Source: Desulfurococcaceae archaeon (GTDB lineage: Archaea > Thermoproteota > Thermoprotei_A > Sulfolobales > Desulfurococcaceae). From it: a stretch of 32,498 nucleotides of DNA. A model generated the notes under the pieces. The model saw nothing but the letters and a program-made list of their open reading frames with translations, was not told the origin of the DNA and did not search any database. The stretch is from assembly GCA_038824035.1 (NCBI GenBank), contig JAWBBW010000016.1, positions 1-32,498 of the forward strand. Reading direction: 5' to 3'. A program made the translations under genes and the position numbers. Positions 1 to 32,498 of the stretch are shown here, one piece after another. Positions within the stretch are counted from its first letter, which is position 1; the number at the start of each line of letters is the position of its first letter.

Positions 1-1584
1 AACGCGATCGTGGTATCACTGATAACAATACATGTCCCTTATCCAATGAACGTGGTCTTAGGGGCGATGACAGTCGTGGGCTCAGTTATATTCGTAATAT
101 ATTATACAGGGGTTAGGAGACTTGGTGGCATAGTACCTGTATCGGATGACCTCACATTTATATTGGTCCATATGAGGTGCCTTGTGACCAGTAACCCAGC
201 TACAGCTATATTATTTCAAAAAATAGGTGAAACCGATTTCTACAAGAAGAAATACCGAGAAATATACTCCAAGGTATACACCTTAACCAAGAACTGGGGA
301 TATAGTTTACCCGAGTCGTTGAGACTGGTCTCCAAGGAGACCCCGAGCAAAATAGAGGAACAGTTCTTCCAGAGGTTTTCAGCAATAGTTAGCACCGGTG
401 GGGATGTGAAAGAGTATTTGAGATTAGAGTATAATACTTTATTCAGTGAATATAGATCGGGATATGGGAGAATGGTGGACACTCTTAGAGTGGTGCTAGG
501 GGTTTACACAACACTCATAGGTGCATTGACATTCTTAGTAGCCACGTTGTTATTGCTCGGCATGTTGTTCGGGGGCGCGATGGAGTTGGTGTTGACAGCT
601 TTAATGGGCATGACAATGGCCTTGTTAACTATGTCTGTTCTGATGTATTTTGTAATTCGCAGGCCATTATTCGAGTATAAAAAGACACGTTCTACACTGG
701 TTAGGTTAATAGGTTTTCTCGGGGTCTTTGGCACTGTTTTCTTCGTGTTGATCATTATGCAATTGGTCATAACGGGTAATATAATGGAGCTCGAAATAAC
801 ATCTCTCTACATAGCACTCGGTGGTGCGATGTTTCTACCAGCTGGTATATTGGTTAAAATCCATGAAAACAGGATAACAGAGTATGATATGTTTTATCCA
901 GCTTTCATAAGGAGCTATGGCGAGCACATGGCAGTGGTACCGAATTTGCTTGAATCGCTAAAACCGCTACTTGTGGCAGAGCTCGGTAAACTGAGAAAAC
1001 TGTTGAACAAGGTCTATGCCGGCCTCGTGAATAGGATAGACCCGAGATTGGTGTGGAAGAGAGTAGCGGTTGAATCAGGTAGCGAGCTCGTAGTGAGGGC
1101 GAGCATGATATTCATGGACACCGTTGAATTAGGTGGTGATACAGGCGAATCAGGCGCATTGCTTTCAGATCATTTGAACGAATTGTTCAGGATGAGGCTT
1201 TCCTATATCCAGGTTTTCAAGACATTTGAGATAACGTTATATGTCATGCATGCCATCGCGGTCGTACTATTGATCTTTGTTGGCGGGTTCATAAACTTGT
1301 TCTCAAACATAATCTCACAATACGCGATAGGTATCCCCGCTGAGTTTGCCGGGCTTTTCGCATTCTTCTCGATCAGGCCAGTGGACATATCCCTCATGAT
1401 CAATATCTCGGCACTAGCGTTGGCGCTCTCCAATACAATGGCATTAATATCTGTTAACCCGGGTTCTAGGTATGCTGTTTACTACTATCTCTCCGTGATG
1501 TTGATGATGACCGGGATGGGCATATACTTGGGTAGCTTCGTGATAAAATCACTATTGGAGTCATTTCTCATGCCATTGGCATAA
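1..1584 (+). CDS. arlJ: Archaellum assembly membrane platform protein ArlJ/FlaJ (T2SS-F family); 5'-partial
   Basis: Frame is open from base 1. Two cytoplasmic domains are each followed by TM bundles; segment NWGYSLPESLRLVSKETPSK..FFQRFSAIVSTGGDVKEYLRLEY resembles FlaJ. Confidence 0.75.
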   Translation, partial: NAIVVSLITIHVPYPMNVVLGAMTVVGSVIFVIYYTGVRRLGGIVPVSDDLTFILVHMRCLVTSNPATAILFQKIGETDFYKKKYREIYSKVYTLTKNWGYSLPESLRLVSKETPSKIEEQFFQRFSAIVSTGGDVKEYLRLEYNTLFSEYRSGYGRMVDTLRVVLGVYTTLIGALTFLVATLLLLGMLFGGAMELVLTALMGMTMALLTMSVLMYFVIRRPLFEYKKTRSTLVRLIGFLGVFGTVFFVLIIMQLVITGNIMELEITSLYIALGGAMFLPAGILVKIHENRITEYDMFYPAFIRSYGEHMAVVPNLLESLKPLLVAELGKLRKLLNKVYAGLVNRIDPRLVWKRVAVESGSELVVRASMIFMDTVELGGDTGESGALLSDHLNELFRMRLSYIQVFKTFEITLYVMHAIAVVLLIFVGGFINLFSNIISQYAIGIPAEFAGLFAFFSIRPVDISLMINISALALALSNTMALISVNPGSRYAVYYYLSVMLMMTGMGIYLGSFVIKSLLESFLMPLA

Positions 1585-1617
1585 CCACTAATGGATTGTG
1601 GATATCTTTGTGAGGGG

Positions 1618-1641
1618 AAAAAAGGCTTAAAGACAAAAAAA
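1618..1641 (-). terminator. Oligo-T archaeal terminator of the racemase gene
   Basis: A-runs at 1618-1623 and 1635-1641 (T-runs on minus strand) just downstream of the stop at 1657. Confidence 0.45.
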
Positions 1642-1656
1642 TACCGAGTAACCTGG

Positions 1657-3048
1657 TCACCAGCCTCTGAGATATCTCAACACATCATCTGACACTATTC
1701 CCGCCAACACGTCTTTTATGGATTCCTCTATTATATCCAAGCCCTTGTCCAGGTCTTCCTTACTGATATTCAATGGTGGCGCTATTCTAAGTACATTGCC
1801 GTGCTTGCCAAACGTTATCATGATTAACCCCTTTTCCCAGGATCTCCAGCAGATCTTTAGGGCTGTTTTCCTATCGGGCTCCTTGTTCTTAATGTCCTTG
1901 ACTATGTCAACCCCTATCATCAAGCCCTTACCCCTTACGTCACCTATGATCGGGATTTTCTCAGCCATCTCTCTTAGCCTCTTCATAGCGTATTCCCCTA
2001 GTTCAGTAGCTCGTTGAACGAGGTTTTCCTTTCTTATCACCTCTATGGTGGCTATGGCAGCCCTGGCACACACGGCATGGCCTAGGTGTGTGAAGACGAA
2101 TAACGGTGGTGGGACACTATCCATGATCTCCGCTTTACCTATGGTAGCTGATATCGGCATGCCACCGCCCAGGGCCTTGGCGGTCACAAGGATATCTGGT
2201 TCTATTCCATAGTGTTCTATACCCCACCATTTACCTGTCCTACCCATACCTGTTTGAACCTCTTCATCAATGTAGAGAATTCCGTACTCTTTTGTCAACT
2301 CTCTTAACCCTCTCATGAATTCAAGAGGCGGCACAACTACGCCTGCATCGCCCTGTATAGGCTCAGCTATTACTGCGCTGACTTCTCCACCGAGCTCTTT
2401 TATCTTTTTCTCTATCTCCGCTAGGGCTATGTTCGATAACTCTGAGGGATTTTCATAACCATCTATATTCCATGGGTTTCTATACGGATCTGGGTAATCC
2501 ACGAAATGTATATCTTTAATTGGGTACACGGTCTCCTTAATATCTGGGCTTATTATCCCAGTTGCTGATAGGGCTCCATATGTCATCCCATGGTATGAGC
2601 CGTGGAAAGATATGACATGTCTTCTCTTTGTATATGCTCTCGCAGCCTTTAAAGAAGCGTCCACGGCATCTGAACCAGAGAAACCAAATGTTACTTTTTT
2701 CCTAAATGAACCAGGCGTTATCTCGACAAGGTATTTGGCAAGCCTCACTGGTGGCTCCTCGTAGAAATAAGCCGGTGTATAGTTCAAGAGCTCGTCGACT
2801 TGTTCCTTAATGGCCTTGACCACCTCGGGATGTCTATGCCCAATATTATACACGGCAGCACTGGTTAGGAAATCTATGTACTCATTGCCATCGGCATCCC
2901 AAATCCTTGAGCCCTCTGCCTTTACAACAGCTAGTGGGAAATACTTGAATGCACATGCAGGAGGCAAGTACTCTTCGTCGAGTTTAACTATTTTTAGATT
3001 GTTCTCGATTTTCTTAGATGTGTATCGTGTGATCTCCTCCCATTTCAA
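1657..3048 (-). CDS. Class III (fold type I) PLP enzyme, probably broad-specificity amino-acid racemase (BAR-like) rather than GABA aminotransferase
   Basis: Motifs [31 protein letters not shown] (Asp where GABA-ATs have Glu), DEVQTG-like EEVQTG, AKALGGG (PLP Lys). Likely start is TTG 3048 (MKWEEI...) rather than 3087. Confidence 0.8.
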
Positions 3049-3255
3049 GCGCGGACACCGTTGAATAACCTTGAAAATAATATCCAATATTAAATATTAA
3101 AAAGGGTATTCCAGTTTATATCGCTTTACATCATTTTCCTCTTATCAATGGGTGTTTTACTAACAGATCCCGGGTTTTTTAAACACATGTGATAAAGATG
3201 TTTTCTAAGCAATCTGCATGGTGTATGTGATATTATGTGGAACCATTATATGAAA

Positions 3256-3268
3256 GTATATATATATC
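3256..3268 (+). promoter_or_regulatory. TATA-like element upstream of the YkvI-like gene
   Basis: Purine-rich GAAAG followed by TATATATATAT about 45-55 nt upstream of ATG 3311; GGTGAG SD-like motif at 3300-3305. Confidence 0.4.
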
Positions 3269-3310
3269 TAAGGGACATTATATAGGTAGCATAGGTATTG
3301 GTGAGTTCAT

Positions 3311-4441
3311 ATGACAAGTGCGCAGTCTATGTGGAGAAGGGCTTGGTATGCAGCTATAACAGCAATCATAATTCAGAGTGTGTGGATCGGTGGAGGATAT
3401 GGTAGTGGGAGAGAAGTGGTTGAGTTTATAGCTAAATACGGCTCTCTCGCTTGGATCTCTATTCTGGTCTCGGCGATCACCCTTGTAATAGTCCTGGTGC
3501 CATCTCTTGAAATAGCTAGGGTTTTCAAGGCATATGACTACATGACTTGGTCCAAGCAATTCCTATGGAAATTCTGGTGGCTATTTGACATCGCCTTTAT
3601 AGTGCTTGCGTGGATAGTCATAGCTGTTGTCGGCGCAGCAGCTGGATATATGTTGTCGGATATAGCCGGGATACCATTCCCAGTGGCAGCTGCTTTAACC
3701 ATAATAATCGTGGGACTGTTACACTTCTTTGGGCGAAGAGTGATCGAGGCATATTGGATCGTAGGTACAATAGGGCTTTACATCATGTATTTTATCATAT
3801 GGGCATATATACTCTCATTAAAAGGCGGCCAAGCGTTAAATAATCTAATGGCTGGGCTTCATCAGGGCACAGCATCGGAAGCTGCGATCGATGGTTTCAA
3901 ATACACGTTGTATAACCTATGTGTTGTCATGCCAGCATTGCAATCAATTGACAGGTATAGGGGTAAATCAGAATCCTTTATCGCTACTTTATTGTCCGTG
4001 ATATTAGTTTATGGAGCGGCCATAGCTCTGTGGCTTTGTTTCATGGCGTTTTATCCAGATGTCATCGGCATGACGGCGCCTGTGTATGATATATTAAAGG
4101 CTATGGGGGCTGGATGGGCATTGGTCGTATATGTGTTCTGGATATTTTATACGTTGATTGAGACAGCACTTGGCATGGTATACTCCATTGTAAGAAGAGT
4201 AAATGCTCAGCTGAGACTACGTGGCAAATTAATCGATAGGAAAATGGAGGCATTATTAGCAGTGATAATACTTGCGGTATCTATCATAACAGCTCAAGCA
4301 GGCTTAGTAGCCCTCGTAGCACGAGGCTATGGCACAATGGCGTGGGTATTCTTCGCAGTGTATTTTGTGCCTGTCGTCGTCATCGGCTCGATAAGGTTAT
4401 TTAAGCCAGAATGGATGAAAGAGTTCTGGTCAAAGGCCTAG
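3311..4441 (+). CDS. YkvI-like (COG3949-type) membrane transporter, putative amino-acid permease
   Basis: About 10 TM segments; N-terminal IGGGYGSGREVVEF motif; C-terminal LVARGYG motif. Confidence 0.75.
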   Translation: MTSAQSMWRRAWYAAITAIIIQSVWIGGGYGSGREVVEFIAKYGSLAWISILVSAITLVIVLVPSLEIARVFKAYDYMTWSKQFLWKFWWLFDIAFIVLAWIVIAVVGAAAGYMLSDIAGIPFPVAAALTIIIVGLLHFFGRRVIEAYWIVGTIGLYIMYFIIWAYILSLKGGQALNNLMAGLHQGTASEAAIDGFKYTLYNLCVVMPALQSIDRYRGKSESFIATLLSVILVYGAAIALWLCFMAFYPDVIGMTAPVYDILKAMGAGWALVVYVFWIFYTLIETALGMVYSIVRRVNAQLRLRGKLIDRKMEALLAVIILAVSIITAQAGLVALVARGYGTMAWVFFAVYFVPVVVIGSIRLFKPEWMKEFWSKA

Positions 4442-4451
4442 TTTTTTTTTT
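4442..4451 (+). terminator. Oligo-T terminator
   Basis: Ten consecutive T directly after the TAG stop of 3311..4441. Confidence 0.65.
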
Positions 4452-4648
4452 ACTTAAACCCCTTTTCCCAAAACCTCCTTTCCCTTAAACAGGAAACACC
4501 GTATCATGTACATGGACAAGAATACCGGGCGATACCATGTAATGATTATTCGCCTTGGCAATGGTTTTAAATAAATCCTTGATAACTTGACAACAGGAAT
4601 AATAGCACTGACTACGCCTTTTCATTGACAACTAGGAATTAATATAAG

Positions 4649-4723
4649 TGGGCCCGCGGGGATTTGAACCCCGGACCTCCGCCGTGTGAGGGCGGCGTCC
4701 ATACCGGGCTAGACTACGGGCCC
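4649..4723 (-). tRNA. tRNA-Val (anticodon CAC)
   Basis: Reverse complement GGGCCCGTAGTCTAGCCCGGTATGGACGCCGCCCTCACACGGCGGAGGTCCGGGGTTCAAATCCCCGCGGGCCCA folds as a cloverleaf; anticodon loop CTCACAC; no intron; CCA not encoded. Confidence 0.97.
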
Positions 4724-4850
4724 ATTTCATATGAAGATGAGAATAAAGATGGGTAATAAATCTTTAGATAGCGCTTGTCCTCAGGTATTTGATAGAAGGA
4801 TAATGCATATTGCCTGGGTCATTAACATGGCCGATTGTATAATCAAAACC

Positions 4851-7508
4851 CTAGATCTTCACATTTAACATTTTCCTAGCCTCATCTAATAGGAATATCG
4901 TGACAGATGCTATTAAGCCATGGACCCAGAGTGTTATCGGTATTGGCGTTGTATTGAATATTCGAGAGAGTGGTGTATATATTGTGATCAAGTAAAGGCC
5001 CATGGACCCTATTAAGGATAAGTAAAGCCATTTATTGTGACCTAGTTTCCATATCGTTGTATTCTCGCTACGAGAGGCTATAGATCTCCCGAACTCTGTT
5101 AACACTATCGTGGTATATGCAGAGGTGATGGCTGTTAATGGGCATATTCCAAGGCCCTCTGTAAACGCCATTACCGTGAACAACGCTATGAGCAAACCAA
5201 TGGATATGTAATAGATTATTTTCCTACGTGTAATTAATCTCTCATCCTTAGATCTCGGTGGTTTCTCCATAATTCCCGGTTCTGGCGGCTCCACACCCAG
5301 GGCTATGGCTGGGAAAGAATCCGTTACAACATTTATCCATAATAGGTGTATCGGTTCTAGGGCTGGCCTTTTCAATAGGAGCTGTGATAACAGGATTGTG
5401 AAGACCTCGCCCATGTTGGCTGAGAGGAGATAGTTTATCGGCTTTTTGATGTTCTCATATATGATCCTGCCCTCCCTTATAGCCTCTACAATAGTTACAT
5501 AATTGTCATCGAGTAATATTAATTGCGAAGCCTCCTTGGCAACCTCCGTCCCTCTTATGCCCATTGCCACGCCTATATCAGCTGCCTTTAAGGCCGGTGC
5601 ATCGTTGACGCCATCTCCCGTCATGGCCACTCTATATCCTTTTCTTTTCAATAAATTGACGATCCTAGCCTTGTGTTCTGGGGTCACTCTGGCAAAAACT
5701 ACTACCTTATCAATGATGTTCAATAGCTCTTCATCGCTCATATAATCCAGTTCTTTGCCATCCAGCACCATCCCATTATCAGTCTCTATTCCAACCATCT
5801 TAGCCACAGCTATTGCTGTTAACTTGTGATCGCCTGTCACGATCACCGTTTTAATCCCCGCTTTCTTCGCGATCTCCACTGCCTCTTTTACACCCTCTCT
5901 AGGGGGATCTATGATGCCGAGCACAGCGTAGAATACCATGTTGTTTTCCACGTCTTTCATATCCATTTCACCGTTGTAGTGATCTAAAACCCTATACGCC
6001 ACGCCAAAAGTCCTGTAACCCTCTGAGGCCATTTCTTCGATGATCTTCAATATTTTTTCTCTGGTCTCGTTGTCAAGGGGTTTTTCCTCGCCACCATGTA
6101 CAACCCTGTTCGAGATATCGAGCAAGATCTCTGGTGCCCCGGTTGATATTACGAGATATTTGTCTCCAAACCTATGTATGCTTGTCTTGCGTTTCCTAAT
6201 TCTATCAAATGGATATGTCTTAATCACCGGTAATTCCTCCAGTACTTTCAACACACCTTTCTCCCCAAGCGCCTTATATCCCAGTACGAGCGCTGCGCCC
6301 TCTGTTGGCGAGCCCTTGATCAACCATTTGTTGTCGGATCTATGTAATGAGACATCTATCGATGTATGCGCCACAATCATCTTGTAGAGTAGTGATAGGT
6401 CTTCATCGTTATCACAAATTATGCCGCCAAAGGGCGCATACCCAGATCCCTCAACGTGACACGTGTTGTCAATGGTCTTGATTACTTTGACTGTCATCTC
6501 GCCCTTTGTAATAGTCCCTGTCTTATCAGTGCAAATGATGTCCACGGAGCCAAGGGATTCTACAGCGGATAGTTTCCTCACAAGGGCTTTTTTACGAGCC
6601 ATTCTATATGCACCTATAGCCATTATGGCTGTCGCTATAGCTGGCAAACCCTCTGGTATGGCTGCTACGGCAAGTGCCACAGCTATCATGAGAGGATGAA
6701 TTATATTGCCACGTTCTTCCAATACGCCGATCATGAAAACGAACAATGCTATTGCTAGCACCAGTAAACCAATTCTCTTACCGAAGAGATCTAGCTCTCT
6801 CTCCAAGATCGTTTTCTCCTCCTTTGTCTCGGCAACCATTCTGGCGATTTTACCGAGCTCCGTGTTATTCCCAGTAGCGGTCACCACGGCTTTGCCCTTG
6901 CCTCTAACCACATATGTGCCGGAGAAAACCATGTTTTTCCTATCGCTAATAGGTGTTTGAGGAGGTAGTATGAGTTCTGGGTCTTTTTCAACAGGCGTGG
7001 ATTCACCGGTTAACGGGGATTCATCTATCTCCAGGTCAAAGGCTTCCACGAGCCTCGCATCAGCTGGTATTTTATCGCCCTCTTTTATCAACACCACATC
7101 GCCTGGGACAAGGTTATGTGTCGGTATCTCTACTTGGACCCCATTCCTGATCACAGTGCAACGAGGTGTAGCCAGCTTTTTCAATGCCTTGATCGCTTTC
7201 TCTGCCTTATATTCCTGGATAAAGCCCATGATCCCCATTATTAACACTATTAAGGCTATGGCCACGGCATCTATGGTCTCGCCTATGATGGCTGAGATTA
7301 TAATGGCCACTATTAACACTATGATCAGGAAATTGGTGAATTGGCGCAGGAACATGAGTAATGGACTTTTCTCCTTGACTATTATCTCGTTGGGTCCATA
7401 TTTCTTCAATCTCTCATTTACTTCTTCATCACTCAAGCCATGTTTAATATCTGTGCCCAGCTCTTTGACTACCTCTTCAATACTCATGGAATGCCATGGC
7501 CTGTTCAA
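4851..7508 (-). CDS. P-type cation-transporting ATPase, type IIA (SERCA/PacL-like, probably Ca2+)
   Basis: TGES, IPEGLP, DKTGT, DPPR, TGD, GDGVND motifs; TM5 SANMGE and TM6 WINVVTD; TTG start after GGAGG. Confidence 0.92.
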   Translation of the reverse strand: MNRPWHSMSIEEVVKELGTDIKHGLSDEEVNERLKKYGPNEIIVKEKSPLLMFLRQFTNFLIIVLIVAIIISAIIGETIDAVAIALIVLIMGIMGFIQEYKAEKAIKALKKLATPRCTVIRNGVQVEIPTHNLVPGDVVLIKEGDKIPADARLVEAFDLEIDESPLTGESTPVEKDPELILPPQTPISDRKNMVFSGTYVVRGKGKAVVTATGNNTELGKIARMVAETKEEKTILERELDLFGKRIGLLVLAIALFVFMIGVLEERGNIIHPLMIAVALAVAAIPEGLPAIATAIMAIGAYRMARKKALVRKLSAVESLGSVDIICTDKTGTITKGEMTVKVIKTIDNTCHVEGSGYAPFGGIICDNDEDLSLLYKMIVAHTSIDVSLHRSDNKWLIKGSPTEGAALVLGYKALGEKGVLKVLEELPVIKTYPFDRIRKRKTSIHRFGDKYLVISTGAPEILLDISNRVVHGGEEKPLDNETREKILKIIEEMASEGYRTFGVAYRVLDHYNGEMDMKDVENNMVFYAVLGIIDPPREGVKEAVEIAKKAGIKTVIVTGDHKLTAIAVAKMVGIETDNGMVLDGKELDYMSDEELLNIIDKVVVFARVTPEHKARIVNLLKRKGYRVAMTGDGVNDAPALKAADIGVAMGIRGTEVAKEASQLILLDDNYVTIVEAIREGRIIYENIKKPINYLLSANMGEVFTILLSQLLLKRPALEPIHLLWINVVTDSFPAIALGVEPPEPGIMEKPPRSKDERLITRRKIIYYISIGLLIALFTVMAFTEGLGICPLTAITSAYTTIVLTEFGRSIASRSENTTIWKLGHNKWLYLSLIGSMGLYLITIYTPLSRIFNTTPIPITLWVHGLIASVTIFLLDEARKMLNVKI

Positions 7509-7721
7509 TCGCTATCCCTCCTTGAACACTGGCGTAAATAATTACTAATCGATATCTAGTAGGAGAATCCATCATATAATTCCTAATAATCTTTTTATGT
7601 GTAGTTCATCTAGGCCATTAATGTTCGCCATTCATAGTACAGGGGTCGTGGGTGTTGTTGAACGGAGATCGTGATTATTAAAATAGGATAAATCAATCCC
7701 AGTGCTTAATATATCATAGGA

Positions 7722-9344
7722 TTGTGCGAGGTGTATCCATTGCATGGTCATAGGATAAAGATTTGTAGTGTCGATGAAATGCGGAAAATAGATGAAGAAG
7801 CCACCAAATACGGGGTTGATCATTTCGTTCTAATGGAGAATGCTGGTTCAGCGATATATCATTTAATAGCGAGTGAGATAGGGGTTTTAAATAAGAAGTT
7901 CTTAGTAATAGCTGGTACGGGTAATAATGGAGGAGATGCATTAGTCGTTGCAAGGAGACTGTACTCGGCTGGCGGAGTAGTGGAGGTTATAATCATAGGC
8001 GATCCCGGTAAATACAGGGAGCCTGCACGGAGAAATTACGAGATCGCAAGGAAAATGAACATACCCATGACTACTATATCAAGCGAGGCAGATATAGGCC
8101 TATTGGAGAAATCCATTAGGGATTCAGATGTAGTGGTTGTTGGCTTAATAGGTATTGGTCTTAAAGGGGAGATCTCTGGTTTGATGAGAAAAGCAGTGGA
8201 GTTGGTAAACAACCTAGGAACTGGTAAAATAATTATAAGTGTCGATATACCAACCGGTATCAATGGAGATAATGGAAAAGTATGTGGTGTGGCCATTAAA
8301 TCCACGTATACGGTCACGTTTGGTATGCCTAAATACGGCAATGTATTATACCCTGGTTATCAATATTGCGGAAAATTATATGTATCCAGGTTATCGTATC
8401 CGCCTCAATTGCTGGATTCCGATGAGATAAGAACAGAGTTAAACACCCCCGTTAAACCACCTGAAAGGGTTAAATGGGGTCATAAAGGCATGTTTGGCAA
8501 ATTCCTTGCAATAGCCGGTTCCAGGTATTACTATGGAGCTCCTTATTTCGTCTCATACTCGTTTCTAAAAGCGGGAGGCGGGTATTCAAGGCTTGCCGCG
8601 CCAAAAAGCGTTGTCCCGTACATAGCTGCTAAGTGCAATGAAGTGGTCTATCATCCAATGGAGGAGACGGATGACGGCACTCTCGCATTGAGGAACATGG
8701 ATAAAATCATGTCTATAATAGAGGAACATGGCGTAGACATAGTTGCATTGGGGCCAGGAGTTTCATTGAACCAGGAAACACAGGAGCTAGTTGTAAACCT
8801 CGTTGAGGCGATCCAAAGACCATTGATAATAGATGGGGATGGATTAACGGCTATATCGAGAAATCCCAGTGTATTGAAAAAGAAGAAAACACCGATCGTG
8901 TTGACACCTCATCTCGGCGAGTTCTCCAGGATAACTGGTTTAAACATAGGTGAAATACAGGAAAACCCTATTGGGGTATTGAGGAAAACAGCCATGGAAC
9001 TAGGCATTTATATAGTGTTGAAAGGAGCACATTCGTTAATAGCGTATCCAAATGGATACATATATGTAAACATGACTGGGAACCCGGGGATGGCTAAGGC
9101 CGGGTCTGGAGACATCTTAACAGGTACAATAGCAGCGATGTATGGCATTGGTTTCAGAGATATGGGAACTGCAGTTAGAATGGGTGTATTAGTGCATGGC
9201 TTAGCAGGGGATCTAGCCGCGGAGGAGAAAGGCGAGGATGGGATCACGCCTAGCGATATCCTAGAATACCTTCCACGCGCTATTAGAATATTACGTGAGA
9301 ATCCATATTATGTTATTGACAAGTACATGCCAAGATATATTTAA
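7722..9344 (+). CDS. nnr: Bifunctional NAD(P)H-hydrate repair enzyme (NnrE epimerase + NnrD dehydratase)
   Basis: LMENAG, GNNGGDA and VDIPTG (YjeF_N); HKG, GPG, IDGDGL, LTPHLGE, VLKGA and GSGDILTG (ribokinase-like domain). Confidence 0.93.
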   Translation: MCEVYPLHGHRIKICSVDEMRKIDEEATKYGVDHFVLMENAGSAIYHLIASEIGVLNKKFLVIAGTGNNGGDALVVARRLYSAGGVVEVIIIGDPGKYREPARRNYEIARKMNIPMTTISSEADIGLLEKSIRDSDVVVVGLIGIGLKGEISGLMRKAVELVNNLGTGKIIISVDIPTGINGDNGKVCGVAIKSTYTVTFGMPKYGNVLYPGYQYCGKLYVSRLSYPPQLLDSDEIRTELNTPVKPPERVKWGHKGMFGKFLAIAGSRYYYGAPYFVSYSFLKAGGGYSRLAAPKSVVPYIAAKCNEVVYHPMEETDDGTLALRNMDKIMSIIEEHGVDIVALGPGVSLNQETQELVVNLVEAIQRPLIIDGDGLTAISRNPSVLKKKKTPIVLTPHLGEFSRITGLNIGEIQENPIGVLRKTAMELGIYIVLKGAHSLIAYPNGYIYVNMTGNPGMAKAGSGDILTGTIAAMYGIGFRDMGTAVRMGVLVHGLAGDLAAEEKGEDGITPSDILEYLPRAIRILRENPYYVIDKYMPRYI

Positions 9345-9475
9345 TGCGTTAAATAGGCCTTATTATGTGTAATGACGTTAAGATCTGTGTCAATAGGGAT
9401 ACATAGGATCATGGTAAGGCATATAAAGCGATTTAAAACTGAAATATCGGTGAAGTGAAAATCAGGGACCCATAA

Positions 9476-10974
9476 TTGGTTATGCTGAATAATAAATACA
9501 AATATCTATCAGTTGTCTTGATCTCGGTTTCTATATCGATGCTTATAGCCATCTTAGTCAAGGTTCCATCAATCGGAATCGGTGCCGAGATAATAAGCCA
9601 ATGGAGTTCTTATACAGGATTACGCAGTCTTGATGATATCGTAGTTCTCTCGAAACAGATAATATCGCTTACCTTGTTCTTAATGGTGGTGGGGTTTACC
9701 ATATTATCGGAGAGAATGAGGTATTACATAGCGTTTGCAGGCATAGCGATTACAGCGTTCCTGGGAGTGGTCCCTGTTTCCAAGCTCCTGGGTAGTATTG
9801 AGTGGAATCTCGTGCTCTTCTTGACAGGCAGTATGACATTTGCATACGTATTGAGACATATGAATGTCTTCAAATACCTGGCGATCAAAATAGTCGAACT
9901 CTCCAAGGGGTCTTTTATAAGGCTTTTCCTATTAATCACTGCCCTGGCCTGGTTCTTGGCAATGGTAGTGGATGAAGTGACCAGCATTGTCTATATAATG
10001 ATGTTGTTGTTTGAACTACGTAGATTGATCAAGCATGACATCGAGCCATTGATCGTGGCCTGTGTCTTGGCCACAAACACTGGTAGTTTGGCCTTGCCCG
10101 TTGGAAACCCAATTGGGATCTACATGGCATTCACAGCGGGGCTTACTGGAGGGAATTCATGGTTTACGCATTGCCATTATCACTAATAACCTTGTTCATA
10201 ACCCAGGTATCACTGATCATATCTTTCAACAAGTACTTGAGGAAACTGAGTGAGAAATACGACACTGGGAAAACACAGACATTTATCACGAGATTTTACA
10301 CCGAGATGAACCGTGTGAGTAAGATCGGCTTATACCTCGGCTTAGTATTGCTCATAGCATTTCTCGCCACTATTGCAAACATAGATCCCCTGAGCGAGAT
10401 ATTGACACGGATTTTCGAAGTGGAGATAGACCCTCATGCAGCGTTATCTATTGTTCCATTTCTATTCATAGTTATATCGGCAATTGTATATGGGCCGGAG
10501 AAATTAGAAGAGGCGATTCTAAAAGGAGTTGAATGGCCATCAATACTGTTCTTTATTTCGCTATTCATGCTCGGGTACTCGCTGCTATACACCGGGGTTG
10601 CGTCAAAGCTTGCATATACACCAGTGATGATCGGTGGGGCAAACGCGAACTCCATGGGCATGGTGTTGTTGTTCATGTCGGCTATGCTCAGCTCCGTACT
10701 GGACAATCTCAGTGTAATAGTTGCCATGACACCCATAGCCAGCATAGTCAGCAGTTTACTGGGTACACGTAAAGTGTATTGGAGCCTGCTCTATGGAGGT
10801 GTATTGGGCGGTAATTTCACCCCAATAGGCTCCACTGCGAACATTGTCGCCATAGGCATGGCTGAGCGAAGGGGTATGAAAGTGTCCTGGAAACGATGGT
10901 TTTCAATAGCAATGCTACCAGCGGTATTCCAGGTAATCGCGGCTTGTATATACAATTACCTATTCGTTGCCTAA
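9476..10974 (+). pseudogene. ArsB/NhaD/SLC13-type (IT superfamily) permease split by a 1-nt frameshift into 9476..10186 and 10159..10974
   Basis: N-half has IEWNLVLF, VVDEVT and NTGSLALPVGNP; C-half has VEWPSILF, VLDNLS and LGGNFTPIGSTAN. One extra G at 10151-10153 would give a continuous 499-aa ORF (GLTGGEFMVYALP). Confidence 0.75.
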
Positions 10975-11095
10975 TATCATGCGTTCTCAGCCGGTGATTT
11001 CAAAATTGGTTTCGAGAGAAACATTGCATGGTCGTTCAGGCTTATATGTCATGGCATTATGTATTACTCCATGATGTGCTGTTAATCGTGAAATA

Positions 11096-11560
11096 ATGAA
11101 CGGGAACCTGCCCCCTGGGCTCAAGATCAGGCGATTTGAGCCAAGTGATTTAATGGACATATTATCAATTGAAAAGGAATGTTTTGAGCCGGGTATCAGG
11201 TATGATAGCCTGACATTCCTGTACTATATCCTGGCGTATCGCGATAGGCTTGTGTTCTACGTAGCAGAGATGGGGAGGGTTCTAGTCGGCTATGTCTTAG
11301 CCATAGTAGAGAATGAGATATGTCACCTAGTATCGATCGCTGTGAGGAGAAGATATCGTAAGAGAGGTATAGGTGGTTCATTGCTGGATCTCGCGATGAA
11401 TGAGTGCCGGGCAAAAGGAGCTGGGAAAGCTGTGTTAGAGGTTGCTGTTGATAACAAAGATGCGCTGGATTTCTATTCCAAGAGAGGATGGAGAATTATA
11501 GGTGTCTTGGATAAATATTATGGTAACAGGGATGCGTATTTAATGGAGAGGCCACTTTAG
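11096..11560 (+). CDS. GNAT N-acetyltransferase (RimI/Ard1-like)
   Basis: IEKECF, HLVSIAV..RYRKRGIG (acetyl-CoA motif), LEVAVDN..A..FY, YYGNRDAYLM. Confidence 0.88.
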   Translation: MNGNLPPGLKIRRFEPSDLMDILSIEKECFEPGIRYDSLTFLYYILAYRDRLVFYVAEMGRVLVGYVLAIVENEICHLVSIAVRRRYRKRGIGGSLLDLAMNECRAKGAGKAVLEVAVDNKDALDFYSKRGWRIIGVLDKYYGNRDAYLMERPL

Positions 11561-11626
11561 TTAGCTATATATACAGTGCATATTTTCAATAAAAGCAAGG
11601 CATTAATGGTGTTTGCCTTGGGTATA

Positions 11627-12325
11627 ATGTTCCTAGCACCAGTAGACATAGTTATTGATAGCAGGGAGAACAGCAAACATCCGGAGTTCAGGGAATCCTT
11701 TGTAAAAGAGGGGCTTAAAGTGTCCATACAAGAATTGCCAGCTGGGGATTTCCTACTGATAGCTCCCCCCGATAAGCGAAGCATACTAGTTGAGAGGAAG
11801 ACCATTGATGACCTTGCAAACAGCATAAGAGATAATAGGCTATGGGAACAAAGCGAAGTCCTGATGGAGATAGCGAAAAGAGATGGGCATAAGCCATTAC
11901 TATTGATCGAGGGGTCTTTCACGTATTTGGAGAGATACAGAGGATGGAAAATACAGAGCATACTAAGGGCGATCGATACACTGGTTCTTGACCTGGAGAT
12001 CCCGGTTCTCTACGCTCCACATAAAGAAGCCACAATAGCTTGGCTAATAGCGAAAGCCAAGAGCCTTGGTTCAAGTGAGGGGAAAAGATTGATGAGACTA
12101 CGTGTCGAGAAAAAGCCGATGAGCCTCAATGACAGGATATTGTATGTCGCTGAAAGCGTTGCAGGCCCTCTCTTGGCTCGTAAATTGCTGAAAAAATTCT
12201 CCACGTTGCGAAACATAGCAAACGCCTCTATATATGAGTTAATGATGGTTGAAGGCATTGGTGAGAAAAGAGCACACGAGATCTACGCGATTTTCAATAC
12301 ACAGTGGAGAGAGGAGGTGATTTAA
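11627..12325 (+). CDS. xpf: Crenarchaeal XPF/ERCC4 structure-specific endonuclease (nuclease + HhH2 domains)
   Basis: IDSRE, GDF and VERKTIDD nuclease motifs; C-terminal VEGIGEKRA HhH. Start placed at ATG 11627 (ORF is open from 11576). Confidence 0.9.
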   Translation: MFLAPVDIVIDSRENSKHPEFRESFVKEGLKVSIQELPAGDFLLIAPPDKRSILVERKTIDDLANSIRDNRLWEQSEVLMEIAKRDGHKPLLLIEGSFTYLERYRGWKIQSILRAIDTLVLDLEIPVLYAPHKEATIAWLIAKAKSLGSSEGKRLMRLRVEKKPMSLNDRILYVAESVAGPLLARKLLKKFSTLRNIANASIYELMMVEGIGEKRAHEIYAIFNTQWREEVI

Positions 12326-12326
12326 A

Positions 12327-13334
12327 TTGTATGATGAATTAATAAAAGTGCTGGTTCCAGCCCTGGTATCAATTGTCACGGCCAATTCCATGATCAATTG
12401 GTGGATAAACACGGGCAGGAGACTTGGATACGTGAGCCGCGATATGAACAAACCCGGTGATCACTACGTAGTCGAATCGGGCGGTATATGGGTAATTCTA
12501 TCGATCACGTTCGGTATGTTGACATATATTGCAATGGACATATATCTCGAGAAGGACGTGGACACGTTGCCTTTGCTCACCATCTCGATGACGTTGTTAT
12601 TAGCCGGGTTACTTGGGTTTCTTGATGACATACTTGGCTGGAAAAAAGGCATTTCGCCAGGTAAAAGGGTTTTATTCACAATACCGATCGCAATTCCCTT
12701 GATGGTGATTAAGGCTGGTTATAGTGTGATCGAGATCCCATTTATAGGCCCCATAGACCTTGGGCTACTATATCCACTACTAGTGGTGCCTATAGGGGTG
12801 ATGGGCGCCAGTAACGCATTCAACATGATAGCCGGTTATAATGGATTGGAGGCCATGCAGGGCATTTTGATCACGTTTTTCACATTGATATTCTCGTTTA
12901 TAAAAGGAATTCACAGCGTTGTGCCGCCACTGGTGATCGCGTTGTCCACGCTACTGGTGTTTTATAATTATAATAAATACCCTGCAAGAGTGTTCCCGGG
13001 CAATTCGTTGACGTATGGATATGGAGCCTTCTACGCATCAGTGGTTATATATGGTAATTTCGAGAAATTCGGCCTAATGATGTTTGCTCTCTATTTCATC
13101 GAGTTCTCGCTATTCGTGAGGGGCTTGGTTAATAGGGTGTATAAGGAGAACTTCGGCAAGGTCGCGGATAACGGTGATTTGATGCCTCCTTATGACAAGG
13201 TCTATAGTTTAACGCACTTGGCCATTAAGATGAACATATTGATCAAGGGCAATTGTAGGGAGATCGATGTTGTCAAGGTAATAGCCATTCTCCAGGTCAT
13301 GACGGGGTTAATGGCTGTTTTACTCAACTTGTAA
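12327..13334 (+). CDS. aglH: UDP-GlcNAc:dolichyl-phosphate GlcNAc-1-phosphate transferase (AglH/GPT, MraY-like family)
   Basis: DMNK, ESGG, GFLDD, NAFNMIAGYNGLE, NKYPARVFPGN motifs; multi-TM; GGAGGTGA SD upstream. Confidence 0.82.
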   Translation: MYDELIKVLVPALVSIVTANSMINWWINTGRRLGYVSRDMNKPGDHYVVESGGIWVILSITFGMLTYIAMDIYLEKDVDTLPLLTISMTLLLAGLLGFLDDILGWKKGISPGKRVLFTIPIAIPLMVIKAGYSVIEIPFIGPIDLGLLYPLLVVPIGVMGASNAFNMIAGYNGLEAMQGILITFFTLIFSFIKGIHSVVPPLVIALSTLLVFYNYNKYPARVFPGNSLTYGYGAFYASVVIYGNFEKFGLMMFALYFIEFSLFVRGLVNRVYKENFGKVADNGDLMPPYDKVYSLTHLAIKMNILIKGNCREIDVVKVIAILQVMTGLMAVLLNL

Positions 13335-13354
13335 ATAACTGTGAATAACCCGGA

Positions 13355-14611
13355 TTAAATACTTCTGAGTACAAAGAGCCATAGGTAGACACAGCCAATT
13401 GTACATATGAAAGCCGATATCACGAATGAATTACCAGGACCGGTTAAGACATATAAGAAACCAGCCACCATGGATGCCATAGATGAACCGAGGTTTTCAA
13501 GCATCCTCTGTATACCGGTCGCCCTTCCTCTCACTTCACGGGGCAGGATCCTTGTAAGCAATGTGGAAATACCTGAGTTTATCACAGTGGATGATATCGC
13601 CTGTATGAGGAAAGCAGTGAAAAGAAATATTAATGGATTTGAGTCAATGAAATAGGGCAAGGCCATTAATATGAATGAGAAAGACGTGGCTACACACGTG
13701 AACAATATGGCTGTGTCTAACCTGAAAGACCTGTGCTTAACTAGGAGAAGCGATATCACTATGTTCCCCATTGTCGAGAAACTCGTTATAATGCCCCATT
13801 CAGGCTTACTTAAACCAAGCACGTCGATCGCATATATGGCTCCATAAGTGTTCAGGACTCCGTATACGAGTGGCCAGATCAGCACTGAGAAGACGTATAC
13901 TCTCAATGCCTTGTTCAAGATAGGCCTATATCCAGCTAACTCTAATATAAACTTGCTAAGCTCCTTATCACTTGGCCTAAAAGTCTCTTTCAACATCTTA
14001 AGCCTAATGAAGAACACTGTTAAGCTAATTACACCAGACGCTATGAAGCCTACTCTAACCCCTGTTACACCTAATTCCTCGTAGAGTAGTCCACCGACAA
14101 CGGGCATGAAAGTGCCTGGCAAAGCGGACGCCACATTGAGTACTAGGAATCCGCTGAACTCTTTTCCACGTGTCAGCGAATCCATTATGATCGCCGTGAG
14201 GGCTGGGGAGTAGAAATGCAATATTTGATCCACCACCCATATGATCGCTAGTTGTTTCCAATCCTGAGCAAGGGCGTAGAGAAATTGCGTTATAACTATG
14301 CCACCTGTGCCTATTACAATGACCTTTACCCTACCGAGGTAGTCGGTTAAAAACCCTCCTGGAATCAGGGATAACGCGAAAGCCAATATCCCAATACTCC
14401 TCATATATGCTATCTCGAGATCTGTCGCTCCCAGGTCCTTGGCATACTTGGCGAAGAAAGGATTGACCAGTGACCCGCTGAGTGAAAATAGAAACCACGA
14501 GAGAGCCATTAGACCTACATTACCAGCTAGCAATGCTCGGATCTCTGCGTAGTAATCAAAGATAAGTCCCTCGAGTTTTCTAAAAAAAGATCCAGGTTTC
14601 GTCTGAAACAC
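13355..14611 (-). CDS. MFS transporter
   Basis: About 12 TM segments; motif A GFLTDYLGRVK; C-half PREVRGRATG. Confidence 0.88.
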   Translation of the reverse strand: MFQTKPGSFFRKLEGLIFDYYAEIRALLAGNVGLMALSWFLFSLSGSLVNPFFAKYAKDLGATDLEIAYMRSIGILAFALSLIPGGFLTDYLGRVKVIVIGTGGIVITQFLYALAQDWKQLAIIWVVDQILHFYSPALTAIIMDSLTRGKEFSGFLVLNVASALPGTFMPVVGGLLYEELGVTGVRVGFIASGVISLTVFFIRLKMLKETFRPSDKELSKFILELAGYRPILNKALRVYVFSVLIWPLVYGVLNTYGAIYAIDVLGLSKPEWGIITSFSTMGNIVISLLLVKHRSFRLDTAILFTCVATSFSFILMALPYFIDSNPLIFLFTAFLIQAISSTVINSGISTLLTRILPREVRGRATGIQRMLENLGSSMASMVAGFLYVLTGPGNSFVISAFICTIGCVYLWLFVLRSI

Positions 14612-14624
14612 CTTGTTATAAGGA

Positions 14625-15902
14625 CTATACTGGCTCTCCTCTGAGAGCCTTTTCTAATAGCTCCTTCGCGTAGTCAAACCTGATCCTGCCATCCCTTATC
14701 ATGCGCTCAGCTATCCTGTCTATTAAATCGCCAGTCGCCCCGGCCATTATTGCGAGGTTCTTCGCGTGGAGCCTCATGTGGCCTTTCTGAATTCCCTCTG
14801 TAACAAGGGCTCTTAGAGCGGCGAGGTTTTGGGCTAAACCCACAGCGGCCATTACCTCGGCTAATTCCTTGGCACTCTTCACGCCCAGTATTTTCAGTGC
14901 AATCTTCGCCACAGGGTGGACTCTTGTAGCTCCACCAACGATCCCTACTTGTATTGGCAATTCAAGCATGCCTGTGAGATAGCCGTCCTCGACCTCCCAT
15001 GTACTGAGTGGTTTATAAACCCCGCTTTTAGCTGCATATGCATGGGCACCGGCCTCTATGGCCCTGTGATCCTGGCCTGTTGCCAGGGCAACGGCTATGA
15101 TGCCGTTCATGATGCCTTTGTTGTGTGTGACAGCCCTGTATGGGTCTACCTCGGCAATCACACTGGCTTCCTCTATTTTCCTCGCTATTTCCAATCCACC
15201 CACGTTTTCAACTGGTGTCTTGGCCCATGCCCTCACAATTCTCCTCGTTGCGTAGTTGGATATGATCCTCAGTCTCGCTTCACCACCTGTTATCTTCTCA
15301 AGTACAGGTGCTATTGCCTCCAACATGGTGTTAACGGTATTAGCCCCCATGGCGTCCTTGACATCGACGATCAGGTGAACAATTATGATGGGCCCTATCT
15401 TGCTGTCCACAACCCTTATTTCCAAGTCCCTTGGCCCACCCCCGTATTTCACTAACACCGGGTCTTGTTGCTTGGCGTGTTCGAGTATTTCATGTTTTGA
15501 TTCAATGATCTTGAGTGCTTTGTAATGTGGTGCATTAGCCTTCACTATGTGGACTTGTCCAATCATCTCCTGTTGGCCAGCCTCCGCCATTATGCCCTTC
15601 TCATATCTCAACATCTTAGCCCCATTACTCGCCGCCGCGACGACGCTTGTCTCCTCGATGACCATGGGGACCAGGTAATCCTTACCGTTTATGAGGAAAT
15701 TAGTGGCAATTGCGAATGGATAGGTCATTCCTCCAATCACGTTTTCTACCATGCTATCGGCTATTTTTTCCGGTAAATTGCCTAGATTCGACAATGTCTC
15801 CTGCTCATCGCTGGTGAGCTCGGCCCATTCCGCCACTATCCTCAACCTATCCTTGATCGGCAGTTTATAAAACCCCTGTATTCGGCTAGTTCTCTCGTCC
15901 AA
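14625..15902 (-). CDS. mvaA: HMG-CoA reductase, class II (bacterial/degradative type)
   Basis: ENVIG, EETSVVAA, DAMGANTVN, THNKGIMNG, GQDHRAIEA, EGIQKGHMRLH (class II flap His); GGTGAGG SD. Confidence 0.92.
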   Translation of the reverse strand: MDERTSRIQGFYKLPIKDRLRIVAEWAELTSDEQETLSNLGNLPEKIADSMVENVIGGMTYPFAIATNFLINGKDYLVPMVIEETSVVAAASNGAKMLRYEKGIMAEAGQQEMIGQVHIVKANAPHYKALKIIESKHEILEHAKQQDPVLVKYGGGPRDLEIRVVDSKIGPIIIVHLIVDVKDAMGANTVNTMLEAIAPVLEKITGGEARLRIISNYATRRIVRAWAKTPVENVGGLEIARKIEEASVIAEVDPYRAVTHNKGIMNGIIAVALATGQDHRAIEAGAHAYAAKSGVYKPLSTWEVEDGYLTGMLELPIQVGIVGGATRVHPVAKIALKILGVKSAKELAEVMAAVGLAQNLAALRALVTEGIQKGHMRLHAKNLAIMAGATGDLIDRIAERMIRDGRIRFDYAKELLEKALRGEPV

Positions 15903-15971
15903 AATAACCTCACCGTAAGTTATAAGAGAACTGGTGAAATATTAAAACTAGTCATACCGGGGCAGAGGATC

Positions 15972-16364
15972 ATGGTTCATGAATGGGCATTGGCAGAATC
16001 AATAATACTATACCTTCTCAGCAACAAGTACTTCAGGGTCAAGGAACTGAGGATCAGGATTGGGGCCTTGCAGTCAATAGACAAGGATATATTGGAATTC
16101 GGGATCAAGGAGTTATCTGGGGAGAATAATATATCAATCAATAACATAGTTTTCGAAGATGAACAGCCCGTTTTAAAGTGCAATACTTGTGGACATGAAT
16201 GGGCAGTGAACCCTGAGGAATTAGGCGAACACATCAAGGAGGCCATACACTTTATCCCAGAATCTATTTACGCGTTTGTCAAATGCCCTAAATGTAGCAG
16301 TGTTGATTACCAAGTAGTGAAGGGGAGGGGTATATCCAAGATCGAGGTGGTGCTCAACGATTGA
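15972..16364 (+). CDS. hypA: Hydrogenase nickel metallochaperone HypA
   Basis: N-terminal MVHEW (MHE-like Ni site); CxxC...CPxC Zn site; long Thermococcus-type insert (EAIHFIPE); KGRG. Confidence 0.9.
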   Translation: MVHEWALAESIILYLLSNKYFRVKELRIRIGALQSIDKDILEFGIKELSGENNISINNIVFEDEQPVLKCNTCGHEWAVNPEELGEHIKEAIHFIPESIYAFVKCPKCSSVDYQVVKGRGISKIEVVLND

Positions 16365-16377
16365 TCCAAGGATATTA

Positions 16378-17097
16378 TTGGCTAGGAATAACCTGGCCAA
16401 GGTTAGATCAATCTATATAGCGTTAAGTATTAAGGGCGGTGTTGGCAAGACAACTGTGTCAACTCTTTTATCGCTTTATTTTGCATTGAATAAGGTTAGG
16501 ACAGGCCTAATGGACTTGGATTTCGTGAACTCGTCTACACATATATTGCTAGGTGTTAACCCCCTTGTCATAAAGTATGAAGAGGAAAAAGGGATAATCC
16601 CGTACATGTTGATGGAAAACCTATACTATTTCACAATAACGCCGTTCACAAGTGATAAGCCGATCGCGTTGAGAGGGGAGTCAGTGAGAAATGCCTTACG
16701 AGAGGTCTTATCCATTGTCAAATGGGACAAAGTCGAGTTCCTATTCATAGATACCCCACCTGGTGTTAGCGATGAGCAATTGGAATTAATATATAATTTA
16801 AGAGGCCTCGGCAATGTCAAGCCATTGGTCATATCAACGCCGAGCAATATGTCGTGGAATAGTGTTGTCAAGTTGTTAAGCCTATTACGTGGAGCTGGGT
16901 ATGAAGACATATACCTAGTGGAAAACATGGGCTCAGGCGTATTAGAGGATAAAGCAAGGCAATTAGGTGTGAAATATGCGGGTTTCCTGCCTTATCTAGA
17001 TAAATTGGAGGACAAAGTGAGGTATATAGCTGTAAACGGTGTGCCAATAGATCTGCGCGTATACCTGGATAAGGTAGCTATGGCTATTTTGAACTAG
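16378..17097 (+). CDS. Mrp/MinD (NBP35-like) P-loop ATPase; probable ATPase-type HypB partner of HypA
   Basis: Deviant Walker A KGGVGKTT, DLD, DTPPG and VENM motifs; directly follows hypA. True start may lie at 16357-16360. Confidence 0.8.
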   Translation: MARNNLAKVRSIYIALSIKGGVGKTTVSTLLSLYFALNKVRTGLMDLDFVNSSTHILLGVNPLVIKYEEEKGIIPYMLMENLYYFTITPFTSDKPIALRGESVRNALREVLSIVKWDKVEFLFIDTPPGVSDEQLELIYNLRGLGNVKPLVISTPSNMSWNSVVKLLSLLRGAGYEDIYLVENMGSGVLEDKARQLGVKYAGFLPYLDKLEDKVRYIAVNGVPIDLRVYLDKVAMAILN

Positions 17098-17105
17098 AGT
17101 CTAGA

Positions 17106-19238
17106 TCAATTCAAATAGCCCATCTCTTTCAATTGTTTATATATCTCGTCGACAACACGAGGGCCTAATTTCGGTAATGACTCTATTTTATGCCTAGGTG
17201 TATTGGCGAGGTCTCTAAGCGTTCTAATACCATGTTGTATGAGTATCCTGGCTCTCACGCGCCCGATGTATCTCAGAGATGCCAGTTCAACCGCATCTTC
17301 TCTTACTCCTTTCTCAATTCTCTGCGTGAGTGTTTTGAGTTTTCTACGCATATTCACATCCCCTAAAACTCCCTCTATCTTGCTGAGAGAACTCGTTATC
17401 CAGGACGCTGTATCCCTCATGCTATATAGATCGCCTGGCCCTATCCCATACCTATCCACGATCTCGTCTTCTGTCCTCTCATTGATCCAGTCATTGAGTA
17501 TCATGGCATGTATAAAACCCGTTAACCAGTCGTCGTAGTCGATTAGATCGCTCTTATACGGTGGTATCATGTTCATGTTGGCATAACTCTCGGCGAGTTC
17601 TTCGAAACCGTGGACTAGTTTATCCGGTATATATGGAGAGCTCTTTTTGAAATCGGGCGTGATGCACACTAGGTGTAATAGGTATAAATCGCTATAAGAT
17701 CGTGGTTTCAGGGATAAATATATATGAACACTCAATGGGTCTAGATATGTATAGGATGTTATCTTGCCAAGTCTTGTCGCGTGAATGTATTCCCCATGCT
17801 TGTTAATCATATCGAGTTCTTCAAGTAATTTGATCGCTTCTTGAATCTTGATAGTGGTGAACAATATGTTACTTGCGTAAAAGGCCGAAAATGTGTGGTT
17901 CAACACCTCTATTATCTCGCTTAGTTTATCGGCTTCTTGCGAAGCTATGAGGGATAATGCATGGATTCTCAGGCTTCTCTCATTGAATAATTTCCCCCTT
18001 ATAGGCTCTGGTTTACTATTTATATACTTCATACCCTCTTCTAGGTTTTTCGCATCTATTATTATAGCTTCCCCGATATCATCGTAGCGAGGTCTCCCCG
18101 CTCTTCCAGCCATTTGCTTATACTCCATTACAGGTATGTTCACTCTCTTGCCCTCAACGGGATCATATCTTTTAATTGAAACCACAACTCTACGAGCCGG
18201 CATGTTCACGCCGGCTGCTAGGGTTGGGGTTGCGTAGACTACTTTCAAAAGCCGCATTTTAAAGGCGTTTTCAACCACTTTCCTCGACATATGTGATAGG
18301 CCTGCGTGGTGAAACGCCACCCCTTTCCTCATCAAGCTGGTTAATAGATCTCTTTCAATAGATGTGGGAGCCTCTTCGAGCTCTCTTATGAGCTTATCCA
18401 GGTCTTTTGAAGATATTGATGGCAATCTCTCACTCGTGTGCTCGGCGTACTCTTCCACCCGTTTCCTATTATGTATGAATACGAGTGTTTGATGGTCTTT
18501 TTCCATGATATTGTGTAATACCACGTCCATGATCCTATCCCCTGTTTCATCGCTGATTTCTTCTCTTCTCCCATCATTAAACACCACTGTGTTATCTCTC
18601 CTATCGTAAACACCCTCAACTAGCTTAACCGGCCTCCAATCCAGGTTCACTAATTTACCCTTGACCCAGTTTGCGAGGACCTCGGGATTTCCAATAGTGG
18701 CTGAGAGACCTAATATCTGCATGTTATTTCTCAACGCTCTCGCTATGATCATCTCGATAATGGGCCCTCGATCAGGGTCATTGATGTTATGTATTTCATC
18801 GACGACGATCACCTTGACCCTATCGATCCACGAGGGTTTGAGCCGTAATAGGCTGTCAAACCTCTCATAGGTAGCTATGATCAAGTCATGCTTACCAAGG
18901 TATTCAGCTGGTTGGTCGTAATCACCTGTCGTAATCCCGACACTTAGTCCCAATCTCTCCAATTGCTTAAACTCTTCGTATTTCTCGCTGGCAAGGGCCT
19001 TTAATGGTGTTAGGTAAACACCGATATGGCCGTTCAAAGCTCTTTTGACCAAGAGCATTTCAGCCACCAATGTCTTGCCGCTGGCTGTCGGCGTGGAGAT
19101 CACAATGTTTTCCCCGTTGAAGACGCCTTTCCTAATTGCCTCTTCTTGAACTGGGTTTAACTCGGTTATACCCCTGTTCCTCAATAGTTCTATGTAAATG
19201 GCTGGTAATCCCCATTTAACCAGTTCTCCGATCTCCAT
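17106..19238 (-). CDS. hel308: Ski2-like SF2 DNA helicase Hel308
   Basis: PTASGKT, DEIH, LSAT, FHHAGL, TPTLAAGVNMPA, QMAGRAGRP motifs; C-terminal IGRVRAR (RAR motif). Confidence 0.93.
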   Translation of the reverse strand: MEIGELVKWGLPAIYIELLRNRGITELNPVQEEAIRKGVFNGENIVISTPTASGKTLVAEMLLVKRALNGHIGVYLTPLKALASEKYEEFKQLERLGLSVGITTGDYDQPAEYLGKHDLIIATYERFDSLLRLKPSWIDRVKVIVVDEIHNINDPDRGPIIEMIIARALRNNMQILGLSATIGNPEVLANWVKGKLVNLDWRPVKLVEGVYDRRDNTVVFNDGRREEISDETGDRIMDVVLHNIMEKDHQTLVFIHNRKRVEEYAEHTSERLPSISSKDLDKLIRELEEAPTSIERDLLTSLMRKGVAFHHAGLSHMSRKVVENAFKMRLLKVVYATPTLAAGVNMPARRVVVSIKRYDPVEGKRVNIPVMEYKQMAGRAGRPRYDDIGEAIIIDAKNLEEGMKYINSKPEPIRGKLFNERSLRIHALSLIASQEADKLSEIIEVLNHTFSAFYASNILFTTIKIQEAIKLLEELDMINKHGEYIHATRLGKITSYTYLDPLSVHIYLSLKPRSYSDLYLLHLVCITPDFKKSSPYIPDKLVHGFEELAESYANMNMIPPYKSDLIDYDDWLTGFIHAMILNDWINERTEDEIVDRYGIGPGDLYSMRDTASWITSSLSKIEGVLGDVNMRRKLKTLTQRIEKGVREDAVELASLRYIGRVRARILIQHGIRTLRDLANTPRHKIESLPKLGPRVVDEIYKQLKEMGYLN

Positions 19239-19312
19239 TTAAAACCACTGATGTTGTTCCTCCAATTATATTATATGGGTGGTTAAAGATTGTTTAAACA
19301 AGAGGGGTTGAG

Positions 19313-21277
19313 ATGAGGAAGATATTTCACAGATTAGCCAGCCTCGATGAAGCCATCAGAGCTGTGATCAACGCTATTGACTTGAAACCGCTTGGTGTCG
19401 AGGATATCGATGTTTTCGATGCCATTAACAGGGTTCTCGCAGTCGATGTATATGCCCCAATAGATCACCCGCCTTTCGATAGATCAGAGGTCGATGGCTA
19501 TGCCGTTAGGAGTGAGGACACGGCGTGGGCTGATGAACTATCGCCCATGAGACTTAGGTTAAAGGGGAAAGTGAGGATTGGTGAGTTTCCATCCATAGAG
19601 CTGAATAGTGGCGAGGCTATTGAAATAGCCACGGGCGCCATGATACCACGTGGATGTGACGCAGTTGTAATGGAGGAATATGTTGAAAAAAAGAATGGCG
19701 AAATATTGGTCTACAGGTCGATTGCGCCAGGCGAAAACATAGCTACAGCTGGTAGTGATATATCAATGGGGGATCTCGTGATACCGGCTGGCACTATTCT
19801 GAGAGAAGAACACATAGGGCTACTCGCCGGGCTTGGGTTCTCCAAGATAACTGTCTATAAGAGGCCGAGAATAGCGGTATACTCGATTGGCAACGAGTTG
19901 GCAAAGCGAGGTGAGGTGTTGAGACCCGGCATGGTGTATGACGTGAACGGTGCATTAATAACATCTTATCTAAGGTCTATGGGCGCAGTAGCAGTGTTCA
20001 AGGGGGTTTTACCAGATGATTACGGGGTAATAAGAGATGAGATCTACAGAAGCATTGTGGAATATGACATGGTGGTTACAAGTGGGGGTACTAGTGCAGG
20101 CGAGGAGGACATTATTTACAAGATCTTCGAGGAGATAGGCAATGTCGTAGTCCATGGACTTAGGACAAAACCAGGTAAACCGACAATAATAGCTGTTTCA
20201 TCAGGTAAATTACTAATAGGTTTACCCGGGTTCCCGCTTTCATGTTACATGGTCTTGGTAAGGGTCGTGAGGCCTATTATTGCGAGAATACTGGGTATTA
20301 GGGAAGAGGTCGATACAATACATGTGAAGTTGTCATTAAGTATTAGGAAACACATCGGCAAGACCTGGCTCATACCGGTCATTCTGGTTGAATCACGTGG
20401 AGAACTAGTGGCATACCCTGTATCGATGAGCAGTGGCAGTATATCACCACTGATCTACAGTGATGGATTCATTGAGTTAGATGAAAACGTGGACATAGTG
20501 GAGGAGAACACATTGGTGAGATTTCACCCATTTCGCAACTACATATCTCTGAATAGGCTCAGCATCATAGGTAGCAATGATCCACTGTTATTCGAGATAC
20601 TCAAGGAAACCGGGCTCATACATAGGGCAAGGGTTTTAAACGTAGGTAGCACTGCTGGTTGGAACTCCGTGGTGAGGGGTGAAGCGGATATTGCACCGAC
20701 GCATTTGCTTGACCCCGAAACAAGGAGGTATAATGTTCCTTTCCTTGATAAATACGGCCTAAGGGGCAAAGCTGTCATCATAAGAGGTTATGACAGGCTC
20801 ATAGGCCTGGTAGTAGCGAGGGGTAATCCAAAGAAAATAAAGAGCTTAGAGGACTTGTTGAGAGGCGATATCAGAATGGTTAATAGAAACAGGGGATCAG
20901 GGGCTCGCGTATTCCTAGACATGAAATTAAAAGAGATCTTTGAGAAAAAGGGCATATCCTTTGACAACGTGGAGAGAATTATAAATGGATATACATATGA
21001 GGTCAAGACACATACAGCAGTAGCAGTGGCTGTTAAACAGGGTAGAGCTGATGTGGGGATAGCTGTTGGCTATGTAGCGGATATGTATGGGTTAGATTTC
21101 ATACCACTGACATGGGAGGAGTACGATTTCCTCATACCTATGGATAGGTTGGAGAAGGGATTAGTGGCTATGTTTATCAATCACTTGAGGGATAAGGACC
21201 TATTGGCCAGGTTGATCAGATATCCAGGCTACTATAGGATACCGAGCGATATAGGGCTTGAGAGGCCGTTTGATTAG
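19313..21277 (+). CDS. moeA: Molybdopterin/tungstopterin biosynthesis protein MoeA fused to a C-terminal PBP (LysR-like substrate-binding) domain
   Basis: PPFDRSEVDGYAV, TGAMIP, SGGTSAG, KPGKP, GLPGFP motifs; C-terminal GSND, GSTAG, NRNRGSGAR, GYTYE..TH. Confidence 0.92.
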   Translation: MRKIFHRLASLDEAIRAVINAIDLKPLGVEDIDVFDAINRVLAVDVYAPIDHPPFDRSEVDGYAVRSEDTAWADELSPMRLRLKGKVRIGEFPSIELNSGEAIEIATGAMIPRGCDAVVMEEYVEKKNGEILVYRSIAPGENIATAGSDISMGDLVIPAGTILREEHIGLLAGLGFSKITVYKRPRIAVYSIGNELAKRGEVLRPGMVYDVNGALITSYLRSMGAVAVFKGVLPDDYGVIRDEIYRSIVEYDMVVTSGGTSAGEEDIIYKIFEEIGNVVVHGLRTKPGKPTIIAVSSGKLLIGLPGFPLSCYMVLVRVVRPIIARILGIREEVDTIHVKLSLSIRKHIGKTWLIPVILVESRGELVAYPVSMSSGSISPLIYSDGFIELDENVDIVEENTLVRFHPFRNYISLNRLSIIGSNDPLLFEILKETGLIHRARVLNVGSTAGWNSVVRGEADIAPTHLLDPETRRYNVPFLDKYGLRGKAVIIRGYDRLIGLVVARGNPKKIKSLEDLLRGDIRMVNRNRGSGARVFLDMKLKEIFEKKGISFDNVERIINGYTYEVKTHTAVAVAVKQGRADVGIAVGYVADMYGLDFIPLTWEEYDFLIPMDRLEKGLVAMFINHLRDKDLLARLIRYPGYYRIPSDIGLERPFD

Positions 21278-21726
21278 ATCCCTTGTCTAGCAAGTAGCTT
21301 GTTCACCTTGTAGAGAAACCTGCTGGTTTTCACAGCTTCGATTGAGATTTCCTTGATACCCCCTTTGTACACGATAAAATGCTTTCTACTACATTTCGAA
21401 CCAGTGATCTTGAATACTTCCTCCACCATCCAGTGTAATTGAGTACAATGCATACTGCCATCAATGGTTAATACGGACACTTCTTCATAACCATTACGCG
21501 CGATTATCCCGGCCAACTTGAAACCCAGCATATTCACGTGTTCGGCCTCGGGACATGCCGTTAAAACGATGTAACCCTCTTCAATCAGCTTTTTCACTAT
21601 ATCCGGGTGTTCTAGTTCAATACACCTGCTCGTAACAACGATCTTTTTCTTGCCACAAATGACCCTAGACTTGGCATTAATATCTATTAACCTGGGTAGG
21701 CTATACATGGGCACACCCGGGGTCAC
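21274..21726 (-). CDS. Conserved hypothetical Cys-containing protein, possibly Fe-S binding
   Basis: 150 aa; motifs SRC, TACPEAE and DGSMHCTQL resemble a stand-alone domain often annotated as 4Fe-4S ferredoxin-associated; no canonical CxxCxxC. Confidence 0.5.
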   Translation of the reverse strand: MTPGVPMYSLPRLIDINAKSRVICGKKKIVVTSRCIELEHPDIVKKLIEEGYIVLTACPEAEHVNMLGFKLAGIIARNGYEEVSVLTIDGSMHCTQLHWMVEEVFKITGSKCSRKHFIVYKGGIKEISIEAVKTSRFLYKVNKLLARQGI

Positions 21727-21760
21727 TTGTTATAACCCTTTTTACCAATATATTTAAGGA

Positions 21761-22600
21761 ATGGTAATTAACATGACCTCCCTGACTGTGGGCATCTTAC
21801 AGGCCGAGCTTGTTGATAGGCCTCAGTTGAACGTTAATAAGATAATGTTCTATATACAGAGATATTATAAGAATGCCGACATAATAGTGTTGCCCGAATA
21901 CAGCATTATAAATCCATTTGTTATAAAGGACCCGGAGGCTGTATATAGGGAATCCGAGTACATTGCTTCAAGTAGGCATTTGTCAACACTTGCTAAACTA
22001 GCCCATGAATTATCCGTTCACATGGTTGTACATTTCGTCGAGAGAACGGATCAATTCCCATTTACAGTGAGCACGACGGTTTTGTTAACAGACCGCGGTG
22101 AGGCTATACCGGTGTATAGTAAAATACACTTATTCGATGCATATGGATATAGGGAGTCAGAATTCTTAAAACCCGGGGATAAACCGGGCAAGATAATATC
22201 AATCGAAGGCGTTAAGATAGCTTTCACGATATGCTATGACCTTAGATTCCCCGAATTGTTCAGAACATATGCAAACATGGATGTGGATGTCGTGATTGTG
22301 CAAGCTGGCTGGGTTAAAGGGCCGTTGAAAGAAGAGGTATTGGATAAGCTGGCTTGTACCAGGGCCCATGAGAACACGATATACTTGGTGATAGCCGATC
22401 AAACGGGTGATATGTTTGTTGGGAGAAGTGGTGTTTTCAATCCATGGGGTTATAGAGAACTAGATCTCGGCGTAGAGGAGAAATACGTAGAGCACGAGGT
22501 CGATATAGACCAGTTGAAAGTAGTGAGAGAGATTTTGCCAGTGCTCAGGCAGGCCAGAGATAAATGGGAAATAAGATTTATTAAGCAGGGATCTAAGTAA
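21761..22600 (+). CDS. Carbon-nitrogen hydrolase (nitrilase superfamily, Nit1/YbeM-like amidase)
   Basis: Glu-Lys-Cys triad motifs LPEY, YSKIHLFD and ICYDLRFPE; RAHEN. Start at 21761 or 21773. Confidence 0.9.
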   Translation: MVINMTSLTVGILQAELVDRPQLNVNKIMFYIQRYYKNADIIVLPEYSIINPFVIKDPEAVYRESEYIASSRHLSTLAKLAHELSVHMVVHFVERTDQFPFTVSTTVLLTDRGEAIPVYSKIHLFDAYGYRESEFLKPGDKPGKIISIEGVKIAFTICYDLRFPELFRTYANMDVDVVIVQAGWVKGPLKEEVLDKLACTRAHENTIYLVIADQTGDMFVGRSGVFNPWGYRELDLGVEEKYVEHEVDIDQLKVVREILPVLRQARDKWEIRFIKQGSK

Positions 22601-22648
22601 TGGCATCATAGTTTATTCCCCACTAACAACTAGGCAAGGGCTTTGTGA

Positions 22649-23071
22649 ATGGCAAATATAGTGTTAATTACACATGGTAAATACGGCGAAGGCTTAGTGG
22701 ATGCTCTCGCATTACTCCTAGGAGACGAGGCTATAAAAGGTATCCACGTGATTACACTGGGGCCTCTCGATTCTCCTGAATCCCTTTACGAAAAGATCAA
22801 GGATATTGTAAACGGGGTTGATCACGAGAAAGGCGTTTTAATACTAGTAGACCTGTTTGGAGGAACCCCTTCAAGAGTAGCGGCTCAATTGTTGTCAGAG
22901 GGCTTTAACGTCGAAGTTATATCAGGGGTTAATCTCCCAATGTTGGTGGAGATCGTATTACAACGGGATAAGACAGCTAAAGACCTAGTTGAGATTGCTA
23001 TTAGATCAGGCGTAGAAGGCATTGTCAATATTGGTGAAAAGGTGAGAAAAGCCCTGGGTAAAAAAGACTAG
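22649..23071 (+). CDS. PTS EIIA component, mannose/fructose/sorbose family
   Basis: ITHG (phospho-His), DLFGGTP, GVNLPML. Confidence 0.93.
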   Translation: MANIVLITHGKYGEGLVDALALLLGDEAIKGIHVITLGPLDSPESLYEKIKDIVNGVDHEKGVLILVDLFGGTPSRVAAQLLSEGFNVEVISGVNLPMLVEIVLQRDKTAKDLVEIAIRSGVEGIVNIGEKVRKALGKKD

Positions 23072-23075
23072 GATA

Positions 23076-24806
23076 TTAGCCCGCTGACAATATACCCAGT
23101 AGTCCGAGTATTACTCCTATCAAGAAATATATCGCCAGCACCTTGGTTATTGAGAGCCCTTTTCTATACATATAGAATGAGCCTAGTAAGAATATCAACG
23201 GTATTAGCCTCGGCATTATCATGTCTATTGCTGCCTGTATATCTATTGGCTGGGCTTCAGGGACAGCTATTTTCACTGGGACACTCACAGCTATATATGA
23301 AACCCCCAGGGCAGCTATTATCGCCACGGCGATCATCGATGCTATTCTCCTGATCATCTCTATCCTGCCACCCCTTATCACCGAGACCACGTTGAAGCCA
23401 TACCTATAACCCAGTTTCAATAGATACCAGCCAAGGGTCATTACCAAGGGGCACCATAGGATGAAAGCCACTATTGGCCCTAATGCACCGGCTGTCAGTG
23501 TTAACCCAGCTCCTATTCCAAAGGCTATTGGCCTCCACGTGAACCAGAATAAGCCATCTCCAAGGCCTGCCAATGGTCCCATTAAAGACGTCTTCAGAGA
23601 TCTAACAGTTTCCTGGTCTGCACCACCCTCTTCCACTGCCATGTTAACGCCGACTATCATGGCTGTCATCAATGGCTGTGTATTAAAGAACTCGTTGTGA
23701 AGTCTCATCCAGGATTTCAGCTCTTCTGGGTCTTTGCGTAGTTTTCTCTCCACATGGTTCATTACGAAGGCGTATGCAGTGCCTTGCATTCTCTCGTAAT
23801 TCCATGCCCATTGATCTGCAAAGGTTATTTTCAGATACGTCTTTATGAAATCGCTCTTGGTGAATACTTGGCTTGAGCCACTTTGCGGCGTGCTCGACAT
23901 GGTTGGCGGCGCTTGTAGTGCCTCGTAGAGCTCACGCCAGTGGATCACTAGGATCAGGCTCATGACCAGTAGTGTTATGCCAAGTATTGGTAACTTGAGA
24001 TAAGCGGCGAGGACATATCCAAGTATAAACCACGGTAACATGCCAGGGCCATATGTGAGTTTCAGTAACAGGCCTAGACCAACAGCCGGCATTAAGGCAG
24101 CGCCTACTCCAAGCGCTGATAGTATTTTCTGAAGTGCCGGGTTCTCCAATGAAACCCTAATGGTCTCCACGGCCGCCGGGCTCATGCCCAGTGCTGCGAT
24201 AGCCAATATGGGTATCATGTAGACCACAAACCACTGTAAAGAGCCGAGGAACGCTATTACGCCCAACCTCCCTATATTGCCCTTTTCAATCTCCCTATCA
24301 GCCCAGTGCGAGTATATAACACATCCAGCTCTCGCGCCCACGACTTCCAAGTACATGGCTAACATCCCAATAGGTATCGCTATGGCCATTAAAGTGCCGA
24401 GTTCAACGGATGTAACAGCTGTGTAGCCAAGTATCTTGGCAAACATCAATGACGTTATGGTTGCTATCACGGCGTTTGGCGCGGCTGCACCTCCGACGGG
24501 AAAGACGCCCAGATATATTAGCTCAAGCATGGCGCTAAGGGGGAGCGCTACCTGTGGTATGCCCAGTATTAATCCTATTATATTGCCAATTAACAAGGGC
24601 TCTGTTAATCCAAATGCATTATAACCCAGAAAAGTCAGCCCAGCTATGAGTAGCACTATTATTATGCCGAAAAGTTCAAGTGGTGATATCGGCGTAGAGC
24701 CGGTAACACCGGCTTGGGCTTCCACAACTCTTATGGCCACAGCTATGGCCAGGCATATAGTCAATGGTAGAAGTGTCTTGATCACACTATTTCTATGCCC
24801 ATGCAT
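23076..24806 (-). CDS. PTS fused EIIC-EIID permease, mannose family
   Basis: IIC part: EPL..G.IIG, LELIYLG, AIPIG, MPAVG.GLL. P/S/T-rich linker. IID part: WNYERMQG, FFNTQP, KTSLMGPLAGLGDGLFW, IDMIMPRLIPL. Start set at ATG 24806 (GGTGA upstream) instead of 24869. Confidence 0.92.
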   Translation of the reverse strand: MHGHRNSVIKTLLPLTICLAIAVAIRVVEAQAGVTGSTPISPLELFGIIIVLLIAGLTFLGYNAFGLTEPLLIGNIIGLILGIPQVALPLSAMLELIYLGVFPVGGAAAPNAVIATITSLMFAKILGYTAVTSVELGTLMAIAIPIGMLAMYLEVVGARAGCVIYSHWADREIEKGNIGRLGVIAFLGSLQWFVVYMIPILAIAALGMSPAAVETIRVSLENPALQKILSALGVGAALMPAVGLGLLLKLTYGPGMLPWFILGYVLAAYLKLPILGITLLVMSLILVIHWRELYEALQAPPTMSSTPQSGSSQVFTKSDFIKTYLKITFADQWAWNYERMQGTAYAFVMNHVERKLRKDPEELKSWMRLHNEFFNTQPLMTAMIVGVNMAVEEGGADQETVRSLKTSLMGPLAGLGDGLFWFTWRPIAFGIGAGLTLTAGALGPIVAFILWCPLVMTLGWYLLKLGYRYGFNVVSVIRGGRIEMIRRIASMIAVAIIAALGVSYIAVSVPVKIAVPEAQPIDIQAAIDMIMPRLIPLIFLLGSFYMYRKGLSITKVLAIYFLIGVILGLLGILSAG

Positions 24807-24952
24807 GTATTTCACCAGGACTAGGTTTGATATAAAGATGTTTAAATTAATAAACCTGATGTATAACATAACATGATCATATATCGATATGTACTAATAA
24901 TAACTATAAAAACATTGATCAACCTATCACGTATTCATCTTCATCAAGCGGT

Positions 24953-25453
24953 TCAGAGGATTCCTTTTTTCTGAAGTAATTGATAAAAATCCTGGGGTTG
25001 TTCATCTGGTAGCATTTGATATATAACTTTAATCCCCATTTCCCGCATTTCCTTGAAAGCATTGATCTCAGCCGGATCCACGGCGTAGTTCTTGACAACT
25101 ATTACACGCCCCTGTCTCCAAGCGGATTGACCAGCATTAACCCAGTTTATTTTCAAGCCACTTTCCTTTACGACTTTGAGACAATCATTTGCATTGGAAA
25201 CTATGATCATGATATTGACACCTGGCCTATCCCCGGAGCCTTTTCTCAGCTCATCGATGGCCTCTTGTACATGGAATACCCTGACAGTGGTATTGGGAGG
25301 GGCAAGCGCTATTTGCAGTTCCTTTAGAACAGGGTTTCTAGCTATTTTATCATCGACAACCCATATTTCGTTGATATTGTAATGTCTCACCCAGCCAATA
25401 GTCACCTGGCCGTGTATATACCTGTCATCAATCCTGATCAACTTGATCGGCAT
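24953..25453 (-). CDS. PTS EIIB component, mannose family
   Basis: RIDDRYIHGQV (phospho-His), VVDD..A, NAG, QMLPD. Confidence 0.94.
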   Translation of the reverse strand: MPIKLIRIDDRYIHGQVTIGWVRHYNINEIWVVDDKIARNPVLKELQIALAPPNTTVRVFHVQEAIDELRKGSGDRPGVNIMIIVSNANDCLKVVKESGLKINWVNAGQSAWRQGRVIVVKNYAVDPAEINAFKEMREMGIKVIYQMLPDEQPQDFYQLLQKKGIL

Positions 25454-25539
25454 TCAAACCAACTCAGCTTTAGCCAGATATATTATGAGGGAAATGGGGA
25501 TAAATATATCGGGATAACAGGAGTAGCGGTGTATTACCA

Positions 25540-26814
25540 GTGAGAATTGGATATGGTAAATCCATTATAACACCTACAAGCGGTGTTCATAGGCTTGCCG
25601 GTTACTTGAGGAGAAAAGAGCCATCTATGTGTATATTCGATGACATATATGTGAAGACATTATTACTGGAAACGATCGAGGACAATTTACTGGTTTTGGT
25701 CAGTGTCGACTTATTGGCAATAGATAACAACATGTTAGAGGATATGAGAAAGATAAGCAAGGGTTTAATAGGGAATTCACACGTGGTGATCACCGCGACA
25801 CACACTCATTCAGCCCCGATCTCCTTGTTTAAAGACATGCTACCGGGCATGGGCATGGCTGAGTTTGACCCTGAATACTATGAGCATTTCCTCTCCATGT
25901 TCGAGCGCTCATTGTTAAATTCCTATGAAAAACTAGGCAAAGGCGAGTGTTACTCGACAACGATCACGGTGAGCGGGGTAGCTACTAATCGCAATGACCC
26001 GAATACTCCGATCGACGACAAAGCAGTAGTGGTTAAATGCATTACCGGCGACCTAAAAGTGGGTTTATTGAACTACGGAGTTCACCCCACAGTCCTGGGT
26101 CCTAGTAATAAATGTGTGTCAAGGGATTTAGCCGGAGCAATCGAGGACTCATTAAGGAACAACACGGGAATAGAGTTCGTATTTATCAATGGAGCAGCGG
26201 CGGACGTGTCCACGAGGTTCACTAGGATAGAGCAGTCTTACAGCGAGGTCCTAAGGCTTGGATCGCTGTTCGCGAATAGCATTACGAGGTCATTGGGGCA
26301 AGTGCATTGGAGGAAATTAGTGGATGCTCCAATAGCGGTTAAAAAGGAGTCGTTGACCATGAGTGTGGATTCTGAGAAATTCTACAGAATAGCGAGGAAA
26401 CTCTACATTGAAAGGAAACTGGGCGGTGTTGTGGGGAAATTACCTGGTTTAAAGCGCGTTGTGGAGTCGATAGAGGAGGCTATTGAAGCATCTCAGTTGA
26501 TCGTGGAGAAACTGGGCAATATCAAGGAGATCTCTATAGAGGTATCGTCTTACCTGATCGGAAGGGTATTAGGCTTGATTGCTTTACCAGGAGAGGCTTT
26601 ATCGAAGATATCAATGGAATGCAGGGAGATCGCCGGCATAGACACGGTGTTCGCTGGATATGCGAATGGGTATTATGGATATTTCAGCGATAAGGCCGTT
26701 GTGAACACCTACGAGGACGTTATGACATTGTTCACTCATGGAGATGTTGGGAAATTATACGATTTGATCAAAAAACATTGCTCATGGTTAAACGACATGT
26801 CTAGGTCATTATAA
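25540..26814 (+). CDS. Neutral/alkaline ceramidase-like Zn amidohydrolase, unknown substrate
   Basis: LAGY, SVDLL, ATHTHSAP, NR, NYGVHPTVL, NGAAADVS, LPGE, GYANGYYGY motifs; no signal peptide. Confidence 0.78.
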   Translation: MRIGYGKSIITPTSGVHRLAGYLRRKEPSMCIFDDIYVKTLLLETIEDNLLVLVSVDLLAIDNNMLEDMRKISKGLIGNSHVVITATHTHSAPISLFKDMLPGMGMAEFDPEYYEHFLSMFERSLLNSYEKLGKGECYSTTITVSGVATNRNDPNTPIDDKAVVVKCITGDLKVGLLNYGVHPTVLGPSNKCVSRDLAGAIEDSLRNNTGIEFVFINGAAADVSTRFTRIEQSYSEVLRLGSLFANSITRSLGQVHWRKLVDAPIAVKKESLTMSVDSEKFYRIARKLYIERKLGGVVGKLPGLKRVVESIEEAIEASQLIVEKLGNIKEISIEVSSYLIGRVLGLIALPGEALSKISMECREIAGIDTVFAGYANGYYGYFSDKAVVNTYEDVMTLFTHGDVGKLYDLIKKHCSWLNDMSRSL

Positions 26815-27582
26815 TGGTTTTATCACGTTGAAGTATTTCTCGAGATATTTCAAGTTCTTTTCAATGCCGCCGGGCACGTTTGCACTGACCCAGATCTCTG
26901 GCTTGATCCCCCTTTCCACGAGGATCTCCGATGTCCTTATACAAAGCAATTGAAGTATATATGCATGAATGATCGTTGATACAGGAGCTACTTTCACCTC
27001 AACCCCTCTTATTTCGTAAATAGCATCGCCTGGTGGTATCTTGCTGTCTATGACCACGTCTACTACTTCATATAGTCTTTTCCCAAGAGAGTTATCCGGT
27101 TCACCGCTTTTCGAAAACTCCACTGACGTTATACCTATGGTCTTCAAGCCCATTTTCCTGGCCATGAAAGCCATTTCAACGGGTACGGCGTTTCTCCCCG
27201 ATGCGGATACGATTATTAAAACAGAATTTGGTAAAGGATTAATAGATCTCAACAATATCTCCGCGTACCCAGGTAAACGCTCCAGCAAAGTGCTTTTAAC
27301 AGCGCCGTTTAGCAATGAGAGCGATATGTCTAGAATTGGGTAGACCCTGGTCAATCCCCCCGCTCTGTAAAACATCTCTAATGCCATCATCATGGAATGG
27401 CCAGTGCCGAATACATATACTAGGCCGTTTCCCGTGATCGAGTCAGCTATGATCGACGCGGCTTTCTCGATGTTATCTCTCTCCTCTCCAATGATCCTCT
27501 CCATCAATGATATGATCTTTGATGTGAACTCCACATAGGGATCCGCATCGATCACCGTTTTTAGGGGGGATTTATCTCTCAT
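26809..27582 (-). CDS. SIS-domain sugar-phosphate enzyme of the UPF0309 (NagS-like) family
   Basis: FGTGHS, FYRAGGL, LER..GYA, SASGRN, GITS, PPGDA, WVSANVPGG motifs; ATG 27582 overlaps the end of nagA. Confidence 0.82.
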   Translation of the reverse strand: MRDKSPLKTVIDADPYVEFTSKIISLMERIIGEERDNIEKAASIIADSITGNGLVYVFGTGHSMMMALEMFYRAGGLTRVYPILDISLSLLNGAVKSTLLERLPGYAEILLRSINPLPNSVLIIVSASGRNAVPVEMAFMARKMGLKTIGITSVEFSKSGEPDNSLGKRLYEVVDVVIDSKIPPGDAIYEIRGVEVKVAPVSTIIHAYILQLLCIRTSEILVERGIKPEIWVSANVPGGIEKNLKYLEKYFNVIKPL

Positions 27583-28738
27583 ACACAATCACGCCGTTGA
27601 CAATGGTTTTCAAGACATTGAACCCTTCATCCAACACGATGAGATCAGCCCTATAACCCGGTTTTATATCCCCTATCTTGATGTCCAGCTCAATGCTCTT
27701 AGCAGGCGTTAAACTAGCCATTTTAGCAACGTCCACCAGGCTGTATCCCAGTTCCACGATATTTCTAATAGCTCTATCCATGGTGAGAGTGCTTCCGGCT
27801 AGTTTATCTGCGCCCACTAGTTTACACACACCTCTTTCTACACTGATCTTTAAACCACCCAGTTCGTAGACACCATCAGGCATATCAGTAGCGGCTATTG
27901 AATCGGTCACTAGGACAACTCTATCCGGCGAGGCATAATCTATGACCATTTTAACAACCCCTGGGTGGAGATGTATGAAATCCGCTATAAGCTCTACGAA
28001 AACCCCTCGTGCCTGTAAGAGGGAGAGAGCTATCCCTGGTTCCCTGTGATGTATACCTCTCATTGCATTAAATATGTGTGTTGCTTTTGAAATCCCCATT
28101 GCTATTTTGTTTAAGCCTGTTTCATAAGAGGCGTTTGTATGGCCAGCGCTGACAACTATGTTGTTCAACCTGGCATATGTTATTAGCTCGTCTATACCCT
28201 CGATCTCAGGTGCAATGGTTATTTGCCTAATGTTTCTACCAGATACCTCGATGTATTCTTCTAATTCCCTGATAGATGGTTTTCGTATGAATAGAGGATT
28301 CATAGCTCCCGGCATCTCCGGGCTTATATAGGGCCCTTCTAGGTGTAATCCCAGAAGCCTAGCACCATGGCTTGGCCTCCAAGAATCCTTGGCATCTTTA
28401 AAGGCTTTACAGGCCTTTAATAGGACATCGTGTGGTGCCGATACAGTTGTCGCGAGGAAGCCTGTGACACCGTGTCTTGCATAATGTGAAGACATTTCGA
28501 GGAGAACGCTTGGATCAGGGTTCATCGTGATGTCTAAGCCGCTTATACCATGTGTATGTGTATCAATGAGACCAGGTAGTAGTAATTGCCCCTCGAGATC
28601 TATTGATTCGCTAGTAGGCCCTTTGAACGGCTCTTTCCCCACGCTCTTTATAACGCCGTCCTCGATTACAACATATCCATCTTTGATCACCATATTGGGC
28701 GCAATAATTTTACAATGTCTGAACACGAGGACACTCAA
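27572..28738 (-). CDS. nagA: N-acetylglucosamine-6-phosphate deacetylase
   Basis: PGLIDTHTHG, GLHLEGPY, TIAPE, SAGHT, THIFNAM, IADFIHLHP, LVTD, LAGS motifs. Confidence 0.93.
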   Translation of the reverse strand: MSVLVFRHCKIIAPNMVIKDGYVVIEDGVIKSVGKEPFKGPTSESIDLEGQLLLPGLIDTHTHGISGLDITMNPDPSVLLEMSSHYARHGVTGFLATTVSAPHDVLLKACKAFKDAKDSWRPSHGARLLGLHLEGPYISPEMPGAMNPLFIRKPSIRELEEYIEVSGRNIRQITIAPEIEGIDELITYARLNNIVVSAGHTNASYETGLNKIAMGISKATHIFNAMRGIHHREPGIALSLLQARGVFVELIADFIHLHPGVVKMVIDYASPDRVVLVTDSIAATDMPDGVYELGGLKISVERGVCKLVGADKLAGSTLTMDRAIRNIVELGYSLVDVAKMASLTPAKSIELDIKIGDIKPGYRADLIVLDEGFNVLKTIVNGVIVYER

Positions 28739-28827
28739 TTTAAGCCCCGCTTCATCTATATTAATGTCCTAGCTAAAATACGCGAATAGGGTCAAACCCT
28801 CTATACCCATATTATGTTAAAGGTGTT

Positions 28828-29106
28828 TTGCAAGTGAGAACAATTGAGGTCAAGGTGATCAATAGATCGGGCCTACATGCTAGGCCAGCGGCTAGGTTCG
28901 TGCAATTGGCAATGAGGTTCAAATCGAATATAATGATCTGCAAGGAATCCAGTTGCGTTGATGCGAAGAATATTTTAAAGGTGTTATCGCTGGGCGTCGA
29001 TTGCGGTGACCTGGTCATCATAAAGACCAATGGACCAGACGAAGACGAGGCCTTGAAACACCTCTTAGATCTACTTCAGAACGTGTTGCCAAGCGAAGAC
29101 CGGTGA
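28828..29106 (+). CDS. ptsH: PTS phosphocarrier protein HPr
   Basis: GLHARPA (His15 equivalent), VDAKNILKVLSLG, GPDEDEAL. Confidence 0.95.
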   Translation: MQVRTIEVKVINRSGLHARPAARFVQLAMRFKSNIMICKESSCVDAKNILKVLSLGVDCGDLVIIKTNGPDEDEALKHLLDLLQNVLPSEDR

Positions 29107-29112
29107 TCTTAT

Positions 29113-30849
29113 TTGTCAACAGTGTTCAGGGGTATTCCAGTCTCAGAGGGTATAGTTGCCTCAGAGACGATTAAATACGGTTTGTCTACAACGTTACTCG
29201 ATGCCATAGCTGATTGTAAAGCCGGTGAGAATGAGGAGCAGAGATTACTTAATGCACTCGAGGTTTTCAAAGGCTACGTAGAAAAGGTGATGGAGATGGT
29301 AAATGAGAGTGAGAAAGAATTGTTACAGGCATATATCTTGATGGCAGAGGCCCTCGTTAACGAGTCCATTGAGATCGTCAGTAGCGAGGAAATATGTGGG
29401 GAACTCGCGATTAAACGTGTATTCGAGAAATACAGTGCCATGCTGAGGAGTGCTGGGTCAGGTTTGATCGCCATGAGAGAGGCCGATCTAAGGGAGATAG
29501 CTTTGATCCTGGCTAACAACATGATCTCTGGGGATTCTCACCGGGCTATAATGGAATTGAGGGATAAAATAATAGTCTCAGAAGAATTGACGCCGATGGC
29601 TTTCATGGGATTGATCAGGGCTGGCATCAAGGGGCTTGTTACGGTGAAAGGAGGATATACATCGCATATAGCCATATTGGCTAGATCTCGTGGGATACCA
29701 TATGTTGTGATCCCATCGCTCAATATTGAGGAATTTCCGAGGAGTGCAAGGGGTGTTCTCGATGGATTTGAAGGCGCACTCATAGTTAACCCAGATATTG
29801 ATGTGTTTTACCGTTATCAAAGGAAATCAGATATCGTGAATAGACTCATGGATACATTGAGGAGAAGCGCTCTTGGAAAGGCGAAAAGTCTCGATAACAC
29901 GGAGATCGATGTTCTCTGCAATGTAGGTGACTTGGAAGAGGCGAGATCAGCGTTGATGCAGGGCTGTGATGGCATTGGCGTGTTCAGGGTCGAGTTTCTC
30001 TATGTATCTGGCTCATTGCCTAGTGAGAATGCGTTGTTCAACGCGTTCGCTAAGATCGCCCAGATATATGATATGAAACCCGTTGTCATAAGAGCCCCCG
30101 ATCTCGGCGCGGATAAGCCATTGCCATTTTTTAGGATAAGGGAGGAAAATCCCGCTCTGGGCTTACGTGGGATCAGGCTGTTACTAGAATATAGAGAGGA
30201 GTTGCTCAAACCCTTTCTCAGGGCTTTTCTCAGGGCATTATCTAGCCATGGTAATCTGAGATTACTAATACCCATGGTAACTAAGCTGGGCGAGGTATAT
30301 GATTTCATAAATATCTTGGAGAACACGGCATCCGAGATTATAGGCGTTGATGTATTGAATAAATTGGCTATCGGAGTGATGATCGAGACGCCTGCTGCAG
30401 CGCTAATTATCGACAAGTTCGCCGAAATACCGTTCATAAGGTTTGCAAGTCTTGGAACAAATGACCTTGTCCAGTATACGCTGGCTGTTGATAGGAATAA
30501 TCCTAGAATAAGTTATCTATACAATGAACTAGAGCCATCTGTTCTAAGGCTTATTAAGCAAACAGTGGATTTGGCTGGTAAAAAAGGCTTACACCTGGAG
30601 ATATGTGGTGAAATGGCAAGTAGGCCCATGGCCATACCGGTTATCCTATCACTAGGCATTAGGACGCTTAGTGTAAACCCTAGATATGTTGGTATCGTGA
30701 AATACCTCGTAAACAACATCAATATATCCCGTATCTCGGAGAACCTGGCAACAGTCCTGGATGTGGAGGATTCTAGCAAGGTATTGGAGAAAGTAAGGGA
30801 GATTTACAAGGAGCATGGATTGATCGATATACTCGAGCTATATGGCTAG
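29113..30849 (+). CDS. ptsI: PEP-protein phosphotransferase, PTS enzyme I
   Basis: GGYTSHIAILARS (phospho-His), GIGVFRVEF, DLGADK, EENPALGLRGIR, MIETPAA, SLGTNDLVQY.LAVDR, ICGEMA. Confidence 0.95.
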   Translation: MSTVFRGIPVSEGIVASETIKYGLSTTLLDAIADCKAGENEEQRLLNALEVFKGYVEKVMEMVNESEKELLQAYILMAEALVNESIEIVSSEEICGELAIKRVFEKYSAMLRSAGSGLIAMREADLREIALILANNMISGDSHRAIMELRDKIIVSEELTPMAFMGLIRAGIKGLVTVKGGYTSHIAILARSRGIPYVVIPSLNIEEFPRSARGVLDGFEGALIVNPDIDVFYRYQRKSDIVNRLMDTLRRSALGKAKSLDNTEIDVLCNVGDLEEARSALMQGCDGIGVFRVEFLYVSGSLPSENALFNAFAKIAQIYDMKPVVIRAPDLGADKPLPFFRIREENPALGLRGIRLLLEYREELLKPFLRAFLRALSSHGNLRLLIPMVTKLGEVYDFINILENTASEIIGVDVLNKLAIGVMIETPAAALIIDKFAEIPFIRFASLGTNDLVQYTLAVDRNNPRISYLYNELEPSVLRLIKQTVDLAGKKGLHLEICGEMASRPMAIPVILSLGIRTLSVNPRYVGIVKYLVNNINISRISENLATVLDVEDSSKVLEKVREIYKEHGLIDILELYG

Positions 30850-30941
30850 CTCGATCTCTTCATGATCAGGCTCGATGATCCAATTAGCTACTGGCTACTG
30901 AGGTATTGCTTAATAACCGGCATATAATTACTATCTAAATG

Positions 30942-31001
30942 GCAGATGAGGAAGAGTTGGCGAAGCGATTAAATGAGCGATCACAGCCTCCTCGCCGATG
31001 C
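30942..31001 (+). ncRNA. Candidate C/D box 2'-O-methylation guide sRNA
   Basis: Box C-like ATGAGGA 30946-30952; 12-nt spacer; D'-like GCGA 30965-30968; C'-like ATGAGCG 30973-30979; D-like CCGA 30995-30998; terminal GCA/TGC stem; TATA-like ATATAATTA at 30922-30930. Boxes are degenerate. Confidence 0.45.
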
Positions 31002-31043
31002 AATGTATAAAATCCTTTCACATAGATGATATATCATGACAAG

Positions 31044-31128
31044 GCGGGGGTGCCCGAGCCTGGTCAAAGGGGTCGGGCTCAGAACCCGATGGCGTAGGCC
31101 TGCGTGGGTTCAAATCCCACCCCCCGCA
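31044..31128 (+). tRNA. tRNA-Leu (anticodon CAG)
   Basis: GCGGGGG acceptor stem; anticodon arm TCGGG-CTCAGAA-CCCGA; long variable arm; GTGGG-TTCAAAT-CCCAC T-arm; discriminator A; no encoded CCA; TATAAAA at about 31006. Confidence 0.97.
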
Positions 31129-31801
31129 TCCCTGTTTAGATGGAAAGTTAACCACATCCCCGGCTAGCATTCTAGTTATTCGCTTCAAGCCTCGTTTATT
31201 ATGATGATGGTTAAGATCTGTATCCGCTGAGCCTATTGTTCAGCCCGTCAGCCACGATCGGTATACAACCCGCTGGCATGAGTTTCGATCCAAACGTTGT
31301 TGAAAAGAAGTTCGTTGTCTCTATGGCTGGGGCATTTACGAAGTACATTCATAGTCTGGCATTTTTCGATACAGGTGTGATAGATATCACACTGACAACG
31401 CTGCAAGGAACATCGAAGATCGCTGACATCTCTGCAAGCGGCAGGCGATGAGGAGATTCCAGTCATAATCATTGAGATGGGGCAGGAGATCGAAATCAAA
31501 AGTAGCAATGGAACTACTCCGTCATCAATATTTGATCAGGTATTATTACCTCAGTTCAATAAATCTATACAAGTGGTGGACTCAACTCGCTTATAGCTGA
31601 AACAATATATGTGGGGCTTTCACAGATCTGTATCGAATCGATATCTCTTCCACAATTTACAGCGTGATGCCCGTGATCGTTGTGATTTATATCGATATCA
31701 ATATCACTAGTGTTTTCGAGATACGTGCCAGGAATGGTTGAGAGAATATTTTTGCTTCTCTCCTATATTATTCTCGAAGGTATATTATTCTAGGTGTGTG
31801 G

Positions 31802-32498
31802 ATGAAAGCTTTGACGATCTTATCGCTTGTGCTCGTTGCCCTGGGCTTCGCTATTGCTCACGCTCACAGTGTTTACAACGTTATCGATGCCCAGCGTGCG
31901 TTATTATTTTTGAGATCACAATATATCGAGGAAGCCGGATTACTGAGAGCATCTGTAAGAACATATCCAGACAATATAACAATCTACATAGCGAACGACA
32001 ACATCCTCGCATCGAGAGCCCTCGCTGTCTTGGGAGACAGGGATCTATCCAGTAGAATTCTCACGAAGCTTGACAACGAATATGGGGGAGGCTTTAACGG
32101 TAGAATAGAGATACTTTTCGGCGTTGACATACCAGACATGTTCTACACAACGAAGTACGAGTACATTGGAGAAGTGAATGGCTATGTCATACTCTACGAG
32201 AAACCTGGAGACCAGGTTATCGAGGACTGGTATGAATACGCTGATCTACTCGTGTATCGTGCACTGGATCGGTTGCTCTGGGGCTCTAAACCACAAGCTG
32301 AGCTCCTGTTCTTGAATTTAACAAGGATGTGGGATGGATATGGGTTCAGAGATAAAGCATACAAGGCTACAGGCGTGTACAATACGTACAAGTGCGCGCT
32401 CTTCATCTACCTTTACCGCGCTCTTGATTCAGCTGGATCAGATGTTGTCAAAGACTACGTTTACATCAGGAACAAGTGCTTAGAAGTAGTTGTTCTCG
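31802..32498 (+). CDS. Secreted/surface hypothetical protein, 3'-partial (not in the ORF track)
   Basis: Manual translation MKALTILSLVLVALGFAIAHAHSVYNVIDAQRALLFLRSQY...IYIANDN...DWYEYADLL...MWDGYGFRDKAY...YNTYKCALF is open to the window end (232 codons); AGGTG SD-like motif upstream; N-terminal signal peptide. Confidence 0.85.
   Translation, partial: MKALTILSLVLVALGFAIAHAHSVYNVIDAQRALLFLRSQYIEEAGLLRASVRTYPDNITIYIANDNILASRALAVLGDRDLSSRILTKLDNEYGGGFNGRIEILFGVDIPDMFYTTKYEYIGEVNGYVILYEKPGDQVIEDWYEYADLLVYRALDRLLWGSKPQAELLFLNLTRMWDGYGFRDKAYKATGVYNTYKCALFIYLYRALDSAGSDVVKDYVYIRNKCLEVVVL

Follow-up and report, generated by a model that had tools for sequence, protein, structure and literature searches.

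A mannose-family phosphotransferase system probably tied to amino-sugar catabolism on an archaeal island in a hot-spring Desulfurococcaceae archaeon

The 22649–30849 region of the analysed DNA (32,498 nucleotides, hereafter the window) probably represents, at a likelihood of about 0.7, a complete and working-looking phosphotransferase system (PTS) of the mannose family, which is tied to amino-sugar catabolism and carried by an island of archaeal lineage in an uncultured hot-spring archaeon. The first base of this locus is that of the EIIA start and its last base belongs to the stop of EI. Five PTS functions are encoded (EIIA, a single-chain EIIC-EIID, EIIB, HPr, and EI), and the genes of NagA, a NagS-like SIS protein, and a stand-alone ceramidase-like amidase lie between them (Table 1). 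Each of the eight frames is open, with neither stops nor frameshifts in those of the PTS, which bears out the earlier sequence-only reading, where five PTS components had been placed in one 8.2-kb locus.

Table 1 Features of the PTS locus and its surroundings in the window
Feature	Position	Strand	Evidence
Carbon-nitrogen hydrolase (nitrilase family), conserved left neighbour of the island	21761..22600	+	PF00795 112 bits
Stretch recurring in congener G015, in pieces, circularly permuted	22140..31039	.	contigs C19, C30, C14
EIIA, mannose family, 140 aa, phospho-His9	22649..23071	+	PF03610 84.6 bits
Single-chain EIIC-EIID permease, 597 aa (ATG 24869)	23076..24869	-	PF03609, PF03613
EIIB, mannose/sorbose family, 166 aa, phospho-His14	24953..25453	-	PF03830 132 bits
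Neutral-ceramidase-like catalytic domain, stand-alone, 424 aa	25540..26814	+	PF04734 54.9 bits, residues 2-200
SIS_2/UPF0309 protein, NagS-like, 259 aa	26809..27588	-	PF13580 153.6 bits; NF002805 281 bits
NagA, GlcNAc-6-phosphate deacetylase, 388 aa	27572..28738	-	TIGR00221 equivalog 339.2 bits vs 225.65
HPr, 92 aa from TTG	28828..29106	+	PF00381 97.2 bits; TIGR01003 83.7 bits vs cut-off 47.9
Enzyme I, 578 aa from TTG	29113..30849	+	three PEP-utiliser domains; TIGR01417 376.8 bits vs cut-off 341.7
tRNA-Leu(CAG), conserved right neighbour of the variable slot	31044..31128	+	ARAGORN

Alignment to solved structures located the four phospho-histidine motifs, which had been reported as intact and proved to be so, with the cysteine of EI also in place. 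In EI the phospho-site His185 lies in GGYTSH and Cys498 in CGEMA (2hro), while HPr carries His17 in GLHARPA and Asn48 at the Ser46 position (3le1). His9 of EIIA matches the active histidine of ITHG/GTHG over 124 residues aligned with E. coli IIA-Man (1pdo, 1vrc), and His14 of EIIB is found in IHGQV, where RIDDRYIHGQV pairs with RIDDRLIHGQV in E. coli IIB-Man. In the permease, the EII-Sor/IIC domain occupies residues 69–305 and the EIID-AGA domain residues 337–594; its start is ambiguous, as the alternative ATG at 24806 gives 576 aa, the length of the 96% identical protein P0121. Compared with E. coli ManXYZ (6k1h), its N half matches ManY and its C half ManZ, and the ManX domains are the counterparts of EIIA and EIIB in the alignments. 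In E. coli, however, ManX joins IIA and IIB in a single polypeptide and ManY and ManZ are separate proteins, whereas the window has IIC fused to IID, with IIA and IIB each on its own. The genome has a single EI, a single HPr, and a single EIID, no EIIC-GAT was found in it, and its only other PEP-utiliser is an 862-aa PpsA-like frame on contig C1.

We propose that PEP would phosphorylate EI at His185 and that the phosphoryl group would be relayed through His17 of HPr and His9 of EIIA to His14 of EIIB, from which it would be transferred to the sugar during its passage through the single-chain permease. The product would most likely be an N-acetylhexosamine 6-phosphate (GlcNAc first, GalNAc or ManNAc possibly), which NagA would deacetylate. 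In place of NagB, the SIS protein would then generate a ketose phosphate from the amino-sugar phosphate, and PfkB-type kinases would pass this product to glycolysis, where PEP would be regenerated. No NagB (PF01182) was found in the host genome, which encodes at least six PfkB kinases and, as other SIS proteins, two GlmS-like frames (611 and 616 aa) and two further frames, one of 201 aa and one, a weak match, of 331 aa. Neither GH18 nor GH20 was detected in the genome, thus the amino sugars must be freed by other organisms.

The substrate, an N-acetylhexosamine according to the sequence-only reading, is probably of this kind, since the cluster includes a NagA of equivalog level; the identity of the sugar we infer from this neighbour. 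The genes of NagA and SIS_2 proteins adjoin in 8 of the 18 loci of relatives examined, beside Man-type or Gat-type PTS. The best solved relative of the SIS protein is NagS of Streptomyces coelicolor (SCO4393, 9eol, E 1.8e-44), likewise a UPF0309/SIS_2 protein, with which it shares about 37% identity (identical aligned positions counted). The NagS residues H53, S54, R64, E94, S119, S121, D179, and N228 are kept, among them the essential H53, R64, E94, and D179, and S91 is replaced by T. The window gene adjoins nagA, and Streptomyces NagA acts on the NagS product (PMC12680351), but a dmdR1 neighbour is not present at the window gene. NagS, the one relative of the SIS protein to have been characterised, is a GlcNAc-6P dehydratase and not a deaminase. 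According to PMC12680351, NagS orthologues are set at ≥58.7% identity and confined to Streptomycetaceae, while the three homologues tested from outside this family, at about 30% (26–36%) identity, are inactive as dehydratases. The window protein is proposed to be an amino-sugar-6-phosphate deaminase/isomerase.

The ceramidase-like, SIS_2/UPF0309, and NagA genes are additional to those listed in the sequence-only reading. The first of them, present in a single copy in the genome, probably encodes a zinc amidase. Its structure model (pLDDT 85, pTM 0.87) matches the human and Pseudomonas neutral ceramidases over the whole length (TMq 0.76–0.78, E about 1e-25), and the motifs THTHS, NRxDP, HPTVL, PxE, and GYxxxYxxY are invariant among eight archaeal homologues. 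The gene accompanies Man-type EII in six further loci (L063, L065, L098, L099, L100, and L101) and is also present in the congener G015. We suggest that the amidase is part of the same selected module and probably removes an acyl group that is outside the range of NagA.

The four EII parts stay below the curated NCBIfam cut-offs of their families (EIIA, TIGR00824, 84.8 vs 98.35 bits; EIIB, TIGR00854, 108.1 vs 163.6; IIC, TIGR00822, 82 vs 339.85; IID, TIGR00828, 179.5 vs 292.75) and far under those of the Aga/Gam/Man equivalogs, therefore they give no sugar specificity. This leaves some room, if clearly less than for N-acetylhexosamines, for the same functional PTS to import another substrate, such as a free hexosamine, a glycated amine resembling fructoselysine or glucoselysine, or an N-acyl sugar whose acyl group is longer or of another type, in which case the key steps would be performed by the amidase and the SIS protein and NagA would be promiscuous. 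A fused permease homologue (P0158, 28% identity) is named in its source as fructoselysine/glucoselysine IID, the acceptance of the NagS product by Streptomyces NagA fits such promiscuity, and the linkage of the ceramidase-like gene to Man-type EII, together with the purifying selection acting on it, suggests an amide bond different from the one that NagA cleaves. The 339-bit score of NagA on the GlcNAc-6P deacetylase model, the NagA-PTS linkage, seen in the Desulfurococcaceae clusters as well as in that of Thermofilum, and the specific models best matched by EIIA, IIC, and IID, which are GalNAc/GalN (Aga/Gam) components, all below cut-off, argue against this alternative.

The Aga/Gam system of E. 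coli, a GalNAc/GalN PTS with the AgaA deacetylase and the AgaS deaminase/isomerase (PMC3668189), resembles the window in that a deacetylase of the NagA type and an enzyme with a SIS domain are encoded in the same locus as a mannose-family EII. However, the SIS protein of the window is of the SIS_2/UPF0309 type and not AgaS, IIC and IID are fused, the ceramidase-like amidase is added, and the locus is without a tagatose-bisphosphate aldolase gene or a regulator.

The flanks of the locus are archaeal, as previously claimed: Hel308 with the archaeal helicase domain 4, a short XPF, and HMG-CoA reductase are encoded in the window, whose second tRNA, tRNA-Val (4648–4723), is located 18 kb from the locus. 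The order Hel308, MoeA, hydrolase, variable slot, and tRNA-Leu is colinear in nine congeners (53–63% protein identity), where the hydrolase orthologues (53–60% identity) directly follow MoeA and the same tRNA-Leu (92–99% identity, same orientation) stands 0.95–3.9 kb after the hydrolase gene. The PTS cluster is absent from the slot in these nine genomes, and no counterpart of the 1.4 kb beyond tRNA-Leu was found in the congeners. In G015, the pieces corresponding to 22140–25481 (on contig C19), 25494–27544, 27594–29650, and 30434–31039 of the window show 92, 94, 91, and 84% DNA identity, respectively, and position 31039 is joined directly to 22140, the last 460 nt of the hydrolase gene travelling with the island copy. 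Among the other matches on the same G015 contigs (n = 13), 10 have 65.5–74.0% DNA identity, the level of its core genes being about 65–74%, and the dS between the island of the host and the G015 copy is 0.18–0.26. The cluster is a small mobile island in the variable slot just before tRNA-Leu, and it moved recently between two deeply diverged congeners.

An assembly chimera or a mis-binned bacterial contig, with the PTS genes residing outside this archaeal chromosome, is the least probable explanation of all. The window is a whole contig of a Desulfurococcaceae genome (1.33 Mb, 29 contigs, 99.67% complete), and the right junction, from EI to tRNA-Leu, is bridged by no independent contig because these break at the tRNA. 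Against this stand the position of the cluster within a gene pair that is also adjacent in the nine congeners, the left junction (hydrolase/EIIA), which is crossed by contigs of two studies (X1 record 2, X3 record 18), and the G015 copy, in which the hydrolase/EIIA join is preserved, as is the stretch running from EI to within 5 nt of the tRNA; moreover, every part has its closest homologues in archaea. The stretch is present in hot-spring metagenomes and in no RNA run, the latter bearing neither for nor against expression, and the named near relatives of EI and EIICD are “Desulfurococcaceae archaeon”, “Thermosphaera sp.”, and “Desulfurococcus sp.” MAGs. The archaeal host is supported, and contig integrity is sound as far as the left junction and synteny are concerned.

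Comparison with the G015 copy revealed dN/dS values of 0.21 for EIIA, 0.10 for EIICD, 0.04 for EIIB, 0.16 for the amidase, 0.125 for the SIS protein, and 0.127 for NagA; the EII, NagA, SIS, and amidase genes are under purifying selection. The value for HPr is 0.86, the EI of the G015 island is in pieces with indels, and EI is also broken in G016, therefore PTS genes do decay in this genus. It is nevertheless highly improbable that the window carries a decaying or signalling-only PTS that has lost sugar transport, since its eight frames are open with the catalytic residues kept and constraint is strongest on EIIB and the permease. The decay of EI in the G015 island is attributable to a second, intact EI beside a Gat-type PTS, which can serve the Man-type EII.

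The cluster belongs to an archaeal mannose-family PTS lineage that is marked by the IIC-IID fusion and includes Thermofilum pendens. Both domains were found in 41 proteins (328–1045 aa), and all ten that bear an organism name are archaeal, T. pendens among them at 38% identity. In the IID tree, a branch (SH-aLRT 98) sets off 31 fused and 2 short rows, among them all named archaeal fused proteins. In the EI tree, 44 rows including the EI of the window are separated by a branch (SH-aLRT 99), far from the bacterial rows, and every row with a genome code on this side comes from three families (f1, f7, and f5) of the order of the host. The PTS is overwhelmingly bacterial, and elsewhere in the class the EI of the genomes G154, G050, and G085 falls among bacterial rows, suggesting that independent bacterial imports occur in this class. 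Nevertheless, a recent direct transfer from a thermophilic bacterium such as a Firmicute, with no archaeal PTS lineage involved, is very unlikely here, if marginally less so than decay. The EI of the window is at most 38% identical to bacterial-side rows versus 77% and 51–55% to the nearest archaeal-group rows, and its IID half shares at most 40% identity with unfused, bacterial-type IID, save one 289-aa row (66%), which sits inside the archaeal group. The GC content of the island (0.449) also equals that of neighbouring archaeal genes (0.441 for the remaining window, 0.415 for the genome). Considering the archaeal EI group and the low identity to unfused IID, the island was horizontally acquired from other archaea. 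Acquisition as such, put forward by the sequence-only reading, is upheld, and the system, thermostable according to that reading, would presumably be so; the thermophilic Firmicute donor finds no support, because the fusion and most of the gene set, accessory genes included, are shared with T. pendens.

Literature searches yielded no biochemically characterised crenarchaeal PTS, in line with the earlier statement, and the T. pendens system is no exception. The characterised archaeal PTS is the fructose PTS of Haloferax volcanii (cited in PMC12525153), which likewise comprises bacterial-type EI, HPr, and EII in an archaeon but belongs to the fructose family and to a halophilic euryarchaeon; its HPr equivalog (NF041319) gives 70 bits on the window HPr versus a cut-off of 140. 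A mannose-family PTS cluster of T. pendens is mentioned in PMC2678158 and PMC3189178, and identity with that cluster had been raised as a possibility. For comparison, the locus was taken from the genome G484, whose EIICD is 100% identical to a protein named T. pendens by NCBI. The two loci are homologous but not the same. The T. pendens locus holds EI, NagA, the ceramidase-like gene, separate EIIB and EIIA, and a fused EIICD (534 aa) on the same side of the IID tree, and no HPr was seen in the 20 kb examined. It belongs to another order of archaea, its local GC content is 0.596, a GlmS-like gene replaces the SIS_2 gene, and a GFO/IDH/MocA oxidoreductase, a DUF7916 protein, and a HAD phosphatase are also encoded. 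Consequently, the cluster of the window extends a rarity already known from T. pendens and founds no new kind. The protein identities between the two loci are 38% for EI, 50% for NagA, 32% for the amidase, 47% for EIIB, 33% for EIIA, and 38% for EIICD, and the window permease has about 40–60 extra N-terminal residues.

The eight genes of the island carry no internal stops and encode a complete mannose-type PTS together with three accessory proteins (table). The sequence-only reading had described a complete PTS with intact phospho-His motifs and reading frames at 22649–30849, and this was borne out: all five functions and the corresponding residues were present and the coordinates were exact to the base. 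EI scored 376.8 bits on TIGR01417 (curated equivalog-domain cut-off, 341.7) and was built of PF05524, PF00391, and PF02896 in that order (the HPr-binding N-terminal, mobile His, and PEP-binding C-terminal domains), and its His185 (GGYTSH) and Cys498 (CGEMA) aligned to His190 and Cys503 of 2hro_A. HPr reached 97.2 bits on PF00381 (vs 23) and 83.7 bits on TIGR01003 (vs 47.9), and its His17 (GLHARPA) aligned to His15 of 3le1. Asn48 of HPr stood at the position of Ser46 of 3le1, the regulatory site of the HprK-regulated (Firmicute) type, thus the protein lacks the serine of that type. The Pfam scores of the EII parts (EIIA-man, 84.6; PTSIIB_sorb, 132.3; EII-Sor, that is, IIC, 125.9; EIID-AGA, 247.1) all exceeded the gathering scores, and the IID domain is the hallmark of the mannose-family PTS. 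EIIA His9 aligned to the phospho-His position in 1pdo/1vrc and EIIB His14 to that in 1vsq_C, corresponding to His10 of IIA-Man and His175 of IIAB-Man in E. coli numbering, and the permease halves matched the ManY and ManZ chains in the solved structure of the E. coli transporter. As no second EI, HPr or EIID, nor any Gat-type EIIC, was found in the host genome, the island supplies a single self-contained PTS. AT-rich boxes were present in the promoter regions on inspection by eye.

Genes of the PTS island in the window and the corresponding island pieces in the congener G015
Feature	Window position	Strand	DNA identity	Basis
EIIA-Man	22649-23071	+		ORF list and two profile libraries
Permease, single 597-aa frame (IIC domain, residues 69-305; IID domain, residues 337-594)	23076-24869	-		
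EIIB-Man	24953-25453	-		
Protein matching N-terminal part of neutral ceramidase	25540-26814	+		
SIS_2/UPF0309 protein	26809-27588	-		
NagA	27572-28738	-		
HPr	28828-29106	+		
EI	29113-30849	+		
G015 island piece	22140-25481		92%	
G015 island piece	25494-27544		94%	
G015 island piece	27594-29650		91%	
G015 island piece	30434-31039		84%	

The PTS is regarded as an invention of bacteria. The accessible passages on crenarchaeal systems consist of one-line mentions, namely of the T. pendens system (PMC2678158, PMC3189178) and of a "PTS transporter" in T. adornatum (PMC6965361). In the passages available, two reviews cite only the haloarchaeal fructose system as an archaeal PTS (PMC12525153, PMC12965863), and those of two further reviews contain nothing on archaeal PTS (PMC8100219, PMC11212667). 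The literature search, which covered openly available main texts, found neither a description of a Desulfurococcaceae PTS nor any biochemistry of a crenarchaeal one, in agreement with the earlier statement that no biochemically characterized one was known.

An assembly chimera would account for PTS genes on an archaeal contig, and both the taxonomy of the host and the integrity of the contig had been named as points to check. The host genome comprises 1.33 Mb in 29 contigs and is 99.67% complete, and the window is one whole contig. Its assignment to Desulfurococcaceae was supported by the archaeal character of the other window genes (Hel308 with the archaeal domain 4, a short XPF, a class-I HMG-CoA reductase, and a MoeA-PBP fusion) and by the nearest named EI and permease proteins, which belong to MAGs labeled Desulfurococcaceae archaeon, Thermosphaera sp., Desulfurococcus sp., Staphylothermus sp., and Sulfolobales archaeon. 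The window DNA was also found in hot-spring metagenomes, more than half of the sampled words being present in three studies. Among the datasets listed as containing the stretch there was no RNA run. The gene order Hel308, MoeA, CN-hydrolase, a variable slot of 0.95–3.9 kb, and tRNA-Leu is conserved in nine congeners (53–63% protein identity), and genes downstream of this tRNA in four congeners match the end of host contig C13. In the window, the PTS cluster occupies exactly this slot, which contains PTS genes in none of the nine congeners (0/9) and in most of them holds a gene of ~1 kb, a paralogue of a gene on host contig C17. The hydrolase/EIIA junction was crossed by contigs from two studies. 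At the right junction the independent contigs all broke at tRNA-Leu, and the junction itself was kept in the second copy of the island in G015. The Logan contigs span neither tRNA-Leu nor the 784 nt of EI that G015 lacks, and such coverage holes were not counted as evidence. Considering the synteny of the slot, the bridged left junction, and the right junction preserved in G015, a chimera is very unlikely.

The core proteins of the congener G015 are only 56–60% identical to those of the window and its core genes ~65–74% at the DNA level, yet the island is present there at high DNA identity (table). Its pieces lie on three contigs (C19:47711-51627, L086; C30:51567-53618, L102; C14:11808-13860, L087) of a 70-contig assembly; 10 of the 13 other matches on the same contigs were at 65.5–74.0% identity, and the remaining three were short overlapping ones at 75–87.5%. 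In G015, position 31039, just ahead of the tRNA in the window, directly abuts position 22140 within the middle of the hydrolase gene, and the 460-nt 3′ piece of the donor's hydrolase gene contains frame breaks and shows a dN/dS of 0.68, as a decaying passenger. This join and the passenger point to a source lineage that had the island beside the hydrolase gene, like the window, from which the G015 copy came via a circular or tandem form. The dS between the two copies was 0.18–0.26, and dN/dS was 0.04–0.21 for EIIB, EIICD, EIIA, NagA, and the SIS and amidase (ceramidase-like) genes. HPr gave a dN/dS of 0.86, and the island EI of G015 is interrupted (29651–30433 of the window has no counterpart) and carries indels. 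Since an intact further EI lies next to a Gat-type PTS in G015, the decay of the island EI and HPr there is what redundancy predicts. In locus L102, a tRNA-Arg is located ~390 nt before the amidase/SIS piece. The search detected no direct repeats of the attachment-site type at the island ends (no repeat longer than 36 nt at 75% identity), and no integrase domain was found in the window. Base composition was rejected as an island marker, as GC does not set the island apart.

EI was counted above the TIGR01417 cut-off in 351 genomes of the host's class. It was present in 23 of them: 16 of the 63 genomes of the host's family, 4 of the 14 of family f7, and one each in f9, f5, and f16. In the host's genus, 6 of 17 genomes carried EI and one more had a broken EI. 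The IID domain of the Man-type permease occurred in 8/351 genomes, each time in a frame of 328–616 aa, and a Gat/Asc-type EIIC in 16/351, including 7 of the 16 congeners and excluding the window's genome. In several congeners, EI adjoins EIIA_2, a Lac-type IIB, and EIIC-GAT, often together with NagA and the same SIS_2 gene; loci L053, L054, L055, L057, and L064 are examples of the Gat type. Both types are present in G015 and in another genome of the survey, G154. Thus, judging from the counts of IID and Gat-type EIIC, two kinds of PTS circulate in the group and the Man kind of the window is the less frequent of them. All eight genes were also found together in G070, a genome from another family, with a permease 67.5% identical to that of the window; G157 has the same set minus the amidase, and the set in G068 is divergent, its 11.4-kb contig showing neither NagA nor the SIS gene. 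Among the EI matches listed in the contig scan, at least 10 were Clostridia loci at 29–31% identity. A nearby tRNA was absent from 9 of the 10 other loci scanned, L102 being the exception, so tRNA adjacency was rejected as a general feature of these loci.

A fused-permease search of 5.8 billion proteins within a length range of 328–1045 aa yielded only 41 proteins with both IIC and IID domains, and all ten of those with an organism name were archaeal (Desulfurococcaceae, Thermofilaceae, Sulfolobales, Thermoprotei, Desulfurococcus sp., Thermococcus aggregans, Njordarchaeales, Thermofilum sp., Thermofilum pendens, and Infirmifilum). The Thermococcus aggregans fusion (P0132, 51% identity) comes from a complete genome and the Njordarchaeales one (P0138, 37% identity) from an Asgard MAG, thus the archaeal Man-type PTS reaches beyond Thermoproteota. 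In an unrooted IID tree of 110 rows, built without the fragments P0164 and P0206, a branch with an SH-aLRT of 98 had the window and every one of the 10 named archaeal rows on one side, and this side splits into a Desulfurococcaceae/Thermococcus and a Thermofilum/Njordarchaeales subgroup. Unfused IID proteins were at most 40% identical to that of the window, except for one 289-aa row at 66%, which fell within the archaeal group and is possibly incomplete. Judged by its sequence, the window permease belongs to the archaeal fused IIC–IID lineage, as does that of T. pendens.

Among 401 sampled genomes of the phylum, IID was detected in eight, six of them from one genus of family f39. The permease of G484, a genome of f39, is 100% identical to a protein that NCBI names T. 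pendens, and the gene order of its locus is EI, NagA, GlmS-like, ceramidase-like, GFO-type oxidoreductase, EIIB, EIIA, DUF7916, EIICD, and HAD phosphatase (local GC, 0.596). The T. pendens cluster had been named beforehand as the case that would lower the novelty of the island. With protein identities of 32–50% the locus is not that cluster, but the fusion and the IID tree assign both to the same archaeal lineage; like the window, the T. pendens locus contains EI, NagA, a ceramidase-like gene, EIIA, EIIB, and EIICD, and a GlmS-like gene there has the role of locus partner that the SIS_2 gene has in the window. This replacement (L098) is unusual, GlmS being known as a biosynthetic enzyme; in loci L058–L060 of genus g31, a full-length GlmS-like gene (GATase and two SIS domains) also lies inside PTS/NagA clusters. 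The proximate origin of the locus is therefore archaeal, and the island is a further member of a known, little-studied archaeal PTS lineage rather than the founder of a new one.

The EI tree (72 rows, unrooted, obtained after omitting four short rows and then dropping 71 near-duplicates from the remaining 143) placed the window within a 44-row group with an SH-aLRT of 99, whose genome-coded rows all come from families f1, f7, and f5 of the host's order. The EI proteins of G154, G050, and G085 (loci L025, L024, and L023) were on the other side, with bacterial rows, which suggests that these three were imported separately. The G085 protein scored 630 bits on the bacterial-trained model.

The substrate was approached through the specific protein families. 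The EII parts missed the NCBIfam cut-offs of the mannose-family subfamilies (TIGR00824, 84.8 vs 98.35; TIGR00854, 108.1 vs 163.6; for the permease, TIGR00822, 82 vs 339.85, and TIGR00828, 179.5 vs 292.75), and by these scores they classify as divergent mannose-family members. The best-scoring specific equivalogs were Aga/Gam (GalNAc/GalN) components, though all were below cut-off (AgaF, 97.5 vs 130; PRK09855, 165.6 vs 400; AgaE, 131.9 vs 500; AgaW, 99.3 vs 300), as was the ManXYZ-type equivalog PRK15088 (85.7 and 101.1 vs 400). Since every specific model fell below its cut-off, the sequence does not name the sugar, and identification from NCBIfam equivalogs was dropped.

NagA was assigned with 339.2 bits on TIGR00221 (equivalog cut-off, 225.65). 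No NagB-type deaminase was found in the host genome, whose remaining SIS proteins are two GlmS-like frames, one 201-aa frame, and one weak 331-aa frame. The closest solved relative of the island SIS_2 protein is NagS of Streptomyces coelicolor (9eol), with ~37% identity (identical positions counted in the alignment), and all four NagS-essential residues (H53, R64, E94, and D179) are kept. According to the NagS report, orthologues share at least 58.7% identity, occur only in Streptomycetaceae and lie beside dmdR1, and homologues of ~30% identity from outside this family have no dehydratase activity (PMC12680351). The island protein, at ~37% identity, in an archaeal host and with no dmdR1 neighbour, was therefore filed as UPF0309/SIS_2 and not as NagS. 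Given this identity and the inactivity of the ~30% homologues as dehydratases, we propose that it would carry out the deaminase/isomerase step; that it acts as a dehydratase is the bolder alternative.

The protein related to neutral ceramidase scored 54.9 bits on PF04734 (cut-off, 32.1) and only 24 on the full-length ceramidase equivalog NF041649 (cut-off, 1200). Its model (pLDDT 85) matched 4wgk and 2zws in Foldseek with TMq of 0.76–0.78 and TMt of 0.49–0.53, and the protein is 424 aa long vs 630–688 aa in the solved ceramidases, the C-terminal immunoglobulin-like domain being missing. The predicted fold is thus the whole catalytic domain of a neutral ceramidase, with no C-terminal domain. 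Nine residues, including the HxH motif, were invariant in eight archaeal homologues (H88, H90, R151, H182, E352, Y374, Y378, Y381, and Y391); the THTHS stretch aligned to GTHTHS of 4wgk, and the remaining invariant residues, as candidate zinc ligands and catalytic residues, presumably map onto the ceramidase active site. The amidase gene is present in a single copy in the genome and is under purifying selection. The host genome also has several PfkB kinases and one PEP synthase-like gene. Neither GH18 nor GH20 was found in it, so chitin breakdown by the host itself was dropped as an explanation and the host would scavenge free amino sugars instead.

Taken together, the finding is real: a hot-spring Desulfurococcaceae archaeon carries, on an island, an intact mannose-family PTS that is under selection and is accompanied by genes of amino-sugar catabolism. 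A broader reading, to which we give roughly a one-in-four chance as a whole, is that the fused-IICD PTS forms a catabolic module of its own, which originated or was reshaped in archaea and recurrently has NagA, the stand-alone ceramidase-like amidase, and a NagS-like SIS enzyme (GlmS-like in Thermofilum) as partners. The module may serve an N-acylated amino sugar by reactions other than those of the textbook NagA/NagB route. For the UPF0309 protein, this reading allows two roles, that of the missing deaminase or that of a genuine HexNAc-6P dehydratase productive with NagA, and the amidase may remove a non-acetyl acyl group. The cassette, which has no integrase and may be able to circularize, judging from the 31039|22140 join in G015, may be spreading among hyperthermophiles of Desulfurococcaceae, Thermofilaceae, Thermococcus, and Njordarchaeales.

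The value of the locus is threefold. As to the breadth of PTS in the family, the system recurs under selection in hot-spring Desulfurococcaceae and is no isolated case; most EI proteins of the class form their own group, and the IIC–IID fusion is almost confined to archaea. The second point is the fused permease with its two unexplained enzyme partners. The locus as a whole provides a compact protein set, which should be heat-stable, for a first biochemical test of a crenarchaeal PTS, and it is a natural context for the function of UPF0309/NagS-like proteins and short ceramidase-like amidases, two families with function assigned in a single case each. Finally, it is a clear example of an island that was exchanged recently across a deep archaeal divergence and whose redundant general PTS proteins decayed afterwards.

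Some minor features of the contig were also recorded. Two overlapping frames (9476–10186 and 10159–10974, +) correspond to positions 5–158 and 163–333 of the CitMHS profile and represent a split or frameshifted citrate transporter gene, or a sequencing error. The 1.4 kb from tRNA-Leu to the contig end (31129–32498) has no Pfam match and no counterpart behind the same tRNA in congeners, being either a second variable region or the border of a further insertion. The MoeA–hydrolase gap, only ~50–140 nt in the nine congeners, is ~480 nt in the window and contains a 150-aa frame without family match (21274–21726, −). Upstream of 21857, a contig of run X3 and one of X2, the latter starting there, depart from the window, thus strains differ at this position.

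Follow-up and report, generated by a model that had tools for sequence, protein, structure and literature searches.

The window, a 32,498-nucleotide stretch of DNA from a hot-spring archaeon of the Thermoproteota, carried an island of eight genes spanning positions 22649-30849, which encoded a mannose-family phosphotransferase system (PTS) around a ceramidase-like protein, a SIS protein and NagA. At one end, the EIIA gene (22649-23071, plus strand; PF03610, E = 7.3e-24) was followed by a fused EIIC-EIID gene (23076-24869, minus strand; 597 residues), in which PF03609 (residues 69-305) and PF03613 (residues 337-594) shared a single frame, and by an EIIB gene of the sorbose/mannose family (24953-25453, minus strand; PF03830, E = 2.2e-38). 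At the other end were the genes of HPr (28828-29106, plus strand; PF00381, E = 5.9e-28; TIGR01003, 83.7 bits against a cut-off of 47.9) and enzyme I (29113-30849, plus strand; TIGR01417, 376.8 bits against 341.7). The mannose-family PTS was complete, with EI, HPr, EIIA-man, EIIB-sorb, EIIC and EIID in open frames and all six Pfam domains near-full-length. EI and HPr exceeded their NCBIfam cut-offs, and the best NCBIfam matches of the EII components, all sub-threshold, were to GalNAc, GalN or mannose types, the top match of EIIA being AgaF (97.5 bits, below the cut-off of 130). PTS enzyme I was rare in the order to which the window belongs and was found in 9 of the 151 genomes that formed the distribution sample. 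The same eight-gene island was present at another locus (L077), where the EIIC-EIID orthologue was likewise fused and was 68% identical.

The nagA gene (27572-28738, minus strand; 388 residues; TIGR00221, 339.2 bits against a cut-off of 225.65) ended with a TAA at 27574-27572, inside the frame of the SIS gene (26809-27588, minus strand; 259 residues), which started with TTG at 27588 or ATG at 27582. The overlap of the nagA 3' end with the SIS start, noticed in an earlier sequence-only reading, was thus real and measured 17 or 11 nt, an arrangement in which the two genes are translationally coupled. On its other side, the SIS gene was convergent with the ceramidase-like gene (25540-26814, plus strand; 424 residues), with an overlap of 6 nt. 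The short amidohydrolase encoded there matched the N-terminal part of PF04734 (E = 7.9e-15), and it matched the neutral ceramidases of PDB 4wgk and 2zws over residues 3-200 only. Genes of this type recurred beside a UPF0309 gene or a Cys-less GlmS paralogue at L007, L077, L082, L083, L105 and L107, and adjoined one or the other at the bacterial loci L015, L021, L026 and L036. The protein belongs to a short neutral-ceramidase-like family and is a candidate amino-sugar or muramyl amidase, our best guess being a muramyl-peptide or N-acyl amidase.

The SIS protein and NagS

The SIS protein belonged to the UPF0309/PRK02947 family (NF002805, 281.1 bits against a cut-off of 135; residues 20-257 aligned to positions 6-244 of 247 in the model) and contained one SIS domain only (SIS_2, PF13580, E = 4.2e-45). 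The motifs GHS (63-65), YRAGG (74-78), ER (103-104), GDA (187-189) and SAN (235-237) were all in place as first read, and the description of the protein as NagS-like was borne out by genuine homology to NagS (SCO4393; PDB 9eol, E = 1.8e-44, 37% identity). The AlphaFold model (pLDDT 92.5) superposed on 9eol and on BH3325 of Bacillus halodurans (PDB 3cvj; E = 5e-42, 35% identity) with TM-scores of 0.88-0.89 and rmsd values of 1.3-1.5 Å. BH3325, a structural-genomics entry named 'putative phosphoheptose isomerase', was the closest solved structure (TM 0.88-0.95) and matched the family profile at E = 2.2e-78. The family is widespread, with 1814 matches at E ≤ 1e-10 that were annotated merely as 'SIS domain-containing protein'.

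NagS is the only assayed family member. According to the available part of its description (PMC12680351), it dehydrates GlcNAc-6P across C2-C3, requires both the N-acetyl and the 6-phosphate groups, does not bind GlcN-6P, Fru-6P or Glc-6P, and also turns over ManNAc-6P; that part names no MurNAc-6P assay of any family member. The window protein resembled NagS (PDB 9eol, 9f7o and 9f7v) in family, in its single SIS domain, in fold (TM 0.89) and in its partnership with NagA, and the catalytic His, Arg, Glu and Asp and the phosphate-binding serines were identical. Equivalents of NagS H53, S54, R64, S91, E94, S119, S121, D179 and N228 were retained, those of H53, R64, E94, D179, S91 and N228 being H64, R75, E103, D188, S99 and N237, and the sole change among the active-site positions was an alanine at G227, a backbone contact. 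The catalytic residues that the sequence-only reading had proposed to check were therefore kept, but they were not diagnostic, since all 39 archaeal members and 31-32 of the 32 bacterial ones shared the four essential residues of NagS, which thus mark the family rather than dehydratase activity.

It had been proposed that the window protein acts as NagS does, in a new pathway that would convert PTS-derived GlcNAc-6P to 6P-chromogen I and deacylate it to a 3-deoxy-2-keto sugar phosphate, bypassing fructose-6-P; NagA and/or the ceramidase-like amidase would yield an enamine/imine, followed by hydrolysis. The retention of every catalytic and binding side chain of NagS, the coupling of nagA to the gene, the recurrence of the extra amidase beside family members and the aminotransferase genes downstream of the family member at a few bacterial loci (DegT, in 3 of 146 neighbours) are consistent with such a pathway, as is the in vitro deacetylation of 6P-chromogen I by S. 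coelicolor NagA given in the available part of PMC12680351. Besides the family-wide invariance of these residues, the same part of that source argues against it: homologues 26-36% identical to NagS from outside Streptomycetaceae neither dehydrated GlcNAc-6P in vitro nor complemented in vivo, whereas NagS orthologues share 58.7% identity or more and are confined to Streptomycetaceae, with a dmdR1 synteny said to be universal. The window protein, at 37% identity and in a Thermoproteota host, lies about as far from NagS as the inactive homologues. The divergent dmdR1 synteny was missing at the window locus, where the gene was flanked by nagA and the ceramidase-like gene with no adjacent regulator. 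Moreover, NagS-NagA is described there as a toxicity route and not a catabolic one, with no onward enzyme known for the toxic product, whereas the window gene sat in a catabolic PTS operon. A search of the island for a KDPG-type aldolase or an aldehyde dehydrogenase found neither, and a conventional route to fructose-6-P would be available through a GlmS paralogue. With these results and the MurQ-less MurNAc clusters in which relatives of the gene lay (below), the dehydration pathway lost ground and appears quite improbable. Its supposed novelty for archaea held only as regards assayed activity, the family itself being common in Thermoproteota (31 of the 151 genomes of the order).

Deamination of GlcN-6P

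As first read, the island lacked NagB, GlmD and AgaS by Pfam and NCBIfam profile search. NagB (PF01182) also had no match in the whole host genome (99.67% complete), where no stand-alone NagB, GlmD or AgaS was found, and it was present in 0 of the 151 genomes of the order. The complete list of host PF01380 proteins comprised two GlmS-like proteins, one 6-phospho-3-hexuloisomerase and one PGI/PMI. The absence of nagB thus extended to the genome, but a candidate deaminase was encoded outside the island: a GlmS paralogue (contig C2, 147295-149130), in which the Cys1 nucleophile was replaced by Gly, is likely a GlcN-6P deaminase. Its orthologues lay directly beside nagA in 16 of the order's genomes, and the Cys-less paralogue, for which N-termini were read at 29 of 30 loci, was present in 34 of the 51 NagA-positive genomes and tracked nagA where UPF0309 was absent. 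In the host, its flanks (a class I tRNA synthetase gene of the Trp/Tyr type and an ORF without family) added no context. A stand-alone GlmD-like protein was found in 23 genomes, 17 of which also had UPF0309, and the two genes were neighbours at L008, L010 and L011. With Cys-less GlmS paralogues and GlmD-like proteins as other candidate deaminases, deamination does not require the SIS enzyme. Among the literature matches listed, none dealt with archaeal GlcN-6P deaminase, GlmS or NagA. For Thermoproteota without NagB, the Cys1-less paralogue beside nagA is a testable candidate for the deamination of GlcN-6P.

The SIS protein might instead be the missing hexosamine-6-P deaminase/isomerase itself, an analogue of NagB, GlmD or AgaS in an ordinary GlcNAc/GalNAc PTS-NagA-deaminase island. 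The nagA-SIS operon resembles nagA-nagB, NagB is missing from the order, the EII components resemble GalNAc/GalN types, and the kinase and SIS gene pairs of bacteria (below) could encode a GlcN kinase and a deaminase. In addition, two genomes (G029 and G037, 99% and 97% complete) had NagA and UPF0309 but lacked both the GlmS paralogue and any GlmD-like protein at the thresholds used. However, the protein had neither the NagB fold nor a tandem pair of SIS domains as in GlmS-type isomerases, known SIS deaminases having two SIS domains, and it had no match at E ≤ 0.01 to the deaminase models NF041128, NF046059 and TIGR02815. The earlier suggestion of a novel deaminase was also weakened by the ligand preference of NagS, which in the available part of PMC12680351 binds GlcNAc-6P but neither GlcN-6P nor Fru-6P. 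The frequent coexistence of GlmD-like proteins with UPF0309 indicates that neither stands in for the other, it is the Cys-less paralogue that tracks nagA where UPF0309 is absent, and the archaeal AnmK and NamZ clusters described below would be left without a role. We therefore consider a deaminase very improbable.

MurNAc gene clusters of archaeal relatives

UPF0309 was found in 31 of the 151 genomes, 30 of which also had NagA. Of the 40 archaeal UPF0309 genes examined, 21 had NagA no more than 8 kb away. AnmK, which exceeded the NCBIfam equivalog cut-off in archaea (430 against 387), was present in 14 genomes; 13 of them had UPF0309, and in nine the two genes were about 6 kb apart or nearer. 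The AnmK clusters also held a PBP4B/YfeW-like (AmiE-like) serine hydrolase, a GH84 N-acetylglucosaminidase and the exo-muramidase NamZ, itself found in eight genomes (seven with UPF0309). MurQ (TIGR00274) was above its cut-off in 0 of the 151 genomes, which leaves MurNAc-6P without another candidate enzyme in the archaeal AnmK/NamZ clusters. Bacterial NamZ and MurQ usually occur together according to the available part of PMC8054146, as in the B. subtilis operon murQ-murR-murP-amiE-nagZ-namZ. At L085, a LarA-type 2-hydroxyacid racemase gene lay between nagA and the SIS gene. L076, from the taxonomic family of the window, had the order EIIA2-SIS-NagA-EI-HPr together with an EIIC-GAT that was 63% identical to that of an AnmK cluster (L078). 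The occurrence of the SIS clade in MurNAc/peptidoglycan clusters without MurQ suggests an etherase role upstream of NagA. Our literature searches (AnmK/peptidoglycan and MurQ/MurNAc) found no paper on archaeal MurNAc catabolism, and there was no match for 'UPF0309' or for a Thermofilum pendens PTS with GlcNAc.

The archaeal members formed one clade (support 0.97). The window protein fell in a clade of 12 leaves (0.92), nested in clades of 20 (0.84) and 27 leaves (0.99) that included AnmK-, NamZ- and GH84-linked genes. In the window's own clade, 0 of 12 members had a MurNAc-specific neighbour, the genes nearby being unrelated (FGGY kinase, RuBisCO-like protein, radical SAM protein, glycosyltransferases and encapsulin), and the MurQ-type context of the window itself was limited to PTS and NagA, the fuller context being found in clade relatives. 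For the window protein, the etherase assignment is therefore a prediction from its phylogenetic bracket, with supports of 0.84-0.99. The host genome contained no AnmK, GH84, LarA or BadF-type kinase by tblastn and no AnmK or NamZ by family search. It had one D-2-hydroxyacid dehydrogenase and no FAD-type D-lactate dehydrogenase, which was uninformative on the fate of D-lactate.

Proposed lactyl etherase pathway and comparison with MurQ

In our best reading, to which we give about even chances, the SIS protein would be a MurQ-like lactyl etherase of MurNAc-6P that supplies NagA with its substrate, and the mannose-type PTS island would serve the use of cell-wall amino sugars. In the pathway that we infer, EI, HPr and the mannose-family EIIA, EIIB and EIIC-D would import and 6-phosphorylate the sugar, MurNAc and probably GlcNAc too. 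The SIS enzyme would open the ring, abstract H-2 through the conserved Glu103 (NagS E94), eliminate the 3-O-lactyl group and re-hydrate the product to GlcNAc-6P and D-lactate, which is the MurQ reaction. Co-translated NagA would convert GlcNAc-6P to GlcN-6P, and the glutaminase-dead GlmS paralogue would release fructose-6-P and ammonia. The reaction proposed thus differs from the net dehydration by NagS in coupling lactyl-ether cleavage to re-hydration. By the MurQ mechanism reported by Hadi and Tanner, NagS dehydration is the reverse of the hydration half of the MurQ reaction. More tentatively, and with somewhat less than even confidence, the NagS/UPF0309 family would be the archaeal MurQ-independent lactyl etherase, and Thermoproteota would run complete pathways for bacterial wall sugars. 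Such a pathway in hyperthermophilic heterotrophs would comprise PTS/ABC uptake, AnmK, NamZ, the AmiE-like hydrolase, GH84, the UPF0309 etherase, NagA and the GlmS paralogue; the window island would be its minimal, mobile, PTS-only form, and NagS of Streptomyces would be a derived form in which the alkene is released without re-hydration.

The window protein has the SIS fold of MurQ (TIGR00274; PDB 4lzj, 1nri and 4s12) and would share its reaction and its place in the pathway, after PTS, AnmK or MurK and before NagA, and murQ-typical neighbours (AnmK, YfeW/AmiE-like hydrolase, NamZ and N-acetylglucosaminidase) occurred beside relatives of the window gene. Unlike MurQ, it was not a member by sequence (16.1 and 18.1 bits with TIGR00274 and NF003915, cut-offs 302 and 168). 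MurQ did not appear within E ≤ 1 in a family profile search, in which GmhA and the SIS domain of MurR ranked first, and in fold comparison MurQ (TM 0.55-0.59) and GmhA tied in a second tier at TM 0.5-0.6. The scheme as a whole resembles MurNAc/GlcNAc catabolism of the E. coli type (murQ-murP, nagE-nagBA) and the B. subtilis type (the murQ operon above) in PTS uptake with phosphorylation, GlcNAc-6P, NagA and deamination to fructose-6-P. It differs in its archaeal host, in a mannose-family PTS with fused IIC-IID instead of the glucose-family MurP, in the lack of MurQ, NagB and MurR from the island, in the added ceramidase-like amidase and in a deaminase candidate, the Cys1-less GlmS paralogue, encoded elsewhere. 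We know of no mannose-family PTS for MurNAc.

If correct, the etherase assignment would reveal what a widespread family with a single assayed member does, would explain why NagS homologues outside Streptomycetaceae were inactive on GlcNAc-6P, and would mean that archaea use a PTS, a system rare among them, to catabolise murein sugars that are not of their own making. The question of non-MurQ lactyl etherases extends to bacteria, an 'unidentified lactyl etherase' being postulated for MurQ-less mycobacteria in the available part of PMC13691567.

In bacteria, the family coexists with MurQ in many genomes, MurQ being present in 4 of 5 Paenibacillaceae carriers and 1 of 5 other carriers. In an Oscillospirales-like sample of 151 genomes, 22 had UPF0309, 18 had MurQ and 8 had both, against about 2.6 expected if independent. 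The idea that UPF0309 and MurQ replace each other in bacteria was therefore rejected, and the family substrate there probably differs. This co-occurrence, together with the tandem UPF0309 paralogues common in the bacterial sample, would fit an enzyme that converts another HexNAc-6P to a NagA substrate or salvages a by-product, such as a lyase acting on a HexNAc-6P with another 3-O-substituent, a ManNAc-6P/GlcNAc-6P 2-epimerase, or a hydratase by which 6P-chromogen I formed by heat would be restored to GlcNAc-6P. The turnover of ManNAc-6P by NagS points the same way, as do the at least five archaeal context types (AnmK/NamZ; GH84 only; AP_endonuc_2 with SSF and a NagA paralogue; PTS with NagA; isolated) and several more in bacteria. 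However, no neighbour names a different substrate, NanE adjoined the family gene at three bacterial loci and argues against a redundant 2-epimerase, and chromogen salvage would leave mesophilic bacterial members unexplained, so that we rate these activities as rather unlikely. Among the 146 bacterial neighbours scanned, the gene that most often preceded the family member encoded a BadF-type (9) or ROK (10) kinase. This kinase-then-SIS order is the layout of MurK-MurQ, the MurK of C. acetobutylicum being of the BadF type, and speaks for the etherase reading.

Gene content and probable mobility of the PTS island

The SIS gene lay in an island of eight genes (22649-30849) that was flanked by housekeeping genes, including those for MoeA, a helicase, HMG-CoA reductase and HypA. 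The island encoded EIIA-man (22649-23071, +), a mannose-family EIIC-EIID fused in a single 597-aa frame (23076-24869, -), EIIB (24953-25453, -), a neutral-ceramidase-like protein of 424 aa (25540-26814, +), the single-SIS protein of 259 aa (26809-27588, -), NagA (27572-28738, -), HPr (28828-29106, +) and enzyme I (EI; 29113-30849, +). The nagA stop codon TAA (27574-27572) fell within the SIS frame, which started at TTG 27588 or ATG 27582. The sequence-only reading had reported that the nagA 3' end overlapped the start of the SIS gene and had quoted motifs of the SIS protein; both were borne out, and the association of the two genes is real and beyond chance. Two ORFs at the island borders matched no Pfam or NCBIfam family, one of 150 aa (21274-21726, -) and one of at least 234 aa (31796-32497, +), which had a hydrophobic N-terminus and ran off the window.

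The same eight-gene island was found in L077, a locus from a different family within the order, and its proteins were 61% (SIS), 59% (NagA), 50% (ceramidase-like) and 68% (IIC-D) identical to those of the window by BLASTP. Both nagA and the SIS gene were absent from three genomes congeneric with that of the window (G063, G103 and G142). The syntenic island in L077 together with these absences suggests that the island moves as a unit and is horizontally mobile. G063 nonetheless had EI and a GlmD-like protein. The fused EIIC-EIID was also present at L077:14291-16000, unlike the bacterial loci L036 and L038-L041, where the mannose-family EIIC and EIID were separate genes. The PTS was rare in the order, with EI in 9 of 151 genomes, six of which also carried UPF0309, and EI was clustered with nagA and the SIS gene in G010, G078 and G122.

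Relationship of the SIS protein to NagS

The SIS protein scored 281 bits on NF002805/PRK02947 (cut-off 135) and matched NagS (9eol, E 1.8e-44) and BH3325 (3cvj, E 5e-42) over the full length, and its model (pLDDT 92.5) superposed on both structures at TM 0.88-0.89, which confirmed the observation of the sequence-only reading. SIS protein and NagS were 37% identical. Residues were compared in a HMMER alignment and a family alignment of 71 sequences, and the equivalents of NagS H53, S54, R64, S91, E94, S119, S121, D179 and N228 were all kept in the SIS protein. However, H53, R64, E94 and D179 did not vary in any of the 39 archaeal family members, nor in 31-32 of the 32 bacterial ones, so these residues define the family and not the dehydratase. 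The catalytic His/Arg/Glu/Asp proposed earlier as a check against SCO4393 were thus present, but their diagnostic value was nil.

The NagS study (PMC12680351) describes orthologues in Streptomycetaceae only, with dmdR1 always adjacent and identities of at least 58.7%, against 37% for the window SIS protein. Homologues from Clostridium (33%), Paenibacillus (26%) and Acidothermus (36%) showed neither GlcNAc-6P dehydration nor complementation in that study. According to the same study, NagS has GlcNAc-6P and ManNAc-6P as ligands but does not bind GlcN-6P, Fru-6P, Glc-6P or GalNAc-6P, and the NagS-NagA product is a toxic imine and no catabolic intermediate (PMC12680351). The new pathway first proposed for the locus, in which NagS-type dehydration of GlcNAc-6P and deacetylation by NagA would give a 3-deoxy-2-keto sugar phosphate without NagB, is quite unlikely. 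The locus is best seen as PTS-dependent MurNAc/GlcNAc catabolism in a new form, with a NagS-family enzyme proposed in the place of MurQ and a glutaminase-dead GlmS paralogue in that of NagB.

MurNAc gene clusters and a putative etherase

UPF0309 was found in 31 of the 151 genomes of the order, and NagA in 30 of these 31; the exception, G094, was 81% complete. Neighbours within 8 kb were counted for 40 archaeal UPF0309 genes (window, L007-L012 and L076-L107), a set that took in 35 of the 39 UPF0309 places of the 151-genome search and possibly counted the same genome twice in a few loci (for example, L012 is G038:C68). NagA was beside 21 of the 40 genes, followed by AnmK (9), an AP_endonuc_2 TIM barrel (8), GH84 (7), EI (6), and the ceramidase-like protein, EIIA-2, a GlmS paralogue and a PBP4B-like hydrolase (5 each). 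The order in L078 and L080 was GH84, SIS, PBP4B/YfeW-like, AnmK, NagA, GlmS paralogue, EIIB, EIIC-GAT, EIIA2, EI and HPr. AmiE is of the YfeW type, and in E. coli yfeW follows murQP. The exo-muramidase NamZ was additionally present in L091, L092 and L096 (read on L091, with same-size ORFs in the other two), and L092 had further genes for a BadF-type kinase and for a binding protein of the oligopeptide type. AnmK occurred in 14 of the 151 genomes and NamZ in 8, with UPF0309 in 13 and 7 of these, respectively. MurQ was not found above the cut-off in any of the 151 genomes, and three weak matches fell in GlmS frames. Neighbours of these kinds are members of murQ operons in bacteria (PMC8054146). 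Such neighbours without MurQ imply that the archaeal clusters make MurNAc-6P and that the UPF0309 protein would be the sole one to handle it. Apparently complete murein-sugar catabolic clusters were seen at L078:7523-19713, L080, L081:3809-11209, L091, L092 and L093; these clusters held GH84, NamZ, a PBP4B/AmiE-like hydrolase, AnmK, NagA and the GlmS paralogue, with either a Gat-type PTS for transport or an ABC transporter of the Opp type.

A MurNAc-6P etherase mechanism, read from gene content, homology and distributions, has in our judgement an even chance of being correct. The PTS would import and 6-phosphorylate the sugar, and the SIS enzyme would open the ring, abstract H-2 by Glu103, eliminate D-lactate from O-3 by β-elimination and re-add water to give GlcNAc-6P. 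NagA would then deacetylate GlcNAc-6P and the GlmS paralogue would deaminate the product. NagS would be a family member that carries out the C2-C3 elimination alone on GlcNAc-6P, releasing the alkene.

In the tree of the family (FastTree, LG, midpoint root), the archaeal genes formed one clade (support 0.97), consisting of a main clade (0.83) and a six-member divergent subclade (1.0) with S91A, S121Y and N228H. The window gene grouped with L007, to which it was 92.5% identical, in a 12-leaf clade (0.92) of PTS-, NagA- or GlmD-like-linked or isolated genes, which lay within a 20-leaf clade (0.84) containing the AnmK-linked L078, L080 and L088-L090, itself within a 27-leaf clade (0.99) with the NamZ/GH84/AnmK group. 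L076 (EIIA2-SIS-NagA-EI-HPr), with an EIIC-GAT 63% identical to that of the AnmK cluster, links the PTS islands and the AnmK clusters. In the divergent subclade (L085, L099, L101, L104, L106 and L084:2623-5583), whose substrate probably differs, the SIS gene always had the AP_endonuc_2 TIM-barrel neighbour, with an SSF transporter in most cases and a NagA paralogue that was only 36-38% identical to that of the window; L085 also had a LarA-type racemase.

Several results stood against the etherase reading. The EII components most closely resembled GalNAc/GalN/mannose types, none of AnmK, NamZ, GH84, LarA or a BadF-type kinase was found in the window's own genome, and no member of its 12-leaf clade had a MurNAc-specific neighbour. 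MurQ and the SIS family were not close in sequence, and their fold similarity tied with GmhA. MurQ was present in five of ten bacterial UPF0309 carriers checked, and in an Oscillospirales-like sample of 151 related, non-independent genomes both occurred in 8, with about 2.6 expected. This co-occurrence ruled out UPF0309 as a MurQ alternative in bacteria, so the bacterial proteins probably have different but related substrates. Among 146 bacterial neighbours in 30 loci, the commonest were ROK (10) and BadF-type (9) kinases; NanE, GH84, GH20, CE4, DegT and the ceramidase-like protein were rarer. Tandem pairs of UPF0309 paralogues were frequent in clostridial carriers (bacterial entries for tandem paralogues or MurQ co-occurrence: G175, G191, G206, G226, G257, G266, G282 and G291; L027, L036 and L038).

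Candidates for GlcN-6P deamination

The host genome (1.33 Mb, 29 contigs, 99.67% complete) had no match to PF01182 (NagB), nor had any of the 151 genomes of the order. The SIS proteins of the host genome were a 6-phospho-3-hexuloisomerase, a PGI/PMI and two GlmS-like proteins, the first of them a canonical GlmS that starts with MCGIIG... The second GlmS-like protein, on contig C2 (147295-149130, -; L046:1498-3315), started with M/L-GGIF, so that Gly replaced Cys1, the glutaminase nucleophile (residue roles after E. coli GlmS), and GDG stood where the canonical copy has its HNG motif. Such paralogues (39-62% identity) were found in 49 of the 151 genomes and in 34 of the 51 NagA-positive ones, and lay within about 400 nt of nagA in 16, some of which are complete f13-family genomes of 2-3 Mb. 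Gly occupied the Cys1 position in every N-terminus read (29 of 30 fetched loci, and L010, L011 and L081-L083). No description of this Gly-for-Cys1 paralogue was found among the literature matches listed. With a GlmD-like isomerase domain and a dead amidotransferase domain, it is the most economical candidate for the GlcN-6P deaminase; the earlier statement that NagB, GlmD and AgaS were missing from the cluster held, but this candidate is encoded elsewhere in the genome.

GlmD-like proteins that stood alone (open frames, 328-447 aa) were found in 23 genomes, UPF0309 was also present in 17 of these, and the GlmD-like gene adjoined nagA and the SIS gene in L008, L010 and L011, indicating that the SIS enzyme accompanies the deaminase candidates and does not replace them. 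In L082:1699-4911 and L083:15292-18426, a ceramidase-like gene, whose product was 28% identical to that of the window, was the next gene after the Cys-less GlmS paralogue and had the same orientation, which ties this amidase family to amino-sugar metabolism.
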